Shown: in pieces, positions 1 through 64,000 of the stretch | Position numbering within the stretch: position 1 is the stretch's first letter | Layout of the letters: the number at the start of each line of letters is the position of its first letter | From: Acidobacteriota bacterium | GTDB lineage: Bacteria; Acidobacteriota; UBA6911; RPQK01; JADFOI01 | Reading direction: 5' to 3' | DNA: 64,000 bases | NCBI GenBank assembly: GCA_963663035.1 | Contig: OY760074.1 | Coordinates: forward strand, 3,456,001 to 3,520,000 | Position numbers and translations under genes: made by a program | Notes under the pieces: generated by a model | The model's input: only the letters and a program-made list of their open reading frames with translations | Databases searched by the model: none | Told to the model about the DNA's origin: nothing

Positions 1-1
1 G

Positions 2-613
2 CACGATGCTGTCAGCGTTATTGGCGATGTCCAGATTCGCAACCTGGGCACGATCGGGGGGAGTTTGGCTCATGCCGATCCGGCTGGAGACCTGGCTCCT
101 GTTCTGCTCGCATTGGGCGCCTCAGTGAACACCCTCAGCTCTAGCGGAGAGCGAACCCTGAAGCTCGATGAGCTTATTGTGGATGCTTATTCGACAGACC
201 TGGGCAGTGATGAGGTGATCACCCAGGTGCTGGTACCGGTCCCCCAGGCTGGCAGTGGCGGGGCCTATCTGAAGTTCGAACGTCGGGCCGGAGACTTTGC
301 TGTGGCCAGCGTTGGGATACAGGTCAGTGTGAAGGAGGATGGTACCTGCGGCGACATCTCTGTTGCACTGGGAGCCGTGGGAGTCACAGCGATTCGTGCC
401 AGGAAGGCAGAGGCATTGTTGCGGGAAAAGCAGGTGGACGAGGCTCTCCTGAAGGAGGCAGCGGCCCAGGCTTCTGGGGAAGCCGATCCCTTCTCCGATA
501 TCCGGGGATCGGATGAGTACAAGCGTCATTTAGTCGGTGTGCTTTTTCAGAGAGCTTTTGCCATGGCTTTGAGGCGGGCCCGAGGGGAAGAGGTGAACAC
601 GGCTCATGGCTGA
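2..613 (+). CDS. coxM: Molybdo-flavoprotein (CO dehydrogenase/xanthine dehydrogenase family) FAD-binding medium subunit, 5'-truncated by the window
   Basis: Frame is open from base 2 (HDAVSVIGDVQIRNLGTIGGSLAHADP), which contains the RNxGTIGG FAD motif; C-terminal DIRGSDEYKRHL is typical of CoxM/CutM; coxG follows. Confidence 0.85.
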   Translation, partial: HDAVSVIGDVQIRNLGTIGGSLAHADPAGDLAPVLLALGASVNTLSSSGERTLKLDELIVDAYSTDLGSDEVITQVLVPVPQAGSGGAYLKFERRAGDFAVASVGIQVSVKEDGTCGDISVALGAVGVTAIRARKAEALLREKQVDEALLKEAAAQASGEADPFSDIRGSDEYKRHLVGVLFQRAFAMALRRARGEEVNTAHG

Positions 614-644
614 GAAAAAAAAGTGATAAAAGGAGAAAAGTAAG

Positions 645-1094
645 ATGCAATTGGAAGGAGAATTTACCGTTCAGGCCGATCAAGAGACGGCCTATAAGTT
701 CCTTGTCGATCCTGACCTGGTCACCCGCAGCATGCCGGATGTACAGGAAGTGGAAATAGAGGATGAGAATAACTTCACCGTAAAAGCCAAGGTGGGCATT
801 TCCCACATTAGAGGGACAATGGTCATGAAAATGCGCATCGCCGAGAAGAAAGAACCGGTGAGTGCCAAGGTGGTTGGGCAAGGAGCAGGAATGGCAAGTG
901 TCGTGGATATGACCACCATCTTCACCCTGGAGAAGGCAGGAGAGGGGGAGACTCGAATTACCTGGAGTGGCGAGATGAAGGTTGGAGGTAAACTGGCCTC
1001 CTTTGGAGCCGGGGGGCTTATGGAACGTGTTGCCAAAAAGAATCTCGAGAAGTTCGTCGCTGGCATCCAGGAGGGTATACAAGCAAGCACTTAG
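645..1094 (+). CDS. coxG: CoxG / SRPBCC family protein
   Basis: 149 aa starting MQLEGEFTV, with a VGGKLASFG motif; aggag RBS; adjacent to coxM. Confidence 0.8.
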   Translation: MQLEGEFTVQADQETAYKFLVDPDLVTRSMPDVQEVEIEDENNFTVKAKVGISHIRGTMVMKMRIAEKKEPVSAKVVGQGAGMASVVDMTTIFTLEKAGEGETRITWSGEMKVGGKLASFGAGGLMERVAKKNLEKFVAGIQEGIQAST

Positions 1095-1112
1095 GGGCAG
1101 TTGCTCGAAATT

Positions 1113-1138
1113 TAGCCGGGATTATGCATAGATTTTCT
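1113..1138 (+). repeat. Solo left end of the ~200-bp palindromic element family
   Basis: tagccgggattatgcatagattttct matches the left end at 7667 (tagccgggagaatgcatagattttct) with 2 mismatches. Confidence 0.6.
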
Positions 1139-1152
1139 CCTGTTGCAAGGCT

Positions 1153-3321
1153 ATGAATTTCCCAAAGCTGAAATGGATTTTGCCTCTTTTGGTCCTGCTG
1201 ATCGCTGAATCGGCCCTCTTCGCTTCCCCACAGAAGGCAGTCTCAGCCCATTGGCGGGAGACCCCCATCACAATAGATGGTCAACTGGACGAGCCTGCCT
1301 GGGCTGTGGCCGAGCCCGTCTCGGATTTCGTTCAAGTGGAGCCAGTTGAGGGTGACCCTCCGACTGAACGTACGGAAGTGCGTGTTCTGTTTGATGACGA
1401 GAGGCTATACATTGGAGTCTACCTCTACGACTCAGCACCCGATCAGATACTGACCAATGACCTTCAGCGCGACTTCGACACTCATGAGAGCGATATCTTT
1501 GGAGTCATCATCGATGCCTTTAACAGCGATCGTGCCAGCGTTTCCTTCTTCACCAATTCGGGAGGCGCCAAACAGGACACCCAGGCGCTGAGCGACGGAC
1601 GCTACCTCAATCCATCTTGGGATGGCATTTGGTACACCGCTTCCATGGTTCAAGAGGACGGCTGGAGTAGTGAGATTGTCATTCCCTTTACAACCCTGCG
1701 CTTTGAAGCCCAAGAAAAGCAAACCATGGGGATTAATTTCAAGCGGAGGATCCGTCGCAAGAATGAGGATCTCTACTGGAGTCTCGTGCCTCGTCAATAC
1801 AACAGTCACCACGTTTCTGAGATTGGAGACCTGCTGTTTGACAGGGAGATCAGTCCCGGCCGCAACCTCCAACTGAAGCCTTTTCTTACCGCAGATCTGA
1901 CACAGGTGGACGTGGGCAGCGGAACATCCAACGACTTTTCTTCCGAAGGGGGACTGGATGTGAAGTACAGTCTCACCTCTGGGCTCACACTGGACGGGAC
2001 CTATAATACGGACTTCTCACAAGTCGAGGTCGATACGGCTCAAATCAATCTGACCCGTTTCAACTCATTTTTCCCGGAGAAAAGGGAATTCTTCCTGGAG
2101 AATGCCAATCTCTTTCAATTTGGTGAGATTCCAGGAGAACGGGGCCCTCGTCGCACCGAAGAGACCCAGCTCTTTTTCAGTCGCCGCATCGGTCTCTCAT
2201 CGTCGGGCCAGCCGCTCCCCTTACTGGGTGGGGCCAGACTATCGGGGCGAGTGGGCCGCTTTGGCCTGGGTTTGTTGAATATTCAACAGGAGGAATCCGA
2301 TGAAGGGACGCCCTCCAATAACTTCACAGTGATGCGCTTGCGCTATGATGTTCTTGGGAATTCAGACGTTGGAGCCATTTTCGTTGACCGCGAGGGGGGA
2401 GACCCGGGCGACTACAATCGCTCCTATGGAGTCGACGCGAATTTCCAATTTTTCCAAAATCTCACCCTGAACTCCTACCTGGCCAGGACACAGACTCCCG
2501 GTGCCAGCGGGGAAGATTTCGTGGGCAAGATCTCCGGCCAATGGAGTGACGGGTTTCTGCTGGTGAGAGGACTCTTTACGGAGATCGGTGAAAACTTCAA
2601 TCCGGAAGTCGGACTGTCTCCTCGCCGCGGCGTCCGGGTTTACCAATACCACTTCGATCTCAAACCACGCCCGGCGGGCGGTTTTATCCGGGAGTTTCAT
2701 CCTCACTCCAATACCAAGTACTATACGGATCGCGACAACATCACCTTAACGAAAGATGCTCACCATGCACTCTCGATCATCTTTGCCGATGGCGGTACCT
2801 TTGAAGTGAGCCATAACCCGCAGTTTGAGCGGCTGAGAGTTCCCTTTAGGTTGCGGGAGAATATCACCATCCCACCGGGAGACTACCGTTTCAACGAATT
2901 CAAGACCCAGTACACCTCCGATCGCAGCCAACTTTTGTCGGGTTCCATCAATCTGGAGAAGGCCGGCTTTTTCGGTGGGGATCGAACCAGTGTTGCCCTC
3001 TCGGGTACCCTTTTGGTCAAGCCTCGTCTCTCAACCCAAGTGGACTATAAATATAACTTTGTGGACGTGGAAGCGGGAAGTTTCCGGGCCGACCTCTATG
3101 GTTTTCGGCTGCACTATTCCTTTAGCTCTCGCATGTTCGCCGATCTCTTCCTACAGTACAACACGGACAGTGGGAAGATTCTGACCAACGCGCGCTTCAA
3201 TTTGATTCACCGTCCCTTGAGCGACATCACCCTGGTTTTTACCGAAGAGCGTTTCACCGGGGGCGTCACGGACATTACCCATGCCGTTATTTTCAAGTAC
3301 ACTCATTTACTGCAGTTTTAG
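1153..3321 (+). CDS. Secreted CBM9-like/DUF5916 domain protein
   Basis: Signal peptide; IDGQLDEPAW, WDGIW, EIVIPF and NTDFSQVEVD...FFPEKREFFLE motifs; beta-rich C-terminus ending in F. Confidence 0.75.
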   Translation: MNFPKLKWILPLLVLLIAESALFASPQKAVSAHWRETPITIDGQLDEPAWAVAEPVSDFVQVEPVEGDPPTERTEVRVLFDDERLYIGVYLYDSAPDQILTNDLQRDFDTHESDIFGVIIDAFNSDRASVSFFTNSGGAKQDTQALSDGRYLNPSWDGIWYTASMVQEDGWSSEIVIPFTTLRFEAQEKQTMGINFKRRIRRKNEDLYWSLVPRQYNSHHVSEIGDLLFDREISPGRNLQLKPFLTADLTQVDVGSGTSNDFSSEGGLDVKYSLTSGLTLDGTYNTDFSQVEVDTAQINLTRFNSFFPEKREFFLENANLFQFGEIPGERGPRRTEETQLFFSRRIGLSSSGQPLPLLGGARLSGRVGRFGLGLLNIQQEESDEGTPSNNFTVMRLRYDVLGNSDVGAIFVDREGGDPGDYNRSYGVDANFQFFQNLTLNSYLARTQTPGASGEDFVGKISGQWSDGFLLVRGLFTEIGENFNPEVGLSPRRGVRVYQYHFDLKPRPAGGFIREFHPHSNTKYYTDRDNITLTKDAHHALSIIFADGGTFEVSHNPQFERLRVPFRLRENITIPPGDYRFNEFKTQYTSDRSQLLSGSINLEKAGFFGGDRTSVALSGTLLVKPRLSTQVDYKYNFVDVEAGSFRADLYGFRLHYSFSSRMFADLFLQYNTDSGKILTNARFNLIHRPLSDITLVFTEERFTGGVTDITHAVIFKYTHLLQF

Positions 3322-3488
3322 AAGAAGGTACTCAGACGCCCGTGAAGTTCCGGCAACCGAGTCATCCCCTGTCATGCCTGCACCGGGACCCCAAGGGTTG
3401 CGGCGGCCCCTTTGGTTGAATCGACCCCTGCGCCCGGTCCCAGAGGCGTTCTATTTAAACGAGGAATTCTAAAGAAGGAGGAGCAAGA

Positions 3489-5273
3489 ATGTTGGCATTA
3501 GGCACCAAACGAAGAGTATTTCTGCTTGCGGCGTTTACGGTTGCCCTTACTGTGGCATGGACTGAAGCCCAGGAGATTCCTTCCGTTCTGGTTCGATATC
3601 CGGAGGTGGTTGTCCACAATGGAAAGATTGTCACCATGGATGACGATTCCCTGACGCTTCCCGGTTCTCCCGGTACCGTGGTTCAGGCGATGGCCGTGCG
3701 AGATGGCAGGGTTTTGGCGCTGGGGAGTGATGAGGAGGTACTGAGGCTGGTGGGTCCGGAGACACGCACTTTTGACGTCGGGGGCAGGACTGTGATCCCG
3801 GGACTGATCGAAAAACACAGTCACATCCACAACTATGCCATCGCTAACCACAACGAAGGGCTGGTTCTCCCTTTTTATGGCACTTCTGTGGGAGGGGATA
3901 ATGTCGAGGAGGTACTCAAAAACGTCCGCGATCATCTCAGCGAACTGAAAGACCAGGTGCAACCCGGATTGCCCATTTGGATGGCCATTCCCCGCCGAGT
4001 GGGTCCTTTAGCCATAGCCCGGGGTGTGCTGAATAAAAGGCTTCTGGATGAACTGGCTCCCAGACACCCGGTCTTTGTTCGCGCTCCCGTAAGCAGTTAT
4101 ATTTTCAATTCGGCGGGACGCAAGCTGTTGGATGAGTATGCTCCCAAGTATGCGGGGAAACCGGATGAAGCTGTTGTAGGTGGGCGCGTTGCGGAGATTT
4201 TTCTTAATGGTGCTGTCATGGTAGGACACGAAGAAGTGCTGGCTGCAGCGCTGGAGCGGGAAATGAGTCATTTTGCTTCCTTTGGAGTTACCACTATTGG
4301 AAGCCGGGTGCATACACCTGCCATCTTCAAGGCCTATCGCATCTTAGACAGCCTGGAGAGAATGCCTGCCCGTTTTGCCATTTACATGCACGCAGAACTC
4401 TCAGGACAAGCCGAATACTTCAAGTTCTATGGAGATCATACCGGGATGGGAAGCAGTGATTACCTGTGGGAAGCGGGTGTGAGCTTGGAGGGATTTGACA
4501 CTTTCAGCGGGGACGTCTGGTGTACGGATGTTCCTCCCATCGATCCCGTGGTGGCGGAGATGTTGGGGCGAGTGGAACCCTGCCGGGGCGCCCACGGCCA
4601 CTTGGAACGAGAACAGATCCAGGGGATGCTGGACGCCGAGTTGAGAACGGTGCAGATTCATGGGGGGGCCGATAAGACCATTGATTATTTCTTTGAGGCC
4701 CTCGAAGAGGCCATGGAAAAAACGGGAATGACGATTGAGGAGGTGCGCGCAAAACAGCATACCCTGGAACATCTTAGATTCGTCAGGCCCGACCAGATTG
4801 CCAAATTCAGGCATTATGGAATAATTGCCGGACCGGATAATGCTAGCTGCGCTAGGACTGCCGTCAATTGGTATGGAGAAAAGTATGCTACATGGGTCAA
4901 GCCGATTCGAAGTTTTGTGGAAGCGGGTGTCTACGTTGCCCATGCAGCTGACACTCACTTGAGAGAGGATGGGAACACTCCCTGGTCCAATATGTGGTGG
5001 GAAGTGACTCGCCAATGCGAAGATGGAAAGATCTACGGCGATGCATCAGAAGCGGTGGATCGGGTAACGGCTTTAAAAACCCATACCACCTGGGCAAGGA
5101 AGTATCTGGCAAGGGAGGACATTGGTTTTCTGAAAGCCGGGAATCTTGCAGACTTGGTGGTCCTGGACAAGGATTATTTCACGGTCCCAGTCGATGATAT
5201 TCCGTCGATTAAGGCGGTGTTGACGATAGTGGGGGGCAAGGTGAGCCATCAGAGTCGCGATGTCTCCTTTTGA
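3489..5273 (+). CDS. Secreted amidohydrolase 3 (YtcJ-like) family protein
   Basis: Signal peptide; NGKIVTMD, GRTVIPGLIEKHSH and GNLADLVVLDKDYF motifs; strong aaggagg RBS. Confidence 0.8.
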   Translation: MLALGTKRRVFLLAAFTVALTVAWTEAQEIPSVLVRYPEVVVHNGKIVTMDDDSLTLPGSPGTVVQAMAVRDGRVLALGSDEEVLRLVGPETRTFDVGGRTVIPGLIEKHSHIHNYAIANHNEGLVLPFYGTSVGGDNVEEVLKNVRDHLSELKDQVQPGLPIWMAIPRRVGPLAIARGVLNKRLLDELAPRHPVFVRAPVSSYIFNSAGRKLLDEYAPKYAGKPDEAVVGGRVAEIFLNGAVMVGHEEVLAAALEREMSHFASFGVTTIGSRVHTPAIFKAYRILDSLERMPARFAIYMHAELSGQAEYFKFYGDHTGMGSSDYLWEAGVSLEGFDTFSGDVWCTDVPPIDPVVAEMLGRVEPCRGAHGHLEREQIQGMLDAELRTVQIHGGADKTIDYFFEALEEAMEKTGMTIEEVRAKQHTLEHLRFVRPDQIAKFRHYGIIAGPDNASCARTAVNWYGEKYATWVKPIRSFVEAGVYVAHAADTHLREDGNTPWSNMWWEVTRQCEDGKIYGDASEAVDRVTALKTHTTWARKYLAREDIGFLKAGNLADLVVLDKDYFTVPVDDIPSIKAVLTIVGGKVSHQSRDVSF

Positions 5274-5326
5274 AGATTCGCGAAATTCAGGTTCTTGTTG
5301 ATGTGGGAAGATAAGGGGACTCACGA

Positions 5327-7669
5327 TTGACATTCCCGATGGCGATGACCCTGGCCATCCTTCTGCTGGCCGTTGTGCTGTTCGTGACCGAGCGGCTGCG
5401 GGTCGATGTGGTGGCCATGGTGGTTTTAGTCAGCCTGGTTCTGACCGGCTTGGTCACTTCGGAGAAGGCACTATCCGGATTCAGTAACCCAGCGGTGGTG
5501 ACCGTCTGGGCAGTTTTCATTCTCAGTGGCGGCCTCTCTCGGACGGGTGTGGCCAACCTGGTGGGCCGATATCTCCTACGCCTGGCCAACCACGGCGAAG
5601 TCCGACTTTCAGTGATGATCATGCTGACGGCTGGTATCCTGTCGGCTTTCATGAACAACGTGGGTGTGGTCGCGCTGCTTTTGCCCGTGGTCATGGATAT
5701 TTCCCGCCGCACCGGCACTTTGCCCTCAAAGTTGTTGATCCCTCTATCTTTTAGCGGACTCCTGGGTGGGCTCACCACCCTCATCGGTACGCCACCGAAT
5801 ATTCTCATCAGTAACCTGGCGGATGACTTCGGTATGAGCCCCTTTCGGTTTTTCGATTTCACGCCGGTCGGCCTGCCCGTTATGTTAGCTGGGATTGCCT
5901 TTCTGGCCCTGATTGGGCCTCGCCTCCTGCCCACAAGAGACTTGAGCAAAGTGGCTACGCGCGGCGAAACAGATCTGAAAAAGTTCTTCACCTTGGATGA
6001 GCAAATGTTCATTGTAGGCTTGGGGCCGGACTCCTTTTTGGCCGGCAAGACCCTGGCTCAAAGCCGCCTGGGCTCAGCTCTGGGGTTGATCGTCATTGGC
6101 ATTATCCGCGATGGGCGAACCAAATTGGCGCCTCATCCCAACACCACTCTTAAAGCTGGGGACAGATTACTAGTTGAGGGACAGCCGACTCAGTTCACCG
6201 AACTCCGTGGGCAACAGCTTGTGGTGGAAGACGATGACGTGAGCGTCGAGAGACTGATTACATCTGAAATCAATATGGCCGAGGTCAGGCTCTCCCTCGA
6301 TTCCGCACTTCTGGGCCAGACAGTGAAGGAAATAGATTTCCGCCGGCTTATGGGGATTAACGTACTGACCCTTTGGCGCCAGGGCGTCCCTCAAAAGAGT
6401 AACCTGCAGGATACTCCGCTGCAGACTGGAGACATCTTGCTGGTACAGGCAGCACGTGCACAGCTGGATGCGCTGAGGGATGATCCCAACATTATCGTCT
6501 CCAGAGTCGACCAGGCCAGAGTCTATCAACTGAACGAAAGGCTTCTCCTGGTGGGGGTCCCGCCGGAATCACTCCTGGTCGGGAAGACCTTGGCCGAGAG
6601 CCGGCTGGGGGATGCCTTCGGTGTGACGGTGTTAGGTATCGTCCGCGAGGGGACGACCCATCTGATGCCCAAGCCTTCAGAAGAACTGAAGGCTGGTGAC
6701 AGTTTGCTGGTTGAAGGACAGCTGGACGACCTGGTGACGATGCGTGGCCTCCAGACCCTGGAAGTGGAGTCCCAGGCCCCGCCAGACCTCAGCGAGCTGG
6801 AGTCGGAAAGCATCGGCCTGACAGAGGTGGTGCTAACCCCTCACACCACCCTGGTAGGGAAAACACTGGGCCAGCTTCACTTCCGCGAAAAATACGGGTT
6901 AAGTGTGCTGGCTATATGGCGCGAGGGTGAGGTCTATCGCTCCGACCTGCGTGACATGGAACTGCGCTTCGGCGATGCTCTTTTGTTTCACGGTCCTCGA
7001 GAGAAGTTGAAGATACTGAGCGATGAACCGGATTTTCTGGTGCTAACCGGGAAAGTGCAGGCAGTGCCACTGCTGCACAAAGCGCCCATCGCTACTCTGG
7101 TGATGGTTTTTGTGGTGCTGTCGGTCATGCTTGGGTGGCTTCCGATTTCCATGGCCACCGTGGCAGGAGCGACCGTGATGATCCTGACGGGCTGCCTGAC
7201 GATGGACGAGGCTTACCGCTTTATCGACTGGCGCGCCGTCTTTCTCATCGCCGGCATGCTGTCCTTGGGGGTTGCCATCCAGGAAAGCGGCACTTCACAG
7301 TTCATCTCCCAGGCTATCCTCTCACCGATCGGTGGGTTTGGGCCACTGGCCGTGCTGACCGGTGTCTTTGTCATAACCGCCCTGGCTGCCCAGGTCATGC
7401 CCACTCCCGCTGTGGCAGTGCTGATGGCTCCCATTGCCTTGAACACCGCTTCCACGTTCGGCATGTCCCCGCAAGCCCTCCTGATGACGGTGGCGATGGC
7501 TGCCTCTGCCAGCTTTATGAGCCCGGTGGCTCACCCGGCCAACATGCTTGTGATGGGCCCCGGCGGCTATCGCTTTACCGACTACACCAAGATAGGCTTG
7601 CCCCTCACGCTGGTGATCCTGGTGGTGGTCTTGCTGGTGCTGCCCATCTTCTGGCCCCTCTATCCTTAG
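5327..7669 (+). CDS. SLC13/DASS family permease with multiple TrkA-C (RCK_C) domains
   Basis: SAFMNN and TLIGTPPN motifs; four GKTL...GDxLL repeats; C-terminal PGGYRFTDY. Confidence 0.9.
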   Translation: MTFPMAMTLAILLLAVVLFVTERLRVDVVAMVVLVSLVLTGLVTSEKALSGFSNPAVVTVWAVFILSGGLSRTGVANLVGRYLLRLANHGEVRLSVMIMLTAGILSAFMNNVGVVALLLPVVMDISRRTGTLPSKLLIPLSFSGLLGGLTTLIGTPPNILISNLADDFGMSPFRFFDFTPVGLPVMLAGIAFLALIGPRLLPTRDLSKVATRGETDLKKFFTLDEQMFIVGLGPDSFLAGKTLAQSRLGSALGLIVIGIIRDGRTKLAPHPNTTLKAGDRLLVEGQPTQFTELRGQQLVVEDDDVSVERLITSEINMAEVRLSLDSALLGQTVKEIDFRRLMGINVLTLWRQGVPQKSNLQDTPLQTGDILLVQAARAQLDALRDDPNIIVSRVDQARVYQLNERLLLVGVPPESLLVGKTLAESRLGDAFGVTVLGIVREGTTHLMPKPSEELKAGDSLLVEGQLDDLVTMRGLQTLEVESQAPPDLSELESESIGLTEVVLTPHTTLVGKTLGQLHFREKYGLSVLAIWREGEVYRSDLRDMELRFGDALLFHGPREKLKILSDEPDFLVLTGKVQAVPLLHKAPIATLVMVFVVLSVMLGWLPISMATVAGATVMILTGCLTMDEAYRFIDWRAVFLIAGMLSLGVAIQESGTSQFISQAILSPIGGFGPLAVLTGVFVITALAAQVMPTPAVAVLMAPIALNTASTFGMSPQALLMTVAMAASASFMSPVAHPANMLVMGPGGYRFTDYTKIGLPLTLVILVVVLLVLPIFWPLYP

Positions 7670-7869
7670 CCGGGAGAATGCATAGATTTTCTACTGCAGT
7701 GCCGCAATCATCCGCGCTGACTGCGTTATGCGACCCGCAAGCGGGTACCCCTCGTCCGCCAGTCGGAGCCGCAGGCTTTAGCCTGCGGGCCCGTGGGCTA
7801 AAGCCCACGGCTCTGTTTTCCGGCGCCTGCGGCACTTCGTCACGAAAACCTATGCATTCTCCCGGCTTA
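7667..7869. mobile_element. ~200-bp palindromic MITE/REP-like element, copy 1
   Basis: ~24-bp terminal inverted repeats (agccgggagaatgcatagattttc / gaaaacctatgcattctcccggct); internal palindromes ccgcaggctttagcctgcgg and ccgtgggctaaagcccacgg; related copies at 32276 and 45444. Confidence 0.8.
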
Positions 7870-7880
7870 GCCGAATTCCT

Positions 7881-9296
7881 CTAGAAGAAACGCCAGAGCC
7901 ACCATTTTTCAAAGCCAACCTTCGCCCAGTAGATCAGCTGGGAAGGTCCCCAGGCACGACTCTCAGCCGCACCAAAGGGAGGCCAGCCAGCCGGATAGAC
8001 GGTGCGATTTGCAGCGGCGCGACCCGCGCCGAAAGCCAGCAGTCATAGGGTGTGCAGGCGGAAGTTTGTGGGTTCTCCATTACCTGTTATTTCCACCGTC
8101 AGGTTGTGAGCTACCACTTCAGCTTGTTGATGAGCGACGCCGCCCGCGCAGTCACCGATGCAGTACACATTGCCCCAACGAGTCATCGATTTGGAGACCG
8201 GCATGTTCGCGCAGTCGTAGTACACATTGCCCCAACGAGTCATCAGGGTATCGTAGTCCACCCCCGCTTGTGTCTCGACCAGGCTGCTGTCCAGCAGCAC
8301 CTGAGCCGGTTGATGGGGTGGAACCAGAAAAAGCAGATCGTATGGGAGTTCGTAGCCGTAAAGGGCCTTGACGACTTTGCGCTGGGAATCGATGGACTGA
8401 ACCGAAAATGAGTAATGTTGCTGGACTCCTCTCTTCTTGCTCTGCGCGTCCATCCACACCGCCGGAGTGCGATCTTCTCCTGCCGGCTCCGGGTTGGGAG
8501 TAAAAAATTCGATCTGTACCTTTTCGCGCAGCCCTCGGTCTTGGAAGTAACTGTCCAGCATCCACTGGGCTTCGTAGGGTGCAGGAGGGCACCGGTAGGG
8601 CCCGGGTGGAACTCCTACTAGAATCCGACCCTCTTGAAAGGATTCAAGAGTCTTTCGCAAGCGCAGCGTGGCCTCCAGCTCCCAGCTGTGTTGAGCCGCC
8701 TCGGTAAAGCCCGGAAGCAGCTCCGGTGCCGTACGCAGGCCCAGTGAGATGATCAGGTAGTCATAGGAGATGGGCCCGCTGTCCAGCAGGACCTCCTGGC
8801 GCTTGGGGTCGATCCCCTCAATTTCGGCCTGGATCACTTGGACATTGCGTTGCTCAAGCTTTTTTAGCTTGCGCACGATATCGTTCGGTTGTCTCTGCCC
8901 CACCATCAAGAAAAGGAAGCCCGGCATGAAGATGTGTTCGGTCCGTCGATCGATCAATATCACGTCGTGATCCTTGCCCAGATTGATCCCCAGCTGTGTC
9001 GCGGCTACCAGGCCTCCACTTCCACCTCCCAGCACCAGGATCTTGCGGCGCTTGGTTGTGGGCGGCTTCGGTGTCATGAGATGGAGATCGTTGAGCCGAC
9101 GCTGGCGCCACAACCGTTGGTCTTCCACGCCCTCCTGGGTCATTTCGCTGGCGAACTCCGAGGTGGAACTCAGGAGAAAGGAGACAAAGGAATCTGACAT
9201 CTGCCTGATTGGCTCCAGCAGATGATTCGACCTGAGCGCGAATAAAAAGATTGCCACTGCAAAGAACAGACCGATCGCCAAAATCGAAGTTAGCAC
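7881..9296 (-). CDS. SQR/FCSD-family FAD-dependent oxidoreductase, probable selenoprotein (in-frame UGA at 8043-8045), with an N-terminal TM anchor
   Basis: GGGSGG Rossmann motif; YRCPPAPYE; frame continues 53 codons past the UGA to a family-typical C-terminus (YWAKVGFEKWWLWRFF, TAG at 7881); GTG start with GGAGG RBS. Confidence 0.8.
8015..8031 (-). promoter_or_regulatory. Putative bacterial SECIS hairpin
   Basis: mRNA reads UGA + 11 nt + CGGCGCG-GGU-CGCGCCG (perfect 7-bp stem, G/U apical loop). Confidence 0.65.
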
Positions 9297-9343
9297 AAGT
9301 CCTCCAGGTAATTGTCCATTCGGCAGCGACGAAGTGAGCCCGG

Positions 9344-10324
9344 CTAGCGGATGAAAGTGTCTTCTTTTCCGAGATTAGCGACAACTTCGCTCAAGGAAAC
9401 CTCCGCTGGGTCCCCCTTCTCGAGCAAGCCAATCTGACGCAAGAATTCTCCGATCTGAGCGTGATCTCTAGGTGTAACCGGTTTGAAAGGAGGGACTGGG
9501 TCTCCGAGATCCAGGCCGAAGTGCTTCATGGCTGATTTCATGATGGGCGGCAGACCATAGGCTGCCCACTTGGCCGGGAACATGGAGTAGAATCGTTGCC
9601 AGTACTGCGCCCGTTCGTGATCTCCCTCGCGGAAGGCCTTAACCACCTGAGCACCGATTCGAGTCCCGGGGGGTGGCATGGTGGCACCGGAGCCGCCCAT
9701 CACCAGCGTCATCAAAAGCGGCTGCATGGTGGTGAAATAAAGAGCGTTCCCGCTTAACTGTATTTCTTCGATCATCCGGGTGATCTTAATGATGTCGCGT
9801 GAACTCTCCTTAAAAGCGGAGACGTTGAAAATGGTACTCAGCTGAATGGTATTTTCCATGTTTGGATCAGCGCCGGGACCTGGATTATGGTAGGCGACGA
9901 TCGGCAAGGGGCTGGCCAGGGCCACCTCGCTAAAGTAATCGACCAACTCCTGCATGGCAGGCTGACCTCCCCAGGGCCGCAGCGGCATCAGGACCTGTAC
10001 CATGTCAGCGTCCAGGCTGGCACAGTATTCGGCCAGCTCAATCACCTTTCCGTGGGCAGGGTGGGAGGCGCCAAGGATCACCGGGATGCGTTTGCCAACC
10101 ATCTCGGTTGCCCGACGCATCAACTCTTTCCGCTCTTCCAGAGACAGGACCGTGTACTCCGCGGCCTCGACTGCGGCGATGGAAATCGCATCGGCGTCCT
10201 CCACGATGAAGTCGATTTCTTTCTCCAGGGCGTGGTAGTCAATGTTTCCCTCCTGGTCAAACGGGGTCAAGCAGGCACCGATGATGCCGTTTATCGAAGG
10301 AAGTGATGGCGGCTGAGTTTTCAT
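9344..10324 (-). CDS. Dihydrodipicolinate synthase/N-acetylneuraminate lyase family aldolase (divergent)
   Basis: LTPFDQEGNID, LSLEERKEL and Schiff-base FKESS motifs; the GxxGE motif is replaced by VEAAE. Confidence 0.8.
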   Translation of the reverse strand: MKTQPPSLPSINGIIGACLTPFDQEGNIDYHALEKEIDFIVEDADAISIAAVEAAEYTVLSLEERKELMRRATEMVGKRIPVILGASHPAHGKVIELAEYCASLDADMVQVLMPLRPWGGQPAMQELVDYFSEVALASPLPIVAYHNPGPGADPNMENTIQLSTIFNVSAFKESSRDIIKITRMIEEIQLSGNALYFTTMQPLLMTLVMGGSGATMPPPGTRIGAQVVKAFREGDHERAQYWQRFYSMFPAKWAAYGLPPIMKSAMKHFGLDLGDPVPPFKPVTPRDHAQIGEFLRQIGLLEKGDPAEVSLSEVVANLGKEDTFIR

Positions 10325-10431
10325 GATTCCTCAAGAACTCTAGAAACCCAGATCCGGTTTGTCAAGGGTCCCCCAATAAGGGTCCCAGCTTCCAGTTCCA
10401 AGTTTAGAATCTGACTTCTGGATTCTTCTTC

Positions 10432-10456
10432 TGTCAGTTGTCAGTTGTCAGTTGTC
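10432..10456. repeat. Heptamer tandem repeat (tgtcagt)n
   Basis: tgtcagt x3 plus a partial unit in a divergent intergenic region. Confidence 0.7.
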
Positions 10457-10496
10457 TATTGCCTGTGGTATTTCTTACCGTGAGGTATAACCTACA

Positions 10497-11501
10497 ATGA
10501 TGAAAATCGATGTCTTTAACCACATTTTAACCCCCAAGTTTAATGAAGAGCGCCTCAAGCACGCGCCCCCTGAGTTGAGTTCGATCCTGGCAGCACGTAT
10601 CAAAAACATCCCTGCCTTGTGGGATCTCGATACGAGATTCAAGATCATGGATATGTTTGAGGATTATGTGCAGGTGCTGACACTGGCCAATCCTCCGCTG
10701 GAGGTGCTTGCGGGGCCGGAGGAGGCCTTGGAACTTGCCCGCATCGGCAACGATGAGATGGCTGAGCTTGTGGCCAAATATCCTGATCGTTTCGTGGCCG
10801 CAGTGGCCTCGATTCCCATGAACAATGTGGATGGGGCTCTGCAAGAGATGGACCGGGCGATCAATGATCTGGGGTTGAAAGGTGTGCAGATTTTTTCGCC
10901 CATGAAGGGGCGTGCCCTCGATCATCCTGACTTCTTACCGGTCTTTGAGAAAATCGCAGGATACGACCTGCCGATTTTGCTTCATCCGGCAAGGAATTTC
11001 CGATTCGCCGATTATCCTGCTGAGGATGAGTCCCAAGTTGCAATCTGGCATATCTTTGGCTGGCCCTACGACACAGCCGCAGCCATGACCCGGCTGGTGC
11101 TTTGGGGAATATTCGACAAGTTTCCGAATCTAAAAATCATTACCCATCATTTGGGTGGTCTCGTACCCTTTACGGAGGGAAGAATCCTGTCGGGATATGA
11201 CAAGCTGGCCAAAACCCCGAAGGGGAAGAGCTTGCTGGATCGACTTGAAAAGCATCCCCATGAGTACTTCCGAATGTTCTATGCAGACACGGTAACCAAT
11301 GGATCACTTGCAGCCCTGGAGTGTGGAGTGGATTTTTTTGGCGCGGATCAGGTCGTGTTTGCTACGGACCATCCTTTTGACTCGGAAGGCGGCGCCGGGT
11401 ATGTTCGCGACACCATCAGTGCTCTAAGCGGGCTGACGGCTTCGGACGAAGACAAGAAGAAGATCTACCAAGAAAATGCGAAGCGCTTGTTCAAGCTGTA
11501 G
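10497..11501 (+). CDS. Amidohydrolase 2 family (ACMSD/LigW-like decarboxylase/hydratase)
   Basis: IDVFNH, ILLHP, THHLGG and FATDHPF motifs. Confidence 0.85.
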   Translation: MMKIDVFNHILTPKFNEERLKHAPPELSSILAARIKNIPALWDLDTRFKIMDMFEDYVQVLTLANPPLEVLAGPEEALELARIGNDEMAELVAKYPDRFVAAVASIPMNNVDGALQEMDRAINDLGLKGVQIFSPMKGRALDHPDFLPVFEKIAGYDLPILLHPARNFRFADYPAEDESQVAIWHIFGWPYDTAAAMTRLVLWGIFDKFPNLKIITHHLGGLVPFTEGRILSGYDKLAKTPKGKSLLDRLEKHPHEYFRMFYADTVTNGSLAALECGVDFFGADQVVFATDHPFDSEGGAGYVRDTISALSGLTASDEDKKKIYQENAKRLFKL

Positions 11502-11531
11502 CCCGAATTTCTCAACCCGAAAGGAAAGCTC

Positions 11532-12971
11532 ATGAGTCCTTCATTGGAATGCGGCGAAGCACAGCTGTTTATTGGAGGGCGCTGGGTAGGCGGAGGGTCC
11601 CCGCTAGAGGTTCGCAACAAGTACAACGGAGAGGTTATCGCCAGCTTGCCGACGGCCCGGGAAGAGGAGGTGGAGGCTTCCATTGCAGCGGCCTGTAAAT
11701 GCGCTCCTGTAATGGCAGCGATGCCGGCCCACAAGAGAAGCGAAGTTCTGGAGCGCACGGCCTTGCTGATTCGAGAGCAGCGTGAGGAGATCGCCCGGAC
11801 CATTGCACTGGAAGCCGGAAAAGCTTTGAAGTTCGCACGCGTTGAGGTGGACCGAGCTGTGAGTACCTTCTCGATTGCCGCACAAGAGGCGGGACGCATT
11901 CACGGAGAAACAGTACCCTTGGACGCTGTGCCAGCCGGAGAGGGTTTCTTTGGTTTTTATGTTCGCCGCCCGGTGGGAGTGGTGGTTGCCATTGGTCCCT
12001 TTAACTTTCCCCTCAACCTGGTAGCCCACAAAGTGGCACCGGCCATTGCGGCTGGCAACAGCGTCGTGCTGAAACCGGCCAGTAGCACGCCAATGACCTC
12101 CGTGATGCTGTGCCGAATTCTGGAAAAGGCGGGACTGCCTGCGGGCGGCATCAATCTGGTGGTTGGATCGGGGAGCACGGTGGGAGAGTGGCTGGTGCGT
12201 GATCCCCGGGTGGCAAAGGTGACATTCACGGGCAGCCCGGAAGTGGGAGAACGGATCACACAGATAGCAGGGATCAAGAAAATCACTCTTGAACTGGGCA
12301 ACACCTCGCCCGTGATTGTGGCTTCTGATGCTGATCTGGACTTAGTGGCAAAGCGCTGTGCCGTGGGCGCCTATTATAATTCAGGTCAGGTGTGCCTGTC
12401 GGTACAACGGATTTACGGCGACCGGGCGATTTTTGAGCCTTTCACGGAAAAATTCGTGGAATCCAGCCAGGCGATGGTGGTCGGTGATCCCCTGGATGAG
12501 GCGGTCGACGTGGGACCCATGATCGACCAAGGCGAGGCTGAGCGAATCGAGGGTTGGGTTGCTGAGGCCACCGAAGGTGGCGCGGAGGTCTTGACGGGGG
12601 GACGGCGCGAAGGGTCCGTTTACTGGCCCACGGTCCTGACGAATGTGAAGCCGGAAATGAAGGTGGTCAAGGAAGAAACGTTTGCTCCAGTCGCCAGCTT
12701 GATCCCTTACGATGACTTCGAGGAAGCGCTTCGCCAGGCGGATGCCACCGAATACGGGCTGCAGGCCGCAGTCTTTACCCAGGATGTCGGCCGCGTGTTC
12801 CAGGCTATCCGAAGCCTGAACTTCGGTGGGGTGATTATCAACGACACGCCCACCTTTCGCGCCGATCATATGCCCTACGGAGGCCTTGGCCGAAGTGGAA
12901 TCGGCCGAGAGGGATTGCGCTATGCTGTGGAAGAGATGACCAACATTCAGATGGTGGCAATTCGCTGTTGA
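11532..12971 (+). CDS. NAD(P)-dependent aldehyde dehydrogenase
   Basis: PFNFP, FTGS, LELG, GQVC (catalytic Cys) and EETFAP motifs. Confidence 0.92.
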   Translation: MSPSLECGEAQLFIGGRWVGGGSPLEVRNKYNGEVIASLPTAREEEVEASIAAACKCAPVMAAMPAHKRSEVLERTALLIREQREEIARTIALEAGKALKFARVEVDRAVSTFSIAAQEAGRIHGETVPLDAVPAGEGFFGFYVRRPVGVVVAIGPFNFPLNLVAHKVAPAIAAGNSVVLKPASSTPMTSVMLCRILEKAGLPAGGINLVVGSGSTVGEWLVRDPRVAKVTFTGSPEVGERITQIAGIKKITLELGNTSPVIVASDADLDLVAKRCAVGAYYNSGQVCLSVQRIYGDRAIFEPFTEKFVESSQAMVVGDPLDEAVDVGPMIDQGEAERIEGWVAEATEGGAEVLTGGRREGSVYWPTVLTNVKPEMKVVKEETFAPVASLIPYDDFEEALRQADATEYGLQAAVFTQDVGRVFQAIRSLNFGGVIINDTPTFRADHMPYGGLGRSGIGREGLRYAVEEMTNIQMVAIRC

Positions 12972-13061
12972 GGTGTGAAGACAGGGAAACTATGCTATCC
13001 TTGGGCCCAACAATGACCGTTGATTCCGAGATGGTGTGTGGTAGTAGGAGGAGGGGGTCCG

Positions 13062-13778
13062 ATGTATAAGACTCTATTTAAAGCTTTTCTGATGCTGAGC
13101 TTGGCAACGGTTCATGTGGTTCAAGGCTATGCCCAGGACCAGATGACGACCGTAACCTTAGCTTCTCCCCAGGCCATGCCGGGAAATAGAACCTACGTGA
13201 CCTCCCTGCTCACCAATTCAGCAGAAATCTCAGTCTATCACCTCCAGCATCGGCTTGAGTTTCCGCAAGATAAACTGACCCTTGTCAGCACGCGACTCGG
13301 CATCGCTGCGAATCTCGCCAATGCGGTTCTGACGGTGGAGCTCCAGGAAGAGGCAGGATCCGATGAGGGCATGCCGGAAGCAAGATCGGGGGATGAGGCC
13401 CTCTCAGAGGGTGAAAGATCAGAGGGTGAAGGAATGATCGCTGAAGGTGAAGCGATGGTCGCGGAAGGTGAGGCGCTGATCGCAGCGGGTAAGGCGATTT
13501 TAGGGGTACCGGCGGAAGCGAGTGATGGTGAGACCGCGGTCCTTATCCTGACGATAAAAGGGGACCAGGCCTTTCCCGACGGTCCGATTGTGGAGGTCAC
13601 TTTTGATGTGGCACATATCGTGCCTCAGACCATTGTCTTGCCCCACCAGCTGGAAGCCTTCGATGAGCAGGGGGAGAAGATTTCAGATGTCGTCTTTTCC
13701 GACGCAGAACTGCACGTCTCTGCTGATCAGCCTGACCTGCCTCCCGCCATTTTCGCCTGCCTTTTCTATATGCACTAG
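13062..13778 (+). CDS. Secreted cohesin-like beta-sandwich protein with C-terminal CLFYMH
   Basis: ATG 13062 preceded by a ggagg RBS; signal peptide ending GYA-Q; cohesin-like pattern (FPDGPIVEVTF); fold assignment is inferred. Confidence 0.5.
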   Translation: MYKTLFKAFLMLSLATVHVVQGYAQDQMTTVTLASPQAMPGNRTYVTSLLTNSAEISVYHLQHRLEFPQDKLTLVSTRLGIAANLANAVLTVELQEEAGSDEGMPEARSGDEALSEGERSEGEGMIAEGEAMVAEGEALIAAGKAILGVPAEASDGETAVLILTIKGDQAFPDGPIVEVTFDVAHIVPQTIVLPHQLEAFDEQGEKISDVVFSDAELHVSADQPDLPPAIFACLFYMH

Positions 13779-13783
13779 GCTCT

Positions 13784-14776
13784 TTAGATCTTAAATGAGT
13801 CCAGGGTGTTGGGTGCAAAAAGAGTGTCAAAGGGAGGAGCTTCTTCAATCATTCCCTGCTCGACAGCATAGCGGGATAGGATCTCGACCGTTTCCCGGTT
13901 GTGATCGACTCCATTGGCCCAGGCTTGAGCTCCCAGAAGTGCCCGTTCCTCCTCCAGGTATTGCTGCAGCCAGGCCAGCTGGTAGCGCACTGCCGGAGCG
14001 CCGTAAACCCCAGCCAATGAGAGCTCTTGAGCCTCATTGAAAGCTTTATAAAGGCTCCCCGCCAGCCAGGGATGCGCATCGTAAAGCGCTTGGCGGATAG
14101 CCACCGTGTGCATGATGGGAAAAATGCCTGTGCGTCGAAAGTAATCTTTCTCGACTTCCATAGGATTTTCGAATAGACGCTTCACCTGCGGCGAGCGCCG
14201 TAAGAAGGGTGACGGTGTCCTGGCTGCAATGACGGCATCCAGTTCTCCCTCTTCCAGCATAGAGCTCAAGGTTTTGTCACTGGGAATCCGCTCCACCTGA
14301 ATCTCGGGGGGAAGCTGGAGAGGTATTCGCTCCTCACGTCCGGGCCTTTCCTGGCCCCCAGTGTACCAATGTACATCAGAAGCTCTTACCCCATGGTCAT
14401 CGGAGAGAATGCCTTTGACCCAAACAATGGCCGTCATCTGGTACTCCCCGACTCCCACGCGACGTCCTTTCAGATCCTCTGGCTTTTCAATGTCGGCAGC
14501 GCTGTTGACATAGAGAGCGGAATGTCGAAACATTCGTGAGGGAAAAACCGGAATGGCTATAAAGTCCTCTCTGCCCTGGGCTCGGCTGGTGATATAGGAG
14601 GCAAGTGACAGCTCAGAGACGTCGAACTCTTGATGGCGCACCATGCGAAAGAAGAGCTCCTCGGGTTCCAGTGGCACAAAGGTCAAGTTCACACCTTCAG
14701 GCTGGACACGACCGTCCTTGAGTGCCGCCACCCGGTCGTAATCTCCACAGGCCAGTGTTACTCTAAGTCTGCCCAT
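13784..14776 (-). CDS. 4,5-dihydroxyphthalate decarboxylase-like / PBP2-fold protein
   Basis: LACGDYDR, FDVSELS, PVFPSRMFRHS and GIFPIMH motifs. Confidence 0.8.
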   Translation of the reverse strand: MGRLRVTLACGDYDRVAALKDGRVQPEGVNLTFVPLEPEELFFRMVRHQEFDVSELSLASYITSRAQGREDFIAIPVFPSRMFRHSALYVNSAADIEKPEDLKGRRVGVGEYQMTAIVWVKGILSDDHGVRASDVHWYTGGQERPGREERIPLQLPPEIQVERIPSDKTLSSMLEEGELDAVIAARTPSPFLRRSPQVKRLFENPMEVEKDYFRRTGIFPIMHTVAIRQALYDAHPWLAGSLYKAFNEAQELSLAGVYGAPAVRYQLAWLQQYLEEERALLGAQAWANGVDHNRETVEILSRYAVEQGMIEEAPPFDTLFAPNTLDSFKI

Positions 14777-14871
14777 CGACCGCTCCTTTGCTCTTGAGCT
14801 CCTCAGATAGATTCTCGGGAAGAAGCAAGATCATAGAATCGGGCCTGTGAATTGTCAACTTGAAGGAAAGA

Positions 14872-14919
14872 GCCAAGGGCTTGTTCGTCAGTCTGGCCAA
14901 GGGCTTGTTCGTCAGTCTG
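14872..14919. repeat. Exact 24-bp tandem duplication in a divergent promoter region
   Basis: gccaagggcttgttcgtcagtctg x2. Confidence 0.9.
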
Positions 14920-14954
14920 ATAGTGATATACTGTAAGTCTGATGAGGGTTGTAG

Positions 14955-16583
14955 ATGCAAAATAGACTGGGCACTTTTTTGACTATTACCGTTCTTACAG
15001 CTGCACTGCTGGGAGGGTGGTTAGGTGGACCACTGGGTGCCAGTCCACCTTCGGAAGCTGACACCGATCGGTTGCTCAAGATGTTCTCAGAGGCACTGGC
15101 GGTGATTCGAGAGCACTATGTGGAGCCGATTCCCACCGAAGAACTGGTGGAAAGCGCCGTGCGAGGCATGCTGCGAACTCTGGATCCCCATAGCTCTTTT
15201 TTCAGCACTTCTGACTACAATAAGCTTCAAGAGGAACAACGAGGAAGATATTACGGCTTGGGGATCAGTATCCGTGCAGAGTCTCCGGGAAGCGGCAGGG
15301 TAGTGGTCACGGAACCTCCTGCTCTTGGAACTCCAGCCTATAAGGTTGGATTAAGAGCTGGGGATACTATCTCCAAGATCGAAGGTGAGCCAATCGGTGA
15401 CTGGGATCTCAATGACGAGGTTATCCCCCATTTGAAAGGTCCCAAGGGGACAGAAGTCAATATCACGGTTGAACGTCCCGGAGAAACAGAACCGCTCGAA
15501 CTCACCGTGGTACGTGACGAGATCCCCATGTATACCATCAAATACGTCTTCCGTATTGGCGATGACATTGGCTACGTCAGAATCGAGAGATTTTCGGAAA
15601 CAACCGGGAAGGAGCTGACCGAGTCTCTGGAGAAGTTGGACGAGAAAAGCTTAAAGGGGTTGATCCTGGATCTGCGTAACAATCCAGGTGGTGCCCTGAA
15701 CCAGGCTTTGGCCGTTTCGGATCGCTTTTTGGGCAACGGCCAGGTCATTGTGGTGACCAAGGACAGGCATGGCGAAGGACGGGAGTTTCGTACTCAACAG
15801 GGAACTGAGTACGATTATCCAATGGTCGTCTTGATCAACGAAAGTAGTGCCAGCGCAAGCGAGATCGTATCCGGAGCCTTGCAGGATCACGATCGAGCCC
15901 TTATCGTTGGTGAAACGAGTTTTGGCAAAGCCCTGGTGCAGACCATCTACCCCTTGGAAGGCAATAGGGGGCTGGCGTTGACGACTGGGCGATACTACAC
16001 ACCGAGTAACCGGTTGATCCAACGCGATTACTCCAGTAGTTTCTACGACTATTTATATAGCCGTCAAGATACAACTCAAACCGGAACTGAGGCCCATTTC
16101 ACCGACAGTGGGCGAACCGTGTTCGCAGGCGGAGGAATCACGCCTGACGAGAAAGTTGGCCTGGGAAGCTCCACTAAGCTGGTGACAGTGATTGAGCGAG
16201 AGAGATTGTTTTCTGAGTTTGTGGATGAACTGATACAAGGGAAGATCCAATCCGACATCCGTTATCAGTTCAGCTCTGAAGAACGCATTAATTTGACGGC
16301 TGAAGAGCGGGAACAGCTCATACCGCAGCTGGTGATATCGGATGAAACCCTTCGGCTCTTTAAGAATTTCTTGCACAGCCACCAGGTGGACTTGACTGAC
16401 CAGAGTTTTGAAGAGAGCAGCCGCTTGATTGAAAATAGACTGAAGCAGCAGCTGTTTCTAGTCCTGTTGGGTCTTGAAGAGAGCGAAAGGGTTTCTCTCG
16501 AGGTCGATCAACAGGTGCTCAAAGCCATCGAGCTTCTCCCCGAGGCTACCGCCTTGATTCAGAATAACCTTGTGAAACACTAA
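14955..16583 (+). CDS. ctpA: S41 C-terminal processing peptidase
   Basis: LDPHS, PDZ domain, DLRNNPGG, SASASEIV and GETSFGK motifs. Confidence 0.9.
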   Translation: MQNRLGTFLTITVLTAALLGGWLGGPLGASPPSEADTDRLLKMFSEALAVIREHYVEPIPTEELVESAVRGMLRTLDPHSSFFSTSDYNKLQEEQRGRYYGLGISIRAESPGSGRVVVTEPPALGTPAYKVGLRAGDTISKIEGEPIGDWDLNDEVIPHLKGPKGTEVNITVERPGETEPLELTVVRDEIPMYTIKYVFRIGDDIGYVRIERFSETTGKELTESLEKLDEKSLKGLILDLRNNPGGALNQALAVSDRFLGNGQVIVVTKDRHGEGREFRTQQGTEYDYPMVVLINESSASASEIVSGALQDHDRALIVGETSFGKALVQTIYPLEGNRGLALTTGRYYTPSNRLIQRDYSSSFYDYLYSRQDTTQTGTEAHFTDSGRTVFAGGGITPDEKVGLGSSTKLVTVIERERLFSEFVDELIQGKIQSDIRYQFSSEERINLTAEEREQLIPQLVISDETLRLFKNFLHSHQVDLTDQSFEESSRLIENRLKQQLFLVLLGLEESERVSLEVDQQVLKAIELLPEATALIQNNLVKH

Positions 16584-16621
16584 TCTGAACCCGTGAATTC
16601 CATTATTTAACGTGGGGTAGT

Positions 16622-18352
16622 GTGCATCTGTACAGGCGAAGGCTAATACAAGTACTGGGTGTTTGTGGGTTGTTCCTGCTTCCGGCTTGTGCTTCGAAGC
16701 GGAATGTCCCAACTCAGGTGATGAACCGAGAGGCTGACCAGCTGAGTCCACCGGTTGCTCCGATACCGCCGCCGGACTCGTGGACAGTTGAGGTTTCACC
16801 TGTTCCCGTTGTAGAGCCGGAAGATCCCATCGATCTGCTGATGGAAAGGGCAAGAGGCTTCCTTGAGAGGGGAGAAAGACTTTTTGGTGAGGGAGCGGTC
16901 GAAGAGGCCCGTCTGCTCTTTCAGCAAGCTCTAGACACCCTCAAGCATTCAGGCTTCGAATTCTTTCTGAATCCTCATCTGGAAAGCGCCTACTATGATT
17001 TATTAGGGGATATCCAGGAGCTGGAGCTTCAAGCCTTGGTCGATCCGGCAGAGATACAGCTTCTGAGTCTTGTGTCAACTCCCTCAGACGAGATTACCGA
17101 CCTCAATTTCTTTACCATCCAAGTTGATCCTCACTTGAAAGAACTGGTTAGCCAGGACCTTCTCGAGACTCGCTTTGATATCCCTGTGGTGTTGAATGAC
17201 GATGTGGTCAGATTGCTGAATTTCTATCAGAACCGTGGCCGCGACATTATGGAAGAGGGCTTGAAGCGCGCGGGGAAATATGTGCCGCTTTTTCGTGAGA
17301 TCTTTCAAAGGGAAGGAGTCCCGCTCGATTTGGTTTACATGGCTCATGTGGAGAGCCACTTTAAACCCAACGCCTACTCTCGAGCCAAGGCCAGGGGAAG
17401 TTGGCAGTTCATGCTGGGAACGGCGAAAGTGTACGGTCTCCGACAGGATTGGTGGATTGACGAACGCTCCGATCTCATTAAGTCCACCGAAGCAGCTGCC
17501 CGCCATCTCACCGATCTGTATGAGCGCTTCGGGGACTGGAATCTGGCCATGGCAGCTTACAATGTGGGTTCCAGTCGAATTGACAGGATCAAAAGGCGCT
17601 ATGGGAATATTGACTATTGGACCATGATCAGGAGGAGAATGCTTCCCCGAGAGACCAGACTTTTCGTTCCCTCAATTCTTGCCACTATTATCATATTTAG
17701 AAATCCGGAACGGTACGGTTTTTGGATCGAGCCAGATAGTCCGCTGCAGTTTGAAACAGTGAGTCTTGAAGAACAAGTCGCTGTGCAGACTGCAGCCGAA
17801 GAACTCGGTGTTCCGGTAGCTACCTTGTTCGAATTAAACCCCGAGTTGAGGCGGGGGATCACCCCATTTGCTTATAGAGATTACCAGTTCAAGGTACCCT
17901 TGGGGACAGGTAACCTTCTCAACGAGCGCTTGGCGGCTATGCCCGAGGAGAGAAAGCTGCAATTCCGACATCACAGGGTTCTACGTGGGGAAACGCTCGG
18001 TCTGATCTCCCAAGCATACTCTTCCTCGATTCAAGCGATTGCCCAGGTGAATCAGATCCGAAACATTCACAGGCTCCAGGAAGGTCAAGATTTACTCATT
18101 CCCTTGCCCACTTCCGTTTCGGGAGGCAGGGGGACTGTGCCCGCGTCCCCGCTGCCGGACACTTACACTGTGCGACGGGGAGATTCACTCTCGAGAATCG
18201 CTCTCCTGTACCGGGTCACCGTCGCAAATCTCTTGCTCTGGAATAATCTCAGGCCAAATGAACTGATCTATCCCGGGCAGAGAATTCGACTCCTGGCTCC
18301 GCCAGATTCGGTCGCTCAGGGCTCCCCTCAGGAAACATCTGGAGATCGGTGA
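16622..18352 (+). CDS. mltD: Membrane-bound lytic transglycosylase with LysM domains (lipoprotein)
   Basis: Lipobox LPAC; VES, WQFM and AAYN SLT motifs; two C-terminal LysM repeats. Confidence 0.85.
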   Translation: MHLYRRRLIQVLGVCGLFLLPACASKRNVPTQVMNREADQLSPPVAPIPPPDSWTVEVSPVPVVEPEDPIDLLMERARGFLERGERLFGEGAVEEARLLFQQALDTLKHSGFEFFLNPHLESAYYDLLGDIQELELQALVDPAEIQLLSLVSTPSDEITDLNFFTIQVDPHLKELVSQDLLETRFDIPVVLNDDVVRLLNFYQNRGRDIMEEGLKRAGKYVPLFREIFQREGVPLDLVYMAHVESHFKPNAYSRAKARGSWQFMLGTAKVYGLRQDWWIDERSDLIKSTEAAARHLTDLYERFGDWNLAMAAYNVGSSRIDRIKRRYGNIDYWTMIRRRMLPRETRLFVPSILATIIIFRNPERYGFWIEPDSPLQFETVSLEEQVAVQTAAEELGVPVATLFELNPELRRGITPFAYRDYQFKVPLGTGNLLNERLAAMPEERKLQFRHHRVLRGETLGLISQAYSSSIQAIAQVNQIRNIHRLQEGQDLLIPLPTSVSGGRGTVPASPLPDTYTVRRGDSLSRIALLYRVTVANLLLWNNLRPNELIYPGQRIRLLAPPDSVAQGSPQETSGDR

Positions 18353-19269
18353 GATTCTGCAGCTTTTCCCATGAGAGTAAGACCCGTTTTGGGTTTGAAC
18401 TCCAGCAGGGAAAGATTGTGGATCTGCTCGAGGCTGGAAGAGCGCTTGCAGCCAGAGGAGAGTTTTCCTCGCCCGAGAATGAGCTCTTTGACTCCCCAGA
18501 TCTGAAGGCCTGGCTGGCGCCTGGAAGAATCGCTCTGGAAGTTGCACAGAGGATTCGTGAACTGCTCAGGGAAGGCTCAGAAGTTGCGAAACTGGCTGTC
18601 TACGATAGAGAGGAAATCCGGTTCCTGCCGCCCATCCCGAATCCCCAGAAAATCATTGCCATTGGTCTGAACTACCGGGATCACGCTCAGGAACAGAACC
18701 TTCCTCTTCCCCCCAATCCTCTGATATTTGCCAAGTTTCCCAGCAGTCTGATCGGTGCCGAGGATGAGATCAGACTTCCGACCATCAGTCAAAAAGTGGA
18801 TCCGGAAGCTGAGCTGTGCGTGGTGATGTTGGAGAGTGGGAAAGAACTCTCCCCCAAGAGAGCGCGTCAGGGCATAGCTGGTTATACCATTGGAAATGAC
18901 GTCAGTGCCCGGGATCTCCAATTCTCCGACAAGCAGTGGGTTCGGGGGAAGTCATGTGACACCTTTGCTCCTTGCGGTCCTTTTCTTGTCACGGAAGATG
19001 AAATCGGAGATCCTCATCAGCTGGACATTGAGCTCCGTGTGAATGGAAAGGTACAACAGTCCTCTAACACGGGAAATCTGATCTTCGATTGCTACACGTT
19101 GGTTTCTTATATTTCACAGACCATCACCTTGAATACGGGTGATCTGATTTTTACGGGTACACCAGGGGGAGTCGGTGTGTTTCGCAAGCCGCCGGTGTTT
19201 CTCAAGGCGGGAGATGTGGTGGAAGTATCGATCGAAAACATTGGAACGTTGAGGAACCCGGTTAGATAG
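18349..19269 (+). CDS. Fumarylacetoacetate hydrolase family protein
   Basis: IGLNYRDH, EAEL, NDVSARD and TGTPGGVG motifs. Confidence 0.9.
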   Translation: MRFCSFSHESKTRFGFELQQGKIVDLLEAGRALAARGEFSSPENELFDSPDLKAWLAPGRIALEVAQRIRELLREGSEVAKLAVYDREEIRFLPPIPNPQKIIAIGLNYRDHAQEQNLPLPPNPLIFAKFPSSLIGAEDEIRLPTISQKVDPEAELCVVMLESGKELSPKRARQGIAGYTIGNDVSARDLQFSDKQWVRGKSCDTFAPCGPFLVTEDEIGDPHQLDIELRVNGKVQQSSNTGNLIFDCYTLVSYISQTITLNTGDLIFTGTPGGVGVFRKPPVFLKAGDVVEVSIENIGTLRNPVR

Positions 19270-20200
19270 TGCCTCGAACAAAGGCATGAAAGTCCTTTGT
19301 CTTCCGAAAACCCAGGCGCAAATAGAGCTGGAAAGCTCGGTGATTGGCTTCGGACACCGACAGGGTGATTCGCTCCAAACCAGATTGGCTGGCCTCTCTG
19401 AAGTAGGTCCGTAAAAGAAAAGATCCAAGCCCTTTTCCCTGACAATCATTTCTGACTGAGATTTGTGGGATCATGCCCGTATCGGGACTGATCTTTGAAG
19501 TGAGTAAAACACCACAGACTCGTTCCTCGGCATCCAATGCAACGTAACTGATCCGTGGGCTAAAAATGCCGCATCCGGGATGATGCACCAGGTTGCGCAA
19601 GAATCGGATACATCCCTCACTTGACTGGTAATCGTGGCAAAGCTCGTAATCAGGAGAGGCGTCGTAACTGTTGTAGATCACCTCAGCTGCCGGAAAGAAA
19701 AACCTGTTCTCCCACTTCGAGATCTGGAAGTCGGGATGCAGCTCAGATTCTTCCTCTTCCACGAGGTGATCCAGAGGTAAGGAGAGAAAATGACGTTTGA
19801 TAGCAGTGAATTCATGCTCCTCAAAGAGAGGCACCAAATCGCAATTGAAGGCAAAGATTTGGCTTTCGATCCGTCGGATCTCTTGCCCTGATCTGAGGGA
19901 ACGAAGAATCCTCTCAAGGAGCTCAGAGTAACCTGCCGGAGAGGCACGTTCGGAACGGACGTAGAGATTGCCAATGTAGGCGACCGGATGATTGATAACG
20001 TAGTAAGAATATCCTGAAAGACTACCTGCATCGGTCTTGAGAGCCCAACCGGACAGGCTTCGCGAGGCGATAAACTTCTTTATCAAAGAAACGGCTGGCT
20101 GATAGTCCCAGAAGAGCTCATCCTGCCACCATTGGATCTCCTGCTGAAAGGTCCTCTCAAGCTCCTGAGAATCAACCTGTGAAAGTGCGACAGTCTGCAT
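19262..20200 (-). CDS. Tandem GNAT N-acetyltransferase
   Basis: QGKGLG acetyl-CoA motif; LSVSEANHRAFQLYLRLGF. Confidence 0.8.
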   Translation of the reverse strand: MQTVALSQVDSQELERTFQQEIQWWQDELFWDYQPAVSLIKKFIASRSLSGWALKTDAGSLSGYSYYVINHPVAYIGNLYVRSERASPAGYSELLERILRSLRSGQEIRRIESQIFAFNCDLVPLFEEHEFTAIKRHFLSLPLDHLVEEEESELHPDFQISKWENRFFFPAAEVIYNSYDASPDYELCHDYQSSEGCIRFLRNLVHHPGCGIFSPRISYVALDAEERVCGVLLTSKISPDTGMIPQISVRNDCQGKGLGSFLLRTYFREASQSGLERITLSVSEANHRAFQLYLRLGFRKTKDFHAFVRGTI

Positions 20201-20288
20201 TGTTCCCTTCTAAAGGACAGCTCTCAGCGGCCAATTGTCGGCGTTTCCCCCCTGTCAGTCTTGAGTGCTATCTTCCTCTTGTCAAGCC

Positions 20289-21284
20289 ATGAAGTTCATC
20301 AAGCACCTGCAAGAGAACGAGTCGGTTACCTCCTTCTGTCAAGTTCGCAGCAAGCAAGCTAAATTAAAGAAGAACGGGGAGCCCTATTTGAGACTGGTGC
20401 TGGGGGACCGTAGCGGTCGAATTGAAAGCAAGATCTGGGAAAACATTGAAGAAATTCAAGAGGGCATCCAGGCAGGAGATTTTGTCAAATATCAGGGAGT
20501 CGTTCAGGTCTACAATGGAAGTAAACAGCTGATCCTGAAGCAGATTCGAAAGGCGCTTCCGGAGAGGGATTCTGAGAGCGGCTTCGATGTGGGAGATCTG
20601 ATTCCTTGCACCGAGTATGATATTGAGGAGATGTGGCAGAAGCTCCGATCCCTGGTCCTTGGACAGACCTCACGTTCCTGTATTGTGCAGTTGCTGAGCA
20701 ATGTCCTGGATGCCAATGAGGAGCAGATGAAGAGCTACCCGGCTGGTGTTGAGATCCATCACGACTATTGGGGTGGATTTCTCGAACATGTCTTGTCTGT
20801 TCTGGAAAGTGCCCTTTTTTTTGCCGACAAATACCCGGATTTGGATAAAGATCTGTTGATCGCCGGCGCTGTTTTGCACGACATCGGAAAACTGGAGGAA
20901 TTGAGTGGTGCCCAAAATCCTTCCTATACTGCCCGAGGTCGCCTGATTGGCCACGTTGTGTTGGGTCGCGATCTGCTGCGAAAAGAAGCAGCTCGCATTC
21001 CTGATTTTCCCGAAAGGCTGTTAGTGCTGCTCGAGCACCTGATTCTGAGCCATCAGGGACAACTGGAGTGGGGTTCTCCCCGACGGCCCAAACTGCCAGA
21101 GGCTTTAATTCTTCATTATATTGACGATCTGGATGCGAAGTTGAATCGGCTCTGTCGGGTCCGCAAGGAAGATCCGGGAGATTCGGACTTCACTGCATTT
21201 GACCGCTTTCTCGGCAGAGTGATTTTCAAAGGCGAATATGATGAGCCTTCCGAGCACCCGCTGCTTGCCTCGATTTCCCAATAA
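20289..21284 (+). CDS. yhaM: OB-fold + HD 3'-5' exoribonuclease (YhaM/Cbf1)
   Basis: N-terminal OB fold; HH..GG..EH, LHDIGK, SHQG..EWGSP and IDDLDAK motifs. Confidence 0.85.
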   Translation: MKFIKHLQENESVTSFCQVRSKQAKLKKNGEPYLRLVLGDRSGRIESKIWENIEEIQEGIQAGDFVKYQGVVQVYNGSKQLILKQIRKALPERDSESGFDVGDLIPCTEYDIEEMWQKLRSLVLGQTSRSCIVQLLSNVLDANEEQMKSYPAGVEIHHDYWGGFLEHVLSVLESALFFADKYPDLDKDLLIAGAVLHDIGKLEELSGAQNPSYTARGRLIGHVVLGRDLLRKEAARIPDFPERLLVLLEHLILSHQGQLEWGSPRRPKLPEALILHYIDDLDAKLNRLCRVRKEDPGDSDFTAFDRFLGRVIFKGEYDEPSEHPLLASISQ

Positions 21285-21331
21285 GCCCTATAATTTCTGA
21301 GCTGGAGACAGCGGATAGAGGAGAATTTACA

Positions 21332-22534
21332 GTGATGAAGTTTGCCAAAAGGATGGCCAGCATCTCCCCATCGCCAACCATGGCGGTAATGCAGGAGGCG
21401 CAACGGCTGAGGCAGAAAGGTGTCGATGTCATCGATCTTGGGGTGGGTGAGCCTGACTTTCCGACACCACAGTCCATCAAACAAGCAGGCATCGAAGCCA
21501 TTGAGGGAGATTTCACCAAATATACGGCTGCGGCTGGCATTCAGGAGCTGCGCCAGACCGTAGCAGACAAATACAATCGGCGCTGGGGCACCGACTTTTC
21601 GGCGGCGAATGTCGTTATTTCATGTGGCTCCAAGCATTCCATCTACAACGTCTGTATGGCCCTCTTTGAGGAAGGTGATGAGGTTCTGCTGCCAACCCCC
21701 TACTGGGTCACATTTCCTGAAGTCATTAAGATGACAGGTGCCGTGCCGCGGGAAGTTGTGACTTCAGAAGAAAATGGATTCATCCTCCGGGCAGAGGACC
21801 TGGAAGGGAAGATCAGCCCTGAGACCCGAGGGATTATTGTGAATTCCCCCAGTAATCCCACTGGAGCGGTGATACCTGGCCCCAACATTGAAGAACTGGT
21901 TGAACTGGCTCGCAGCAAGGGACTCTTCTTGCTTTGCGATGAAGCCTATGACTGCTTCACCTACGGTGAAGCTTCCCACGTCTCAGTGGCTTCGTTTGTG
22001 AAATCTTCAGACGATTTCTTCGCCATACTGGGTTCAGTATCCAAAACCTATTCAATGACTGGCTGGAGAATCGGCTTTTGCGTGAGTCACACAGAACTGG
22101 TTAAAAAGATCACTGCCTTTCAAAGCCATCAGACCGGGAATCCCACCTCCATTTCACAGAAGGCCGCCCTATTCGCTTTCCAGAGTGATCCTGAGGAGGT
22201 GCGGGCGATGAAGGAAGAATATCAGGCTCGGAGAGATTTTGCGCTGAGCTGCCTGAAGGAGCTTCCCGGTTTTTCCTGTGAGCCTCCCCAGGGAGCATTC
22301 TACTTGTTTCCCAATGTTAAAAAATGCATGCGAGAGATGGGCATCTCGACCTCTGTAGAGTTTGCCAAATTCCTGATTCAAGAGGCGACAGTTGCCACCG
22401 TTCCCGGCTCGGCTTTTGGCATGGAGGGCTATATTCGCATTTCCTATGCTGCCTCTATGGATCATCTCAGGGAAGCCTTCTCACGAATAAAGGCAGCTGT
22501 GAGCTCAAGCCTGAAGAAAGCAGATGCAAAGTGA
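21332..22534 (+). CDS. aspC: PLP-dependent class I aminotransferase (aspartate aminotransferase)
   Basis: GEPDF, NSPSNPTG, DEAY and SKTYSMTGWRIG motifs. Confidence 0.9.
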   Translation: MMKFAKRMASISPSPTMAVMQEAQRLRQKGVDVIDLGVGEPDFPTPQSIKQAGIEAIEGDFTKYTAAAGIQELRQTVADKYNRRWGTDFSAANVVISCGSKHSIYNVCMALFEEGDEVLLPTPYWVTFPEVIKMTGAVPREVVTSEENGFILRAEDLEGKISPETRGIIVNSPSNPTGAVIPGPNIEELVELARSKGLFLLCDEAYDCFTYGEASHVSVASFVKSSDDFFAILGSVSKTYSMTGWRIGFCVSHTELVKKITAFQSHQTGNPTSISQKAALFAFQSDPEEVRAMKEEYQARRDFALSCLKELPGFSCEPPQGAFYLFPNVKKCMREMGISTSVEFAKFLIQEATVATVPGSAFGMEGYIRISYAASMDHLREAFSRIKAAVSSSLKKADAK

Positions 22535-22543
22535 GCACTTCCG

Positions 22544-23287
22544 TTGAACAATATCTCCGTCGTGCTGGTTGAGACCCAGAAGGGTGGAAACATCGGTTCA
22601 GCTGCTCGTGCCATGAAAAACATGGGCTTGCAGCACCTGAAGCTGGTGAGTCCCCGTGAAGGGATGAACGAGCAGTGCCAGAGGCGGGCAGGAAAGGCCA
22701 TCGATCTGGTCACTTCAGCCAAAATCTATGCCACCTTGGATGAGGCTGTCGAAGATGAAAATATCGTGATCGGGACCACATCGGCACGAAAGCGGAAGGG
22801 AAAGCAGAAGACTCACACTCCACGCGAAATAGCGCCCCGGCTCTGCGAATACGGAAAATCCCAGAGAGTGGCGCTGGTCTTTGGTCCTGAACGCAGTGGT
22901 TTGACTGATGCACATTTGGCCAGATGTCAGTACCTGGTCTCCATCCCGGCCAGCCCTGACTCTCCTGTCTTGAACCTGGCCCAGGCGGTCCAGGTGCTTT
23001 CTTACGAAATCTTTACTGCTCAGCCACCGGAATCTGATTCCAGCTTCCAGCTCGCTTCTGATGGGGAACGTGAGGAGATGTTTGCTGACATGCAGCGGGT
23101 CTTGGTTGATATTGGATTTCTGAATTCCCAAAATCCTGACCATATCATGCGTTCAATCCGTCGATTCTTGGGTCGTGCCGATCTGACCTCACGTGATGTC
23201 CGGATCCTCCGAGGGATGATGAGCCAGATGGAGTGGTATGTGGACGGTCAGTCCGCTGACCGTCCACAGCTGACACCTGACAGCTGA
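22544..23287 (+). CDS. trmJ: SPOUT RNA methyltransferase TrmJ/LasT
   Basis: GNIGSAARAMKNMG, FGPERSGL and LNLAQAV motifs. Confidence 0.85.
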   Translation: MNNISVVLVETQKGGNIGSAARAMKNMGLQHLKLVSPREGMNEQCQRRAGKAIDLVTSAKIYATLDEAVEDENIVIGTTSARKRKGKQKTHTPREIAPRLCEYGKSQRVALVFGPERSGLTDAHLARCQYLVSIPASPDSPVLNLAQAVQVLSYEIFTAQPPESDSSFQLASDGEREEMFADMQRVLVDIGFLNSQNPDHIMRSIRRFLGRADLTSRDVRILRGMMSQMEWYVDGQSADRPQLTPDS

Positions 23288-23304
23288 CAACTGACACCTG
23301 ACAA
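23270..23304. repeat. Heptamer tandem repeat (ctgacaN) x5 containing the trmJ stop
   Basis: ctgacac ctgacag ctgacaa ctgacac ctgacaa. Confidence 0.8.
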
Positions 23305-23317
23305 GAGACTGGCCGAG

Positions 23318-23361
23318 CTCCTACCTCCTGCCTCCTACCTCCTGCCTCCTACCTCCTGCCT
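23318..23361. repeat. Heptamer tandem repeat (cctccta/cctcctg) at the 3' end of the DUF1015 gene
   Basis: Alternating units encode the [11 protein letters not shown] tail and the stop codon. Confidence 0.8.
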
Positions 23362-24634
23362 TTTCAATTTCCATTTTCATGAAAGTCAGGCCCGTCAGGA
23401 GCTTGGGATAAAAGTCGGTGGATTTTTGGGGCATCTTTTCACCCTGTTCTGAGATCTCATGAACCTGTTGCAAGCTGGTGGGATTGAGGATGAATGCCAG
23501 CTGGTAGTGCCCTTCGCCCAAGCGACTGATGAGCTCACCACGGTCTCGGAAGTAGTCGACATGTTTCTCACTGGCTAATTCTTGAGCGCCGATTCCAAGA
23601 TTGGGCCCGAGAATACCTTCATGGAGCACATTGACATCCAGTTCGCGGGCAGGTCCGGTAATGCCCGGCATGAAGGTGGAATCACTCTTCATCTCTTCTC
23701 GGAGGTGCAACACATAGTAGGTCGGATTTTTCTCGGCAACCAATCCAATCTGGGCGCCATTTTCCTGAAGGGTTAGTTCGAGTTCGGGGAGGTCGACCAC
23801 TTTTTGAACCTCAAAGGAGGGGTCCAGCCTGGAAAGAAATCTGCTCAGGTCAAAATCGGTGAGATTGCGAATGCCCCGATGGGTGGGCAAAATCTTCACT
23901 GCGGGACTCTCCATGTTAAAAAGAGCGACCATCCGTTTGTCAAAGCTCTCTCTGGCTGCTGTCTTCCAGCCTTTCTCCCGACACTCTTGAAAATAAAGGA
24001 GAGAGCTCTGGAAGCGATGATGCCCATCAGCGATGTATAAGCGAGGGCTGTCCAAGGTCTCAGTTATGATTTCTTGAAGATTTGTCTCAACCAGCTGCCA
24101 GAGACGGTGCGAGACCTGATTGTTGTCGACGATTTGAGCGATTGGGGTGTGCCGCTGTTGGAATTCGGTAAGAACCTGGTCAACCACTGTGCTGGAGTCA
24201 CGGTAGAGCATAAAAATAAGGCCCTTGTTGGATTCCGTGGAACGAAGCAGATTCAAGCGGTCCTCCAAGTGCTCATCCAGGACTCGCTCATGTCCCTTGA
24301 CCGAGACAGCCCCGCCTTCCAGTGAGACCAATCCGATCAATCCCATGCGCGAGAAGGATTGACCATCAAACTCAAATTCCTGCTCGTAGGGGTAGAAACA
24401 GGATACGTCGTCTTGTTTCAAAACGCCCTCCTGCATCCACTGTTTCAAGTGCTGTCCGGCATCCTGGTGGTTGCGGTTCTTAATGACGCGAGCAATGTTG
24501 CAGGGGTGGCGCCCGAGATAGTCTTTTAACATGGCGGGAGAGATCTTGTCGTAGGGTTGGGTGAGCACATCACCGATCTCATCAATCCGCTCTGGACTAT
24601 AGCGGTAGGCGCGAAAAGGAAACACTTGAGCCAT
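23321..24634 (-). CDS. DUF1015 family protein
   Basis: [21 protein letters not shown] and [12 protein letters not shown] motifs. Confidence 0.85.
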
Positions 24635-24730
24635 AAAGCCCATTCTATGAGAGTGACAAACGATTTGCTATACTCCGGCGGAAGTCGCGGATCATACCCC
24701 CAAAACCGTTTTCTGGTTCCGAGGAAAGCA

Positions 24731-25822
24731 TTGAGCGAATTTCTGTCAGGAAAGAAAATCGGTCCCGGACCTATTCAGCCTGAAACGACCATCACGGAAC
24801 TCATTGATTCGATGTTCGAGGCTTATAACGCGGCACGACTGCGGGAGGCGTGCCATTTGTTTGCCAGAAAGATGCTGGCTGATGATGTCACGGTGGGAGT
24901 CAGTTTGACTGGTGCTCTGACTCCGGCAGGACTGGGTATGTCGTGTCTTGTCCCTTTAATCGAGTGCGGCTTCATCGATTGGATTGTCTCGACTGGTGCC
25001 AATCTGTATCACGATGCGCATTTTGGTCTTGGGCTCTCCATGCACCGGGGAAACCCTCAGGTAAGCGACCTGCTCCTTCGCCGCGAGGGTGTGGTTCGAA
25101 TCTACGATATCTTCTTTGACTATGAGGTCTTACTCTCTACAGACCGGTTCTTCAGAGAAGTGATTCGAGCGCCGGAATTTCAGAAAAGAATGAGTAGTGC
25201 GGAGTTTCACCACCAGATTGGTAGGTACCTGGCCCAGAGAGAGCAGATAGGGAAAACAACGGGTAAGTCCCTGCTGGCTGCCGCTGCTCAGTACCAAGTG
25301 CCCGTTTACACTCCTTCACCGGGGGACAGTTCCATCGGGATGAACATCGCTGCTGAAGCTCTTGAAGGAAACCAACTGTTTCTGGATGTTTCACGCGACG
25401 TCAATGAGACGGCAGCCATCGTTCTGGATGCCAAGAGGCGGGGAGGAAAAAGTGCAGTGTTTATCCTGGGAGGGGGTTCCCCCAAGAATTTTCTCCTGCA
25501 GACGGAGCCCCACTTACAAGAAGTCCTGGGAATCAAGGGAAGAGGTCATGATTACTATTTACAGGTGACGGATGCACGGCCCGATAGCGGCGGACTATCG
25601 GGTGCGACGCCTGAAGAGGCCGTGACCTGGGGAAAGGTGGATGTCGATGGCTTGCCCGATGCTGTCGTGTGCTATATGGATTCTACGGTGGCGCTTCCTC
25701 TCATTACTGCATACTCCATGGCAAACCACCCTCCGCGTCAAACCAGGAACCTGTATGAACGTTTGCCCGAGATGATGAAAGACTTGAAAGGAGATACTGA
25801 AGCAGATGAACCTGGAAGGTAA
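24731..25822 (+). CDS. Deoxyhypusine synthase-like protein (probable homospermidine synthase role)
   Basis: [21 protein letters not shown] and [16 protein letters not shown] motifs; probable TTG start at 24731 after gagga. Confidence 0.85.
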
Positions 25823-26522
25823 AAAAGCCGTTGTCACTGGAAGCACCAAAGGAATTGGATTGGCCATCGCTCAGTCTCTTGTTGAGGAGGGGGCAGAGGT
25901 GGTGATCAGCTCTCGCCACCAGGACGATATCCAGCAAACCCTCGAGAGTCTCAATCAGTTGGGGAAGGGCAAGGTCAGCGGAAAGGCCTGCGATGTGCGG
26001 GATGGAAACCAGGTTCGTGACCTGATTCAGCATTGTGTTGAACAATTCGGCGCAATCGATATCCTGGTCAATAACGCGGGAATCGGCATCTTCAGGACCG
26101 TTGAGGAGATGTCGCCTCAGGAGTGGCGGGATCTGCTGGCCACAAATCTGGACGGAGTTTTCTTTGGCTGCCACTTCGCTATCCCTGAGTTGAAAAAAAA
26201 TGGAGGGGGCTTCATTATCAATATTGGCAGTTTGGCTGGGACAAATGCCTTCCCCCAGGGAGCTGCATACAATGCTTCCAAGTTTGGTCTGGTGGGTTTC
26301 AGCGAGGCGCTTATGCAGGAGACTCGATACGACGATATCCGTGTCGCCCACCTCATGCCAGGCAGCGTGGAGACTGACTTCAGCCATCCCACAACAGGCG
26401 AGAGTTCCTGGAAGCTCTCTCCTTCAGATGTGGCTGAGGTCGTTATTGAGACTCTCAAGCGTCATCCTCGGTGTCTCACCAGCCGGATCGAGATGAGACC
26501 CTCCAAGCCGTTGAAGAAATGA
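25806..26522 (+). CDS. SDR family oxidoreductase
   Basis: [12 protein letters not shown] and YNASK motifs. Confidence 0.92.
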
Positions 26523-27832
26523 ACCATTCAAGGGAGATATGGGGCTGGGCGTTCTACGATTTCGCCAACTCTGCTTACTCCACAGCTATAGTCGTCATCT
26601 TCAATGTTTACTTCGTACAGGTCGTGGTGGGGCCTGACGGTTTCTCCTTCCTGGGCATGCAGGTCAGCGGCTCGGCAATCTGGGGCTATGCCGCCTCCAC
26701 CTCGATGCTTCTGGTGGCGCTGAGTGCACCCGTCTTAGGTGCTATCGCCGATTTCAAAGGGTCTAAAAAGAGATTTCTTTTCTTCTTTTGCTATGCGGGT
26801 GTCTTTGCTACTGCCCTTCTCTCTCTGGCGGGCCCCGGAGAGATCTGGCTGGCCGTCGCCTTCTACATTCTATCCAACATGGGCATGGAAGCCAGCCTGA
26901 CCTTTTACAACGGCTTTCTTCCGGAGATCACGACTTCCGAGAGGATGGGGAGAGTCAGCGGCTTTGGCTGGGCACTTGGGTATGTGGGAGGATTGTTGTG
27001 TCTGATCCTTTGTCTGGGCTTGATCAGAAGGCCGGATTGGTTTGGACTTGCGGGCTCCGATTACATTCCGATTCGTGTCTCCTTGGTGCTGGTCGCTGCC
27101 TGGTGGGGGATCTTTTCCATCCCCACCTTTCTGTGGCTCCGCGAGCGTGCCCAGGGCCAAGAACTTCCTCCGGGAACCAGTTATCTGAAAGTCGGCTTCC
27201 AGCGCCTCTTGAAAACCTTTCGAAAGATCCATCAGTTTCGGGAACTGGTCAAATTTCTGGTGGCCTTCCTGATCTACAACGATGGCGTTCAGACGGTCAT
27301 TCTCATTGCAGCTGTGTTTGGAGCCGAGGTGCTGGGTATGTCTCAGAATGAGCTGATTCTGAGTTTTATTCTCATCCAGTTCGTTGCCTTTTTCGGAGCG
27401 CTGCTTTTCGGATACCTGGGAGATCGAATGATGACCAAGAGCGCAATCCACATCACACTGTTGATCTGGACGGGAGCGATTCTTTACGCCCTCGTGATCG
27501 ATCAGAGTTGGCAGTTCTGGGTCCTGGCAGTGATCATCGGTTTCGCGCTGGGGGGAATTCAGGCCTGTTCACGCTCGCTGCTTGCTCAGTTCACTCCCTC
27601 TGAGCACAGTGGCGAGTTCTTTGGCTTTTTCGCAGCTGGCGGAAAGTTTGCTGCGATCTTCGGACCGGCACTCTTTGGCCTGATCACCGATCTGACCGGT
27701 TCGCCTCGCTATGGAGTCGGCTCTGTTCTTTGCTTCTTGATCCTTGGGTGGGTTCTTTTGTACTTTGTGGACGAGAAAAAGGGCATCCTGGAGAGTCAAC
27801 AAACAATATCCCCAGGAAGCCCTGCAGGCTAG
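26519..27832 (+). CDS. MFS transporter (UMF1/BtlA-like)
   Basis: WAFYDFANSAY and GWALGYVGG motifs; ~12 hydrophobic segments; ATGA overlap with the SDR gene. Confidence 0.85.
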   Translation: MNHSREIWGWAFYDFANSAYSTAIVVIFNVYFVQVVVGPDGFSFLGMQVSGSAIWGYAASTSMLLVALSAPVLGAIADFKGSKKRFLFFFCYAGVFATALLSLAGPGEIWLAVAFYILSNMGMEASLTFYNGFLPEITTSERMGRVSGFGWALGYVGGLLCLILCLGLIRRPDWFGLAGSDYIPIRVSLVLVAAWWGIFSIPTFLWLRERAQGQELPPGTSYLKVGFQRLLKTFRKIHQFRELVKFLVAFLIYNDGVQTVILIAAVFGAEVLGMSQNELILSFILIQFVAFFGALLFGYLGDRMMTKSAIHITLLIWTGAILYALVIDQSWQFWVLAVIIGFALGGIQACSRSLLAQFTPSEHSGEFFGFFAAGGKFAAIFGPALFGLITDLTGSPRYGVGSVLCFLILGWVLLYFVDEKKGILESQQTISPGSPAG

Positions 27833-28803
27833 GGATCCACTGGGTAGGTCACCTGAGTAGTTTTGGGGAAGAAGCGTGCCAGGAACTGTTCGCTGCACTT
27901 CTGACACCGGCAGGATATCTCGATAAACTGGTCCTCACCGGACTTGCGTGGCCTGGAAAAATCGAGTTGCTCGATGTCCTTGGCCGTGCACTTGGGGCAG
28001 CTCATAAGGCCTTTGGGAGCAGTGACTTGGGTTCCTCTGGTTTGCTCCTCGAAGTCCAGCCCAGCCTTGTGAATTTCAGTGCGGGCATCCGGACCGTCAA
28101 TTTCGATGATTTCACACATTTCCATGATTCGAGAAAAGAGGCGTTTCCCGATTCTTTCAACCAGAGTGTTTTGCATGGGGTCTGAAGCGACTCTCGACTT
28201 CGGCGATTTGCTTTTCTGAGGTTTCAACGGCCAGTTGGTCGAAAGAATGGTCTGTTTGTTATAGGTGTAGCGGTGATTGATCACCGTTCGAATGGTTTCA
28301 CGAACCCATTCAGTCGGTCGTCCCGTACCCAAGTCGTCCCAGACCAGCAGGGGCACCTCTGAGAGCGGGAGCATGACCTCTCTTTCAGTTTCTGGAGAAT
28401 TGGGGCCGTAGGAATATTGAAGCCGTCTGAGCAGTTCTGCCTCGTCTACGAATCGGGCGCTAACGTTCTTTTCCTGAATCAAGGTCTTGAGAATCGCCAC
28501 CGAGAGGTGCGTTTTTCCCACCCCACACGGTCCGGAAAACAAAAGGCCTCGAGGGACCTTGGGAAAGGCATTGACGTATTCAATGGCACGCAGCTGGGCT
28601 CTTTCCTGCCGCTTGCTGTGCCAGGAGTACTCTTCAAAACCCCGATCAAAGTATCGGGGCGGGATCGCGGCCCTCTCGAAGAGTTTTTTTAGCCCTTCTT
28701 TAGGACGGCAGTCCGGACACGGCACCACTGCCTCCACTGAGTCCTCGGTCCTCACCATCCAGCCCGAGCCGCGACAGCTCGAACAGCTCTCCCTTGCTTT
28801 CAA
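27829..28803 (-). CDS. DnaC/DnaI/IstB-like AAA+ ATPase with N- and C-terminal Zn-finger motifs
   Basis: CSSC...CPDC; Walker A GPCGVGKT; Walker B WDDLG; ILSTN; C-terminal CPKC...CQKC. Confidence 0.75.
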   Translation of the reverse strand: MKARESCSSCRGSGWMVRTEDSVEAVVPCPDCRPKEGLKKLFERAAIPPRYFDRGFEEYSWHSKRQERAQLRAIEYVNAFPKVPRGLLFSGPCGVGKTHLSVAILKTLIQEKNVSARFVDEAELLRRLQYSYGPNSPETEREVMLPLSEVPLLVWDDLGTGRPTEWVRETIRTVINHRYTYNKQTILSTNWPLKPQKSKSPKSRVASDPMQNTLVERIGKRLFSRIMEMCEIIEIDGPDARTEIHKAGLDFEEQTRGTQVTAPKGLMSCPKCTAKDIEQLDFSRPRKSGEDQFIEISCRCQKCSEQFLARFFPKTTQVTYPVDP

Positions 28804-29348
28804 TCCTGCTTTTGCCAGATTTCCTCCTTGCCTCCTTCAAGAATGTTCTCATATCGGGCCATGACAAACAGAAGATCGGACAATCGGTTCAGATAGATCA
28901 ACAGTTCAGAGTTCACATCCTGATCGAGCTTCATCAGAGCCACCAATTCGCGTTCAGCTCGTCGGCAGATCACCCGCCCAAGGTGGATCAGAGCTGCACC
29001 AGAAGATCCGCCCGGGAGAATGAAATTTTTCAGGGAGGGGATCTCGCCTTGAAGCTCATCGATGATGGTCTCCAGCTGGCGCCAGTCGGTCTCCTCTATG
29101 CGATAGATCCGACGTTTCTGACTGGAAGTGGTTGCGAGATCGGCTCCCGCTTCGAAAAGCTTATGCTGAAGGGATAAGAGAATCTTCCTGACCTTTTTAT
29201 TTTGAGAAAAAGAGAGGGCACTTCCCAACACGGAATTCAATTCGTCGAGGGTGCCGTAGGCGGCCACCCGGGGCAAGTCCTTTTCCACCCGTTCCCCGCT
29301 GAAAAGCGAAGTGTGGCCCTGGTCTCCCTTCCGGGTATAAATTTTCAT
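28800..29348 (-). CDS. pduO: ATP:cob(I)alamin adenosyltransferase (PduO type)
   Basis: KIYTRKGDQG, YGTLDELNS, FILPGG, RRAER and YLNRLSD motifs. Confidence 0.92.
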   Translation of the reverse strand: MKIYTRKGDQGHTSLFSGERVEKDLPRVAAYGTLDELNSVLGSALSFSQNKKVRKILLSLQHKLFEAGADLATTSSQKRRIYRIEETDWRQLETIIDELQGEIPSLKNFILPGGSSGAALIHLGRVICRRAERELVALMKLDQDVNSELLIYLNRLSDLLFVMARYENILEGGKEEIWQKQD

Positions 29349-29503
29349 GATGGTGTCGTGAATCAATACCATAGCATGAGAACATCTCATGGTGAAATCG
29401 GACGCGGGCTAGTCACCAGGCCCTTACGGCAGGGGAGAAATCAGCTGCCCTGCCGGCGCTTGCCTACTTGAAACCTGCAGGGTTTCTGGCTAAAATGAGG
29501 CTC

Positions 29504-30013
29504 ATGAAACTTCTAACCGTGCTCTTTTCAACTCTTTTACTTTCCCCGTTCGCCTGGTCTCAGTCGACCAACTTGAAAGTCGGAGACAAGGCGCCCGACT
29601 TCGAATTGCAAGATCAAAACGGCAATGCGGTGAGCTTGAGTGCTTTCTCCGGCCAAAAGAATGTGGCACTCGCCTTTTATGTTCTTGCTTTTACCGGAGG
29701 CTGAAGGACCGAGTTGCAACGATATCAGTCTGATATCGACTTCTTTGAAGCGGAAGATACGGAAATCCTTGCACTGAGTGTTGATGCTCGGCCCAGTCAG
29801 AAAAAGTTTGCTGAGGAGATGGGCGTTGAATTCACAATGTTGAGTGACTTTAAGAGAGAGGTGAGCAGCCTGTACGGAGTCCTGGACGAAGAGAGAGGGA
29901 CTTCTCGCAGGACCACCTTCGTCATTGACAAAGAGGGCATTATTCGCCACATCGATTCGGGACGGGATGCCATTGACATCGCCGGGGTAAAAGCGGCATG
30001 CGCACAGCTTTAA
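29504..30013 (+). CDS. Secreted peroxiredoxin (AhpC/TSA/BCP-like), probable selenoprotein (UGA at 29702-29704)
   Basis: Two in-frame ORFs separated only by a TGA at the peroxidatic position (AFTGG-U-RTEL); signal peptide; [10 protein letters not shown] and [10 protein letters not shown] motifs. Confidence 0.85.
29720..29738 (+). promoter_or_regulatory. Putative bacterial SECIS hairpin
   Basis: CGAUAUCA-GUC-UGAUAUCG, a perfect 8-bp stem starting 15 nt after the UGA. Confidence 0.55.
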
Positions 30014-30043
30014 TAACAGCTGCTTTGCATTATCGACCATCAT

Positions 30044-30071
30044 AAAAAGAGAGAACGCGCTTTCCTCTTTT
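30044..30071 (+). terminator. Possible intrinsic terminator
   Basis: aaaagag...ctctttt imperfect hairpin downstream of the Prx gene. Confidence 0.3.
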
Positions 30072-30102
30072 CACGGGTCACCCCTCCTCATGCAGTGAGA
30101 AC

Positions 30103-30525
30103 ATGGCTCAAAAGTATCGGCAGCGAGGGTATAAGGACAGCGATGGCGGCGGGCAGGAAAACCGGCACTCGCAACCGAAGCCCTCACGTGAGGGACCTCG
30201 GTCGCCTCGTATGCCTGGCTTTCATGAAGTCAGACGGTGTGCCATCTGTGGAGTCCAACTCTCCCAGAGTTTCACCGAAATCGAGCCCTCCAGCCAATGT
30301 CCAAAGTGCAGTGCCGACCTGTACACCTGCAAAAACTGCGTCTATTTAGATCCGGCCCGCCGCTTTGAATGCTCCCAGCCGATTCCTGAAAGGATTCCCC
30401 GCAAGAATGTCAGAAATGATTGCCAGTTTTTCCAAGCCCGGATCACAGTAGAAAAGATCACCACATCCGGATCAGAAAAGCCGAAGGATGCCCGAGATGC
30501 ATTTGAAGACCTTTTTAAGAAATGA
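30103..30525 (+). CDS. Hypothetical Cys-rich (Zn-ribbon/Fe-S-like) protein
   Basis: CAIC, CPKC, CKNC plus two further Cys; ATGA overlap with etfB. Confidence 0.7.
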   Translation: MAQKYRQRGYKDSDGGGQENRHSQPKPSREGPRSPRMPGFHEVRRCAICGVQLSQSFTEIEPSSQCPKCSADLYTCKNCVYLDPARRFECSQPIPERIPRKNVRNDCQFFQARITVEKITTSGSEKPKDARDAFEDLFKK

Positions 30526-31304
30526 AGCTCGTTACCTGTTTAAAAGAAGTCCCCGCTCGAGACACCCGCTACGAAATCAATGCCCAGGGCACTGGAATCC
30601 GGGATTCCGATCTCACCTTCGAAATCAGTGAGTGTGACGAGTACTCGCTGGAAGAGTCCCTAAGACTCCGGGAGAAACACGGCGGAGAGGTGATCATCCT
30701 CACACTGGGTCCGCAAAGGGCCGAGAAATCCATAAGGAAAGGCTTGGCCATGGGAGCCGATCGTGGAATTCTGGTCAAGGACGAGGAGGGAAAACTCACG
30801 ACTCCACATGCGGTGGCCAAGGTTTTGGCCGAAGTCCTCAAGCAGGAGGAGTATGACCTGATTCTGACGGGGACACAGTCGGACGATTGGAGCTATGCGC
30901 AGACCGGTGTTCTATTGGCCGAATTCCTGGGGCTCCCTCACGCCACTATCGTGATGGAGATTGGGGTAGACCCCGCCCAAAAGACAGTCAAGGCGCTGCG
31001 AGAGATGGAGAGTGGCTGGTTCCAGCGGGTGGAACTGCCAATGCCGGCAGTGTTGACCATTCAGGCGGGAATCTCCCAGATCCGCTATGCCTCTTTGAAA
31101 GGCATTATGCAGGCTAAGAAAAAAGAACTGCGAAACATCGAGTTGAGCGAGCTCAAGGTAGACCTGAGCTCTCTCCCCGAGATTGAGGTGCTCAAAGTCT
31201 ATTTTCCCGAAGCCGAGAAGAAGGCCGAAATTCTGCAAGGGGCTCCTGAAACAGTGGTTGAAGAATTGGTGGAGAGGCTGCGAAAAGAAGCCAAGGTGCT
31301 GTGA
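30522..31304 (+). CDS. etfB: Electron transfer flavoprotein beta subunit
   Basis: TCLKEVP, LAMGADRG, GTQSDD and IRYASLKGIMQAKKK motifs. Confidence 0.92.
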   Translation: MKLVTCLKEVPARDTRYEINAQGTGIRDSDLTFEISECDEYSLEESLRLREKHGGEVIILTLGPQRAEKSIRKGLAMGADRGILVKDEEGKLTTPHAVAKVLAEVLKQEEYDLILTGTQSDDWSYAQTGVLLAEFLGLPHATIVMEIGVDPAQKTVKALREMESGWFQRVELPMPAVLTIQAGISQIRYASLKGIMQAKKKELRNIELSELKVDLSSLPEIEVLKVYFPEAEKKAEILQGAPETVVEELVERLRKEAKVL

Positions 31305-32278
31305 AAATCTACGTCTTGATCGATCACGGAAATGGTGAGATCCGTGTCCCTTCACTGGAGAGCCTGACTCTTGGCCAGAGGATGGCTGAGGAGGCCGGTT
31401 GCTCACTCCATGCTCTACTCCTCGGCCATAAAATCCAGCCTCTGGCTGAACGGATTGCCAGTCAGAAGGTCGAGTCTGTTTTGCTGGTCGAGGACCAGAA
31501 GTTAGCAGACTATGATCCGGATGTTTATTGCCAAGCCCTCAGCCAGATCCTCACTGAAGACCAGCCCTATCTTTTGCTCATGGCGCATATTTACCAGAAC
31601 ATTGATTTGGCGCCTAAATTGGCGGCAGTCATCAGTAAAGGATTGGTGACCGATTGTATCGGTTACCGCAAGGAAGCGGACAGCTTCATCTTCGTTCGTC
31701 AGATGTTCAGGAATAGGCTCAACGCGGAGGTGCAGATCCGATCCGAGCATCCATGGATTGTGACCATGCAGGTGGGAGCGACAAGTGTGGATGATCTAAC
31801 GGAGGGAAGCGCCCAAGTTGTAGAGCGCTCTGTAGATCTGTCGGCTGTGGAGCTTCGTCGCAAGCCCCTGGAGGCTTTCGAAGCCACCAAGGGAAAAGTG
31901 GATCTTTCCCAGGCAGAATTGATCGTGGCGGTGGGGCGCGGCATCAAGAAAGCGGAAAATCTGAAAATCATTGAGGAACTGGCAGAGGTGCTGGGGGCGG
32001 AAATTGCAGCTAGCCGTCCCGTGGTCGACAGTGAGTGGTTGACTCGGGACCGCCAGATCGGGAGCTCAGGACAGACCGTAACTCCTCGCCTCTATGTGGC
32101 TTGTGGTATTTCCGGCGCCATTCAACACATCGTGGGAATGAAGAACTCTGATTGCATCGTAGCCATCAATACCGATCCCAATGCTCCCATTTTCAATATT
32201 GCCACCTACGGAATTGTTGGGGACCTGTTCGAGATTGTCCCAGCCTTGACCAAGAAACTCCAAGAAGCCAAAGGTTAG
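31301..32278 (+). CDS. etfA: Electron transfer flavoprotein alpha subunit
   Basis: QIGSSGQTV, GISGAIQH and AINTDPNAPIF motifs. Confidence 0.92.
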   Translation: MKIYVLIDHGNGEIRVPSLESLTLGQRMAEEAGCSLHALLLGHKIQPLAERIASQKVESVLLVEDQKLADYDPDVYCQALSQILTEDQPYLLLMAHIYQNIDLAPKLAAVISKGLVTDCIGYRKEADSFIFVRQMFRNRLNAEVQIRSEHPWIVTMQVGATSVDDLTEGSAQVVERSVDLSAVELRRKPLEAFEATKGKVDLSQAELIVAVGRGIKKAENLKIIEELAEVLGAEIAASRPVVDSEWLTRDRQIGSSGQTVTPRLYVACGISGAIQHIVGMKNSDCIVAINTDPNAPIFNIATYGIVGDLFEIVPALTKKLQEAKG

Positions 32279-32471
32279 CCCGCATTATGCATAAATTTTC
32301 TGCTGCAGTGTCGCAATCATCCGCGCTGACTGCGTTGTGTTTCCTTGCGTTCCTCGACGTACTGCAAGAGTACGTCTGCGGGGGCTTGGGGTACCCGCTT
32401 GCGGGTCGCACGCCTTGTCATCGCGGCGCTTGCGCCACTTCGCTACGAAAACCTATGCATACTGCGGGCTA
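32276..32471. mobile_element. ~200-bp palindromic MITE/REP-like element, copy 2
   Basis: Terminal inverted repeats tagcccgcattatgcata / tatgcatactgcgggcta; shares ctgcagtg.cgcaatcatccgcgctgactgcgtt with copy 1. Confidence 0.8.
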
Positions 32472-32481
32472 GTCCGCGTCT

Positions 32482-33510
32482 ATGAAAGCACTCCTGATTC
32501 GCCAGCACGGGGACTTGGAGCAAGTACGATTCGAGGAGATCGACGATCCTGCGATGCAGCCGGGCTGTGTTCGGGTGAGAATCCAAGCCACCTCCTTGAA
32601 TCATTTAGATCTGCATACAGTAAGGGGACTTCCCGGCCGAAGTTTGAAGATGCCGCACATTCTCGGTTCGGACGGGGCTGGAGTGGTGGAAGCCACTGGA
32701 CAGGGAGTGAGTCGTTTTTCTGAGGGCGAGCGGGTCCTGCTCAACGCCGTCCTGTCCTGTGGCAAGTGCGAATTTTGTATTCAGGGTGAAGAGAGCCGTT
32801 GTGTCGATCTGCAGCTTCTGGGAGGACAGCTCAGCGGGACCCATGCCGAGTGTCTGGTGGTCCCGGAAGCCAATCTGGAGAAAATTCCGGAAAGTGTCTC
32901 CTTCCAGGAGGCAGCTGCCTTTTCGCTGGTGTTTCAAACGGCCTGGCGCATGCTCAAAAACCGAGCACGACTTCAGCCGGGAGAAGATGTTTTCATCCAT
33001 GGAATCGGAGGTGGAGTCTCTTCTGCAGCACTGCAGATCGTCAAGCTCTTGGGCGGCAGGGTCTTTGTCAGTTCCTCCAGTGATGAGAAGTTGAAGCATG
33101 CTCGAGAGATGGGCGCTGACTTCGGGTACAACTACACCAAAACAGATGTGCTCCAGGAAGTGCTCGGAGTGACAGGAAAGCGAGGGGTGGACGTTGTCGT
33201 AGACAGCGTGGGAGATTCAACATGGGTCCAAAGCCTCCAGCTGGTCAAGAAAGGAGGGAAGATCGTCACCTGTGGAGCCACCTCGGGAAGCAATCCTGAA
33301 ACCGAAATTCGCCTGATTTTCTGGAAGCAGGTCGACATTCTCGGCTCCACCATGAGCAACCGAAAGGAGCACCAGGAAATCGTCGCGCTTTTAGGAGAGG
33401 GGAAGCTGAAACCCGTCATCGATAAGGAATTTGCTCTCTCGGAGGGAAAAGACGCTTTGCAGTATCTTCAACAGCAAAAGCAATTCGGAAAAGTAATCCT
33501 GGTTCCCTGA
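32482..33510 (+). CDS. Zinc-binding (MDR) alcohol dehydrogenase/quinone reductase family
   Basis: GSDGAG, CGKCEFC...C structural Zn site and HGIGGGV motifs. Confidence 0.88.
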   Translation: MKALLIRQHGDLEQVRFEEIDDPAMQPGCVRVRIQATSLNHLDLHTVRGLPGRSLKMPHILGSDGAGVVEATGQGVSRFSEGERVLLNAVLSCGKCEFCIQGEESRCVDLQLLGGQLSGTHAECLVVPEANLEKIPESVSFQEAAAFSLVFQTAWRMLKNRARLQPGEDVFIHGIGGGVSSAALQIVKLLGGRVFVSSSSDEKLKHAREMGADFGYNYTKTDVLQEVLGVTGKRGVDVVVDSVGDSTWVQSLQLVKKGGKIVTCGATSGSNPETEIRLIFWKQVDILGSTMSNRKEHQEIVALLGEGKLKPVIDKEFALSEGKDALQYLQQQKQFGKVILVP

Positions 33511-33546
33511 GCGCGGGTCAGTGGTCAGCGTTTCACCGGTCAGCGT

Positions 33547-34521
33547 TTAGAATGTTTGGGTGAGGAACTCAAGTTCTTCTTTCAAGTGATCCCTGATCAG
33601 GACCCACCCGTGAGGTTCTCCGTCGAAAACTCGGAAGACGTGTGAAATTCCTCTTTCGGTCAGGGTCTGGTCAATTGTCTGGAGACCCTTCTCCATGGGG
33701 AAGGCATCCAGGTAGCGGTCGGCCGTACCGTAGGAGAAATAAACCTTCAAATCCTTCAGGTCACTTTCGCGGGCTAACAACTCCACACTGTTGTCGAGCC
33801 AATGATCACGATCAAACGGCATCCCGAAAACGGGCTTAAATAATTGGACGAAGAACTCCGCTCTCCGCGATGGAGAGTTAAGGACTAGCTCGGAGGGATC
33901 CTCACCCAAAAGTACAATCGGTGAGCCAGCCATGACCGAGCTGAATAGCTCAGGTTGTTTCATGGCGATTTTCAATGCCCCATACCCTCCCATGGAGGTC
34001 CCAGCGATAGCGCGGTTCTCTCGCCCAGTGTCAACGCGAAATTTCTTTTCGACCTCTTGAATCAGGTCCTTGTAAATGAATTGCTCCGTCTTCTTGGTTC
34101 CGTCCAGAGAATCTGTGTAAAAACTGTTTCCTCCCTTGGGATGGACCATCAGGAATTGTGGGAGGTTTCCCTCGAGGAGCAGGTTTTCAATGAGCGAAGG
34201 GATGTTCCCATACCTTGCCACTGCCCAGCTGGTATGGTCATTATTCAGTCCATGAAGAAAATAGATGACCGGAAATCGCCTATTGGTTTCCTTGTCGTAG
34301 GCTGGGGGGAAGAAGATACTGTATTCTCCCTGCCCTCCCAGTTCAGCGGAGGAAAACTCGTGAAATTCTACTCGCGATCCTCCCTCCAGGTGAATGGTTT
34401 GAGGATCGGGGATGCGTTGTGGTGGACCGCCTCCTCGCTGAGCCCAGCTCGAGCTGGAGGCTAGAGAAATCGCCAGAATCGGTAGTACGAAGAACCTTAC
34501 ACTTAGCTTTGCCACGTTCAT
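33547..34521 (-). CDS. Secreted alpha/beta-hydrolase (putative esterase)
   Basis: Signal peptide; YFLHG, GTSMGG nucleophile elbow and HGW motifs. Confidence 0.85.
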   Translation of the reverse strand: MNVAKLSVRFFVLPILAISLASSSSWAQRGGGPPQRIPDPQTIHLEGGSRVEFHEFSSAELGGQGEYSIFFPPAYDKETNRRFPVIYFLHGLNNDHTSWAVARYGNIPSLIENLLLEGNLPQFLMVHPKGGNSFYTDSLDGTKKTEQFIYKDLIQEVEKKFRVDTGRENRAIAGTSMGGYGALKIAMKQPELFSSVMAGSPIVLLGEDPSELVLNSPSRRAEFFVQLFKPVFGMPFDRDHWLDNSVELLARESDLKDLKVYFSYGTADRYLDAFPMEKGLQTIDQTLTERGISHVFRVFDGEPHGWVLIRDHLKEELEFLTQTF

Positions 34522-34530
34522 CCTGCCAGG

Positions 34531-35592
34531 TTAGAGGGACTTGAGACTTCTTAGTATTTTCTTGATATACGAGGAAACAGGATAACCTTTCTCACCCGGT
34601 CTCGTCCAGGTGAATCTTGGGCGGGGTGCCGGACTTTTGAGGGAGACCAAAACGGGATGAAAGTTCAGCTTCCGAAAGGTAATCTGATGGGTCACGGGGG
34701 CAGCTCTCTTCCTGACCTTTAGATCCAACCCGTGAGTCTTCAGAAAAGTTTCTGCCAGATGGGGAGTCGGTTGTCCCTGGACCCGGGGAAACTCCCAGAA
34801 TCCTCTCAGGAAAGTTTCATCCCAGTTTTGGGTGAGCAGATATTTTTCGCCTTTGGCAATCAAGGCGACGGTATGGTGAAACTCCTGGACAGAAGGCCGG
34901 GTCCGTGGTCGAGGGAGAGTCTCCTGAAGCCCTGCTTTGTTGGCCATGCAGCTTTCGGTGAGTGGGCATGAAGCGCACAGAGGGTTGCGAGGCTTACACA
35001 CCAGGGACCCGATTTCCATCAGAGCCTGGTTAAAATCGCGGATATTTTTCGTAACAGAGGCTTCATTGACAAGCTGGGCAAGAAATTTCCGCAGCTTCCC
35101 CACGATGGTGCGCTCAAGATCGTCTTCGATCTTGAGATAGCGAGTGAAAAATCGGGTGATGTTGCCGTCCAGGATGGGGAGAGGTTCTCCATGTGCGAGA
35201 GAAAGGATTGCCCCGGCCGTGTAGTCTCCGATGCCGGGCAGCTCCAGGGCCTGGCTGAGGTCGCTAGGGAATTCTCCACCATGTCGTTCACAGACCATCT
35301 GCGCGGCTCTATGGAGGTTTCGTGCCCGCCTGTAATATCCCAAGCCGGACCAGGAAGAGAGAATTTCGCTTTCTTCTGCTTTGGCCAGATCTTCTACGGT
35401 TGGGTAGCTTCTCAGGAATTCTTCGAAGTAAGGCACTACGGTCTTGACCTGCGTCTGCTGGAGCATGACTTCGGAAACCCACACTCGATAAGGATCAGGA
35501 TCATTGCGCCAGGGAAGGTCGCGCTTGTTGTCCCGGTACCACCCTAGAAGACGAGGGGCGAATTCCGTGACGGGAATGGGCAGCCGCAGCAT
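34531..35592 (-). CDS. mutY: A/G-specific adenine glycosylase
   Basis: WVSEVMLQQT, GLGYYRRARNL, LPGIG HhH and CxPRNPxCxxCPLxxxC motifs. Confidence 0.92.
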   Translation of the reverse strand: MLRLPIPVTEFAPRLLGWYRDNKRDLPWRNDPDPYRVWVSEVMLQQTQVKTVVPYFEEFLRSYPTVEDLAKAEESEILSSWSGLGYYRRARNLHRAAQMVCERHGGEFPSDLSQALELPGIGDYTAGAILSLAHGEPLPILDGNITRFFTRYLKIEDDLERTIVGKLRKFLAQLVNEASVTKNIRDFNQALMEIGSLVCKPRNPLCASCPLTESCMANKAGLQETLPRPRTRPSVQEFHHTVALIAKGEKYLLTQNWDETFLRGFWEFPRVQGQPTPHLAETFLKTHGLDLKVRKRAAPVTHQITFRKLNFHPVLVSLKSPAPRPRFTWTRPGEKGYPVSSYIKKILRSLKSL

Positions 35593-35594
35593 TG

Positions 35595-36794
35595 TTATTT
35601 AAGCAGAAGCTTGGCAATGGTGGCCAGCTGGATGTTTGAGGTTCCCTCGTAAATCTTTCCGACCTTGGCGTCCCGAAAATATTTTTCCACAGGATACTCC
35701 TTGGTGTAACCATAACCGCCAAAGATATCTATCACTTGGGAAGTGACTCTTTCTGCTACCCAGGAACTGAAGTATTTAGCCATGGCCGCCTGTTTAATAA
35801 AATCTTTTCCCGCATCTTTGAGCCGCGCCGCGTTGTGGACCAACAATTGGGCGGCTTCCAATTCGGTCGCCATCTTGGCAAGAGGGAACTGGATGCCCTG
35901 AAAACTGGCAATGGGTTTACCGAAGGCCTCACGTTCCTGGGAATATTCGACTGCATATTCAAATGCTCCTCGAGTCAATCCGATCATCTGGGCCCCGATT
36001 CCGATTCGACCTTCGTTGAGGCTCTCCATGGCCACCTTGTAGCCCTTTCCAACCTCCCCCAAGACATTGGATAGTGGGATCTCACAGTCCTCCAGGATGA
36101 GCTCGCAGGTGGAGGAAGCTCGAATCCCCAGTTTCTTCTCCTTTTTTCCAACCGAGAAGCCTTCAAAGCCGCGCTCGACCAGAAAAGCTGTGATCCCCTT
36201 ATAACCCTTTTCCGGTGCGGCGTTGGCAAAGACAATAAAAAGTGAAGCTTCCGATCCGTTTGTGACCCACAGTTTGTGACCGTTGAGAAGGAATCTGTCC
36301 TTATGTCTCTCGGCTCTCGTGCGCAGTGAGAAGGCGTCGCTACCCGAGCTGGCTTCCGAAAGGGCATACGCTCCCACCCATTCTGAAGCCAAACGGGGAA
36401 GATAACGTTTCTTTTGTTCCGCCGATCCCCAGCCAAGGATGGCGTTGTTGACCAGGGTGTTTTGCACGTCCACCATCACTCCCACAGAGGCATCCACCCG
36501 ACTCAGTTCTTCAACGGCTACAACGGACATGAAGAACGTTGATTCAGAGCCGCCCAGAGAAGTGGGGATTCCGATCCCCATGAGTCCGAGCTGGAAACAT
36601 TTCTTGATGATTTCCGAATCGATCTCTTCCTGCTCATCCATCCTCATGACGTGAGGGCGAATCTCGTGCAGAGAGAAGTTCGCCACACTCTCTTTAAACA
36701 GGTTTTCTTCTTCGGAAAGTTCGCTTAAGGGAGTTCTCTCTTCTGGATCAGGGGGCATAATGTAGGCCTTTGATGTCGACGGTCTCGTTATCAT
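35595..36794 (-). CDS. Acyl-CoA dehydrogenase (short/branched chain)
   Basis: ALSEASSGSD, KLGIRASST, FGGYGY and IYEGTSNIQ motifs; start may be the ATG at 36758. Confidence 0.92.
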   Translation of the reverse strand: MITRPSTSKAYIMPPDPEERTPLSELSEEENLFKESVANFSLHEIRPHVMRMDEQEEIDSEIIKKCFQLGLMGIGIPTSLGGSESTFFMSVVAVEELSRVDASVGVMVDVQNTLVNNAILGWGSAEQKKRYLPRLASEWVGAYALSEASSGSDAFSLRTRAERHKDRFLLNGHKLWVTNGSEASLFIVFANAAPEKGYKGITAFLVERGFEGFSVGKKEKKLGIRASSTCELILEDCEIPLSNVLGEVGKGYKVAMESLNEGRIGIGAQMIGLTRGAFEYAVEYSQEREAFGKPIASFQGIQFPLAKMATELEAAQLLVHNAARLKDAGKDFIKQAAMAKYFSSWVAERVTSQVIDIFGGYGYTKEYPVEKYFRDAKVGKIYEGTSNIQLATIAKLLLK

Positions 36795-36821
36795 ACACTG
36801 AGACGTTGTCTCGACAGAACT

Positions 36822-37100
36822 CTAGTGTCCCGTCCCATTTATACCCAGACATTTGCTGATGGGGCTTGGGAGGGGAGATCAAGGAGCGAGGAGGAGGTGA
36901 TGCAGGGACATCGGCGACGACGAGCGACGCAGAGACCGCCCGCAACCCCCATCAGCCCGAAGGGTGGCGGCGGGACGGCATCAATTTCTTTGTCGCTCCT
37001 CCTCCGCGATGCACACAGACATCGCGTTGTCGTCGCTTCGCGAACTCGACGCCGTCGCGCTCGCCACAAACGGCAAGGTATTCATGGGACGGGACACTAG
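36822..37100. mobile_element. MITE with 24-bp terminal inverted repeats and CTAG at both ends, inserted in the 5' end of dinB
   Basis: ctagtgtcccgtcccatttatacc / ggtattcatgggacgggacactag (2 mismatches); highly self-complementary interior. Confidence 0.8.
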
Positions 37101-38178
37101 CTGGAATCGAACCATTTTTCACGTTGATATGGACGCCTTTTACTCGTCCGTTGAGCAGCGTGAGCACCCAGAGTACCGGGGTAAAGCGGTGGTTGTGGGA
37201 GCGGATCCTCAAGAGGGGAAAGGTCGAGGAGTCGTGGCCGCCTGTTCCTACGTGGCACGAACCTTCGGAATCCATTCCGCAATGCCGATCAGCCAGGCTT
37301 TTCGATTGTGCCCAACTGGAATTTATTTACGGCCTGATTTCAAAAAATATACCCAGGTGAGCCGTGAAATCCGGACCATCTTTCGTTCCTTCTCTGATCT
37401 GGTGGAGCCCCTCAGTATTGACGAGGCCTTTCTCGACATGTCTCACCAGGTGAAGGACCCTGCAACAGCCCTTGAACTCGCCCAGTCTTTGAAAGCTGAA
37501 ATTGTCCAGACCCAACACCTCACCTCATCCGTTGGGATCGCTCCCAGCAAGTTCGTTGCCAAGATTGCCTCAGACCTCGAGAAACCCGATGGCTTAGTCC
37601 TGGTGTGCCTGGATCAGGTGCAAAGTTTTCTCGATCCTCTTCCTATTTCGCGCCTTTGGGGCGTGGGACCAAAAACTGAAACAAAACTCTCTGAGATGGA
37701 AATCAGGACCATTTTGCAGCTTCGCCATTACGACAAACGAGCGTTGGTAGAGCGTTTTGGAAAATTTTGGGTGCACTTGTGGCGCTTGTCCAATGGCCTT
37801 GACGATCGGCCCGTGGTGCAGAATCGGGAGGCTAAATCCATTGGGCACGAAACCACTTTTGCTGAGGATGCCTGGGAGAACGAAACTCTCGAACACGCTC
37901 TAGAAGGCCTCAGCAGCCGTGTCTCCCAACGGCTGTGTCAAAGAGGACTGTCCGGCAAGACAGTCACTCTTAAACTGCGTTACTCGGATTTCACCACCAT
38001 CACCCGGCAAACCACCCTGCGGGAAGCGCTGGACAGTGGGTCAGATATCTATTCCATGGTCCGGAAGTTGCTGCGGAAGTTTCGTGACCCGGAACGCAGG
38101 ATTCGTCTGGTCGGTGTCTCTGTCTCTTCCCTGCAAACGGACTCCCAGCTCAGCCAGGGACAAATGAAGCTCTTTTAA
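37084..38178 (+). CDS. dinB: DNA polymerase IV
   Basis: HVDMDAFYSSVEQ, SYVARTFG, SIDEAFLD and KIASDLEKPDG motifs; ATG lies inside the MITE right end. Confidence 0.92.
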   Translation: MGRDTSWNRTIFHVDMDAFYSSVEQREHPEYRGKAVVVGADPQEGKGRGVVAACSYVARTFGIHSAMPISQAFRLCPTGIYLRPDFKKYTQVSREIRTIFRSFSDLVEPLSIDEAFLDMSHQVKDPATALELAQSLKAEIVQTQHLTSSVGIAPSKFVAKIASDLEKPDGLVLVCLDQVQSFLDPLPISRLWGVGPKTETKLSEMEIRTILQLRHYDKRALVERFGKFWVHLWRLSNGLDDRPVVQNREAKSIGHETTFAEDAWENETLEHALEGLSSRVSQRLCQRGLSGKTVTLKLRYSDFTTITRQTTLREALDSGSDIYSMVRKLLRKFRDPERRIRLVGVSVSSLQTDSQLSQGQMKLF

Positions 38179-39404
38179 CTCTTCTCTATGAGGCACTCAG
38201 GGTCTTCAAGGAGGGGAATGATGTGATGCAGAAATTGAGCAGCCAGAGTTCCGTCCACAACCCGGTGGTCTGAAGAAAGACTCAGATTCATCATTTTGCG
38301 CACGACGATTTGGCCATCCCGCACGACAGGCTTCTCGGAAATCTTGTGTAGTGCGAGAATTGCAACTTCAGGGTAATGGATGATGGGAATGGCCAGGACT
38401 CCTCCCAGCGCTCCCAAACTCGTGATGGTGAAGGTTCCCGCCTTCAAATCCTCGAGCCTGGTTTTGCCCTCCACAGCGGCCTTGGAAAGCTGGGCGATTT
38501 CCTGGGCAAGCTGAAGCAGGTCTTTCTTATCCACCTCCTTCACCACGGGAACGATCAACCCGTTGGGAGTGTTGGTGGCGATTCCGATGTTGTAATATTT
38601 CTTGAGCTGAATGACTCCCTGTTCTTCATCAAGAGAGGAATTGAGTAGGGGAAACTCCCTCAGTCCGCTGACTGCGGCCTTCATGAAGAAGGGAAGATAG
38701 GTCAGACGTACTTTCTTGCCTTGGCTTGATTGAAGAAGCTGTTTGCGCAAACGCACCAGTTCTGTTGCGTCCAGTTCCTCTACATAGGTGAAGTGAGCAG
38801 CTGTTTTTTGGGAGTTCACCAGATGTTCGCCCATCTTTTTGCGAACTCCACGATAGGGAATGGTCTCCACTTCACCACCTGAAGGCACATCTATCGCCCC
38901 GGTGGGCTGGGTGTCCCCTGCCGGCCCCTTCAGAGCCTCGAGATCCTCCCTGGTCACCTTTCCACCTCGTCCGCTGCCTCGAATCTTACTGAGATCAACC
39001 CCCATCTGACGGGCAAGAGCACGAACTGCTGGCGTGGCCAGCACTGCACCTTGGGCAGGCTGTTTGCCCTGCTTGGGAGCAGACATGTCTGTGGGGGCCC
39101 CGGCTCGAGGTTTCGCCAACTGAGCCTGAATGCTTTCCTCGATTGCCGCCCTTTCCTCCTCGTCTCCTTCTTTCTCGATGACCACCAGAGTTGCTCCCAC
39201 TTCGATCAGGTCTCCCTCTTCTCCGATCCGCCTGGCGATCTTGCCCTTTAATGGAGAGGGAATTTCCACTGTGGCTTTATCAGTCAACACTTCCACAATG
39301 GGCTGATCCTCTTCAATAGACTCTCCCTCCTGGACCAGCCAACGCACGATTTCTCCCTCCACGATGCCTTCCCCGATGTCAGGAAACTTGAATTCAAAAG
39401 CCAT
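38175..39404 (-). CDS. 2-oxoacid dehydrogenase E2 dihydrolipoamide acyltransferase
   Basis: Lipoyl TDKA, E3-binding ATPAVR and DHRVVDG motifs. Confidence 0.92.
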   Translation of the reverse strand: MAFEFKFPDIGEGIVEGEIVRWLVQEGESIEEDQPIVEVLTDKATVEIPSPLKGKIARRIGEEGDLIEVGATLVVIEKEGDEEERAAIEESIQAQLAKPRAGAPTDMSAPKQGKQPAQGAVLATPAVRALARQMGVDLSKIRGSGRGGKVTREDLEALKGPAGDTQPTGAIDVPSGGEVETIPYRGVRKKMGEHLVNSQKTAAHFTYVEELDATELVRLRKQLLQSSQGKKVRLTYLPFFMKAAVSGLREFPLLNSSLDEEQGVIQLKKYYNIGIATNTPNGLIVPVVKEVDKKDLLQLAQEIAQLSKAAVEGKTRLEDLKAGTFTITSLGALGGVLAIPIIHYPEVAILALHKISEKPVVRDGQIVVRKMMNLSLSSDHRVVDGTLAAQFLHHIIPLLEDPECLIEKS

Positions 39405-39418
39405 AGCGATAGTGGAGT

Positions 39419-40396
39419 TCAGAAATCCATGCTGTCTCTGAGCGCTTTTCGGATGCGTTTCTCATTGGGTAGATATTCCGGCTCAAAGACATAGGGGACG
39501 GGAGTGTCAAAGCCGGTTACCCTCAGAATAGGCGCTTGAAGATGAAGGAGAGCCTTTTCACTGATGGTTGCCGCCAGCTCTGCTCCGAAGCCGCATGTCC
39601 TGGGAGCCTCATGGACGATGACTACCCTGCCCGTCTTCTTGACCGATGCAATGATGGATTCGATATCGTAAGGCAGTAGCGTGCGCAGGTCGATGACTTC
39701 TACGGAAATCTGGTCCTCCTGGGCAGCCTTCTCAGCAGCTTCTACCGTCACCGGCACCATTGCCCCATAGGTCACGATGGTGATGTCTTTTCCGTCTCGA
39801 GGCACCGTCGCCTTGCCCAGTTCGATGACGTATTCTCCCTCGGGCACCTCACCTCGTACCGCTCTGTAGAGGCGCTTGGGTTCCAAGAATATGACGGGAT
39901 TGTTATCCCGGATCGAAGCAATCAGCAAGCCTTTGGCATCGTAAGGATTGGAAGGCATCACGACTTTCAGTCCTGCGGTATGGATGAAATAAGCTTCTGG
40001 ACTCTGCGAGTGGTAATGACCGCCTTTGATCCCGCCTCCGCAGGGGCTTCGAATCACCATGGGACAGGTGTACTGCCCACCTGATCGATAGCGCATCTTA
40101 GCGACTTCATTGACGATCTGGTCAAAAGCGGGGTAAATGAAGTCAACAAACTGAATCTCCGGCACCGGACGCAGTCCGTATAGCGCCATGCCGAGGGCAC
40201 TCCCAACAATCCCGGCTTCGGCCAGTGGTGTGTCAAAGACCCGATCCGGACCGAATTCATCTAAGAGTCCTTGAGTGGCGCGGAAGACGCCACCGAACTT
40301 TCCCACATCTTCGCCCAGAATGATGACCCGGTCGTCGCGCTTCATTTCAGTGCGCATTGCATCATTGACGGCCTGTATGATGTTAACGGTTGGCAT
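39419..40396 (-). CDS. 2-oxoacid dehydrogenase E1 beta (branched-chain/pyruvate type)
   Basis: GEDVGKFGGVFR, DTPLAE and YHSQSPEAYF motifs. Confidence 0.92.
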   Translation of the reverse strand: MPTVNIIQAVNDAMRTEMKRDDRVIILGEDVGKFGGVFRATQGLLDEFGPDRVFDTPLAEAGIVGSALGMALYGLRPVPEIQFVDFIYPAFDQIVNEVAKMRYRSGGQYTCPMVIRSPCGGGIKGGHYHSQSPEAYFIHTAGLKVVMPSNPYDAKGLLIASIRDNNPVIFLEPKRLYRAVRGEVPEGEYVIELGKATVPRDGKDITIVTYGAMVPVTVEAAEKAAQEDQISVEVIDLRTLLPYDIESIIASVKKTGRVVIVHEAPRTCGFGAELAATISEKALLHLQAPILRVTGFDTPVPYVFEPEYLPNEKRIRKALRDSMDF

Positions 40397-40438
40397 TAAT
40401 TTCGCGCTCGCTCGCATCGTGCTCCTGAAGCAAGCTGA

Positions 40439-41539
40439 CTAGTCCTTTTGTTGCGAGGCTTCGCTCTCTAATACAGCGCGAAGTTCCTCACGCTGTTCTT
40501 CCAGGTGCCAGGGGACGCTGTCCAGCACATCCTCGAACATCGTATCGATGGATGGTGGGCCAATTTTCTCAGCCTTTTTCAAGGCCGCGTCGATTTCGTT
40601 TTTGATATCTTCCTCCAACCCAACATCCTTTTTTTCACTCCAAGTTCCCTTGCCGATGAGATAGGACTTGAAACGAGAAATCGGATCTTTCTTTATCCAC
40701 TCCTCTACTTCTTTGTCATCTCGGTAAACTCGTGGATCGTCGGATGTGGTGTGAGGTCCCTGACGATAAGTCACGGCCTCAATCAGGGTCGGTCCTTTTC
40801 CCTGGCGAGCTTTTTCAGCTGCTTTCCGGGTGACTTCATAGACGGCCAAGATATCGTTGCCGTCGACTTGCACGCCTTCGATATTGTAGGCCGTAGCCTT
40901 GATGGCGAATGATGGTGAAGCGGTCTGAACTTCTCGCGGGACCGAGATTGCCCATTGGTTGTTCCGGCACAAAAATATTGTGGCCGCTTTGTAAACACCG
41001 GCGAAATTCAAGGCCACATGGAAGTCCCCCTCTGAGGTAGCACCATCGCCGAAAAAGACCAGCGCAAGGTCCTGAGTGCCCTGTAGTCGAGCAGCCATTC
41101 CGATGCCTGTGGCATGTGGTATTTGATTTCCAACCGGACTCGAGATGGAACCAAAGCGCAATTTATAGGAGGCATAGTGATTGGGCATCTGCCTGCCCTT
41201 GATCTGGTCTTCGGCGTTACCAAATAACTGGCAGAAGAGCTCATGGAGAGAGAAGCCACGCAGCAAAGCTGCTCCTAACTCACGATAGCAGGGAATGACC
41301 CAATCCTTTGGCTTGAGAGCAAAAGTGCTTCCAATGATCGAGGCTTCCTCACCGACAGAACCAACGTAGAAACCAATCCTCCCTTGTCTTTGGAGTGTAA
41401 CCATCCGCTCATCGACTCGACGATTGAGCAGCATCACACGATACAAGCGGATAAGATTCTTCTCGCTGATGGAGGGGACCTTCTGTCCCTTCAACACCTT
41501 TCCGTCAGAGCCCAGAATCCTGATCAATTCCTCCGACAT
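40439..41539 (-). CDS. 2-oxoacid dehydrogenase E1 alpha (branched-chain/pyruvate type)
   Basis: RQGRIGFY, TPP motif GDGATSEGDF...NN and HTTSDDP. Confidence 0.92.
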   Translation of the reverse strand: MSEELIRILGSDGKVLKGQKVPSISEKNLIRLYRVMLLNRRVDERMVTLQRQGRIGFYVGSVGEEASIIGSTFALKPKDWVIPCYRELGAALLRGFSLHELFCQLFGNAEDQIKGRQMPNHYASYKLRFGSISSPVGNQIPHATGIGMAARLQGTQDLALVFFGDGATSEGDFHVALNFAGVYKAATIFLCRNNQWAISVPREVQTASPSFAIKATAYNIEGVQVDGNDILAVYEVTRKAAEKARQGKGPTLIEAVTYRQGPHTTSDDPRVYRDDKEVEEWIKKDPISRFKSYLIGKGTWSEKKDVGLEEDIKNEIDAALKKAEKIGPPSIDTMFEDVLDSVPWHLEEQREELRAVLESEASQQKD

Positions 41540-41692
41540 AAGCTTGGAATTATAGCTTTGGCACTTTCCTCACACAAGCACGGGGGCCGCGGACAACTGA
41601 CAACGGCGCGCGCAGCGCGCTCTGTGATGTCATACCAACACGTTATATAGGCTAAGAAACTTTTCATACGATCATACGAAAGGAGTCAACGT

Positions 41693-41863
41693 ATGGCGAA
41701 GGCAAAAGCAAAGAAGAAAGCTACCAAGAAGAAAGCTACCAAGAAGAAAGCCACCAAGAAGAAAGCCACCAAGAAGAAGGTTGCCAAGAAGAAAGCCACC
41801 AAGAAGAAGGCCACCAAGAAGAAGGTTGCCAAGAAGAAGGCCGCCAAGAAGAGAAGAAGGTAG
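41693..41863 (+). CDS. Small histone H1-like Lys-rich basic protein (56 aa)
   Basis: aaggag RBS; MAKAKA-(KKKAT/KKKVA/KKKAA)x9-KKRRR; 15-bp repeats with synonymous variation; below the ORF-track size cutoff. Confidence 0.8.
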   Translation: MAKAKAKKKATKKKATKKKATKKKATKKKVAKKKATKKKATKKKVAKKKAAKKRRR

Positions 41864-41967
41864 CTAGTAGTGGGCTCGGTCGCTGTACGCACCGGGCCCC
41901 TCCCTTTCTCCCCAAACGATCAGCCCTCCAACCCGTCCTCCAGAATCACTAAGCGGAGTGTCTTCTG

Positions 41968-43386
41968 TCAGCGGTCAGTGGTCAGCGTCCCCCCCATCCT
42001 TGCCTCAATTTCACGGATCTCACGGGGTGCACCTTCCGAGAGTACCTGGTAGCCGTTCTCGGTCACCAGGACATCCTCTTCAATTCGGACACCGATGTTC
42101 ATGAACTTCCTGAGAGCCGGACGAATCTTTTCCAGCTCCTTTTCAGTGACTCCCTGGTTGGCCAGTCTTAGCTCAGAATCTTCTCTGACGTAGATGCCCG
42201 GTTCGACAGTAAGGACCATGTTGGATTCCAGGCGATCACCATGGCTCACGTCGTGAACATCCAGCCCGACAAAGTGCCCGATTCCATGGATGGTAAAAAC
42301 ACGATATTGATGACTTGTTGGATCGGTAATGAGTCCGAGACGCAAGAGTCCTTCCTTGAGCACGTCCACTGCCTTTTGATGAACAGCTTTAACGGATGCT
42401 CCAGGTTGGATCCAGTCTATTGCAGCTTCTTGTGCTGTCAGCACAAGCTGATAAATGGCGGTCTGCTCTGGCGTGAACTTTCCGTTGACGGGGATGGTTC
42501 GCGTGATATCAGCGGCGTAATAATTGTATTCGGCGCCAATATCGATCAGTAGGAGTTCACCATCCTGGGTTTGTCGTTGGCTGTCTTGATAGTGCAGGGT
42601 TGTGGCATTCGGACCGGATGCGACAATGGAGGGAAAGGCCCAGTCAAAGGAGTTTCTCTTCTTGAACACGTATTCAATCAGGGCTTCGACTTCGTATTCC
42701 CAGAGGCCGGGATGGAGGCTCTGCATGGCCTGAATCTGTGCTTCGATGGTGATGTCGATGGCTTCTCGAAGCTGCTTGATCTCATAAGGTGACTTGATCA
42801 CTCGAAGTTGAGCCAAAATCTGGGAAGTATCTTTGATCTGAATTCCACTGAATCGCTCTCGCAGACGATCGGCGAATTGAAGCTCCTTCCTCACCTCGCC
42901 GAGAATCCGGGCTTTGGGTTCCATCAGTAAGAATACGTCAGCCACACTATTTTGCAGGGTGGAATCCAGAAAAGAATCAAACTCAGAAGCACTCCGGACG
43001 GTCTGGATACCGCTCACTTCCACAGCCTCCTGAGGACTCAGCATTTTCCCATCCCAAACCTCTCTTTGGGTGTTCCGATCTGACAGGAACAGAATCTCGC
43101 GGCTGGAGGAATTCTGAGGCATCAAGACGAGTGTTGTGTCAGGCTGACGGATTCCGGTGAGATAAAAAAGGTTGTTTTCCTGACGAAACTCATAGGCAAC
43201 ATCTCCAGAATAGGGGCGGCGATCGGCGCTCAAGAAAATCAGCATTCCACGATTACCCATCTTTTGCATCACGGATTCTCGCCTGTGAACGAGGTCGGCT
43301 GTTAACTCCGGATCACTGGCAAACAGAGTGGGACAAATCAGGAAAAATGACAGGAGATGAAGCCAATTGCGCATTTTGAATTCCAC
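41968..43386 (-). CDS. pepP: Xaa-Pro aminopeptidase (M24B) with signal peptide
   Basis: FRQENNLFYLTG, LHY, DIG...ADITRT, HFVGLDVHD, TVEPGIY and GVRIEED motifs; start may be 43374. Confidence 0.88.
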   Translation of the reverse strand: MEFKMRNWLHLLSFFLICPTLFASDPELTADLVHRRESVMQKMGNRGMLIFLSADRRPYSGDVAYEFRQENNLFYLTGIRQPDTTLVLMPQNSSSREILFLSDRNTQREVWDGKMLSPQEAVEVSGIQTVRSASEFDSFLDSTLQNSVADVFLLMEPKARILGEVRKELQFADRLRERFSGIQIKDTSQILAQLRVIKSPYEIKQLREAIDITIEAQIQAMQSLHPGLWEYEVEALIEYVFKKRNSFDWAFPSIVASGPNATTLHYQDSQRQTQDGELLLIDIGAEYNYYAADITRTIPVNGKFTPEQTAIYQLVLTAQEAAIDWIQPGASVKAVHQKAVDVLKEGLLRLGLITDPTSHQYRVFTIHGIGHFVGLDVHDVSHGDRLESNMVLTVEPGIYVREDSELRLANQGVTEKELEKIRPALRKFMNIGVRIEEDVLVTENGYQVLSEGAPREIREIEARMGGTLTTDR

Positions 43387-43448
43387 CAGACGGTTATTTG
43401 GACTTTAACAAATGCAGAGGATTAATTCTATTTGCTGGAAGGGAGCGC

Positions 43449-43928
43449 TTAGCCCAGAAGCTCTTGATAAGCGTTGACTGCCAGTTCATCGCAGCGTTCG
43501 TTTTCGGGGTGGCCAACATGCCCGCGCACCAGTTCGAAACTGAGCTCGTGGCTTTGAGCCAACTCGTCCAACTGTTTCCACTGGTCGACATTCTTGACCG
43601 GCTTAAGGCCGTGGCTGGTCTTTCTTTTCCAGCCGCGGAGTTTCCAGCCCTGGATCCACTCGGTGAGGCCCTGCTTCAGATAGGTGCTGTCAGTGACGAC
43701 ATGCACTCGTGTGGGCCGCTTGAGGGATGACAGCCCTTCGATCAGTGCTTGCAATTCCATTTGGTTGTTCGTGGTTTGGACTTTTGAGCCACTCACTTCC
43801 ATGGTTTTGCCGGTGGGTTGGTGGCGAAGAATGAAGGCCCAGCCTCCCGGTCCGGGATTTCGACTGCAGGCACCATCTGTGTATAAGATTACTTCCGCAT
43901 CAGGGGATTCGTTCTGGGTGTTGGTCAT
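43449..43928 (-). CDS. rnhA: Ribonuclease HI
   Basis: YTDGACSRNPGPGG, TTNNQMEL, TDSTY and GHPENERCDELA motifs. Confidence 0.93.
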   Translation of the reverse strand: MTNTQNESPDAEVILYTDGACSRNPGPGGWAFILRHQPTGKTMEVSGSKVQTTNNQMELQALIEGLSSLKRPTRVHVVTDSTYLKQGLTEWIQGWKLRGWKRKTSHGLKPVKNVDQWKQLDELAQSHELSFELVRGHVGHPENERCDELAVNAYQELLG

Positions 43929-44018
43929 CCATTTGTCCTCGGGACGTCGAGAATGATACACATAGACGGGTGGAGAAGCCACAAACGTTAACCTATTCAT
44001 GAATCGAGGAGCGAAGAA

Positions 44019-45101
44019 GTGCCTGAAACCGACAAGCAGAATATTCTGGATGCCTTGAAAAGTGTAAAGGATCCTGACCTGGGTCGTGACATTGTTTCAT
44101 TGGGCTTTGTAAAAGACGTCAAGCTCTGCGGTGGTGCGGCGGCCGTTACCATTGAACTCACCACGCCTGCCTGCCCTGTCAAGGATCAGCTGAGAGAAGA
44201 GGCAAAGCAGGCGATTCTTGCACTGGACGGAATCGACGAGGTCAATGTGGAGATGACAGCGCGTGTTCGGCCTTCCTCATCGGAGAGGCAGGAGCTTCTC
44301 TCTGGTGTGAAGAACATTGTCCCGGTCGCCAGTGGCAAAGGAGGAGTGGGAAAGTCAACCGTCAGCGCCAACTTGGCGGTGGCTCTGGCACGAAGTGGTG
44401 CCCGCGTCGGTTTGATGGACGCTGATGTCTATGGACCCAGTATTCCCACCTTGCTGGGTATCTCTGAGAAGCCCGTTACCGGGCCAGATCAAAAAATTAT
44501 TCCTGTCACTCAATATGATTTGGAAGTTATATCCATGGGTTTTTTCCTTCCTCAGGAAAAGGCCGTAATCTGGCGTGGGCCCATGCTCGATAAAATGATG
44601 ACCCAGTTCCTGGGGGGGGTGCAGTGGGGAGCATTGGATTATCTGATCATTGATCTGCCGCCGGGTACCGGCGACATCCAGTTAAGCCTGTGCCAGAAGG
44701 TTTCCCTGACAGGTGCAGTCATCGTTTCAACCCCGCAGGATGTGGCGTTGAACGTGGCGGAGAAGGCCATTGCCATGTTCGATCAGCTGAACACACCGGT
44801 TCTCGGAATCGTAGAGAACATGAGCCATTACATCTGCGGCCATTGCGGTCAACGGGATGATGTTTTTGGAAGTGGGGGAGCACGTGAGGTGAGCGAGCGC
44901 AGGCAGTTGCCCTTCCTGGGAGAGATTCCGCTTTCCACCAAGATTCGCCTCCATTCGGATTCTGGAAAGCCAGTGGTCCTGGCCGAGCCGGAATCAGAAG
45001 ATGCAAAGGCCTTTATCAAGGTGGCCGAGAATACCGCGGCCCAGATCAGTATCCGTAACATGTCTCAAGATCCGGAGCAGGATATAAAGGTTTCGTTTTA
45101 A
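44019..45101 (+). CDS. mrp: Mrp/ApbC/NBP35 Fe-S carrier ATPase
   Basis: N-terminal DUF59; SGKGGVGKST, DLPPGTGD and ENMS..CGHC motifs. Confidence 0.92.
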   Translation: MPETDKQNILDALKSVKDPDLGRDIVSLGFVKDVKLCGGAAAVTIELTTPACPVKDQLREEAKQAILALDGIDEVNVEMTARVRPSSSERQELLSGVKNIVPVASGKGGVGKSTVSANLAVALARSGARVGLMDADVYGPSIPTLLGISEKPVTGPDQKIIPVTQYDLEVISMGFFLPQEKAVIWRGPMLDKMMTQFLGGVQWGALDYLIIDLPPGTGDIQLSLCQKVSLTGAVIVSTPQDVALNVAEKAIAMFDQLNTPVLGIVENMSHYICGHCGQRDDVFGSGGAREVSERRQLPFLGEIPLSTKIRLHSDSGKPVVLAEPESEDAKAFIKVAENTAAQISIRNMSQDPEQDIKVSF

Positions 45102-45116
45102 TGGTGGGGCAGTGAT

Positions 45117-45446
45117 TTGGGTGACACTACCAGGCCCATTCCCGGTGAGATCACTCGGGCCGGCGATCACGACATACGAATCCTCTGGAAGAGTGGACAC
45201 GAAAGTCTCTATCCAGCCCGTTATCTACGACTGAAGTGCCCCTGTGCCGGATGTGTGGATGAATGGACGGGGCGAAAGGTTCTCAGACCTCAGGAGATCG
45301 GCGAGGATGTTGCTCCCAGCTCTCTTGAGTTAGTCGGTCGATATGGCCTTAGGGTCCGTTGGACCGACGGCCACTCCGACGGGATTTACACTTTCAAACT
45401 TCTCCGAGATCTCTGCCCCTGCTGTCAACCTAAAGAATCCTCCTAG
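45117..45446 (+). CDS. DUF971 (GBBH-like N-terminal) protein
   Basis: LRLKCPCAGC, VGRYG and WTDGHSDGIY motifs. Confidence 0.85.
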   Translation: MGDTTRPIPGEITRAGDHDIRILWKSGHESLYPARYLRLKCPCAGCVDEWTGRKVLRPQEIGEDVAPSSLELVGRYGLRVRWTDGHSDGIYTFKLLRDLCPCCQPKESS

Positions 45447-45645
45447 CCCGCATTTCTCACAACAGCTCGTCGCGAAGCGGCGGAAGGGCCGGAAAACAGA
45501 GCCGTGGGCTTTAGCCCACGGGCCCGCAGGCTAAAGCCTGCGGCTCCGACTGGCGCGCGAGGGGTACCCGCTTGCGGGTCGAGCAACGCAGGCAGGTCGG
45601 ATCATTGCGCCGATGCAGTAGAGCGGGTGTGAGAAATGCGGGCTA
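45444..45645. mobile_element. ~200-bp palindromic MITE/REP-like element, copy 3 (inverted relative to copy 1)
   Basis: Terminal inverted repeats tagcccgcatttctcaca / tgtgagaaatgcgggcta; interior is the near-identical reverse complement of copy 1. Confidence 0.8.
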
Positions 45646-45656
45646 AAATTCTTTCT

Positions 45657-46187
45657 TCACTCCTTCGATTTCTTCAGCACGGACAGGTGGTGCCGGTAGT
45701 CAGAACGAACAGCGATGAAATCCTTGTGTTCCAGCTTGAGCTCGGCCGTGATCTGGCGGATTTCCCTGTTCTCTTCACTCGAAATGTCCTCGTCTGTGGA
45801 GGAGACTGCAAAAAGACAGTGTAATAAAGCAAGTTTCTGCTTCCTTGTTGCGATATTGTTGAACTCCCGTGTCACCAGATAGTTTTCCGTTCCGCCAAAG
45901 AGGAGATTTTGGGTTTTGGCAATCTGAACCACAATGATCGCCTGTTCCTCGGGTAATTGCCCCAGCTCCATGATCGCGCGCTCCATCTCGTGGATCTCCT
46001 CTTCACTGATTTCCAGGTCGGCGTGAGCGACCCGCCCGAGAGTGTAGGCGAAGACGGCTATGTATTGAGATTGCTTGGGGTCCATTTGATCTAAGGCTTT
46101 GGTGATCTTGCGAACGGTCTCGGTTTCCTTTGATCCCGACTCCGGTTCTTCTTCCTTTCCCAGCCCCAGAAATTTGAAAAGCGACAT
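45657..46187 (-). CDS. TerB-like (tellurite resistance/DjlA N-terminal) protein
   Basis: VAHADLEISEEE and LFAVSSTDEDISSEE motifs. Confidence 0.7.
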   Translation of the reverse strand: MSLFKFLGLGKEEEPESGSKETETVRKITKALDQMDPKQSQYIAVFAYTLGRVAHADLEISEEEIHEMERAIMELGQLPEEQAIIVVQIAKTQNLLFGGTENYLVTREFNNIATRKQKLALLHCLFAVSSTDEDISSEENREIRQITAELKLEHKDFIAVRSDYRHHLSVLKKSKE

Positions 46188-46229
46188 AGGAGATCGTGAA
46201 AGGCAGATTACAGGACCCACTGAGAAGGG

Positions 46230-47483
46230 TCAAGGAGGGGAAAGTTGCTGCTCAGCCTTCTCAAGATCGCGGCGGGTGCAGAAGAACCGCTTTTGAATCT
46301 TGGTCCCGCTCTGCTCAGCCAGCCGCGGATACTCTCTCAAGAGCTCCTCGATGAAGATCTCCAGAAACGAACCGGGATCCAGGGGAATAAAAGACTCCTT
46401 CAATTGCTGGGCCTTTTCTTGCAGGTCCATGATACGACTGTACCCCACCTGAAAGAAGGACTGGAGATAATGACGCTGAAGATCCTGGGCGGCCCTTTGG
46501 AGATTTCCTTTTGAATGCCAGTCCAATCCCAGATTGATCCCGGCGATTGCCTTGCCGATCGTTTCCTTGACACGATCTGGATCCCCCGGCGAAGCACAGT
46601 CCGCCGACAATACCTTGTTGCAGACAAAGAAAATCTCCTCCAACAAGGCTTGAGAGTCCTGAGGGGAGGTGATCAGGTCTAAAGCTTGAAAAAGGAGTAA
46701 AGGCCCTTTCAATTGGTCCTGTAACTTGACCGGTAGAGCACTCACCTCCAGGATTTGCTCCCGCTTCTTTTTGGGTAAGGCTTCGTCAGCTGGGAAAAGG
46801 GTGTAAATATCGATGGCGTCGAAGTAATCCTGAAAACCCATCTCCTCGACGCGACGCTTCCGACTTTGGTAAGCCGTTTCCTCTATTTCAATTGAGGTCC
46901 GAGCCTGACACGACTCCAGCAGGAGAGAGATGTACTTTGGGTCTAACGCAAAAAGACGCAGAATCATGGCACGAAGCAGACGGGCCTCTTCGGGTTTCTG
47001 GGGCAGTACGATGAGGTAGTTATTATCGGGTGTTTCCAGCCATTCTCCTTCCTGTGGCTCAGCTTGAAACTCATCCTCTTCCACTCGCGGATAGATCTTC
47101 AGCTTTTGCTTGAAGATGAATTCCCACAAGTCCGAATCAGTTGCGCGAACGAGTTTTCGAGCCACTGGATCTTCGGCTCTCACGATGTGCCGTTCCAGAT
47201 CCAGAAACTCCCCGCTGCTCATCTTGTCACCGGACCACAAGGCCAGGTCAAGAATGCCGCTCCACTGTTCCTCGGTGACATGAGTTAGGAGCTTCAAGAG
47301 CTCTTCGTCGCCCAACTCCTTGAGCCCAAAAAAGAGGTGAGGCACGGGCAGCCGTCGGATGCGTCCCCGCGTTTCAGCCGTGGCCAGCATTTCTCTCACA
47401 TCAACTGGTGCATAGACACTGTGATAGATGAGCTCTTGAGAGTGATGAACGAGAGCCTCACCTCCCTCAATCTCTTCAGTCAT
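46230..47483 (-). CDS. Hypothetical protein (DUF6178-like)
   Basis: Long ORF with EETAYQSRKRRVEEMGFQDYFDAIDIY and INLGL; family assignment is from memory. Confidence 0.55.
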   Translation of the reverse strand: MTEEIEGGEALVHHSQELIYHSVYAPVDVREMLATAETRGRIRRLPVPHLFFGLKELGDEELLKLLTHVTEEQWSGILDLALWSGDKMSSGEFLDLERHIVRAEDPVARKLVRATDSDLWEFIFKQKLKIYPRVEEDEFQAEPQEGEWLETPDNNYLIVLPQKPEEARLLRAMILRLFALDPKYISLLLESCQARTSIEIEETAYQSRKRRVEEMGFQDYFDAIDIYTLFPADEALPKKKREQILEVSALPVKLQDQLKGPLLLFQALDLITSPQDSQALLEEIFFVCNKVLSADCASPGDPDRVKETIGKAIAGINLGLDWHSKGNLQRAAQDLQRHYLQSFFQVGYSRIMDLQEKAQQLKESFIPLDPGSFLEIFIEELLREYPRLAEQSGTKIQKRFFCTRRDLEKAEQQLSPP

Positions 47484-48201
47484 TGGAGCAGTATACCTTG
47501 CTCTCACGGCATAATTGATCAGCTCTTCGAATGGGCTCGGGTAGTCGAAAGCGCGAGGTCATGGTCAGGGCCCAGCTCACACAGTCCTCCAGGGGCAGAC
47601 CGTACCCCACCGAGACGAACACTGGCTTGACTCCAGCCCGCGTGCGCAGCACTTTTCCAATCACTTCTCCCTTGTGAACAAGATCTGTGGAAGACCCCCG
47701 CAGATGAGAGGCGATGCCGAAACGGCGCGGATGGGCTCGCCCGTGTCCGTCAACCATCTTGTTGCCGGGCTCTCTGAACTCCCCGCAAAGACGCGACTTT
47801 CCAATACCAATGGTGGGATGTTTTAACCACTGTCCCAGATGAGAGGCGATGCCGAAACGGCGCGGATGGGCTCGCCCGTGTCCGTCAACCAGGATGAGAT
47901 CGGGAAGGCGGGAGAGCTTTTTCAGGGCCTTTAGAATGGGTGGAACTTCTCGAAAGCTGAGTAAGCCGGGAATATAGGGAAAGGGCGTCTTCATTTTTGC
48001 CACTGCCGACTCAACGGTTTCAAAGCCGACAGAGGAGACGACCACCGCTGTAGCCACGGATTGTTTTTCTTCACGGAGGTAGGCGACATCCACTCCGGCG
48101 ATGGACTGCGGGAGCCTCAGGGTGAGATTGGTCTTGACCTGATCTTTCAGATCTTTCTGGAGTTGAATGGCTTCCTTGGGAGTGAGATTCCAGGAGTGCA
48201 T
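47476..48201 (-). CDS. nfi: Endonuclease V with an in-frame 19-aa duplicated insert
   Basis: AGVDVAY, FPYIPGLLSFRE, VDGHGRAHPRRFGIASH (twice) and RLPEP motifs. Confidence 0.9.
   Translation of the reverse strand: MHSWNLTPKEAIQLQKDLKDQVKTNLTLRLPQSIAGVDVAYLREEKQSVATAVVVSSVGFETVESAVAKMKTPFPYIPGLLSFREVPPILKALKKLSRLPDLILVDGHGRAHPRRFGIASHLGQWLKHPTIGIGKSRLCGEFREPGNKMVDGHGRAHPRRFGIASHLRGSSTDLVHKGEVIGKVLRTRAGVKPVFVSVGYGLPLEDCVSWALTMTSRFRLPEPIRRADQLCRESKVYCSND
47701..47891. repeat. Exact 56-bp non-tandem direct repeat within nfi
   Basis: 47701-47756 is identical to 47836-47891. Confidence 0.9.
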
Positions 48202-48220
48202 TGTCCAGCCTTCGAGAGCT

Positions 48221-48805
48221 TCACTGTTTATTCTCGTATTCTTGAATCCGGTCTTCGTACTGGATCGTCAACTCAATGTCATCCAGGCCCTGCAGCAGGC
48301 AGTCCCGGCGAAAGGGATCCACCTCAAAGCGATACTCTACAGCTGAGTCGCCGGTGATGGTCTGTGACTCCAGATCAACGGTGAGTTGGGCACCGGGATT
48401 CGCTCCGACCCACTCGAAGAGTTCGTCTATCTGATCCAGAGAGAGCTTCACCGGGAGCATGCCGTTTTTGAAACAGTTGTTATAGAAGATATCCGCAAAG
48501 GAAGGAGCGAGAATCGAACGGAAGCCATAATCCAAAAGTGCCCAGGGAGCGTGCTCTCGAGAGGAACCACACCCGAAATTATCACGGGTGAGAAGGATGG
48601 AAGCGCCCTTGAAGCGGGGATCATTCAATTCAAAATCAGGATTGGGAGAGCCATCTTTTTTTAATCTCCAGTCGTAGAACAGAAACGGTCCGTAGCCCGT
48701 TCTCTCGATCCGCTTCAAGAACTGTTTCGGTATGATCTGATCGGTGTCCACATCGACGCGGTCCAGCGTAGCGACCAGTCCCTTGATTTGAGTAAATGGC
48801 TCCAT
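48221..48805 (-). CDS. leuD: 3-isopropylmalate dehydratase small subunit
   Basis: [11 protein letters not shown] and [11 protein letters not shown] motifs. Confidence 0.95.
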
Positions 48806-48821
48806 GACTCAAGTAGAGATG

Positions 48822-50228
48822 TTAATCATTGTCCCATTGGCGAATATCTGCGAAGTGCCCTTCGATTGCCGCGGCGGCAGCCATAGCCGGGCTCACCAGA
48901 TGAGTGCGTCCCCCGCGTCCCTGCCGTCCTTCAAAGTTACGGTTGGATGTGGAAGCGCAGTGTTCACCCGGCTTCAGGATGTCGGGATTCATTCCCAAGC
49001 ACATGCTGCATCCTGACTCTCGCCAGTCAAACCCCGCTTCTTTGAAAATCTGGTCAAGGCCCTCTTCCTCAGCCTGCCGCTTGACTTGCTGCGATCCCGG
49101 CACCACCATGGCCTGGACTGAAGAAGCCACTTTTCTTCCCTGAACCATTTGGGCCGCTGTTCTCAGGTCTTCAATGCGGGCGTTGGTACAGGAGCCGATA
49201 AAAACTCGGTCCAGCTTGATTTCCGCGATAGGGGTGCCCGGCTGCAGTCCCATGTACTCCAGGGCGCGGCTCACCGCCTGGCGGGTCTTTTTGTCGGCAA
49301 AGGACTCAGGATCAGGCACTTCTCCCGTCACGTCCGAAACCATTCCCGGATTGGTTCCCCAGCTTACCTGGGGTGCAAGAGAAGAGATCTCCATTTCGAT
49401 CGTCTCATCAAAGGAGGCCTCCGCGTCTGTGGGGAGCATGCTCCACTGCTCAACCGCCTTCTGAAACGCCTTCCCCTTGGGTGCATGAGGGCGTCCCTCT
49501 AGATAGGCATAGGTGGTCTCGTCAGGTGAGATCATTCCGGCTCGCGCGCCCGCCTCAATGGACATGTTGCACACGGTCATGCGCTCTTCCATGCTGAAGC
49601 GGCGAATGGCGTCTCCCCTGTACTCAATCACATAACCGGTGCCCCCATCGGTCCCAATGGTTCGAATAATGTAGAGGATGACATCCTTGGCGGTGACACC
49701 GGGCTGGAGTTGGCCGTGCAGCTGAATCTGAAGAGTTTTGGGTTTGGATTGCAGCAAACACTGGGTCGCTAGCACATGCTCAACTTCACTGGTACCCACC
49801 CCAAAAGCCAGAGTGCCAAAGGCCCCATGGGTCGAAGTGTGGCTGTCACCACAGACGACCGTCTTGCCCGGCTGAGTAATACCCAACTCCGGTCCGATCA
49901 CATGAACGATTCCCTGCTGGGGGCTCTGCAAGCCGAACAACTGGATTGCGAATTCCTCACAGTTTCTTTCCAACGTTTCGATCTGAAGCTTGGAGATGGC
50001 GTCTGTGATTGGAAGAGAACGGTCCCAGGTGGGGACATTGTGGTCCGCAGTTGCAAAGGTCAAGTCGGGCCGCCGCACCTTGCGTCCAGTCAGTCGCAAG
50101 CCCTCAAAGGCCTGAGCTGAAGTGACCTCATGCACGAGGTGACAGTCGATGTACAGAATCGCGGGTTGACCCGGCTCTTGGTGGACGACATGCCGGGCCC
50201 AGATTTTCTCAAACAGCGTTTTAGGCAC
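48822..50228 (-). CDS. leuC: 3-isopropylmalate dehydratase large subunit
   Basis: HEVTS, DSHT, GSCTN, CSMC and [12 protein letters not shown] motifs. Confidence 0.95.
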
Positions 50229-50231
50229 GTA

Positions 50232-51815
50232 CTAGGATCCGGTGGCCTTGCGTTTTATCTTTTTCTCTTCTTCTGAGACGACCTCTGATTCCCGTCCTGC
50301 TTCCTGCTTCTTCTCGTAAAGCGCCTTGTTGACAGCATTGAGATAAGCACGCGCACTGGCGTCGATTATATCTACGCTAGCCGCTTTAGCAGTGTAATTT
50401 TTTCCGCTAAAGGAAACATGGACGAAGACCTCTCCCAGCGCGTCTTTGCCTCGGCTCACCGAGTTGATGCTGTAATCCAGAAGGCGACCAGGCATGCCTG
50501 TGATCTGATCAATGGCCTTGCAGGTGGCGTCCACGGGTCCGTCTCCGTGCGCGGATGCGACAAAGGTTTCTTCCTGTCTCGCCAGTCTGACAATCGCAGA
50601 AGAGAGTTCCTGGTTCCCACCCTCTGAGTGAACGTAAGAGATCTTGTAGGTATCGGGGATGGTCTTGATCCCATCCTGAACGATGGCGATGAGGTCCTCG
50701 TCGTATACCTCTTTTTTCTGGTCAGCCAGCTTGGTGAAGAAGAAGTAAGCCCGCTCAAGTTCCTCTTTCGTCAACTGGTAACCCAATTCCTCATACTTCT
50801 TTAGCAGTGCGTGCCGCCCGCTGTGTTTCCCCATGACCAGAGTGCTGCTGATGATTCCCACTGTTTGGGGTGTCATGATCTCGTAGGTCAGAGCATTTTT
50901 CAGCATTCCGTCCTGGTGAATTCCTGCTTCGTGAGCGAAGGCATTCTTTCCAACAATGGCCTTGTTGGCTTGAACGAACGCCCCGGTGAGGTTTGAGACC
51001 ATCCGGCTGGAACGGTGAATCTCCTCGGTGACGATTTCCGTGTGGTAGGGGAGTAGATCCTTTCGCGTCCGCAGTGTCATGACGATCTCCTCGAGGGAGG
51101 CATTGCCGGCACGCTCACCGATTCCGTTGACGGTACATTCAATCTGTCGGCATCCACTTTCGACACCGGTCAGGGAGTTGGCCACGGCCAATCCTAAATC
51201 GTCGTGGCAGTGGCAGCTGAAAATCGCCTTGTCCCGATTGGGAATCTTTGAGATGAGCTCTTTCACAAAAGGTCCATATTCCTGGGGTACAGTGTAGCCG
51301 ACGGTGTCGGGAATGTTGATGGTTGTAGCCCCGTTCTCGATGGCCGCTTCGAACACTTCAGCCAGGTAATCAATGTCGCTGCGTGTGGCATCTTCGGCAG
51401 AAAATTCCACATCCGAGCACAGATCACGAGCAATCTTGACGGCCTCTATGGTCATCTCCAGAACCTCCGAACGTGACTTCCGCAGCTTGAACTCCAGGTG
51501 AATATCGGAAGTTGCAACAAAGGTATGAATGCGCGGTTTGCCGGCGTTTTTCACGGCTTCCCAGGCGCGTTCAATGTCCGGTCTGCGGGTTCTGGCCAAA
51601 GCGGCGATGGTGGGCTGGCGCACCTCGGCTGCGGTCGCCTGAACGGCTTCAAAATCTCCTTCCGAGGCAATAGGAAAACCAGCTTCGATAATATCCACAT
51701 TGAGGCGCTCCAGTTGTCGCGCCATTTGGAGCTTCTCCTGGAGGTTCATGGAACATCCCGGGGACTGTTCTCCATCTCTCAAGGTAGTGTCAAAAATCAA
51801 AACTCTTTCCGACAT
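50232..51815 (-). CDS. leuA: 2-isopropylmalate synthase
   Basis: [20 protein letters not shown] and HEAGIHQDG motifs; regulatory domain present. Confidence 0.95.
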
Positions 51816-51895
51816 AATCTCTCCTTAGTGGATTGGTAGAATCTGGCAATTACTCTATCAAATCGACCCTGGGCAATCAATGAAGACGGGGATGT

Positions 51896-53170
51896 CTACA
51901 GCCTTTTCACCGAGCTTCGGGAGACGAGAAAGCCCAATGCGCTGGCGCCTAACAGGGCACTAAATGTGAGGAGGGCCATGGAGGGTGAAAAGCGGGAGGC
52001 CAGGGTGCCGGCCAATAAGCTGCCGAAGGGCATGCCGCCTCGAAAGGCCAGCATATAGATACTGGTCGCGCGGCCGCGCATTTCTTCGGTGATGCTGAGT
52101 TGAACCATTGAAGTGATGGAGGTAAACAGCATCAATAAGCACAGGCCGGCCAAAAACAGGGCCACATAACTGAGCCACAGGTTTCTCGACAGTGCAAAGC
52201 CGGCAATCATCAGAGCCATGGCTAACTGGAAACCCAGGGTCAGCTTTCCGCGGGACTTGATGTCCTTCAGACTGGCAAACATGAGGGCTCCAAGGACAGA
52301 GCCGATTCCCGAGATGGTCATCATTCTGGAAAGACCCGTGGAGCCTACTTGGAATATATCTATTGCATACATGGGCAGCAGCGTCATCAAGGGAATTCCG
52401 CAGAAGGTGCTGATGAATCCCAACAGATTGAGCTGCCAAAGCCCTTGGCAGCTCCAGACGAACTCCAGTCCCTTCTTCAGTCCTTTGAGGACTGATTCAT
52501 CCGTTTTCAGTGGCCTGAAGGTGGGCCGGATGAGATAAAGGCTGACAATTACGGCTAGAAAGGAAAGTCCATTGAGTGCAAAGCATAAAACAGGTCCTAC
52601 CAGAGCAAGGGCTGCTCCTGCCAATAGGGGTCCGAAGACTCGAGCAAGGTTGAACTGAATGGAGTTCAAGGCGATGGCATTGGGCACATCCTTTTTGTCG
52701 ACCAGAGTGGGAATCAGCGAGTGGTAAGCAGGACCTCCGAAAGCCTGTGCTGTGCCCACTACAAAAGCCAGCACAAAGAAATGCCAGATCTGGATCCAAT
52801 CAAGGTAGATCAGCACGGTCAAAAGAAGGGCAGTCGTCATTTGCAGGTACTGGGAGAACAACAGCAAGTTGCGCCGCTCGATTCTGTCGGCAAGAACTCC
52901 TCCCACCAGAGAAAAGAGAATGATGGGGAGTTGTCCCAGAAATGCGGTGAGCCCCAGGTAGAGCCCGGATCCGCTCATACTGAAAACAAGCCAACCCTCA
53001 GCCACCTGCTGCATCCAGGTTCCGGTCGTGGAGGTAAAGGCCCCCAGCCACATCCAACGAAAATCGCGATAGCGAAAGGCCCGAACTGTTCCGAAAAAAA
53101 AAGCCAGCACCCCATGTTCTTCATGAGCGCTGATTCGATCCGGTTCGCCCTTTTGCCTGCTGTCGTGCAT
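51896..53170 (-). CDS. MFS transporter (MFS_3/H+ antiporter-like)
   Basis: FRYRDFRWMW, GTWMQ, GGVLADR and ALNSIQFNLAR motifs. Confidence 0.85.
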   Translation of the reverse strand: MHDSRQKGEPDRISAHEEHGVLAFFFGTVRAFRYRDFRWMWLGAFTSTTGTWMQQVAEGWLVFSMSGSGLYLGLTAFLGQLPIILFSLVGGVLADRIERRNLLLFSQYLQMTTALLLTVLIYLDWIQIWHFFVLAFVVGTAQAFGGPAYHSLIPTLVDKKDVPNAIALNSIQFNLARVFGPLLAGAALALVGPVLCFALNGLSFLAVIVSLYLIRPTFRPLKTDESVLKGLKKGLEFVWSCQGLWQLNLLGFISTFCGIPLMTLLPMYAIDIFQVGSTGLSRMMTISGIGSVLGALMFASLKDIKSRGKLTLGFQLAMALMIAGFALSRNLWLSYVALFLAGLCLLMLFTSITSMVQLSITEEMRGRATSIYMLAFRGGMPFGSLLAGTLASRFSPSMALLTFSALLGASALGFLVSRSSVKRL

Positions 53171-53201
53171 TCGTGCCTTGGTGCGGTCGTGCCTTCGTGC
53201 G
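53162..53201. repeat. Octamer tandem repeat (NtcgtgcN) x5
   Basis: gtcgtgca ttcgtgcc ttggtgcg gtcgtgcc ttcgtgcg; related 3-unit array at 56883-56906. Confidence 0.7.
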
Positions 53202-53203
53202 GG

Positions 53204-54307
53204 CTAAGGGTTGAAAAAGAATTGGATGACGTCGCCGTCTTGGATCTGATAATCCTTTCCTTCGGTTCGTACCAGACCCAGGCGATTCAATTCCTGAAAA
53301 CCGCTGTGCTGGCACAGGTCCGCAAAAGAGGCGACTTGTGCCCGAATGAAGCCCTGCTCCATGTCCGAGTGGATCTTTCCGGCGGCCTGAGGCGCCCGAG
53401 TCGACCTCTCCACTTCCCAGGCCCTGAGCTTTTCATTGGCGATGGTGTAGAAGGTCAGAAGTCCCAGGAGCTTGAATGCTTTCCTGACTAGTCTCTGAAG
53501 ACCAGATTCCGTCATTTTCAGTTCCTTCATGAATTCAGCCCGCTCCTCCGCATCCAGCTGCTGGACTTCCCATTCTATCCGGGCCGACACGGTGACGACT
53601 TCTGTACCGGAAGGCTGCCGCAACATTGGGCTCTCCTTGAGCTGCTCCAGACAGGGCTGATTCCCTCCCTGGGATTCACTCTCGGACAGGTTGGCCACGT
53701 ACAGAACGGGTTTCCCTGTTAACACACCCAGTCCCTTCAATTCTCGCTGATCTTCTCGGTCCAGATCGATTGTCGACAGCGGCATACCCTCGTCCAGTTT
53801 TGCTCGGTAAAGCAGCCACCGTTCCTTTTCCGTGGCATACTCTCGGGGATCGGTTTGCCAGATTCGCTGACGCTTTTCAATGGCGCGATTCAGCACGTCC
53901 AGGTCAGCCAGCAGCAGCTCGGTCTCGACCACCTCCAGATCTCGCACCGGATCCACGCCCTCCAGAACATGAGCGACCTCATCTGCCTGGAAGCAACGAA
54001 CCACATGGGCCAGGGCATCCACTTGACGGATATTCCCCAGGAACTGGTTCCCCAGTCCCTCACCCTGGCTGGCACCCTCGACCAGTCCGGCAATGTCGAT
54101 GAACTGGATAAAGCAAGGCGTACACTCTTCAGGCTCCAGGATTTCATTGAGTTCCGCCAGCCGCCCGTCGGGTACCGGAACCATGCCCGTGTTGCTGTCA
54201 ATAGTGGTGAAGGGGTAATTGGAGACATTGGCTTGACCTGCTGTGAGCAAATTAAACAAAGTGGATTTTCCGACGTTGGGCAGGCCGATGATTCCCACCG
54301 AAAGCAT
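53204..54307 (-). CDS. ychF: Redox-regulated Obg-family ATPase YchF
   Basis: GLPNVGKST, NYPFTTI, DIAGLV, GLGNQFL and IHSDM..GFIRA motifs; true start MLSVGIIG at 54307. Confidence 0.93.
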   Translation of the reverse strand: MLSVGIIGLPNVGKSTLFNLLTAGQANVSNYPFTTIDSNTGMVPVPDGRLAELNEILEPEECTPCFIQFIDIAGLVEGASQGEGLGNQFLGNIRQVDALAHVVRCFQADEVAHVLEGVDPVRDLEVVETELLLADLDVLNRAIEKRQRIWQTDPREYATEKERWLLYRAKLDEGMPLSTIDLDREDQRELKGLGVLTGKPVLYVANLSESESQGGNQPCLEQLKESPMLRQPSGTEVVTVSARIEWEVQQLDAEERAEFMKELKMTESGLQRLVRKAFKLLGLLTFYTIANEKLRAWEVERSTRAPQAAGKIHSDMEQGFIRAQVASFADLCQHSGFQELNRLGLVRTEGKDYQIQDGDVIQFFFNP

Positions 54308-54319
54308 AGCAAGTTTCAA

Positions 54320-54347
54320 CTGACCACTGACAGCTGACAGCTGACAA
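54320..54347. repeat. Heptamer tandem repeat (ctgacNN) x4
   Basis: ctgacca ctgacag ctgacag ctgacaa. Confidence 0.75.
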
Positions 54348-54353
54348 TAGTCC

Positions 54354-56030
54354 TCAGGCCTCAGTCCGGGGGATGCTGAAGACGGTTCCCACCACCAACA
54401 CCACCACGGCCCCCACGACGTTATAGTAAAGAAATGAAATATCGGTGTAGATGCTGACCAGGAACACGGAAAGCATTCCGCCCCAAAGCCCCCAGAATGC
54501 TCCTGTCCCATTAGCCCTTTTTACCAGGAAGGCCAGCAGAAAGACCCCCAGCAGGGACCCGTAAAAGTAGGATCCTACACGGTTGACGGCCTCGATCAAG
54601 GAGCCCAGTTGGCCTGCATAAAGAGCCATTCCGCCGGCCAACACTCCCCACAGCAGAGTCGTCCACCGGGAGGCGGCCAGATAATGTCTCTCAGAGGCGT
54701 CCCGCTTCCAGTAGCGCCGGTAAAAATCCACAATCGTAGCGCTGGAGAGGGCCGTAAGCTCAGAATCCAGTGAAGACATGGCTGCCGCAAAAATGACGGC
54801 GATCATCAGTCCCAGCACACCAGCCGGAACGTACTTGATCAGAAAGGAGGGAAAAACGTAATTCACATCATTGGAGGACGCTCCTCGCACCTCCTCTACC
54901 AGCTCCTTTGATTCCCTTCGCAAAAGGGCCAGCTGCTGGTCATACTCTTGAATTTGATCCTGCCAGGGACCCAGGTCCTCTCCACTGCGACGTGCTTGCA
55001 GGAGATCCAGTGTGGCGACCCTTCGGAGATCGTGAGTCTGTTCGTGTTGGGTCCTCAGTTGAGCAAATTCGTCTCGCTGCTGGCTGCTCTCGACCAGGGC
55101 GGTCTCGACGGGATTGAAGATCAGAGGCGGGCGCTCAAAATGATAGAAAACAAAGAGTAAAACGCCGATAGAGAGTATGAGAAACTGCATGGGGACTTTC
55201 AGGAAGGCGATAAAGATCAAAGACAGTCGACTCTGCTTGAGGGACTTGGCGGTTAGATAGCGCTGGACTTGACTCTGATCGCATCCAAAGTAAGCCAGTG
55301 CCAGGAAGAAGCCGCCGATGAGACCTGACCAGAGGGTGTATCTGTTGTTCAGATCCCAGGATAGGTCGATGCTCTTCCACATCTGCTGAATGCCTCCAAT
55401 GTAGATCGCATCTCCCATGCCGACCTCCGAAGGCAACTCGGCAAACAGGACCAGCAGGGCAACCCCAATTCCAGCAAACATCATCAGCATCTGCACCACA
55501 TCCGTCCAAATGACGGCCGTGATTCCTCCCACCATCGTGTAGAGAATGGTCACCGCTCCCATGATCACAATGGTGACGGTCTCGTCCCAGCCCATGATGA
55601 TAGAGAGCACTACCGCCGGTGCATACATCACGATCCCGGCCGCCATTCCCCGTGAGACCAAAAACAGAAAGCTGGTCAGGGAACGTGTCTTGGCATCAAA
55701 GCGGTTCTCCAGATATTCGTAAGCGGTATAGACCTTGGCCCCATAGAAGAAGGGCACGAACAACACAGACAACACGATCATTGCCAGAGGAAGAGGCAGG
55801 TAGACCTGGATGAATTCCATGCCATCGTCATAGGCTTGCCCGGTCGTTCCAATAAAGGTGATGGCGCTGGCCTGAGTAGCCATGACCGAGAGCCCTATTG
55901 CGCCCCAGGGGAGACGACGATTTGCAAGGTAGTATCCTTCTATGCCCACGTTCTTTCGACTTTGGAAGATGGCAAAGGCGATCACGCCACCGAAGTAGAG
56001 GGCAAAGATAAACCAGTCCAGAGCAGTCAT
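54354..56030 (-). CDS. Sodium:solute symporter
   Basis: ATQASAITF, AVIWTD, DQSQVQRYL and AAAMSS motifs. Confidence 0.92.
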   Translation of the reverse strand: MTALDWFIFALYFGGVIAFAIFQSRKNVGIEGYYLANRRLPWGAIGLSVMATQASAITFIGTTGQAYDDGMEFIQVYLPLPLAMIVLSVLFVPFFYGAKVYTAYEYLENRFDAKTRSLTSFLFLVSRGMAAGIVMYAPAVVLSIIMGWDETVTIVIMGAVTILYTMVGGITAVIWTDVVQMLMMFAGIGVALLVLFAELPSEVGMGDAIYIGGIQQMWKSIDLSWDLNNRYTLWSGLIGGFFLALAYFGCDQSQVQRYLTAKSLKQSRLSLIFIAFLKVPMQFLILSIGVLLFVFYHFERPPLIFNPVETALVESSQQRDEFAQLRTQHEQTHDLRRVATLDLLQARRSGEDLGPWQDQIQEYDQQLALLRRESKELVEEVRGASSNDVNYVFPSFLIKYVPAGVLGLMIAVIFAAAMSSLDSELTALSSATIVDFYRRYWKRDASERHYLAASRWTTLLWGVLAGGMALYAGQLGSLIEAVNRVGSYFYGSLLGVFLLAFLVKRANGTGAFWGLWGGMLSVFLVSIYTDISFLYYNVVGAVVVLVVGTVFSIPRTEA

Positions 56031-56161
56031 TGAATGCTGTGATCAAGAGCGATGGTTAGAAGATAAAGCAGCAAAATGATAACTGTCGCATAGACGATCA
56101 CGGTCAGATACAGCCAATTCCAACTTGGGAAAATGCCAACTCTTTCGTCTTTTTCGTCCAT
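56027..56161 (-). CDS. Small single-TM protein (44 aa), probable SSS accessory subunit
   Basis: MDEKDERVGIFPSWNWLYLTVIVYATVIILLLYLLTIALDHSIQ; ATGA overlap with the symporter start. Confidence 0.7.
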   Translation of the reverse strand: MDEKDERVGIFPSWNWLYLTVIVYATVIILLLYLLTIALDHSIQ

Positions 56162-56197
56162 TTTACGCCTGGTCTTTGATTAAACTAAGTGAGGCAC

Positions 56198-56923
56198 TCA
56201 CGGATGGGAGGAAAAGAGGCGGTGATTGTTTCTTCCTTCTTGCTTCACGCAGTACATGGCCGTATCGGCATTCTTCATGAGAGTCTCTGGCGTGTCTCCG
56301 TCATCGGGATAGAGGCTGATGCCGATACTGGCCGAGGTGAAAAGCTCACGCCCCTCGATGCGGAAGGGTTTTTTTAAGGTGCCAATAAGTTTCTTGGCAA
56401 CCGTGATGGCATCTTCCGCCTGGGTAATTTCTGGGAGCAATATGATGAACTCATCCCCACCAAGTCGTGCAACCACATCGCTGGCACGCAGACAACTCTT
56501 CAGCCATTTGGCCACGCCTTGCAACAAGCGGTCGCCCACCGTGTGCCCCCAGGTATCATTGATGGACTTGAAGTGATCCAGGTCAATGAACAGTACGGCA
56601 AGTTTCCGATGGTTGCGGTGTGCCAATTCCAGTGCCTGTCCCAGATGACTGTGAAACAGTCTGCGGTTGGGCAGATTTGTCAAGCTATCATAATGGGCGT
56701 AGCGTGCCAGCTCCGCTTCCGCTTGCCTACGCTTGGCGAGTTCGCGTTTCAGTGCCTCGTTGACTTCCGCTAGTTCAGCCATGCGGGCTCCCAATTCAGC
56801 CAGGTCCTGGGGTACCGTCGGCAGCTCAGTCAGTTGTTTCTCTGTTTCCTTTTCGGACTTCGTCGGTGCGTGCTTTTGTGGGATCGTGCTTTCGTGCGGT
56901 CGTGAACTCATCCGTTCACTCAC
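56198..56923 (-). CDS. Diguanylate cyclase (coiled coil + GGDEF)
   Basis: DSLTNLPNR, DLDHFKSIND and RASD...GGDEF motifs. Confidence 0.9.
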   Translation of the reverse strand: MSERMSSRPHESTIPQKHAPTKSEKETEKQLTELPTVPQDLAELGARMAELAEVNEALKRELAKRRQAEAELARYAHYDSLTNLPNRRLFHSHLGQALELAHRNHRKLAVLFIDLDHFKSINDTWGHTVGDRLLQGVAKWLKSCLRASDVVARLGGDEFIILLPEITQAEDAITVAKKLIGTLKKPFRIEGRELFTSASIGISLYPDDGDTPETLMKNADTAMYCVKQEGRNNHRLFSSHP

Positions 56924-56939
56924 TCACCCTCTCTCGGGC

Positions 56940-58268
56940 TCATCGGACGGCGTTGATAAGCTTGTTCAGAATGTTTTTGCGTGCTGGATCGCTCTTGCGC
57001 AAATTCTCAATTTTACGGATCGAGTGAAGAACTGTTGTGTGGTGTTTTCCCCCGAACTCCTTGCCGATTTGGGGTAGTGAACTGTTGGTCAGTTCTCGGC
57101 ACAAAAACATGGCCATTTGACGGGGCTCAGCCACCCGCCTCGAATTGTCTTTGGCTTTGAGCTCAGAGACTTCCAAAGAGTAATGGTCGGCCACCACCTT
57201 CTGGATCCCATCTATGGAGATAAGACGAGTATTGTTTTCGGTGAGGTTCTTGAGCACCTCTTCGGCCATGGGAAGCGTAATCTCTCTTCCGGTCAGTCTA
57301 CTGTAGGCGCCCAGCCGCACCAGGGCCCCCTCCAGCTCTCGAACATTCGACTTGACATTGGTGGCGATGAAATAAGCCACGTCATCAGGCAGGTTGATGC
57401 TTTCAAATTCCGCCTTCTTGCGGAGAATGGCAATCTTGGTCTCCACATCTGGGGGTTGCATATCTGCGATTAAGCCCCATTCAAAACGACTGTGGAGCCG
57501 CTCCTCTACGGTTGGAATCTCCCGAGGTGGACAATCGCTGGTCATGACGATCTGCTTCTGGGAGTCATATAAGGCGTTAAAGGTATGGAAAAATTCCTCC
57601 TGGGTGCGCTCTTTGCCAGCCAGGAATTGAACGTCATCCATCAAGAGCACATCGATACTGCGATACTTCTCTCTGAACTGGATGGTTTGGTCGTAGCGGA
57701 TGGCGTTGATCAACTCGTTCATGAACTGCTCAGAGGACATATAGAGGAGCCGCGCCTGGGGAGTTTGAGCCTTGATGCAATGCCCGATGGCGTGCATCAA
57801 ATGGGTTTTTCCAAGGCCTACTCCTCCATAAATAAAAAATGGGTTATAGGCTTTGGCAGGCTGCTCGGACACGGCAACTCCAGCGGCGTGGGCAAACTGA
57901 TTGCAAAACCCCACCACAAAGCGACTGAAGGTGTAGTTACCATTGAGATGGCAAAGTGCAGCGTCCGGACAAGGCTCCCCCAGGGTTGCTGCCAGCCGCT
58001 CTTCACTCAAGCCACTCTTACGCGAATCGTCGTAGGCAACGAAGGAAATCCGGAAGTGATCCAGTTTCAGTTCAGATAAAGACGCCTGAATGGCTTCGGA
58101 AAAGTTCTGGTCGAGCCAATATTGAAAATGGGTATTGGGGACGTGAACAAAGAGCCTCTTGTTCTCTAGATCCTGCTTCTGAAGGGAAGTCGGTTTGAAC
58201 CAGATATCAAAGTTTTGAAAGGAAACCCTTTTTTCAATCCGCGAAAGAACATTATTCCATAGGTCCAT
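56940..58268 (-). CDS. dnaA: Chromosomal replication initiator DnaA
   Basis: YNPFFIYGGVGLGKTHL, DDVQF, QEEFFHTFN, NVRELEGAL and FGGKHHTTVLH motifs. Confidence 0.95.
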   Translation of the reverse strand: MDLWNNVLSRIEKRVSFQNFDIWFKPTSLQKQDLENKRLFVHVPNTHFQYWLDQNFSEAIQASLSELKLDHFRISFVAYDDSRKSGLSEERLAATLGEPCPDAALCHLNGNYTFSRFVVGFCNQFAHAAGVAVSEQPAKAYNPFFIYGGVGLGKTHLMHAIGHCIKAQTPQARLLYMSSEQFMNELINAIRYDQTIQFREKYRSIDVLLMDDVQFLAGKERTQEEFFHTFNALYDSQKQIVMTSDCPPREIPTVEERLHSRFEWGLIADMQPPDVETKIAILRKKAEFESINLPDDVAYFIATNVKSNVRELEGALVRLGAYSRLTGREITLPMAEEVLKNLTENNTRLISIDGIQKVVADHYSLEVSELKAKDNSRRVAEPRQMAMFLCRELTNSSLPQIGKEFGGKHHTTVLHSIRKIENLRKSDPARKNILNKLINAVR

Positions 58269-58352
58269 GGCGTACCTTCGAGTTCACAGGCAGGGGCGAA
58301 TCCGCAACTCAAAATCACTGAAATCCGCAGGCTCTAGTTGGGTTCCCTGCCG

Positions 58353-58570
58353 ATTTCCACAGTAATTCAACAGATGTGGAAAACCCTCTGGCTTCCCTTT
58401 GTGAGAGTGTGCCCGATAGCGAGTACCCTAACATGAGCTCAAAACCGATTTCAACGGATTTTTTGAAGAAAGTATCAGTGAAAGAGTCGAGCAACCCAGT
58501 TATACCCTGCAAAGCATGTTTTGGTTGGATTTTGAGCGCGCGCTGCTCCAGAATCTGTTGAAGAACTGTG
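58353..58570. promoter_or_regulatory. DnaA-box-like sites upstream of dnaA (autoregulatory region or possible oriC part)
   Basis: atttccaca (58353), aattcaaca (58364), tgtggaaaa (58375; 1 mismatch to TTATCCACA) and tgttgaaga (58556). Confidence 0.45.
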
Positions 58571-58598
58571 ACAGTTTAGAGTAAGTTCGTTTCCTATA

Positions 58599-59510
58599 AT
58601 GCACTTGCGGGGAGATCTCTATTTGGGAGGACAGAGACGGCGATTTCCTGCCATCGGCCTTATGCTCTTTTTACCGTTTTGGCTGTTTAACTGGTCCCAC
58701 CAAAACGCAAAGTTCTTGAACTTCTTGCGGGTCCTGGTCGTGGTCACGGTTGTGCTGATGGCATCCTGTTCCAACCCGCCGGCTAGCTCATCGGAAACAT
58801 TCGCGGAGGATCCTTCCCAGACAACTTCTCCTCCTGGTCCCGTCTCGATGAGTGTTCGGGAAGGGCAAGACCGAGGAGGCCAGGTCCTGGAAGGACGAGT
58901 TCTTTTTGAAGGCTCGAATATTCCCCGCTCTACCCGGGTCCAAAACACAACAGATCCACAGGATTGTGAAACGATTCAATCGCTCAGTAATATCATCATC
59001 TCCGGGGAGAACCGAGGCATCAAGAATGTTATTCTTGCCCTCAAGGGTGTACCTGTTCCAAAGGACTACCGCCCCCAACCCTCCCCCCTCATCCTGGACA
59101 ACCGCGACTGCCAGTTTGAACCGCATGTGGGGGTACTGACGACCGGGAGCAGCATTGAAGCCGTTAACCGTGACCCCATCTTTCATTCGGTCCACTTGTA
59201 CGGATTTCTCAACCTAAACCTAGCCTTGGGTCCAAACCAAGCCAAGGTTGCTCAGACGGTAGAACGTCCAGGCTACGTCATCGTCAAATGCGACGTTCAT
59301 GGTTGGATGCAGGCTTTTTTCAGGGTTGACAATCATCCCTTCCACTCCGTTAGCGCTGCAGACGGCAGCTTCCGGATCGAGAACATCCCGCCAGGTTCTT
59401 ACGTGCTGGAGGTTTGGCACGAATACTTTGGAGAAAAGGAAATCGCGGTGATAATAGGAGGTGATGCGCCCTCGCGTGTCACCATAGACTTTCGCGATCA
59501 ATCACCCTGA
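58599..59510 (+). CDS. Lipoprotein with cupredoxin-like CxxHxWM motif and carboxypeptidase-regulatory-like domain
   Basis: Lipobox LMASC; LDNRDCQFEPHV, HSVH, KCDVHGWM and IPPGSYVLEVWHE motifs; true start is probably downstream of 58599. Confidence 0.65.
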   Translation: MHLRGDLYLGGQRRRFPAIGLMLFLPFWLFNWSHQNAKFLNFLRVLVVVTVVLMASCSNPPASSSETFAEDPSQTTSPPGPVSMSVREGQDRGGQVLEGRVLFEGSNIPRSTRVQNTTDPQDCETIQSLSNIIISGENRGIKNVILALKGVPVPKDYRPQPSPLILDNRDCQFEPHVGVLTTGSSIEAVNRDPIFHSVHLYGFLNLNLALGPNQAKVAQTVERPGYVIVKCDVHGWMQAFFRVDNHPFHSVSAADGSFRIENIPPGSYVLEVWHEYFGEKEIAVIIGGDAPSRVTIDFRDQSP

Positions 59511-59532
59511 ACGGGAAAAAAGGAGGAGAAGA

Positions 59533-60306
59533 ATGAAAGTAAATTGCTTTCGAGTGTTGGTCTTTCTCATCTTTGTCTCACCCCTCATGATCTCCTGTGG
59601 GGAGGACACCGGGGGAGAAGCTGAGGAGGCGGCCGCTCAGCAGGCGCCACCGGCAGGTCCTCGCTCGCAGCCGGGGACAGAGATGGAAATCTATACGCCT
59701 GAACAGCACGAACTGTACAGTGGGATTTTCACCATCAGTGCCGGCCGGATCTATCAAGTCGGCCGCCTGGATGATCCACCCGGTTGGGATCACATAGATA
59801 ACGAAGCCCAGCGGGTGAATCCAGTGGAAGGGGTGGTCGATCTGGACGTTGATGAGATCCAAAACACCGGCACTTTCATTGCTCGGCTCCAAGTCCCGGA
59901 GGGAGAACTTGTGCTTGAAATTGATCGCTTTCACGAATTCAGTCCCTGCCAGGATGGAGGGGTGGCGGCCTACATTTTCGAGCACGGTGATTCAGGCTGT
60001 GGGGACTCCAATTGGCCCAAGTCGTTTCTCTATGTTGCAGGTTGGGGTTACGGGCATGCCACCTTGAACGGGGAGGAGCTGTACCAGGATTATCAGATGC
60101 ACTTTATGCTCACTCAGGGCATGCGTGATCGGGATACGTTAAAAGTGAGTTATCCACTGCTTAATAAAAGGAGTGCGGCTGGGGCGGTCGACCCGGCATC
60201 CCAGCAGCTGGATTTCTTTATTCGGAGTCCCGATCTGGAGGAACAGAACAATCCAAATAGAAAGGTTTTCGACCACTTCTTCGCTATGGAAGTGACCTGG
60301 AAGTAG
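59533..60306 (+). CDS. Hypothetical lipoprotein
   Basis: aaggagg RBS; lipobox LMISC; no family recognised. Confidence 0.7.
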   Translation: MKVNCFRVLVFLIFVSPLMISCGEDTGGEAEEAAAQQAPPAGPRSQPGTEMEIYTPEQHELYSGIFTISAGRIYQVGRLDDPPGWDHIDNEAQRVNPVEGVVDLDVDEIQNTGTFIARLQVPEGELVLEIDRFHEFSPCQDGGVAAYIFEHGDSGCGDSNWPKSFLYVAGWGYGHATLNGEELYQDYQMHFMLTQGMRDRDTLKVSYPLLNKRSAAGAVDPASQQLDFFIRSPDLEEQNNPNRKVFDHFFAMEVTWK

Positions 60307-60610
60307 AAATTGGTTAGGCCAGACTGACGGTGACTGGCTCTCTCCGCAATTCACTGCTCAAATGACAGCAGAACTCTTTTTATATAAGTTACTTGCGAGG
60401 TTTTATTCGACGACTTCTGCTGGAATAGCCGCTATGGAGAAGAGTTTTTTTCGCTTTCCTTTTGCTTCCCTTTCGAATAGAATAGGAATCAGACACTTCG
60501 ACCGGGTAGACTTGGTTGGTTCAAATTCAGTTCAGTGGACCAGCCCCTCCCAAAGATCTAGTGGCTTCGATCAGAAAGTGATGGGAGAACAGTGACTCAG
60601 AATAACTGAT

Positions 60611-61579
60611 ATGGCCGATCAAAAAGACTCTCTGGACTTGCGTGAACTAGAGAACATGATCCTCTTGAAGGGTGTAGAACTTGAATCGATTCAAGGTGTT
60701 CTCGATAGCTGTTCAGTACAATACTTAAAAAAAGGCGATATCCTCATTCGCGCCGGACAACGTAATCATTCCCTTTTTATGCTTCTTTCGGGTCGTTTAC
60801 GTATTCACCTCGAGCTTTCGTTGAGTCCAATTGTCATAATGGGACCAGGCGAGCTCGTCGGAGAACTCTCTCTCATCGACGGCCAGCTGACCTCAGCCTA
60901 TGTTGTGGCCGCCGAGGATTGTCGCTTGCTAGTGATCGACGACAGGACAATGTGGTCTCTGGTTGCTTCCTGTCACGCCGTCGCGCGCAATCTCCTAGTT
61001 GTCCTTGCTCAGCGTTTACGTCATGGGAATTCTGTCCTCTTGACAGCCCAACACTCACAGCCCGTCGAGAATTACGCTGTTTTCGATGTGCTGACAGGTC
61101 TCTATAACCGTCAGGGCCTGGACGCGCTGCTGCCACGGGAAATGGAGCGCTGTAGTAGAAAAGGCAGTGCCCTTTCTTCACTGATGCTTGAGATCGATGA
61201 TTTCAGCAGCTACAGAGACTCCCATGGAAATCGGGGAGGTGACCGTGTCCTTTATACGATCGCACGGACTCTCAGAGAGAGTATGAGTGACGGCGAGATG
61301 ATCGCGCGCTACAGTGGGAACCAGTTCCTCGTTCTTTTACCGGACGCTGAAGTTGAGGCTGGCTGGGAGCTCGGAGGCCAGCTGCACGGGGCGGCCTCGA
61401 AGGCCAAAATATATCTCTCAGACCGGCGTCCTCTTCCTCCTGTTACGATCTCGGGTGGTCTGGCGCAGCTGACTGCTGGGGATACGCCGTTATCGTTTAT
61501 TGCCGCAGCCAAGTGGGCCCTTCATCAGGCTAAGAGACAGGGGGGCAATCGGTTGTCTAAAGTTGACCGTCCGGGCTAG
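60611..61579 (+). CDS. Cyclic-nucleotide-binding domain + degenerate GGDEF protein
   Basis: GELSLIDG (CNB domain); DVLTGLYNR; A-site reads SGNQF. Confidence 0.8.
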   Translation: MADQKDSLDLRELENMILLKGVELESIQGVLDSCSVQYLKKGDILIRAGQRNHSLFMLLSGRLRIHLELSLSPIVIMGPGELVGELSLIDGQLTSAYVVAAEDCRLLVIDDRTMWSLVASCHAVARNLLVVLAQRLRHGNSVLLTAQHSQPVENYAVFDVLTGLYNRQGLDALLPREMERCSRKGSALSSLMLEIDDFSSYRDSHGNRGGDRVLYTIARTLRESMSDGEMIARYSGNQFLVLLPDAEVEAGWELGGQLHGAASKAKIYLSDRRPLPPVTISGGLAQLTAGDTPLSFIAAAKWALHQAKRQGGNRLSKVDRPG

Positions 61580-61647
61580 CTGCCCGCACCCGCGAAGACC
61601 CCCGCTTCCAAGGACCTTGGGCCACATCGTTATCCAGGAGAGCAATC

Positions 61648-62490
61648 GTGGCGAACAATGAAATCAAGGATCACTACGCTTCTCCTGGGCTGTTACAACG
61701 CATCGTCCAGGGGCTCGAGGCCATCGGAAGGTCTCCCGCGTCTGTGGAGCTCGACGACCTCGCAGCGGTAGACGAGTTCCACCTTCGCGGGCCCGCGGCG
61801 ACCCAGGAGCTCATCGAGATTCTCGAGGTGGGCGCGGATTCCCACGTACTCGATGTGGGGTCCGGTCTGGGAGGGCCGGCGCGCCATCTTGCGAAGGCGA
61901 CCGGATGCCGGGTCACGGGTGTCGATCTGAGCGAGGACTACTGCGCGGTCGGGAACGAACTGACCGGCTGGCTGGGCCTGTCGGAGCGCGTTCGCCTCGA
62001 GCCGGGAGACGCGACCAGGCTCGAGCGCTTCGCTCCCTCTTCATTCGATGCTGCCTGGACGATTCATGTTGGCATGAACGTCCAGGACAAGGGCTCACTC
62101 TATGCCAGTGTCGCCCATGTCCTGAAGCCTGGAGCACAGTTCGTTCTGTTCGACATACTCTCAGCCGGCGCTGAAGAGCCACAATACCCAACGCCCTGGG
62201 CTGCAACGCCCGCGCAAAGCTTCCTTGCCACCGCTGATGAGATGTCTGCGCACCTCGGAGGCGCTGGCTTTTCCATCATAGAGATCGAAGACCAAACATC
62301 GCGGGCGCTCGCCTTTCTCGATCAGAATTTTGTTCGGATTAAAAGCCCGAGTGAGGGGCCGCCGCCGCTCGGACTCCACCTCATCATGGGACCGACCTTC
62401 AAGGAGAGCATCGCAGGTGTGCAACTGAATCTCGCGGAAGGCCGCCTGACGCTCACCCTCATTCACACTCGCAAGAACAGAAAAGGCTAA
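61648..62490 (+). CDS. Class I SAM-dependent methyltransferase
   Basis: DEFHLRG, VLDVGSGLGG, VTGVDL and LKPGA motifs. Confidence 0.88.
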   Translation: MANNEIKDHYASPGLLQRIVQGLEAIGRSPASVELDDLAAVDEFHLRGPAATQELIEILEVGADSHVLDVGSGLGGPARHLAKATGCRVTGVDLSEDYCAVGNELTGWLGLSERVRLEPGDATRLERFAPSSFDAAWTIHVGMNVQDKGSLYASVAHVLKPGAQFVLFDILSAGAEEPQYPTPWAATPAQSFLATADEMSAHLGGAGFSIIEIEDQTSRALAFLDQNFVRIKSPSEGPPPLGLHLIMGPTFKESIAGVQLNLAEGRLTLTLIHTRKNRKG

Positions 62491-62609
62491 TGACCAATCC
62501 TAGGATTCTCTTCACGTCGGGAGAGATGTCGTATTCTCGAGATAGGGCGCGGGCAGAGTACCTTCCCCTGAACAAGACCTCAGGGTAAAGCCAGTAACCA
62601 ATTTTTGGG

Positions 62610-64000
62610 TTACAACTCTTCCGCTGCTTCAGCTAATAATCTTTTTTGAAGGGCCAGTTTTTTGGTAAAGACCTTTTCCTTTTCTGACAGGGCTTTTGTC
62701 TTTTCTTCTTCAAGCGCAGATTTTTGAGCGGCTAGGTCACCTTTATGTTCCAGGGCAGCTTCTGCTAAGGCGTGCTCTTTCTCTTTTTTCAATTTCGCGG
62801 CTTCACTTTCGGCTTGCTCTTTGAGCTTCTGCTCTGTCTTGGCCAGCTCCAGTTGCTTTTGTTTCTCGTGTTCTGCTTCCTGTTTGGCCAATGCGTCAAG
62901 TCGTTCTTGTTCGGCTTTTGCTAAGGCTTGCTCTTTTTCTTCTTTCAATTGCGCGGCTTCACGTTCGGCTTTCTCGGCTTTTGCTAAGAGCTCATTTTCT
63001 TTTTTCAAGTTCGCGGCTTCACTTTCGGCATGCTCTTTAAGCTTCTGTTCTGTCTTGGCCACCTCCAGTTGCTTTTGTTTGTCGAGTTCTGCTTCTTTTT
63101 TGGCCACGGCGTCAACTTGTTCTTTCTCGGCTTTTGCTAAGGCGAGCTCTTTTTCCTTTTTCACTTTAGCGGTTTCACCTTCGGCTTGCTCTTTTTTGGC
63201 CAAAGCGTCAACTCGTTCTTGCTCGAGTTTTGCTAAGAGCTTATGTTCCTTTTTCAAGTTCGCGGCTTCACTTTCGGCATGCTCTTTAAGCTTCTGCTCT
63301 GTCTTGGCCACCTCCAGTTGCTTTTGTTTGCCGAGTTCTGCTTCCTGTTTGGCCAATCCGTCAAGTCGTTCTTGTTCGGCTTCTGCTAAGGCGAGCTCTT
63401 TTTCCTCTTTCAATTTCGCGGTTTCACCTTCGGCTTGCTTTCTGAGTTCCTGCTCTGTCTTGGCCAGCTCCAGTTGTTTTTGTTTGTCGAGTTCTGCTTC
63501 CTGTTTGGCCAACGCGTCAAGTTGTTCTTGTTCGGCTTTTGCTAAGGCGAGCTCTTTTTCCTCTTTCAATTTCGCGGTTTCACCTTCGGCTTGCTTTCTG
63601 AGTTCCTGCTCTGTCTTGGTCAGCTCCAGTTGTTTTTGTTTGTCGAGTTCTGCTTCCTGTTTGGCCAACGCGTCAACTCGTTCTTGCTGGGCTTTTGCTA
63701 AATTGAGGTCATTTTCCTTTCTCATCTGCGCGGCTATACCTTCGGCTTGCTCAGTATCAAGCTCTTGTTCGTGATTAAAAAGCATTTCCAGAGTGACTTT
63801 ATACTTGTCAAACGCCTGTCGGTATCGACTTTCATCTGGAAACAATGTGTTTATGTAATCCATAAGCAACGAAACAGGAAGACCAACCAGCGAACTGACA
63901 ATTGCCACGGAGGCGCCAGATTTGATATCGCCACCCTCATTTAACGCCAGATAAAAGCCTGCAAATGTACCAATGATCCCAAGCAGAATGATCATAAAAG
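62610..64000 (-). CDS. MotA/TolQ/ExbB-like membrane protein with a long repetitive coiled-coil tail (5' end probably outside the window)
   Basis: LGIIGTFAG and SSLVGL TM motifs, followed by ~350 aa of 52-aa (156-bp) E/K/A/Q-rich repeats. Confidence 0.6.
   Translation of the reverse strand, partial: FMIILLGIIGTFAGFYLALNEGGDIKSGASVAIVSSLVGLPVSLLMDYINTLFPDESRYRQAFDKYKVTLEMLFNHEQELDTEQAEGIAAQMRKENDLNLAKAQQERVDALAKQEAELDKQKQLELTKTEQELRKQAEGETAKLKEEKELALAKAEQEQLDALAKQEAELDKQKQLELAKTEQELRKQAEGETAKLKEEKELALAEAEQERLDGLAKQEAELGKQKQLEVAKTEQKLKEHAESEAANLKKEHKLLAKLEQERVDALAKKEQAEGETAKVKKEKELALAKAEKEQVDAVAKKEAELDKQKQLEVAKTEQKLKEHAESEAANLKKENELLAKAEKAEREAAQLKEEKEQALAKAEQERLDALAKQEAEHEKQKQLELAKTEQKLKEQAESEAAKLKKEKEHALAEAALEHKGDLAAQKSALEEEKTKALSEKEKVFTKKLALQKRLLAEAAEEL

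Follow-up and report, generated by a model that had tools for sequence, protein, structure and literature searches.

A predicted selenocysteine at the second active-site cysteine position of an SQR/FCSD-superfamily flavoprotein from an Acidobacteriota genome

The solved structures of SQRs (A. aeolicus 3hyv, A. ferrooxidans 3t31/3sz0 and human SQOR 6oi5) and of FCSD flavoprotein subunits (1fcd and 5n1t) are two-Rossmann-domain flavoproteins with a GxGxxG motif and an FEK-W-type terminal helix. Cys156 of the Aquifex SQR is taken here to be the first redox Cys. Selenocysteine (Sec) in place of a Cys in this superfamily is not wholly new, as a Sec-SQR family, NCBIfam NF049943 (SQR_III_seleno), is now established in silico. 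This family is the NAD(P)/FAD-dependent oxidoreductase selenoprotein that deep-Sep predicted in 2025 in Desulfosediminicola (PMC12013277), and a 2026 review gives HxxU as the Sec-SQR motif (PMC13188914). The literature search found only these two reports, the supplementary tables of which may list TGA-containing homologues of the clade described below.

The window, i.e. the whole stretch of 64,000 nt of Acidobacteriota DNA that was analysed, includes a reverse-strand gene with a GTG start at 9296-9294, preceded by GGAGGA (Table 1). The annotated ORF (9296 to 8046) has 417 codons and ends in FRLHTL-TGA, with the TGA at 8045-8043. As described in the first-pass annotation, with exact coordinates, the frame stays open for 53 codons past this TGA (LLAFGAGRAAANRT...WWLWRFF) and then reaches a TAG. 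The protein has the Pfam domains Pyr_redox_2 and FCSD_central, and residues G90, G92 and G95 are invariant in both the clade alignment and an alignment with distant homologues. The CPxAPYE motif reported earlier is present as CPPAPYE and includes Cys236; the longer PYRCPPAPYE sequence presumably resembles the first-Cys motif of FCSD. RNA run X18 gave one 162-nt contig (8899-9060) inside the gene, which is too little to claim transcription.

Table 1. Positions of the selenoprotein candidate gene, its features and its neighbours in the window.
Feature	Position	Strand	Remarks
Read-through CDS, as assembled	7881..9296	-	471 residues + TAG stop (TAG at 7883-7881)
N-terminal module, residues 1-84	9045..9296	-	Fused copy of the small partner protein of the clade
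FAD dinucleotide-binding motif GGGSGG	9012..9029	-	Residues 90-95; Pyr_redox_2 match
First redox Cys, Cys236, in PYRCPPAPYE	codon 8589..8591	-	Invariant within the clade
Difference between assembly and read contigs	8145..8262	-	+42 nt (8145-8186), -6 nt at 8215-8218, -6 nt after 8262
In-frame TGA, predicted Sec418, motif H-T-L-U	8043..8045	-	TGA in 79/79 loci; aligns with Cys347 of 3hyv
53-codon tail after the UGA, ending ...IYWAKVGFEKWWLWRFF	7884..8042	-	Conserved in all loci
SECIS-like stem-loop	8015..8031	-	11 nt after the UGA; core 6-bp GC stem (8031-8026 with 8020-8015)
DHDPS-family (class I aldolase/lyase-like) gene	9344..10324	-	Directly upstream; Pfam DHDPS
Amidohydro_2 gene	10497-11501	+	Divergent; Pfam
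Aldehyde dehydrogenase gene	11532-12971	+	Divergent; Pfam

Comparison with the solved structures places the protein in the SQR/FCSD superfamily. The best Foldseek matches of the model are the human, A. ferrooxidans and A. aeolicus SQRs (E about 1e-29), the PDB sequence matches are SQRs and FCSD, and the fold and the GxGxxG motif are shared, with a TM-score of about 0.75-0.80 on the target and a sequence identity of 19-24%. The redox pair Cys236 and Sec418 falls at the positions of Aquifex Cys156 and Cys347, the latter by alignment, which bears out the earlier proposal that the UGA occupies the position of the second redox Cys. Among 30 distant full-length homologues, 25 have Cys in the column of U418 and the same 25 have Cys in that of Cys236, whereas the remaining five have neither. 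The tail aligns with Aquifex SQR residues 348-392, and in the model it includes strands 426-433 and 445-452 and a terminal helix (453-470), of the FEK-W type as in the solved structures, mostly with pLDDT 69-93, while the preceding strand (415-423) passes through residue 418. The protein ends at Aquifex residue 392 of 430, about 38 residues short of the C-terminus of that enzyme. It further differs from the solved SQRs and FCSD in having Sec for the second Cys, and in having either a small partner protein of its own or, where the two are fused, an N-terminal extension that includes a hydrophobic helix.

A set of 80 related loci was assembled, 79 of which reach the TGA site. All 79 have TGA there, and they are distributed over at least six phyla (Acidobacteriota, Binatia, Thermodesulfobacteriota, Chloroflexota, Verrucomicrobiota and Eisenbacteria). 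The alternation of TGA with Cys that had been suggested as a check was also observed, with a single Cys form (P0021). The 120 best database homologues include 117 proteins that stop at the TGA codon (116 at ...H[TVD][ILM] and one at ...LLTL), the other three being a fragment, P0021 and a form with Asn (P0023).

The hairpin downstream of the UGA was found as originally described, with a spacer of 11 nt (8042-8032) followed by CGGCGCG (8031-8025), GGU (8024-8022) and CGCGCCG (8021-8015). The core loop conserved in the clade is of 5 nt, N-G-G-N-C, and it is a seventh pair in the window copy that reduces it to GGU. In the E. coli fdhF SECIS, the spacing after the UGA is 11 nt and the apical loop begins with Gs. 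The element studied here is similar in these two respects and in lying within the coding sequence, but it differs in its short all-GC helix of 6 bp, its loop of 5 nt and the lack of an evident bulged U. The 46-nt region folds with -15.6 kcal/mol, no better than shuffled sequences (z-score 0.28), and because the region is GC-rich the hairpin taken alone is not beyond chance. Its significance comes from conservation across relatives, namely the TGA in 79/79 loci and the frozen synonymous stem sites. In 79 distinct sequences, the six stem pairs are 98-100% paired, with changes limited to eight wobble-compatible ones and two breaks. The entropy of four-fold degenerate sites is 0.10-0.17 bit in the stem versus 1.47-1.86 at nine sites outside it; thus, synonymous sites of the stem are frozen while neighbouring ones are free to vary. 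Two-sided (compensatory) changes were seen at 0/7 pairs and shuffles performed no worse, hence covariation is unusable as proof. An Rfam search of positions 7850-8150 at a permissive threshold gave no family match and only two chance-level matches. In the Cys and Asn forms, the residues that the stem encodes are no longer present, FGAGRAA being replaced by FEPGKAA and TGPGHAA, respectively.

The machinery required for Sec insertion, for which the first-pass annotation had proposed a search, is encoded by the genome, with selA, selB and selD all over their curated cut-offs and a tRNA-SeC with anticodon tca at C1 c[3121529,3121627]. The selB gene was also over the cut-off in 5/5 other carrier genomes tested. 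The selD gene of this genome itself has an in-frame TGA, and its context was considered as an in-genome comparator for the SECIS; its hairpin directly follows the UGA and has a different loop, and no common pattern was found. SelB and tRNA-Sec would decode the UGA at 8045-8043 under the direction of the GC-rich stem-loop, which would at the same time encode F-G-A-G-R-A-A.

Taken as an ordinary stop, the TGA would indicate either a pseudogene created by a nonsense mutation or a natural product of 417 residues, the downstream frame being due to chance or a relic. Every gene caller does end the gene at this codon, and the copy in the window is, in addition, oddly rearranged. However, this reading is already contradicted and retains a negligible probability, as the codon is never TAA or TAG in loci from several phyla, while the terminal stops of the same genes vary (TAG in 35, TGA in 24 and TAA in 20 of the 79). 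In addition, the 53 residues of the tail are conserved at the protein level in 79/79 loci and complete a β-sheet and the terminal helix in the model, the truncated product would lack the catalytic residue itself, and the rearrangement is not seen in read contigs. As for a sequencing error, a concern raised at the outset, an independent read-derived contig (X1 contig record 6) spans 7887-8144, including the TGA, with no difference from the window. Read-through of another kind, by near-cognate insertion of Trp or Cys or through a reassigned code, is very unlikely. The UGA is followed by C in 78/80 sequences, a leaky context, and computation alone does not identify the inserted residue. Against this, the SECIS-like stem appears to be under selection at the RNA level, it is precisely the Cys and Asn forms in which the residues encoded by the stem are relaxed, the site is that of a redox Cys, and selB is present in 6/6 carrier genomes tested. 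Furthermore, the code is not reassigned, because TGA is the terminal stop of the same gene in 24/79 sequences. The in-frame TGA is thus almost certainly, as predicted from sequence, a Sec codon in place of a catalytic Cys codon, and the probability that this is a genuine selenoprotein gene, encoding an SQR/FCSD-superfamily flavoprotein with its second active-site Cys replaced by Sec, is put at about 0.88.

The rearrangement in the window copy, to which the first-pass annotation does not refer, involves an exact direct repeat of 26 nt (8162-8187 and 8219-8244) and is in frame. It was seen in 0/80 loci and 0/120 database proteins. Three runs, each from a different study, gave contigs that have the canonical form and otherwise match the window exactly; in X1 record 6, no other letter differs over 7887-8144 and 8187-8583. 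Once the read-contig differences are applied, the TGA comes after 407 codons, and the region of the GD motif matches P0002 at 55/55 positions. The 57-nt duplication is therefore probably an assembly artefact. A real strain variant, in which the duplication and the small deletions have left the genome with a damaged copy, would fit the facts that all changes (+42, -6 and -6 nt) keep the frame and that the genome is a single contig. It is nevertheless unlikely given the canonical form of all read contigs, the lack of the rearrangement in all loci and proteins compared and a model pLDDT <50 at residues 366-382, which correspond to the rearranged stretch. If the insertion in the FAD-binding GD region is real, the enzyme of this strain could be impaired.

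The first-pass annotation did not recall the family as an established selenoprotein family. This does not stand for Sec-SQRs as such, given NF049943, but does stand for the clade of this gene, which is uncatalogued. The clade shares with NF049943 the superfamily, the fold and the alignment column of the Sec, which a conserved His precedes by three residues; the HAT-TGA of a true NF049943 member (L098) and the HTL-TGA of the window gene represent the same HxxU column. Cys forms also occur in both, 13/20 over-cut-off matches to NF049943 lacking the TGA and P0021 being the Cys form in the present clade. The clade is nonetheless different from NF049943. Identity is only 27-31%, and the window protein scores 215.8 bits (208.6 in the six-frame search) against the NF049943 model, below the curated cut-off of 525, with clade members at about 157-259 bits. 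None of 31 genomes of relatives reached that cut-off. Sec is almost always present in the window gene's clade (79/79 genomes). The phyla of the two groups also differ (Binatia, Acidobacteriota and others for the present clade), and the partner HMM detected no small upstream partner at six true NF049943 loci.

That partner corresponds to the N-terminal region of the window protein. The extension of ~80 residues with a TM helix noted earlier was recovered as a hydrophobic helix (residues 2-20) and a conserved SD...TS.F..E.T..G..[DE]Q..WR..RL motif, but it is not peculiar to this protein. A homologue lies directly upstream in 78/78 testable loci, fused in L013-L017 and L045 and as a separate ORF in 72 loci. 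No family in Pfam or NCBIfam matches the partner or the module, and the partner HMM found no further copy in the genome of the window. Helices 2-20, 24-43 and 54-70 are modelled with pLDDT 46-72. Fusion and synteny suggest that the partner would bind the flavoprotein core, and it would plausibly anchor or complete the enzyme at the membrane. With its hydrophobic helix, it may substitute for the absent C-terminal end of the Aquifex type in the contact with membrane and quinone, which SQRs make through C-terminal amphipathic helices. No second, downstream small partner is universal in the clade, as the largest cluster of small ORFs on the same strand comprises 16-18 loci, without the window.

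A DHDPS-family homologue is located upstream on the same strand in 76/80 loci, and in the window the two genes are probably co-transcribed. The divergent Amidohydro_2 and aldehyde dehydrogenase genes (10497 to 12971) likely belong to the same catabolic cluster; Amidohydro_2 is found within 3 kb in 7/80 loci and also in the Binatia operon. A cyclase gene is linked in 63/80 loci and a gene for a CADD/PqqC-like iron enzyme in 59/80. A persulfide dioxygenase (MBL-rhodanese) is adjacent in only 19/80 loci by a tblastn recount, the figure of 46 loci obtained in a first neighbour clustering having been inflated by overlapping-frame ORFs, and none is adjacent in the window. No FCSD-type cytochrome was identified among the conserved neighbour families. 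Overall, the selenoprotein gene stands last or next to last in a conserved catabolic cluster that includes a DHDPS-family enzyme. Elsewhere, the cluster additionally comprises an Opp-type importer, Amidohydro_2, the CADD/PqqC-like iron enzyme, the cyclase and a persulfide-dioxygenase-rhodanese fusion.

For the enzyme, the earlier proposal was a Cys/Sec pair in a sulfide/polysulfide oxidoreductase. The positions of the pair are kept, as judged from the co-occurrence of the two Cys residues in 25/30 homologues, and the SQR-type activity is a prediction from sequence. Sec418 and Cys236 would form a selenenylsulfide or a bridged redox centre beside the FAD. Sulfide or a persulfide-type substrate would supply this centre with electrons, which would pass via FAD to a membrane acceptor, for which the modelled fold suggests a quinone. 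Such an enzyme would probably dispose of reduced sulfur freed by the pathway of the cluster. It is possible, though doubtful, that the protein is a real selenoprotein but not an SQR, its Cys/Sec centre acting on a thiol, persulfide or disulfide specific to the pathway of the DHDPS/Amidohydro_2/CADD-like/cyclase cluster. The tight linkage to the DHDPS-family, cyclase and CADD/PqqC-like genes and the Opp-type importer in the Binatia operon would fit such a role, as would the low identity to solved SQRs and a score below the cut-off of the sole curated SQR-type model matched. On the other hand, SQRs and FCSD account for all of the nearest neighbours in structure and sequence, both SQR redox positions are retained, and a persulfide-dioxygenase-like MBL-rhodanese fusion directly follows the gene in 17 loci, persulfide dioxygenase being the usual partner of SQR.

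An SQR-type selenoenzyme of this kind would be missed by metabolic reconstructions and selenoproteome counts, because 117 of the 120 best matches end at the TGA, and this concerns Binatia, Acidobacteriota and related soil and groundwater lineages. A Cys/Sec pair beside the flavin of an SQR-type enzyme would be a naturally occurring test of the contribution of selenium to persulfide chemistry, and besides the Sec form the clade has matching natural forms with Cys (P0021) and with Asn (P0023). Handles for a search for the substrate are offered by the small partner, which is linked at every testable locus, and by the operon centred on DHDPS. A more speculative proposal is that the clade represents a distinct, essentially obligate selenoenzyme, forming a two-subunit complex with an undescribed small, partly membrane-spanning protein that is fused to it in Acidobacteriota, and disposing of the sulfur in an uncharacterised but widely distributed catabolic operon of soil and groundwater bacteria that would act on an imported organosulfur compound. 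If true, sulfur cycling in the environment would have a new link that depends on selenium, as opposed to a variant of a housekeeping SQR.

The first-pass annotation placed an SQR/FCSD-like flavoprotein gene here, with an in-frame TGA and a hairpin behind it, and its coordinates for all three were exact on re-check. The 471-residue read-through product matched Pfam Pyr_redox_2 and FCSD_central, and a structure-sequence search returned solved SQRs and FCSD flavoproteins, including human SQOR (3.6e-26) and A. aeolicus SQR (3hyv), the latter aligned over query residues 84-469. An AlphaFold model, built from the window protein and proteins returned by the homologue searches, had a mean pLDDT of 83.6 and a pTM of 0.81. 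The closest solved folds were human SQOR, A. ferrooxidans SQR and A. aeolicus SQR (E ~1e-29, TM on target 0.75-0.80), followed by FCSD subunits and then NDH-2. We put the probability that this is a genuine selenoprotein gene at about 0.9, and favour more modestly that the enzyme works as an SQR proper.

Features of the window gene, its neighbourhood and the Sec machinery (neighbour counts are tblastn recounts over 80 related loci; G000 is the window's own genome)
Feature	Position	Strand	Remarks
ORF to internal TGA	9296..8046	minus	417 residues, GTG start, GGAGGA upstream
Internal in-frame TGA	8045-8043	minus	ends the 417-residue ORF
Open frame beyond TGA	to TAG 7883-7881	minus	53 codons, same frame
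Hairpin CGGCGCG-GGU-CGCGCCG	8031-8015	minus	11 nt after TGA
Exact 26-nt direct repeat	8162-8187 and 8219-8244		inside window gene
DHDPS-family gene	9344-10324		upstream, same strand in 76/80 loci; anywhere within locus in 77/80
Cyclase/arylformamidase-like gene			63/80 loci
CADD/PqqC-like iron enzyme			59/80 loci
Bifunctional-nuclease-domain gene		opposite	46/80 loci
Amidohydro_2			7/80 loci
selD (L010)	G000:C1:3111136-3112059		own in-frame TGA, selenoprotein gene
tRNA-SeC	C1 3121529-3121627		99 nt, anticodon tca, ~10 kb from selD

When the C-terminal 146 residues were aligned with phmmer, residue 418 fell opposite Cys347 of 3hyv (rlhtlC-llafg vs rlsaiC-iadfg). Among 30 full-length homologues of 28-37% identity, found by searching 1.84 billion representatives, 25 have Cys in this column, and the other five also lack Cys in the column of Cys236, the first redox Cys (CPPAPYE). 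The earlier assignment of the UGA to the second redox Cys is thus upheld by the alignment it called for. Closer relatives were sought among protein-database homologues, and the best 120 of 886 matches were examined. All but four of these 120 (116) stop exactly at ...H[TVD][ILM]; P0085 ends ...LRLLTL, at the same place as judged by eye, and P0009 is a fragment. The two read-through forms carry Cys (P0021) or Asn (P0023) at the UGA column; P0023 also has PTRCPPALYE where the clade has PYRCPPAPYE.

A related-locus search of GTDB genomes confirmed 155 relatives, and 80 loci were kept, from MAGs labelled Acidobacteriota, Binatia, Thermodesulfobacteriota/Deltaproteobacteria, Chloroflexota, Verrucomicrobiia and Eisenbacteria. 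The internal site is TGA in 79/79 loci that reach it (L017, cut by a contig end, is outside the count), and with the Cys form P0021 this gives the UGA/Cys alternation that had been anticipated. In all 79 the tail after TGA reads U-LL[AS][FYC]GAGRAAANRT.YP.GWPPFG....R.WGPS..IYWAK.GFEKWWLWRYF. Since the true terminal stops of the same genes vary (TAG 35, TGA 24, TAA 20), TGA is an ordinary stop in the carrier organisms and the internal TGA alone is invariant.

Logan contigs from three runs of three studies (X1, X2 and X4) were compared with the assembly over window 7700-9400. The contig of X1 confirms the internal TGA, as the first-pass annotation had proposed to check, although X1 may be the source sample and then would not be independent. 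Relative to every homologue, the assembled gene lacks IR from AGIRVDYD, has NVYY-DCANMPVSKS in place of NVYCIGDCANMPVSKS, and then has MTRWGNVYCIGDCA a second time. In the contigs of all three runs, window 8145-8186 (42 nt, duplication-like) is absent, and 6 additional letters are present both at 8215-8218 and after 8262; elsewhere they are identical to the window (X1 record 6 shows no further difference across 7887-8144 and 8187-8583). The gene corrected accordingly has 407 codons to the TGA, 461 in all and a single internal stop, and is collinear with the homologue P0002, with 55/55 residues identical around the GD motif. The AlphaFold model has pLDDT <50 at residues 366-382. The rearrangement at 8145-8262 is probably an assembly artefact, a local consensus error.

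The window hairpin taken alone (-15.6 kcal/mol, z-score 0.28 against 200 shuffles) is unremarkable in a GC-rich stretch. The 80-sequence alignment gives a consensus 6-bp GC stem that begins 11 nt past the UGA and closes a 5-nt loop, N-G-G-N-C, and the six pairs are 98-100% paired in 79 distinct sequences. The hairpin first described is exact in the window in sequence and spacing; its seventh pair forms in only 32/79 sequences. No two-sided covariation was found in the stem among the 79, the changes being eight one-sided C-to-U opposite G, which are wobble-compatible, and two breaks. Within the stem, the four-fold third positions of Gly GGC, Arg CGC and Ala GCC show 0.17, 0.10 and 0.17 bit of entropy and hold C or rare T, nothing else, vs 1.47-1.86 bit at nine four-fold positions in the loop and flanks; this synonymous-site constraint is the stronger RNA evidence. 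The stem-coding region reads FGAGRAAANR in all TGA forms, FEPGKAAANR in P0021 and TGPGHAAAVG in P0023, and since the Cys and Asn forms do without GAGR, these residues are held by RNA, not protein. The Ile codon preceding the UGA is the rare ATA in 76/80 sequences and the following base is C in 78/80, suggesting that the nearest neighbours of the UGA are under selection, besides the hairpin. No Rfam family matched the hairpin region.

The Sec machinery sought by the earlier reader is present in the window's genome, a single 3.59-Mb contig (96.6% complete), with selA (559 bits, cut-off 268), selB (370, cut-off 242), selD (378, cut-off 125; one in-frame TGA, ...VDCAGU-ASKL...) and tRNA-SeC. In five other carrier genomes of five lineages, selB is above cut-off in 5/5.

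The kind is not new: SQR-type flavoproteins in which Sec takes the place of the second redox Cys are already known from prediction. The NCBIfam family NF049943 (SQR_III_seleno), predicted by deep-Sep (PMC12013277), is entered in a 2026 review with motif HxxU and deep-Sep credited (PMC13188914). The earlier view that this is not an established selenoprotein family needs correcting, as NF049943 has Sec in the same column, but the clade itself does not reach the NF049943 cut-off. For the window protein the score is 215.8 bits, where 525 is required, and member L098 has TGA at the same column but HAT-TGA rather than HTL-TGA and only 27-31% identity to the window protein. Matches over cut-off occur in 18/301 genomes of the phylum of genome G001 (20 matches, 7 with one TGA and 13 without), and in 0/31 genomes comprising the window's own and 30 relatives, where full-length window-type genes score 209-253 bits, mostly with one TGA. 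By this cut-off test the clade is outside the curated family. Its only entries in the databases searched are proteins cut short, under the names 'NAD(P)/FAD-dependent oxidoreductase' or 'sulfide:quinone oxidoreductase', and a search of the literature (main texts) yielded no account of it.

The N-terminal extension, earlier regarded as unusual, is present but not peculiar to this protein, being a fused copy of a small partner protein. Residues 1-84 gave tblastn matches just upstream of the core in 37/80 loci, and an HMM made from these found a homologue among the upstream same-strand ORFs in 78/78 loci where the core could be recognised and DNA ahead of it was present (L020 and L084, with no upstream sequence, are excluded). 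In-frame fusion occurs only in L013-L017, L045 and the window. In the remaining 72 loci the partner is a separate ORF, of 58-102 residues in the 57 with set ORF bounds, whose frame bears no fixed relation to that of the core and which ends 8-211 nt ahead of the core's GGG motif. The partner motif is SD..(hydrophobic)..TS.F[GE].ELT..G..EQ..WR.QR.RNL.GL, and in some versions the N-terminus carries a hydrophobic helix. Neither Pfam nor NCBIfam has a family that matches the partner, and there is neither a second copy in the window's genome nor a partner beside six true NF049943 genes. To judge from fusion and universal synteny, it may physically bind the core.

An MBL-rhodanese fusion lies directly after the gene in 17 of the 80 loci and opposite it in two; it is similar to the sulfur transferase/dioxygenase Blh, with a score under the Blh model's cut-off. 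In a complete Binatia chromosome (locus L100, G333:C1:1744000-1763900) an apparent 11-gene single-strand operon with an Opp-type ABC importer has the order SBP_bac_5, two permeases, double ABC ATPase, Amidohydro_2, CADD-like gene, cyclase, DHDPS, small ORF, Sec-SQR-like gene and MBL-rhodanese. The window's own arrangement has Amidohydro_2 and an aldehyde dehydrogenase running divergently from DHDPS and the fused gene. The cluster resembles a catabolic operon with genes for sulfur handling at its end.

Sixteen loci (L067 and 15 others) have, behind the gene and on its strand, a small Cys-rich ORF (...YVCGYCLFF...GNCAYHKEW...) that the window lacks. Downstream in the window is a convergent gene (5327-7669) for a 780-residue CitMHS/SLC13-type permease with four TrkA_C domains, an adjacency not kept in other loci. 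Directly after the gene's TAG, the intergenic stretch 7700-7868, where read depth is in the thousands, is made up of short palindromic repeat modules (e.g. inverted repeat 7766-7813). Each has ~40-200 copies in the 3.6-Mb genome, and they resemble elements of a REP- or MITE-like family.

We propose that Sec would be inserted at the UGA in a SelB-dependent manner and that Cys236 and Sec418 would form a selenenylsulfide or bridged centre adjoining FAD, where sulfide or persulfide would be oxidised and electrons passed to membrane quinone, with the small partner as a putative anchor or subunit. For this clade, P0021 and P0023 are natural, ready-made comparators of Sec vs Cys.
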